Shown: positions 1-8,494 of the stretch, one piece after another
How the letters are laid out: each line of letters opens with the position of its first letter
Numbering within the stretch: the stretch's first letter is position 1
Source: Selaginella moellendorffii
Taxonomy: Eukaryota > Plantae > Lycopodiophyta
NCBI RefSeq assembly: GCF_000143415.4
Contig: NW_003314337.1
Span: 26,213 to 34,706 of the forward strand
DNA length: 8,494 nt
Direction of reading: 5' to 3'
Notes under the pieces: model-generated
Told to the model about the DNA's origin: nothing
The model's database searches: none
What the model saw: the letters and a program-made list of their open reading frames with translations, nothing else
Position numbers and translations under genes: made by a program

Positions 1-174
1 TATGATCTTATCTTCCCAAACATTCGCATCATTATCTAATTGCATTATTTTCCATTTCTCTGGAGATGAATAGTTGCAAAATTAAGATAAATTTAACCTT
101 GCATACAATCAAAATTTATAACATTGAACAATTAAAAATGAAGATCTATTTATCTTGGGTATGATATATCTCCC
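1..174 (+). repeat. Helitron subterminal repeat copy A (truncated at the start of the 3' hairpin)
   Basis: Aligns by eye with 1200-1369 (cattt..tggagatgaata..agataaatttaac..ttatcttgggtatg.tatatctccc) and with 2375-2450. Similarity stops at 'tatatctccc', the first arm of the hairpin. Confidence 0.75.
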
Positions 175-489
175 TGAAAATATTTCAGCATACTCATTGT
201 TCTATAGAACAAAACCTTTACAGAACAAAGAGTATTTTATTGATTCAATACTATATTATTAAAATTAAACATAATTTTGTTGTGCAAAGATGGTATATAG
301 TAGATACAATAGAAAATACAGTACAAGACTAGAATAGAAGACTTCACTCAACAAAGAGAATTTTAAATATAAACTACTCATTGCTATCTCTTATGGCTTG
401 ACATCCAGATGATAAATATTCCAAACCATCTTCAGTTCCACCAACTAATAAATCATAATGATATAACAAATGCACGATACAATGAATAT

Positions 490-588
490 AGATGGTAGTA
501 AATTCTTGACAAATTAACCTTGTATGCATTTAAAATAGTAAGTTTGCCAACCAAGATACATTCCCAGCAGAGCTGGGATCCTTGCTAT
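490..588 (+). repeat. Divergent Helitron 3'-end copy D (hairpin plus degenerate CTAT)
   Basis: Perfect 7-bp hairpin TCCCAGC-AGA-GCTGGGA (562-578), then tccttg and CTAT (585-588). The upstream 'agatg..aaatt..gacaaattaaccttgtatgc' resembles copies A and B. Confidence 0.6.
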
Positions 589-1199
589 GGCAAGAGAGCA
601 CGGGTCTTAGGAGAGTGATGGTTATAAGCTTTCATTCATGAGGGTGTAAACTTACAAAAGAAGTATGGTGGATTATATGCAACAAAAAAGAATAATTTGA
701 AAGATGATATATATAAAATTAAATATAAAGGGAAAGGATTTTTAAATAAAAGTGCACATTTTATTCCAATTGGTTAAGGGTATTAGGATACTCGGGGGGT
801 TTAATATCTTAGGGTTAGAGTAGGATGACCTCCCAAAATGTTGAAATTCCAGAGTTTTCTCAAATAAAACAAAACGTGGTAGCAAGCTAGATAGATTTAT
901 TTATGTATGTTTTAAAATGTTAAACCAGACATATAATAGAAATTCTATTTTTATTTAGTAAAGTGTGAATGTTAGAGGCATCATTATAGTTCACATAAAA
1001 AGAATTTAACTCAGTATGCAATTAAAATTATAATTTCTCTAAACTAATCTATTATTTTTTGGTAGTCTATGATTCTTTGGTTTTGTGAAAATTTAATTGC
1101 TTTTAAAGCATGACAGCAATGCTGTAGATGTATTTAGGGTTGTGCATTTTTAAATAAAGACAATAAAAACATCAAATTCAAATTTAATGACAATAAAAA

Positions 1200-1392
1200 A
1201 TGATTTTACTTCCCCAACATGCATTATTATTTATTTACATTATTGTACATTTCTTTGGAGATGAATACTAGGAAATTTTAGATAAATTTAACTTTATATA
1301 TAATAAAATTTTCTAATATTGTAAAATTAGAAAAGAAGAATTAATTATCTTGGGTATGTTATATCTCCCAGTGGAGCTGGGGTCTCTGCTAA
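1200..1392 (+). repeat. Helitron 3'-end copy B (hairpin plus CTAA)
   Basis: CCCAGT-GGA-GCTGGG hairpin (1367-1381), spacer gtctctg, CTAA (1389-1392, fits CTRR). About 170 bp upstream is similar to 1-174. Confidence 0.75.
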
Positions 1393-1520
1393 GATTATGG
1401 ATTCTGTTATAACTACTGAACTCTGTAATACACTATTATATGATATTTACATAATGTAAGATGGATGTTGTAGAAAATGCTAATCTTGAAGACTGAAATA
1501 CTTAGTCTGAGAGTTCTAAG

Positions 1521-1790
1521 ACCACATATATAGATTAATATATATAATCTAGCAGTGATAATGTTATTATACTCTATTAATTATAGTACCATAAAAAAAT
1601 ATAACAATATTATTATTTAAGTGCTAGATCTATGTTTATAAAATATATTAATATGTCTTATAATCTATGTTTGTTGATAATCATGTTCTCCTTTAGATAG
1701 TTGCTGTGTTTAATAATTTAATTTTAATTTTATGATTGAACTGAAATTTTTTAGATCTTAATAATCTTATAATTTTCTATAATATGTGGT
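1521..1790. mobile_element. Putative non-autonomous TIR element (MITE/MULE-like), about 270 bp, AT-rich
   Basis: Ends are inverted repeats (ACCACATAT-ATAGA... and ...TCTATAATATGTGGT). The element is flanked by the exact direct repeat CTGAGAGTTCTAAG at 1507-1520 and 1791-1804. Confidence 0.5.
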
Positions 1791-2374
1791 CTGAGAGTTC
1801 TAAGCAATTTTCTGGCTCTTCCTCATTTTTTTTCTCTCTTTTGTGTTTGGTAGTATGCTCATCAAACGCATGTGTAGCACTGGTGCAACAAAAAAGAGGA
1901 CACCATCTGCAAGATTTGTCAGCAGGTACATCATCTGTTGTCATGTTTGCTGATTTGCTGATTAAGAATCTTTTCTTTACTTATTATATGTTATCTCTCA
2001 ATTCCATTCTCACTTGGAGGACTTGGGCAGTTACTATTTGATCACTTTCAAATGAATGCCTAGATTAAAACACATGGTAAAAGGGTTGAAATGCTTTTAT
2101 TCATTTTTTGTGACGGTTTTGCCCCATAAAGAGGCACTTGTACAGGAGGAGCTCATTGTTTGTGGATGCAAGGCCACCTGTGTCTTGCTGAAACCAGGAG
2201 CAAAGTTGACTGAAGAGCTCGAGTGATGTCTTCCTTCAAAGGCATCCCAATGGTATGGAGTTGTATGGCATTGAGTCATGTAGAGCTGTGCATGGCCAGA
2301 ATGCCAGTCTTTTGCATTTAAACAATTGATATCAAGAGAAAGAAATTATATCTTATAACAATTGATATAATATC

Positions 2375-2473
2375 ATTTGAACTTGTATATAATCAAAATT
2401 TTTAACATTGTAAAATTAGAAAAGAAGATCTTGGGTATGCTATATCTCCCAGCGGAGCTGGGGTCTCTGCTAG
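2375..2473 (+). mobile_element. Intact Helitron 3' terminus (copy C): GC-rich hairpin plus CTAG
   Basis: CCCAGC(2448-2453)-GGA-GCTGGG(2457-2462), 7-nt spacer, CTAG (2470-2473) followed by T, which is the canonical Helitron 3'-end architecture. The upstream sequence matches copies A and B. Confidence 0.85.
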
Positions 2474-2702
2474 TCAAACTCTTTATTTAAAGTTGCTATT
2501 TTGGCATCGGCGTCACATATTCCATTTTTAGAATATCCATTTTTTCTTATGGCAGATGCTCTTGATTCAACAATCCAGATCTGTGATGCTCCAAAGCAAT
2601 GGTGAGGATTGTGACATGGTGGCAAAGAGCTTGGTTTTAGGTTTAAGAAACGGTTATTATGGCTGTTCACAAGCCACCAGCGACTTGTGAACCTCTAGAT
2701 AT

Positions 2703-3561
2703 TACGCTACAAACCATCTGTGGGTATGCGCCATGGAATTTTTCGGGAGTCTTGACTCTTTTCTTTCATTTGTTGTGATGTCTAGGCCATTTTCTTCTCA
2801 CAAACTTGCTCCTGGACAAAATGATGGAGACTGCCAACGAAAGTGGCATCTAGTGAAGAATTGTCAATCTCTCCTCCACCACACACATCGCCTCTTACAG
2901 TGGTGGAATCCAGTTCTCACATCTTAATGACAAAGCCTGGTACACCAAACGATTTTCTTTTCTCATGAGCTTACATTCTTTCTTTTTTCTTCCAAAAGGT
3001 ACTCCGACACTAGAGCATACAGTCAATCCAAGCTCGTGAACATCCTCCATGCCAAAGAACTGGCAATGAGATTCAAGGTATTTGTCTAATGCTTTGAAAT
3101 CTCTCCCACCTTTCTCTTTCGTCAATGCTTTCTCTTTCGCTGATTATGCCGAAGGAGTTGACATCACAGCCAACGCTGTTCACCCAGGGTTTATAATGTT
3201 GCCTTTGATGTGGCACACATTCTACATAATGAGTTTGTCTGTTTTCGGTTACTTATGGAACTTTGATCTTCATGCAGGGTTTCTCAAGTTCTTCTCCAGC
3301 TTCCTTTGGAAAAATGTGCCACAGGTAAGAAGAATTCTCCCAATTATCTGGAAGTTTTTCATGACTAATACGTGAGTGATCTCTCAGGACGCTGCTACGA
3401 CGTGCTACACGGCTTTACATCCAAGCCTCAAGGACGTCACCGGGCAATACTTCGTGGATTCCAACAAATCCATCTGTAGCGCTTATGGCAGAGATCCCGA
3501 GCTCGCTCACAAGCTATGGACCTTCTCCCAGGAGCTTATAGACAAGCATTCTCCGTCCTAA
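2703..3561 (+). pseudogene. Short-chain dehydrogenase/reductase (Tic32/retinol dehydrogenase-like), 5'-truncated pseudogene fragment
   Basis: Exons: ~2703-2723 (ATNHL), 2786-2939 (GHFLLTNLLLDKM..RIVNLSS), 2999-3077 (YSDTRAYSQSKLVNILHAKELA, YxxxK motif), 3148-3232 (ITANAVHPG), 3278-3324 (LWKNVPQ), 3388-3561 (AATTCYTALHP..stop). Lesions: TAG TGA at 2851-2856, a 2-bp insertion near 2721, and acceptor AT at 3146-3147. The N-terminal Rossmann fold is absent. Confidence 0.92.
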
Positions 3562-3671
3562 AGGTAAAAGGCTGATGGTGCTAGAGAGCGAGCGAGCAAA
3601 CGAGGACAACTCGGCAATGATTTGTGGATAGACTGTATTTACTCTTCTCAAAAGCTTGAGCTCGAGCTTGA

Positions 3672-4511
3672 TCAAAAGTAAGACGCGTTACCTACATTGC
3701 GCATGACTAAAACTTTGGTTCGAGTATGTCGTCCATCGCGTACTTGACACCCTCTCGTTGGATTGCAGAGTCTTTGATCCCACCATATGGCTGGCTATCA
3801 ACGCACATGCTTGGCGAATCGTTGAGGCAAACTCCTCCAGCTTGTGAAGGTCAAATAATCATCAAACAAACGATCAATACTTTATATATCTCAAACGCAA
3901 AGCTACCTCTATGTGCTCAAACGCATAGAAGGCCTTGTTTAGATCATGCATAAACATGCCGGCTTGGAGACCACAATGCGTGTTGTTAGCTTCCTTCACG
4001 GCTTCCTTGAAATCACTGCGTCACCACCAATTTAGTTTAGAGAGAGTAAATAAAAACTTTGTGAGCTAAGAAACTTTGAGAGCCTACTTGTATGAGTAGA
4101 GAAGGATCACAGGACCGAAAATCTCTTCCTTCCTTGCGTCTGTGTCAAAGGGAGCGTCTTCCAGGATCGTTGGCTCCATGAAAGCTCCCCTTAGCTTACC
4201 ACCAACTAGAAGTTTGGCACCTGCCTTCACTGCCTCGTTCACACTCTTCTCTACTATAGCTGCCGACGACTTGGATATCATGGGCCTGATGGACGTGTTG
4301 TCTTGGCGAGGATCTCCACCTTTGATTTTCTTAAAGGCAGCAATCAATGCAGCCTTCACCTACACAACCAGCACCAAATATGTTAGATCAAAGCTTGATT
4401 TGAGAACAAAGAATACGATAGAATTTAAAGACGAGTGTCAGATACCTCCTTGTAAAGGCCACCTCTCACGTAAAGATGCTGCATGTGAATACATGACTGG
4501 CCACTTTGATA
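3672..4511 (-). pseudogene. ALDH21A1: Aldehyde dehydrogenase family 21, C-terminal pseudogene fragment
   Basis: Exons: 4511-4446 (YQSGQSCIHMQ, catalytic Cys at 4493-4491), 4359-4088 (..EPTIL..EEIFGPV), 4015-3907 (EAVKEANNTHCGLQAG), 3841-3672 (RVD-like CVDSQPYGGIKDSAIQREGVKYAMDD..KVLVMRNVG). These match recalled moss ALDH21A1 motifs. Lesions: a 1-bp frameshift near 3720 and acceptor AA at 3843-3842. The 5' half is missing. Confidence 0.9.
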
Positions 4512-4740
4512 TATTGGTGCTTTTGTTATATATGCTAAGTCCACTTACAAGGCTCGACGACTTCCAGACTTACGCGGGGAACAAATCCGCCGGCATCCGC
4601 CTGCGCAGGTGCATTTGGTAGATCGACGTGCTCTGCTCAGAAATGTGACGAGGATTGGGAGTGAAAGGCGAAGAGGCTCTGATGGAGCGCACGACAGGGA
4701 CGACGTCTCGGAGAACGAGGGGATTCACGTTGTCATCGAT

Positions 4741-4869
4741 GACTAGAATCAAGGTTCTTCACTCTCTTGCTCGTCGCTATTCTTTTTCGAGTCTCTGTTT
4801 GTCCCAGGTTCTCGAGGCTGGAACCACGACTAGAATCAAGGTTTTTCACTCTCTTGCTCTTCGCTATTC
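4741..4869 (+). repeat. 42-bp direct repeat pair, each spanning an AAG|GT splice donor
   Basis: 4741-4782 versus 4828-4869: 40/42 identical, offset 87 bp. Confidence 0.9.
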
Positions 4870-4904
4870 AACCGTTTTGATCATGTTTTGGTGGGATCGT
4901 GCAG

Positions 4905-6212
4905 GGACGTACATCTGGAGCAAGCCTGTGATGAAAGGAACGCACCCTTCTCCTCGGGACAGCCACAGCTCCATGGCCGTCGGGTCTAAGCTCTATGGGT
5001 TTGGTGGTACCGATGGAACCAGCCCGCTAGACGATCTCTTTGTTTTGGATACTGGTAAGCGAGTTCTATCGATTTTTTTTTCTTGTTCTTATCTTCCGAT
5101 GCAGCTACCAACACCTGGGGGAAACCCGACGTTTTTGGTGATGTTCCTGCTCCGAGAGAAGGACATAGCGCATCTCTCATCGGTGACAACCTGTTCGTGT
5201 TTGGGGGATGTGGGAAATCCAGCGATCCCTCAGAGGAGGAGCACTACAACGACCTCCATGTTTTGAACACAAGTAATATCCTGTTATCTTTCCTGGTTTT
5301 CTTCTAAACTCTTTTTTTTCCTGTAGATACTTTTGTCTGGAAGAAGATTTCTACCACTGGAGTCTCGCCTATTCCTCGGGATATCCATACCTGCTCTTCC
5401 TATAAGAACTGTTGCGTTGTCATGGGCGGCGAGAATGGTGGTAATGCCTATCTATATGACATTCATATTCTGGACACAGGTACATACATTGTGCTGGTTT
5501 TAAACTTGCGAATTCATTTGTGTTTCCAGAAACAATGGCATGGCGGGAGGTAAAGACGACTGGTGCCGAGCTGATGCCAAGAGCTGGTGAACGCAGAGCG
5601 AGGCATATTATTCTTCTATGGGGGATGTAATGAAGAGCTTGAAGCTCTGAATGACATGTATTTCCTCGACACAGGTTGGCTTCTTCTTTTATTGACATTG
5701 CTGCTGACAATATGGTTGCCATTTTTCTGTGAAAAGATGCTGAGGGAGAAAGATCCATCAGAACCAAAGCTACCCATGCGTAAGGAACTTAAGAGAAGGC
5801 GGCAAGAGTATCGTGCCACGCCATTCGTGCTAGACAAGCAACGGGATGTGGACAAGAGCTTGGTTTCATCTCACGGAGGTATCTGCAGAAAACCTTGGAC
5901 CTCTCCAAATTTTCTCTGTCAAACTCATGCTACAGAGTTTCAAGCTCACGTTCAGCCGCTAGGCGAGAAGATGTTCGAGGCTAGAGTAAGCGACGTATTC
6001 AACTACGGATACACGCTAGAAGCCTCCATCGATGGGAAGCTCTTCCATGGGCTGCTCTTCTCGTACAAGCCTGGCTTTGCTCAGGCAGTGCAATCTTACA
6101 TCCTCAGTTACTCTCTAATGCCAGGAAGGAAAACATCACAGGAGGAAACCACAGGACGTCCAAAAGGCCGTAGTAAAGGCTAACCGAGCAAAAAGAAGTT
6201 CAAAGAAACCAT
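4905..6212 (+). pseudogene. Plant Kelch-repeat (galactose oxidase/Kelch beta-propeller) gene fragment, 5'- and 3'-truncated, with an internal deletion
   Basis: Exons: 4905-5054, 5105-5272, 5327-5479, 5530-5674, ~5735-5878, 5936-~6105. Kelch motifs PSPRDSHS..FGG, PAPREGHS..FGG and PIPRDIHT..MGG, plus the C-terminal FEARV..GYTLEASIDGKLFHGLLFS block typical of At1g18610/At1g74150-like proteins. Frameshifting deletion at ~5588 (PRAG|VNAERG); acceptor AA at 5733-5734. Confidence 0.9.
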
Positions 6213-6239
6213 GGATATCTATACCTGCTCTTCCTATAA
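6213..6239 (+). repeat. 27-bp copy of Kelch exon sequence 5379-5405
   Basis: GGATATCTATACCTGCTCTTCCTATAA versus GGATATCCATACCTGCTCTTCCTATAA, 26/27 identical. Confidence 0.9.
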
Positions 6240-6553
6240 TTATTAAAGTTTCACAAAGTCTTTATTACACAGCCTCACCCTTTCTTTGTTCTTCTGGATT
6301 ATCAGTTGTTTCTTCTTTGTCTACACAATACAAAAGATTGTTTTTTAGTAATGTGCTTTTTTTTGTTAGTTTACCTTCTTTATAATCTTCTGTAAACACG
6401 GACGTGAAAAGGTGATACACTGCTAGAATCCTTCCTAATCGACTCTCTTTTGCAGAGTGGGTGCTAATACATGGTCCCTACTTTACACTTCTATAACGCA
6501 AAAGCTACAGGCTTGCCACAAAGAGGGGTATAAACTGGTGAAGTGCAATGATT

Positions 6554-6986
6554 TCCCTCCTCGGAAACGGTAGTGTGGTTGCTCTAGGATCTGACTGGCC
6601 TGTAAGCCTGTCAAATACTTTTTCTTCTGTGTTACATGAATGGTTTGTCTCAAGGTGGTAGCAGTGAATCCACTTGGAGGAATCCGCACAGCCGTGGAGA
6701 GAACACTTCAGGCTGGAGTCATCCCGAGGAAAGGATTTCTGCATGGGACGTAGTGGCAGGGTAAGAGATAACAGATGAGAAACTGAAATGCAGTTTTTGT
6801 TTCTGGATTCACAGGTACACATCCTCGGCTGTGTATGCAGCTGCATTGGAGGATTTGGTTGGGTCGCTGATGCCAGGAAAGTTTGCTGACTTTGTGGTGT
6901 TGTCTGAGTCTCCTTTTGGACAGGGCACGGGCATTTTTCCTCCAGTGGTTGTGTTCGTTGGTGGAAATTTTGCCTTCCCTTCTTAA
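6554..6986 (+). pseudogene. LAF3: Amidohydrolase (LAF3/YtcJ-like, Amidohydro_3) 3' pseudogene fragment
   Basis: Exons: ~6554-6601 (SLLGNGSVVALGSDWP), 6655-6760 (VVAVNPLGGIRTAVER, frameshift, PEERISAWD), 6815-6986 (YTSSAVYAA..GSLMPGKFADFVVLS..FVGGNFAFPS*). GT-AG introns of 53 and 54 bp. Confidence 0.85.
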
Positions 6987-7029
6987 GGCGTTATTCCATA
7001 ATTATTTGGTCTTTTAAATATAGCATATT

Positions 7030-7350
7030 TGCGAGAAGATTGGTGAGGAGAAAGCAGCCAGAATCATCAAGCAGCTGGTAAAGACCTTCAAAGAGATTTA
7101 TTTGAGGGGCGTGGTTCACCAGAATCTCAAGCTCGACAACATTCTTTCCAAGCTAAACATGCATGACAAGTGGTGATCAGCACCTTTAGGATATATCACA
7201 ACAGCGAAGTACCTGGCAGCTGAGGTGGTGGAGAACAAGGATTGGAGCTCTACATGGCAGCCATCGAAATGTGGGGGCTAGGAGCAATTTTATACAAGAC
7301 GCTGGGAAAGGGAGGATACCAGCCAATGGAAGCATTTGATCTCATGTGAC
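7030..7350 (+). pseudogene. Highly degenerate Ser/Thr protein kinase fragment (CAMK-group-like)
   Basis: EEKAARIIKQL..GVVHQNLKLDNIL (HRDLKxxN equivalent from 7117), TAKYLAAEV (APE equivalent), and after a frameshift EMWGLGAILY (DxWSxGxILY equivalent from ~7266). An in-frame stop is present and the DFG region is missing. Confidence 0.8.
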
Positions 7351-7846
7351 AGAGGACGACCTCTGTTTCGGATCCACGGCCAACATCTTAGAAAGGAGAT
7401 CCTCCGCTGCAAACAAGCAAGGACCAATCAGGTTCAGGTTCGATCAGGTTCTGCAGGTGTGAAAAGGAGTGCTCCCGGCCTTGAGAACAAGAAAGTTTGA
7501 GTGGCTTAAAAGAAAATGCCAGCAGTAAGTTCCTATTTCCTTTTCACCATTACTAACTTCATTTGCTTGCGTTTTTCTTTTTTGTATTCTCCAGACATCA
7601 ACATCTCTTATGTCTATGGCTGGAAAACATTTTCAGTGGCTTCCGAGAACAACTGCAGAATGAAAACAAGTTGGAACGAAAAGGAAAACGAGGGAGTTAA
7701 AATGTAAAGAAAGAATTGTAAAACGTTTATTGATATATAAATAAAGATCAAAGTTGAATCGAGATCTTTCACTAATCATCGAATATATTTAAATGAAAGA
7801 GCCTCATTGATCATTGCCGTAGGTGGCTCTAATTTTATATATATAA

Positions 7847-8165
7847 AATATTGGAAGTTTCAAACCAAATAATGAAAAATATGCAGCTTATTCACAATGA
7901 AATATTTTAGATACTGCTCAAGCAACGGAGATAAAAATAAAAAAACAAACACAATTCTAAATGCAACGAGAAACTAATGGGTGGTCTTGATAAATTATTA
8001 AAAGAGATAAATCCCTATACTAATGCATTCACAATATTGTAAGAAATAGAGAATGAAGTGTTAAAATTAACAAATTTTCAAGGAGGCATAAGTGATATCG
8101 TAATACATATAAAAGGCAATTAGACAACTGATCCAAGATAATATAATGCACTAGGTTCAAATGAT
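7847..8165 (+). mobile_element. Degenerate Helitron Rep/helicase (RepHel) N-terminal coding remnant
   Basis: Frame 2 reads NIGSFKPNNEKYAAYSQ*NILDTAQATE. After a frameshift in the A-run near 7940, frame 3 reads NSKCNEKLMGGLDKLLKEINPYTNAFTIL*EIE...[12 protein letters not shown]. This follows the recalled RepHel motif order IGSLxP / AQLYIxDT / NPYxxxF / DxRRYNxP. It may extend upstream to ~7757 (ESRSFTNHRIY). Confidence 0.82.
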
Positions 8166-8302
8166 TTTAAACATTTAGTTGTACAAAGATGGTATTCATT
8201 GATGAATTTTTTTATTATGTCTACTATGTACGATATATTTACAACAAAAAATATGTTCAATATGTTTAAACATGTATTATCAAATCAATCATATACTCTT
8301 TC

Positions 8303-8305
<3 letters not shown>

Positions 8306-8392
<87 letters not shown>
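8306..8392. repeat. (TA)n microsatellite, about 43 units, with a degenerate tail to ~8414
   Basis: Perfect TA dinucleotide run seen directly. Confidence 0.99.
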
Positions 8393-8400
<8 letters not shown>

Positions 8401-8494
8401 ATGTATACATATGTGCTGGCTATACAAGAACATGGTCTGGAAAGAGGTTGGAGAGCTAGAAGCTAAAGCAAAAAATGCAAATATAATGACTTAA

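Follow-up and report, generated by a model that had tools for sequence, protein, structure and literature searches.

Gene-fragment cargo of two putative non-autonomous Helitron families, joined head to tail at one locus of Selaginella moellendorffii

A packed series of host-gene fragments in Selaginella moellendorffii, at positions 2474-7768 of the 8,494-nucleotide stretch analysed here (the window, GL377641.1:26213-34706, which maps to L009 5320-13813 at 100%), most probably represents the cargo of two non-autonomous Helitron families lying head to tail and fused in this copy, a reading to which we assign a probability of roughly 0.78. Judged by sequence, a leader with SDR and ALDH21 fragments (unit A) is one such family, and the Kelch, amidohydrolase and kinase fragments (unit B) are the other. 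The sequence-only reading had proposed that one element captured all five fragments; their nature as Helitron cargo was borne out, whereas the single element gave way to two families, each found alone elsewhere with its own termini. What the locus shows is ordinary Helitron behaviour: fragments derived from six or more host genes recur at many sites, and the copies, as read at the sequence level, show that captured pieces spread through the genome along with their carrier.

Gene fragments between positions 2474 and 7768

The block has a GC content of 44.7%, versus 24-27% in its flanks, and the GC steps fall at the same places as the boundaries between cargo and backbone (Table 1). Pfam, PDB and tblastn identified all five fragments that had been named from the letters; ORF and splice signals add a sixth gene tail. 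Introns (GT..AG) are kept in four of them, the SDR, ALDH, Kelch and amidohydrolase pieces (sequence, exon map), as had been claimed, and because of these introns the cargo was taken up as genomic DNA, in agreement with the proposed DNA-level capture in a non-seed plant. The fragments are disabled, as also foreseen, and of no use to the plant: two in-frame stops lie at 2851-2856 in the SDR piece, a frameshift near 5590-5610 in the Kelch piece, and further stops in the amidohydrolase and kinase pieces.

Table 1. Features of the window and of the locus around the fragment block
Feature	Positions	Strand	Basis
H0, 3' terminal region of an upstream Helitron: family 3' leader	877..1392	+	pattern search, regex
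H1, separate small Helitron-like unit	1393..2473	+	hairpin and CTAG end
Unit A 5' terminus and leader (TCAAACTC...TATTTAAAG...TTTTTAGAATAT)	2474..2536	+	junctions in sister copies
SDR fragment, C-terminal two thirds of protein, introns kept	2692..3601	+	tblastn, PDB
355-bp unit, last SDR exons, single in window	3243..3597	+	tandem in sister copies
ALDH21 fragment, four exons, C-terminal 45% of protein	3602..4550	-	Pfam, PDB 5mz5
Unit A / unit B fusion point	4550..4551	.	homology breaks, contig evidence
Kelch-repeat gene copy, introns kept	4551..6216	+	Pfam; copies in L001-L005
Chimeric gene model SELMODRAFT_425650 (P0027, 492 aa)	4682..7173	+	exact mapping to ten window exons
27-bp copy of Kelch exon 5379-5405, directly past Kelch fragment	6213..6239	+	repeat family D10, 96% identity
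Amidohydro_3 C-terminal fragment, introns and internal stops, stop codon 6984-6986	about 6465..6986	+	Pfam, PDB
Protein kinase fragment, subdomains around catalytic loop; frameshifts, one stop	7024..7335	+	Pfam
Sixth fragment, 3' end of a further gene	7336..7768	+	ORF, splice signals
Start of further Helitron piece: 5' leader-like (TCACT...ATATATTTAAATGAAAGAGCC), then AT-rich family backbone	7769..8307	+	alignment A1, contig

Unit A would consist of a leader starting with TC at 2474, the 3' part of an SDR gene and, on the opposite strand, the 3' part of ALDH21. The identity of the SDR piece was left open by Pfam and PDB, where its Y-x-x-S-K exon matches SDRs at E 0.014, and was decided by an exhaustive tblastn search: full-length adh_short proteins align to 2692-3552 (E 3.5e-44; P0150 residues 112-323), and the fragment keeps its own stop codon at 3559-3561. 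Its last exons form a 355-bp unit present in three copies in L002, eight in L005 (seven extra units standing before the contiguous copy) and two in L006; a joint 3597>3243 occurs among the sequencing-run contigs. The four ALDH exons, within 3710-4544, match Pfam Aldedh (positions 257-459 of 461; E 7e-21, 2e-5, 2e-6 and 0.057) and end at a stop codon at 3707-3709. Among solved structures the top match is Physcomitrella ALDH21 (5mz5, E 4e-27), and the left limit of the piece, 3602, is shared by the ALDH-only copy L007.

The cargo of unit B would be made up of a Kelch gene that is almost complete, the tail of an amidohydrolase gene, part of a kinase gene and the tail of one or more further genes. 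The Kelch piece at 4551-6183, for which Pfam gave E values as low as 2.6e-14 on its parts and 4.5e-50 on the spliced model, extends from an N-terminal coding exon, also matched by P0013, P0035 and P0041, to a stop codon at 6181-6183, and is thus nearly a whole gene; one of its introns holds an 87-bp direct repeat at 4741-4869. The amidohydrolase piece matches Pfam Amidohydro_3 at E 3.8e-5 and PDB amidohydrolases at E 0.03-0.045, and follows Kelch also in P0004/L001, P0009, P0031, P0032, P0035 and P0041. The kinase piece, in which no intron was seen, matches Pfam Pkinase at E 1.7e-5 (1e-4 in the spliced model), and the same piece comes after Kelch in P0002, P0011, P0012, P0014, P0028, P0035, P0041 and P0081. 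The sixth fragment gave no Pfam match; it has an intron at 7527-7593, a stop at 7705-7707 and an AATAAA-like tail. Within this region, 7263-7455 is specific to the window copy, with contig loose ends at 7262 and 7456, and 7456-8307 is common to L002 only, at 89%.

Copies and termini of the two units

Both units are multi-copy with common fragment order and junctions, as anticipated for a mobile element: unit A lies at five loci and unit B at six, on different scaffolds and with the window included, counts that the two haplotypes in the assembly may have inflated by up to twofold. Four other loci (L002, L005, L006 and L008; 93-95% identity) repeat the SDR-ALDH order, and the A copies match each other through a 4.4-kb body to a hairpin-CTAG (L002 9542-9569), with the B leader adjoining it directly at 9569. 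The Kelch-amidohydrolase-kinase series recurs at five fetched loci, L001-L005, with Kelch copies at 88-93%; L003 holds a complete unit B from leader to hairpin-CTAG (about 9760 to 15499, 3' end 15474-15499), L004 holds its 98.4% twin, and L001, L002 and L005 hold further copies. A complete unit A would therefore be read, from these copies, as cargo, AT-rich 4.4-kb body and hairpin-CTAG, the last abutting unit B's own 5' leader. The unit A leader, about 63 bp long and starting with TC at 2474-2475, is the same in four other A copies. In L002, L006 and, twice, L005 it stands directly at an exact CTAG|TC junction, preceded across these loci by three different upstream Helitron 3' ends, and in L008 it stands behind (TCA)6; alignment A1 places it alongside other family 5' leaders.

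It is unlikely that one non-autonomous Helitron captured all five fragments and moves as a unit bounded by the TC at 2474 and, beyond the window, by a 3' hairpin-CTRR. A then B, in the same order and orientation, do recur in L002 and L005 despite different flanks, and the shared left limit of these loci is exactly A's TC, which fits a composite set in motion by read-through of A's 3' end; both, however, have A's 4.4-kb body, hairpin-CTAG and the B leader between the two units. In the window itself 2474 is the single 5' terminus, and no 3' terminus interrupts the sequence between it and 7769, yet the window's direct ALDH|Kelch junction is absent from all eight other loci. Moreover, A lies without B in L006, no B comes after A within L008, and B lies without A in L001, L003 and L004; the two halves differ roughly tenfold in summed contig depth, a weak indication with runs seen as contigs. 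As for the composite 3' terminus, no hairpin or CTRR was found at 7729-7768 or 8268-8307, and the next 2.8 kb downstream is masked.

Segmental duplication and decay of a pseudogene patch amid Helitron debris, with neither Helitron capture nor transposition, would accommodate the many indels and replaced segments between copies and the more than 10 kb in common order between L002 and L005. We consider it highly improbable: the left homology limit falls exactly at CTAG|TC at five sites, behind three sorts of upstream DNA, the unit B limits in L003 and L004 coincide with a hairpin-CTAG, the copies are spread over at least nine scaffolds, and the source genes are unrelated, one of them, ALDH21, being reported as single-copy in S. 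moellendorffii (PMC7823795).

No repeated flank indicating a target-site duplication was found at the block junctions, and no terminal inverted repeats surround the block or its parts. Pack-MULEs and CACTAs likewise carry gene-fragment mosaics, but given ends that are Helitron ends and lack inverted repeats, another gene-capturing transposon of this kind is barely credible here. The same holds for retroposed mRNAs, which are ruled out because at least four fragments retain introns.

The fusion point and the Helitron stack

The preferred reading, two fused cargo units, places their junction at 4550/4551. Homology to the A copies in L002, L005 and L006 ends at 4550, where those copies go on into the AT-rich body; a contig matching from 4550 onward carries unlike DNA ahead of it, and the window has neither A's body nor B's leader. 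ALDH would here have been joined straight to the first Kelch exon through deletion, recombination or template switching. That the A and B homologies both end exactly at this point is odd for this reading, as a random deletion is not expected to strike the end of the ALDH piece. The 27-bp repeat past the Kelch fragment has the look of a filler-like junction scar, and the likely route of capture would be an error of the kinds known in rolling-circle transposition, namely template switching, filler DNA or end bypass.

The hairpin-CTAG terminus that the sequence-only reading saw beside the block is real, and the block begins exactly after it, with TC at 2474 directly following CTAG at 2470-2473; it belongs, however, not to the cargo element but to a different, younger neighbour, H1, being its 3' end (hairpin 2448-2462, 6-bp stem, fold dG -6 kcal/mol). 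Pieces of H1 lie in a different context in L004 (1745-2176 at 98.8%, 2277-2468 at 94%), and its GC-richer core, 1745-2340, gave neither a Pfam nor a PDB match. A second Helitron end upstream of the block, that of H0, has a hairpin at 1367-1381 and CTAA at 1389-1392, and the H0 region 877-1371 recurs in L002, L005, L006 and L008 at 78-88% identity.

On the other side, 7769 onward is probably the 5' portion of one more Helitron piece: its leader-like sequence aligns with unit B 5' leaders (A1), a contig joins hairpin-CTAGTC and ACTC to 7783 onward, and sequence related to 7769-8307 precedes a hairpin end in L006. A RepHel remnant reported at 7941-8165 was not confirmed, as this stretch has no Pfam match and by eye just a short D-P-R-stop-Y-N motif; a search of the nine loci gave neither an intact RepHel nor any of its motifs (HUH, Walker A or others).

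Because the H1 end at 2473 is a neighbour's and 7769 starts another piece, the locus is a Helitron stack, and because the copy sits in a stack its flanks are other Helitrons. The stack probably grew as new elements inserted at the 5' ends of Helitrons already in place. Three free Helitron 3' ends in L004 have T next. It is possible, though we hold this tentatively, that the lineage specifically targets the 5' termini of resident Helitrons and that read-through or template switching then co-mobilises or fuses the stacked elements, with the stacks serving as a lineage-specific exon-shuffling engine.

False gene models, known systems and significance

The predicted false chimeric model exists at the window locus itself: SELMODRAFT_425650 is spliced from the Kelch, amidohydrolase and kinase pieces, and Pfam finds Kelch, Amidohydro_3 and Pkinase in it. 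Annotation pipelines splice the disabled fragments into such false genes, and dozens of short chimeric gene models stand on other scaffolds. The expected inflation of gene families was likewise seen, with at least ten short ALDH models recovered by search, plus the window's own and that of L002; the short ALDH models, 82-93% identical, lie on at least ten scaffolds. Short Kelch-tail models number 15. Of about 40 Kelch models, several carry Amidohydro_3 or Pkinase arranged as in the window. These roughly 40 Kelch and at least 12 ALDH models have the same origin as SELMODRAFT_425650, although PMC7823795 reports one ALDH21 gene for S. moellendorffii.

Helitron gene capture is textbook knowledge for maize and bats, and full-text searches of one literature collection found no description of it in lycophytes. 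Maize gene-fragment Helitrons (Morgante et al. 2005; Yang and Bennetzen 2009), as far as the summaries in PMC12477314 and PMC2575219 describe them, share with the present elements a 5' TC, a 3' hairpin with CTAG as in the complete sister copies, and a lack of inverted repeats. In both, short conserved ends enclose several pieces of unrelated genes that keep introns and lie in either orientation, the families are multi-copy and vary internally, chimeras arise as transcripts or gene models, and Helitrons adjoin other Helitrons. The present case differs in its lycophyte host, in the fusion of two cargo units in the window, and in that five of the six window pieces reach to the stop codon and 3' end of their gene; its stacks are also precisely head to tail, the next 5' leader beginning right after CTAG, in some cases with TCA stubs. 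Helraiser/Helibat of bats resembles the present elements in its 3' hairpin as terminator, its copy-and-paste spread and the end bypass past the hairpin that mobilises adjoining DNA (PMC4778049, PMC5876387). The Selaginella cargo, in contrast, lies directly behind the 5' leader and not beyond the 3' end, and the Selaginella elements are known from sequence alone, with no autonomous partner seen in the nine loci.

The GenBank protein SELMODRAFT_425650 is thus an artefact made from three unrelated gene scraps, and the annotated 498-aa "protein" P0139 is one SDR exon, from the 355-bp unit, seven times over; such errors are passed on to any count of gene families, survey of domain fusions or orthology table that draws on the S. 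moellendorffii v1 annotation. For work on Helitron target choice and read-through, stacks with such precise CTAG|TC junctions offer material. If insertion at resident 5' termini is indeed specific, the cargo of separate elements would be recombined stepwise, the A|B composite would have been amplified at least three times, and transcribed chimeric genes such as SELMODRAFT_425650 could arise.

Gene fragments of the cargo

The window has a GC-richer core between AT-rich flanks, with 44.7% GC at 2474-7768 versus 26.7% at 1-1744 and 24.2% at 7769-8494. The sequence-only reading had described five host-gene fragments here (SDR, ALDH21, Kelch, amidohydrolase and kinase), and each of them has a match at the profile or protein level. 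The closest solved structure for the ALDH piece is Physcomitrella ALDH21 (5mz5, E 4e-27). Kelch repeats are clear in Pfam on the separate pieces and in the spliced model, the latter at E 4.5e-50, and this copy exceeds a mere scrap, running from an N-terminal coding exon through to the stop codon at 6181-6183. The amidohydrolase tail matches Amidohydro_3 (Pfam, E 3.8e-5), with PDB matches that are all amidohydrolases, and the kinase piece matches Pkinase (Pfam, E 1.7e-5).

For the SDR, Pfam gave no match even with stop-free pieces taken from both the window and copies in better condition; the ESM Atlas likewise gave none, and the PDB gave only weak SDR matches. Their identity was settled by an exhaustive protein search with the last SDR exon as query, which is matched by the C-termini of ~320-aa proteins that contain adh_short at E 1e-19 to 1e-33. 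Residues 112-323 of the protein model P0150 align with window 2692-3552 (tblastn E 3.5e-44), spanning introns and two in-frame stops. A sixth piece at 7336-7768 has the appearance of a gene's 3' end, comprising the final intron and exon, the stop and the 3' tail, and found no family match in Pfam. The stop codon of the source gene is present in five of the six pieces, the kinase piece alone being internal. The putative parents of the SDR and Kelch pieces are of Tic32/RDH-like and TEA1-like type, respectively. Retroposition of the cargo is excluded because introns are retained, and carriage in a Pack-MULE or CACTA-type transposon was also rejected, as the block is without flanking terminal inverted repeats.

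Coordinates of gene-fragment exons and Helitron ends in the window
Feature	Coordinates	Strand	Observation
Hairpin end, CTAA	1389-1392		hairpin fold -4.6 kcal/mol
Hairpin end, CTAG	2470-2473		hairpin fold -6 kcal/mol
ALDH21 exons	3710-3850, 3877-4020, 4087-4359, 4428-4544	minus	Pfam Aldedh positions 257-459 of 461
Kelch N-terminal coding exon	4551-4759		matched by protein models P0013, P0035, P0041

SDR and ALDH21 face each other with their 3' ends (3559-3709), and 145 bp separate the two stop codons; their junction is placed at 3598-3602 because an ALDH-only copy (locus L007) begins at 3602. Several repeats were also observed. A 355-bp unit covering the last SDR exons (3243-3597) occurs once in the window, three times in L002 (3126-3836) and eight times in L005 (11283-13764). 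The first Kelch intron holds an 87-bp direct repeat (window 4741-4869), which in L003 has expanded to an array of units (10090-10837). Just beyond the Kelch fragment, 6213-6239 is a 27-bp copy of internal Kelch exon sequence (5379-5405) and resembles filler DNA left behind when the pieces were joined.

Helitron ends and dispersed copies

A pattern search found two copies of a 30-base motif in the window against none expected by chance, both of which close with a GC-rich hairpin (6-bp stem) and then CTAA or CTAG. The CTAG runs straight into a TC that starts at 2474, the very position at which the start of the element had been proposed. The hairpin-CTAG at 2473 is the end of a different, small Helitron-like unit, H1 (1393-2473), and not of the cargo. 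H1 is probably the youngest piece of the locus, since it has a 98.8% twin on another scaffold in a different context (L004 381-1094). Its GC-richer core at 1745-2340 gave no recognisable protein match; an AMP-binding-like motif seen by eye at 2130-2223 found no support from Pfam or PDB.

We compared eight further loci from the window's assembly (L001-L008) with the window by blastn. These loci and the protein models yielded the dispersed copies with common fragment order and junctions that a mobile element had been expected to leave, and all close protein matches of the cargo are from Selaginella moellendorffii. The copies fall on two units. Unit A, a Helitron with a 5' leader, carries SDR followed by antisense ALDH (93-95% identity in L002, L005, L006 and L008), and L007 has the ALDH without SDR. 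Unit B carries Kelch, amidohydrolase and kinase in that order, at 88-93% in L001, L002, L003, L004 and L005 with varied internal deletions. The Kelch tail is present in 15 short protein models and the ALDH exon in 10, and Kelch repeats occur in ~40 S. moellendorffii models, several of which continue with Amidohydro_3 or Pkinase in the same order.

The unit A leader (TCAAACTC...TATTTAAAG...) directly follows a precise CTAG/TC junction in the window, L002, L005 (twice) and L006, and three unlike types of sequence stand upstream of the hairpin at these places; in L008 the leader is preceded by (TCA)6. A 5' boundary as sharp as this marks a transposon terminus and not the edge of a duplicated segment. 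A plain segmental duplication of the block does not explain why its limits coincide with TC and hairpin ends while the flanks differ.

Contig joints in public sequencing runs show the same deletion and tandem forms as the fetched loci; run depth is not copy number, because all runs are Logan contigs. Runs X1-X3 consist of contigs of only 120-170 nt that cover the cargo at very high depth, and might be small-RNA-like or enrichment data. Run X4, labelled as another organism ('organism B'), has contigs 98.5-99.6% identical to window 5704-8305.

Fusion of two elements

Unit A in L002, L005, L006 and L008 goes on beyond the ALDH piece: ~4.4 kb of AT-rich family backbone follow, closed by a hairpin-CTAG that belongs to A itself. 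In L002 this end lies at 9542-9569 and is directly followed by the unit B 5' leader (TACTCATATATTTAAAC...). In L003, unit B is a complete Helitron from a leader at ~9760 to a hairpin-CTAG at 15474-15499, its cargo at 43-47% GC preceding an AT-rich 3' part; L004 holds a 98.4% twin interrupted by another element. Homology of the window to A copies stops at 4550, where the ALDH piece ends, and homology to Kelch-bearing copies begins at 4551. The window has neither the body of A nor the leader of B, and it is therefore a fusion of the front of A with the cargo of B, which a deletion, an ectopic recombination or a template switch may have produced.

The earlier proposal of a single element with five fragments thus stands as to Helitron cargo and gives way as to number: A occurs without B in L006, and B without A in L001, L003 and L004. 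One element carrying all fragments keeps some weight, as A is followed by B in L002 and L005 also; there the outer flanks differ and homology begins on the left at the TC of A, which fits read-through co-mobilisation of the composite. A search for the 3' end of this A-B composite found no further hairpin-CTAR in the window, and neither 7729-7768 nor 8268-8307 gave a fold; in the window's own scaffold (L009) the flanks are masked as N at 1-5319 and 13814-16592.

Helitron stack and gene models

The tail from 7769 opens with sequence that aligns to unit B 5' leaders (alignment A1), and one contig joins a hairpin-CTAGTC plus ACTC straight to 7783 onward. Related sequence sits before a hairpin end in L006. 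The segment 7456-8307 is common to L002 only and is an insert relative to the unit B copies in L003 and L004. With the H1 end at 2473, the leader-like tail thus makes the locus a head-to-tail Helitron stack. Short (TCA)n runs separate the 3' hairpin or CTAG of one Helitron from the 5' leader of the next (L003 5855-5869 and ~9745-9756; L008 11757-11775). A (TA)n microsatellite at 8306-8412 begins exactly where L002 homology ends; L002 at the matching point reads ...TTCTTCTAG, followed by an inverted duplication of the family backbone.

A RepHel remnant proposed at 7941-8165 went unconfirmed, with no Pfam match. When nine loci were scanned for RepHel motifs, D-P-R-stop-Y-N in L006 was the sole result (in the window it was seen by eye), and the AT-rich bodies held no ORF worth scanning. 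The stretch is family backbone, which recurs beside Helitron ends at window 165-330 and in L002, L005, L006 and L008.

The predicted consequences for annotation were borne out. GenBank SELMODRAFT_425650 (P0027, 492 aa) comes from a locus in which the whole window is found with 100% identity (GL377641.1:26213-34706, GCA_000143415.2). Its ten exons map exactly to the window within 4682-7173, and it is a false chimera, splicing Kelch, an out-of-frame and an in-frame amidohydrolase exon and the kinase piece. In L005, the 355-bp unit 3243-3597, repeated seven times in tandem, is annotated as the 498-aa model P0139. According to a review (PMC7823795), S. moellendorffii has one ALDH21 gene and flowering plants have none; the dozen or so short ALDH models must therefore be cargo of transposons, which inflates the family relative to that single gene.

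The two units share the defining features and capture behaviour of maize-type Helitrons, and resemble them also in that these tend to sit near other Helitrons (PMC12477314; PMC4778049). Full-text literature searches turned up no description of gene capture by Helitrons in Selaginella. The main value of the locus lies in annotation hygiene and in the material that it offers on how Helitron stacks form.
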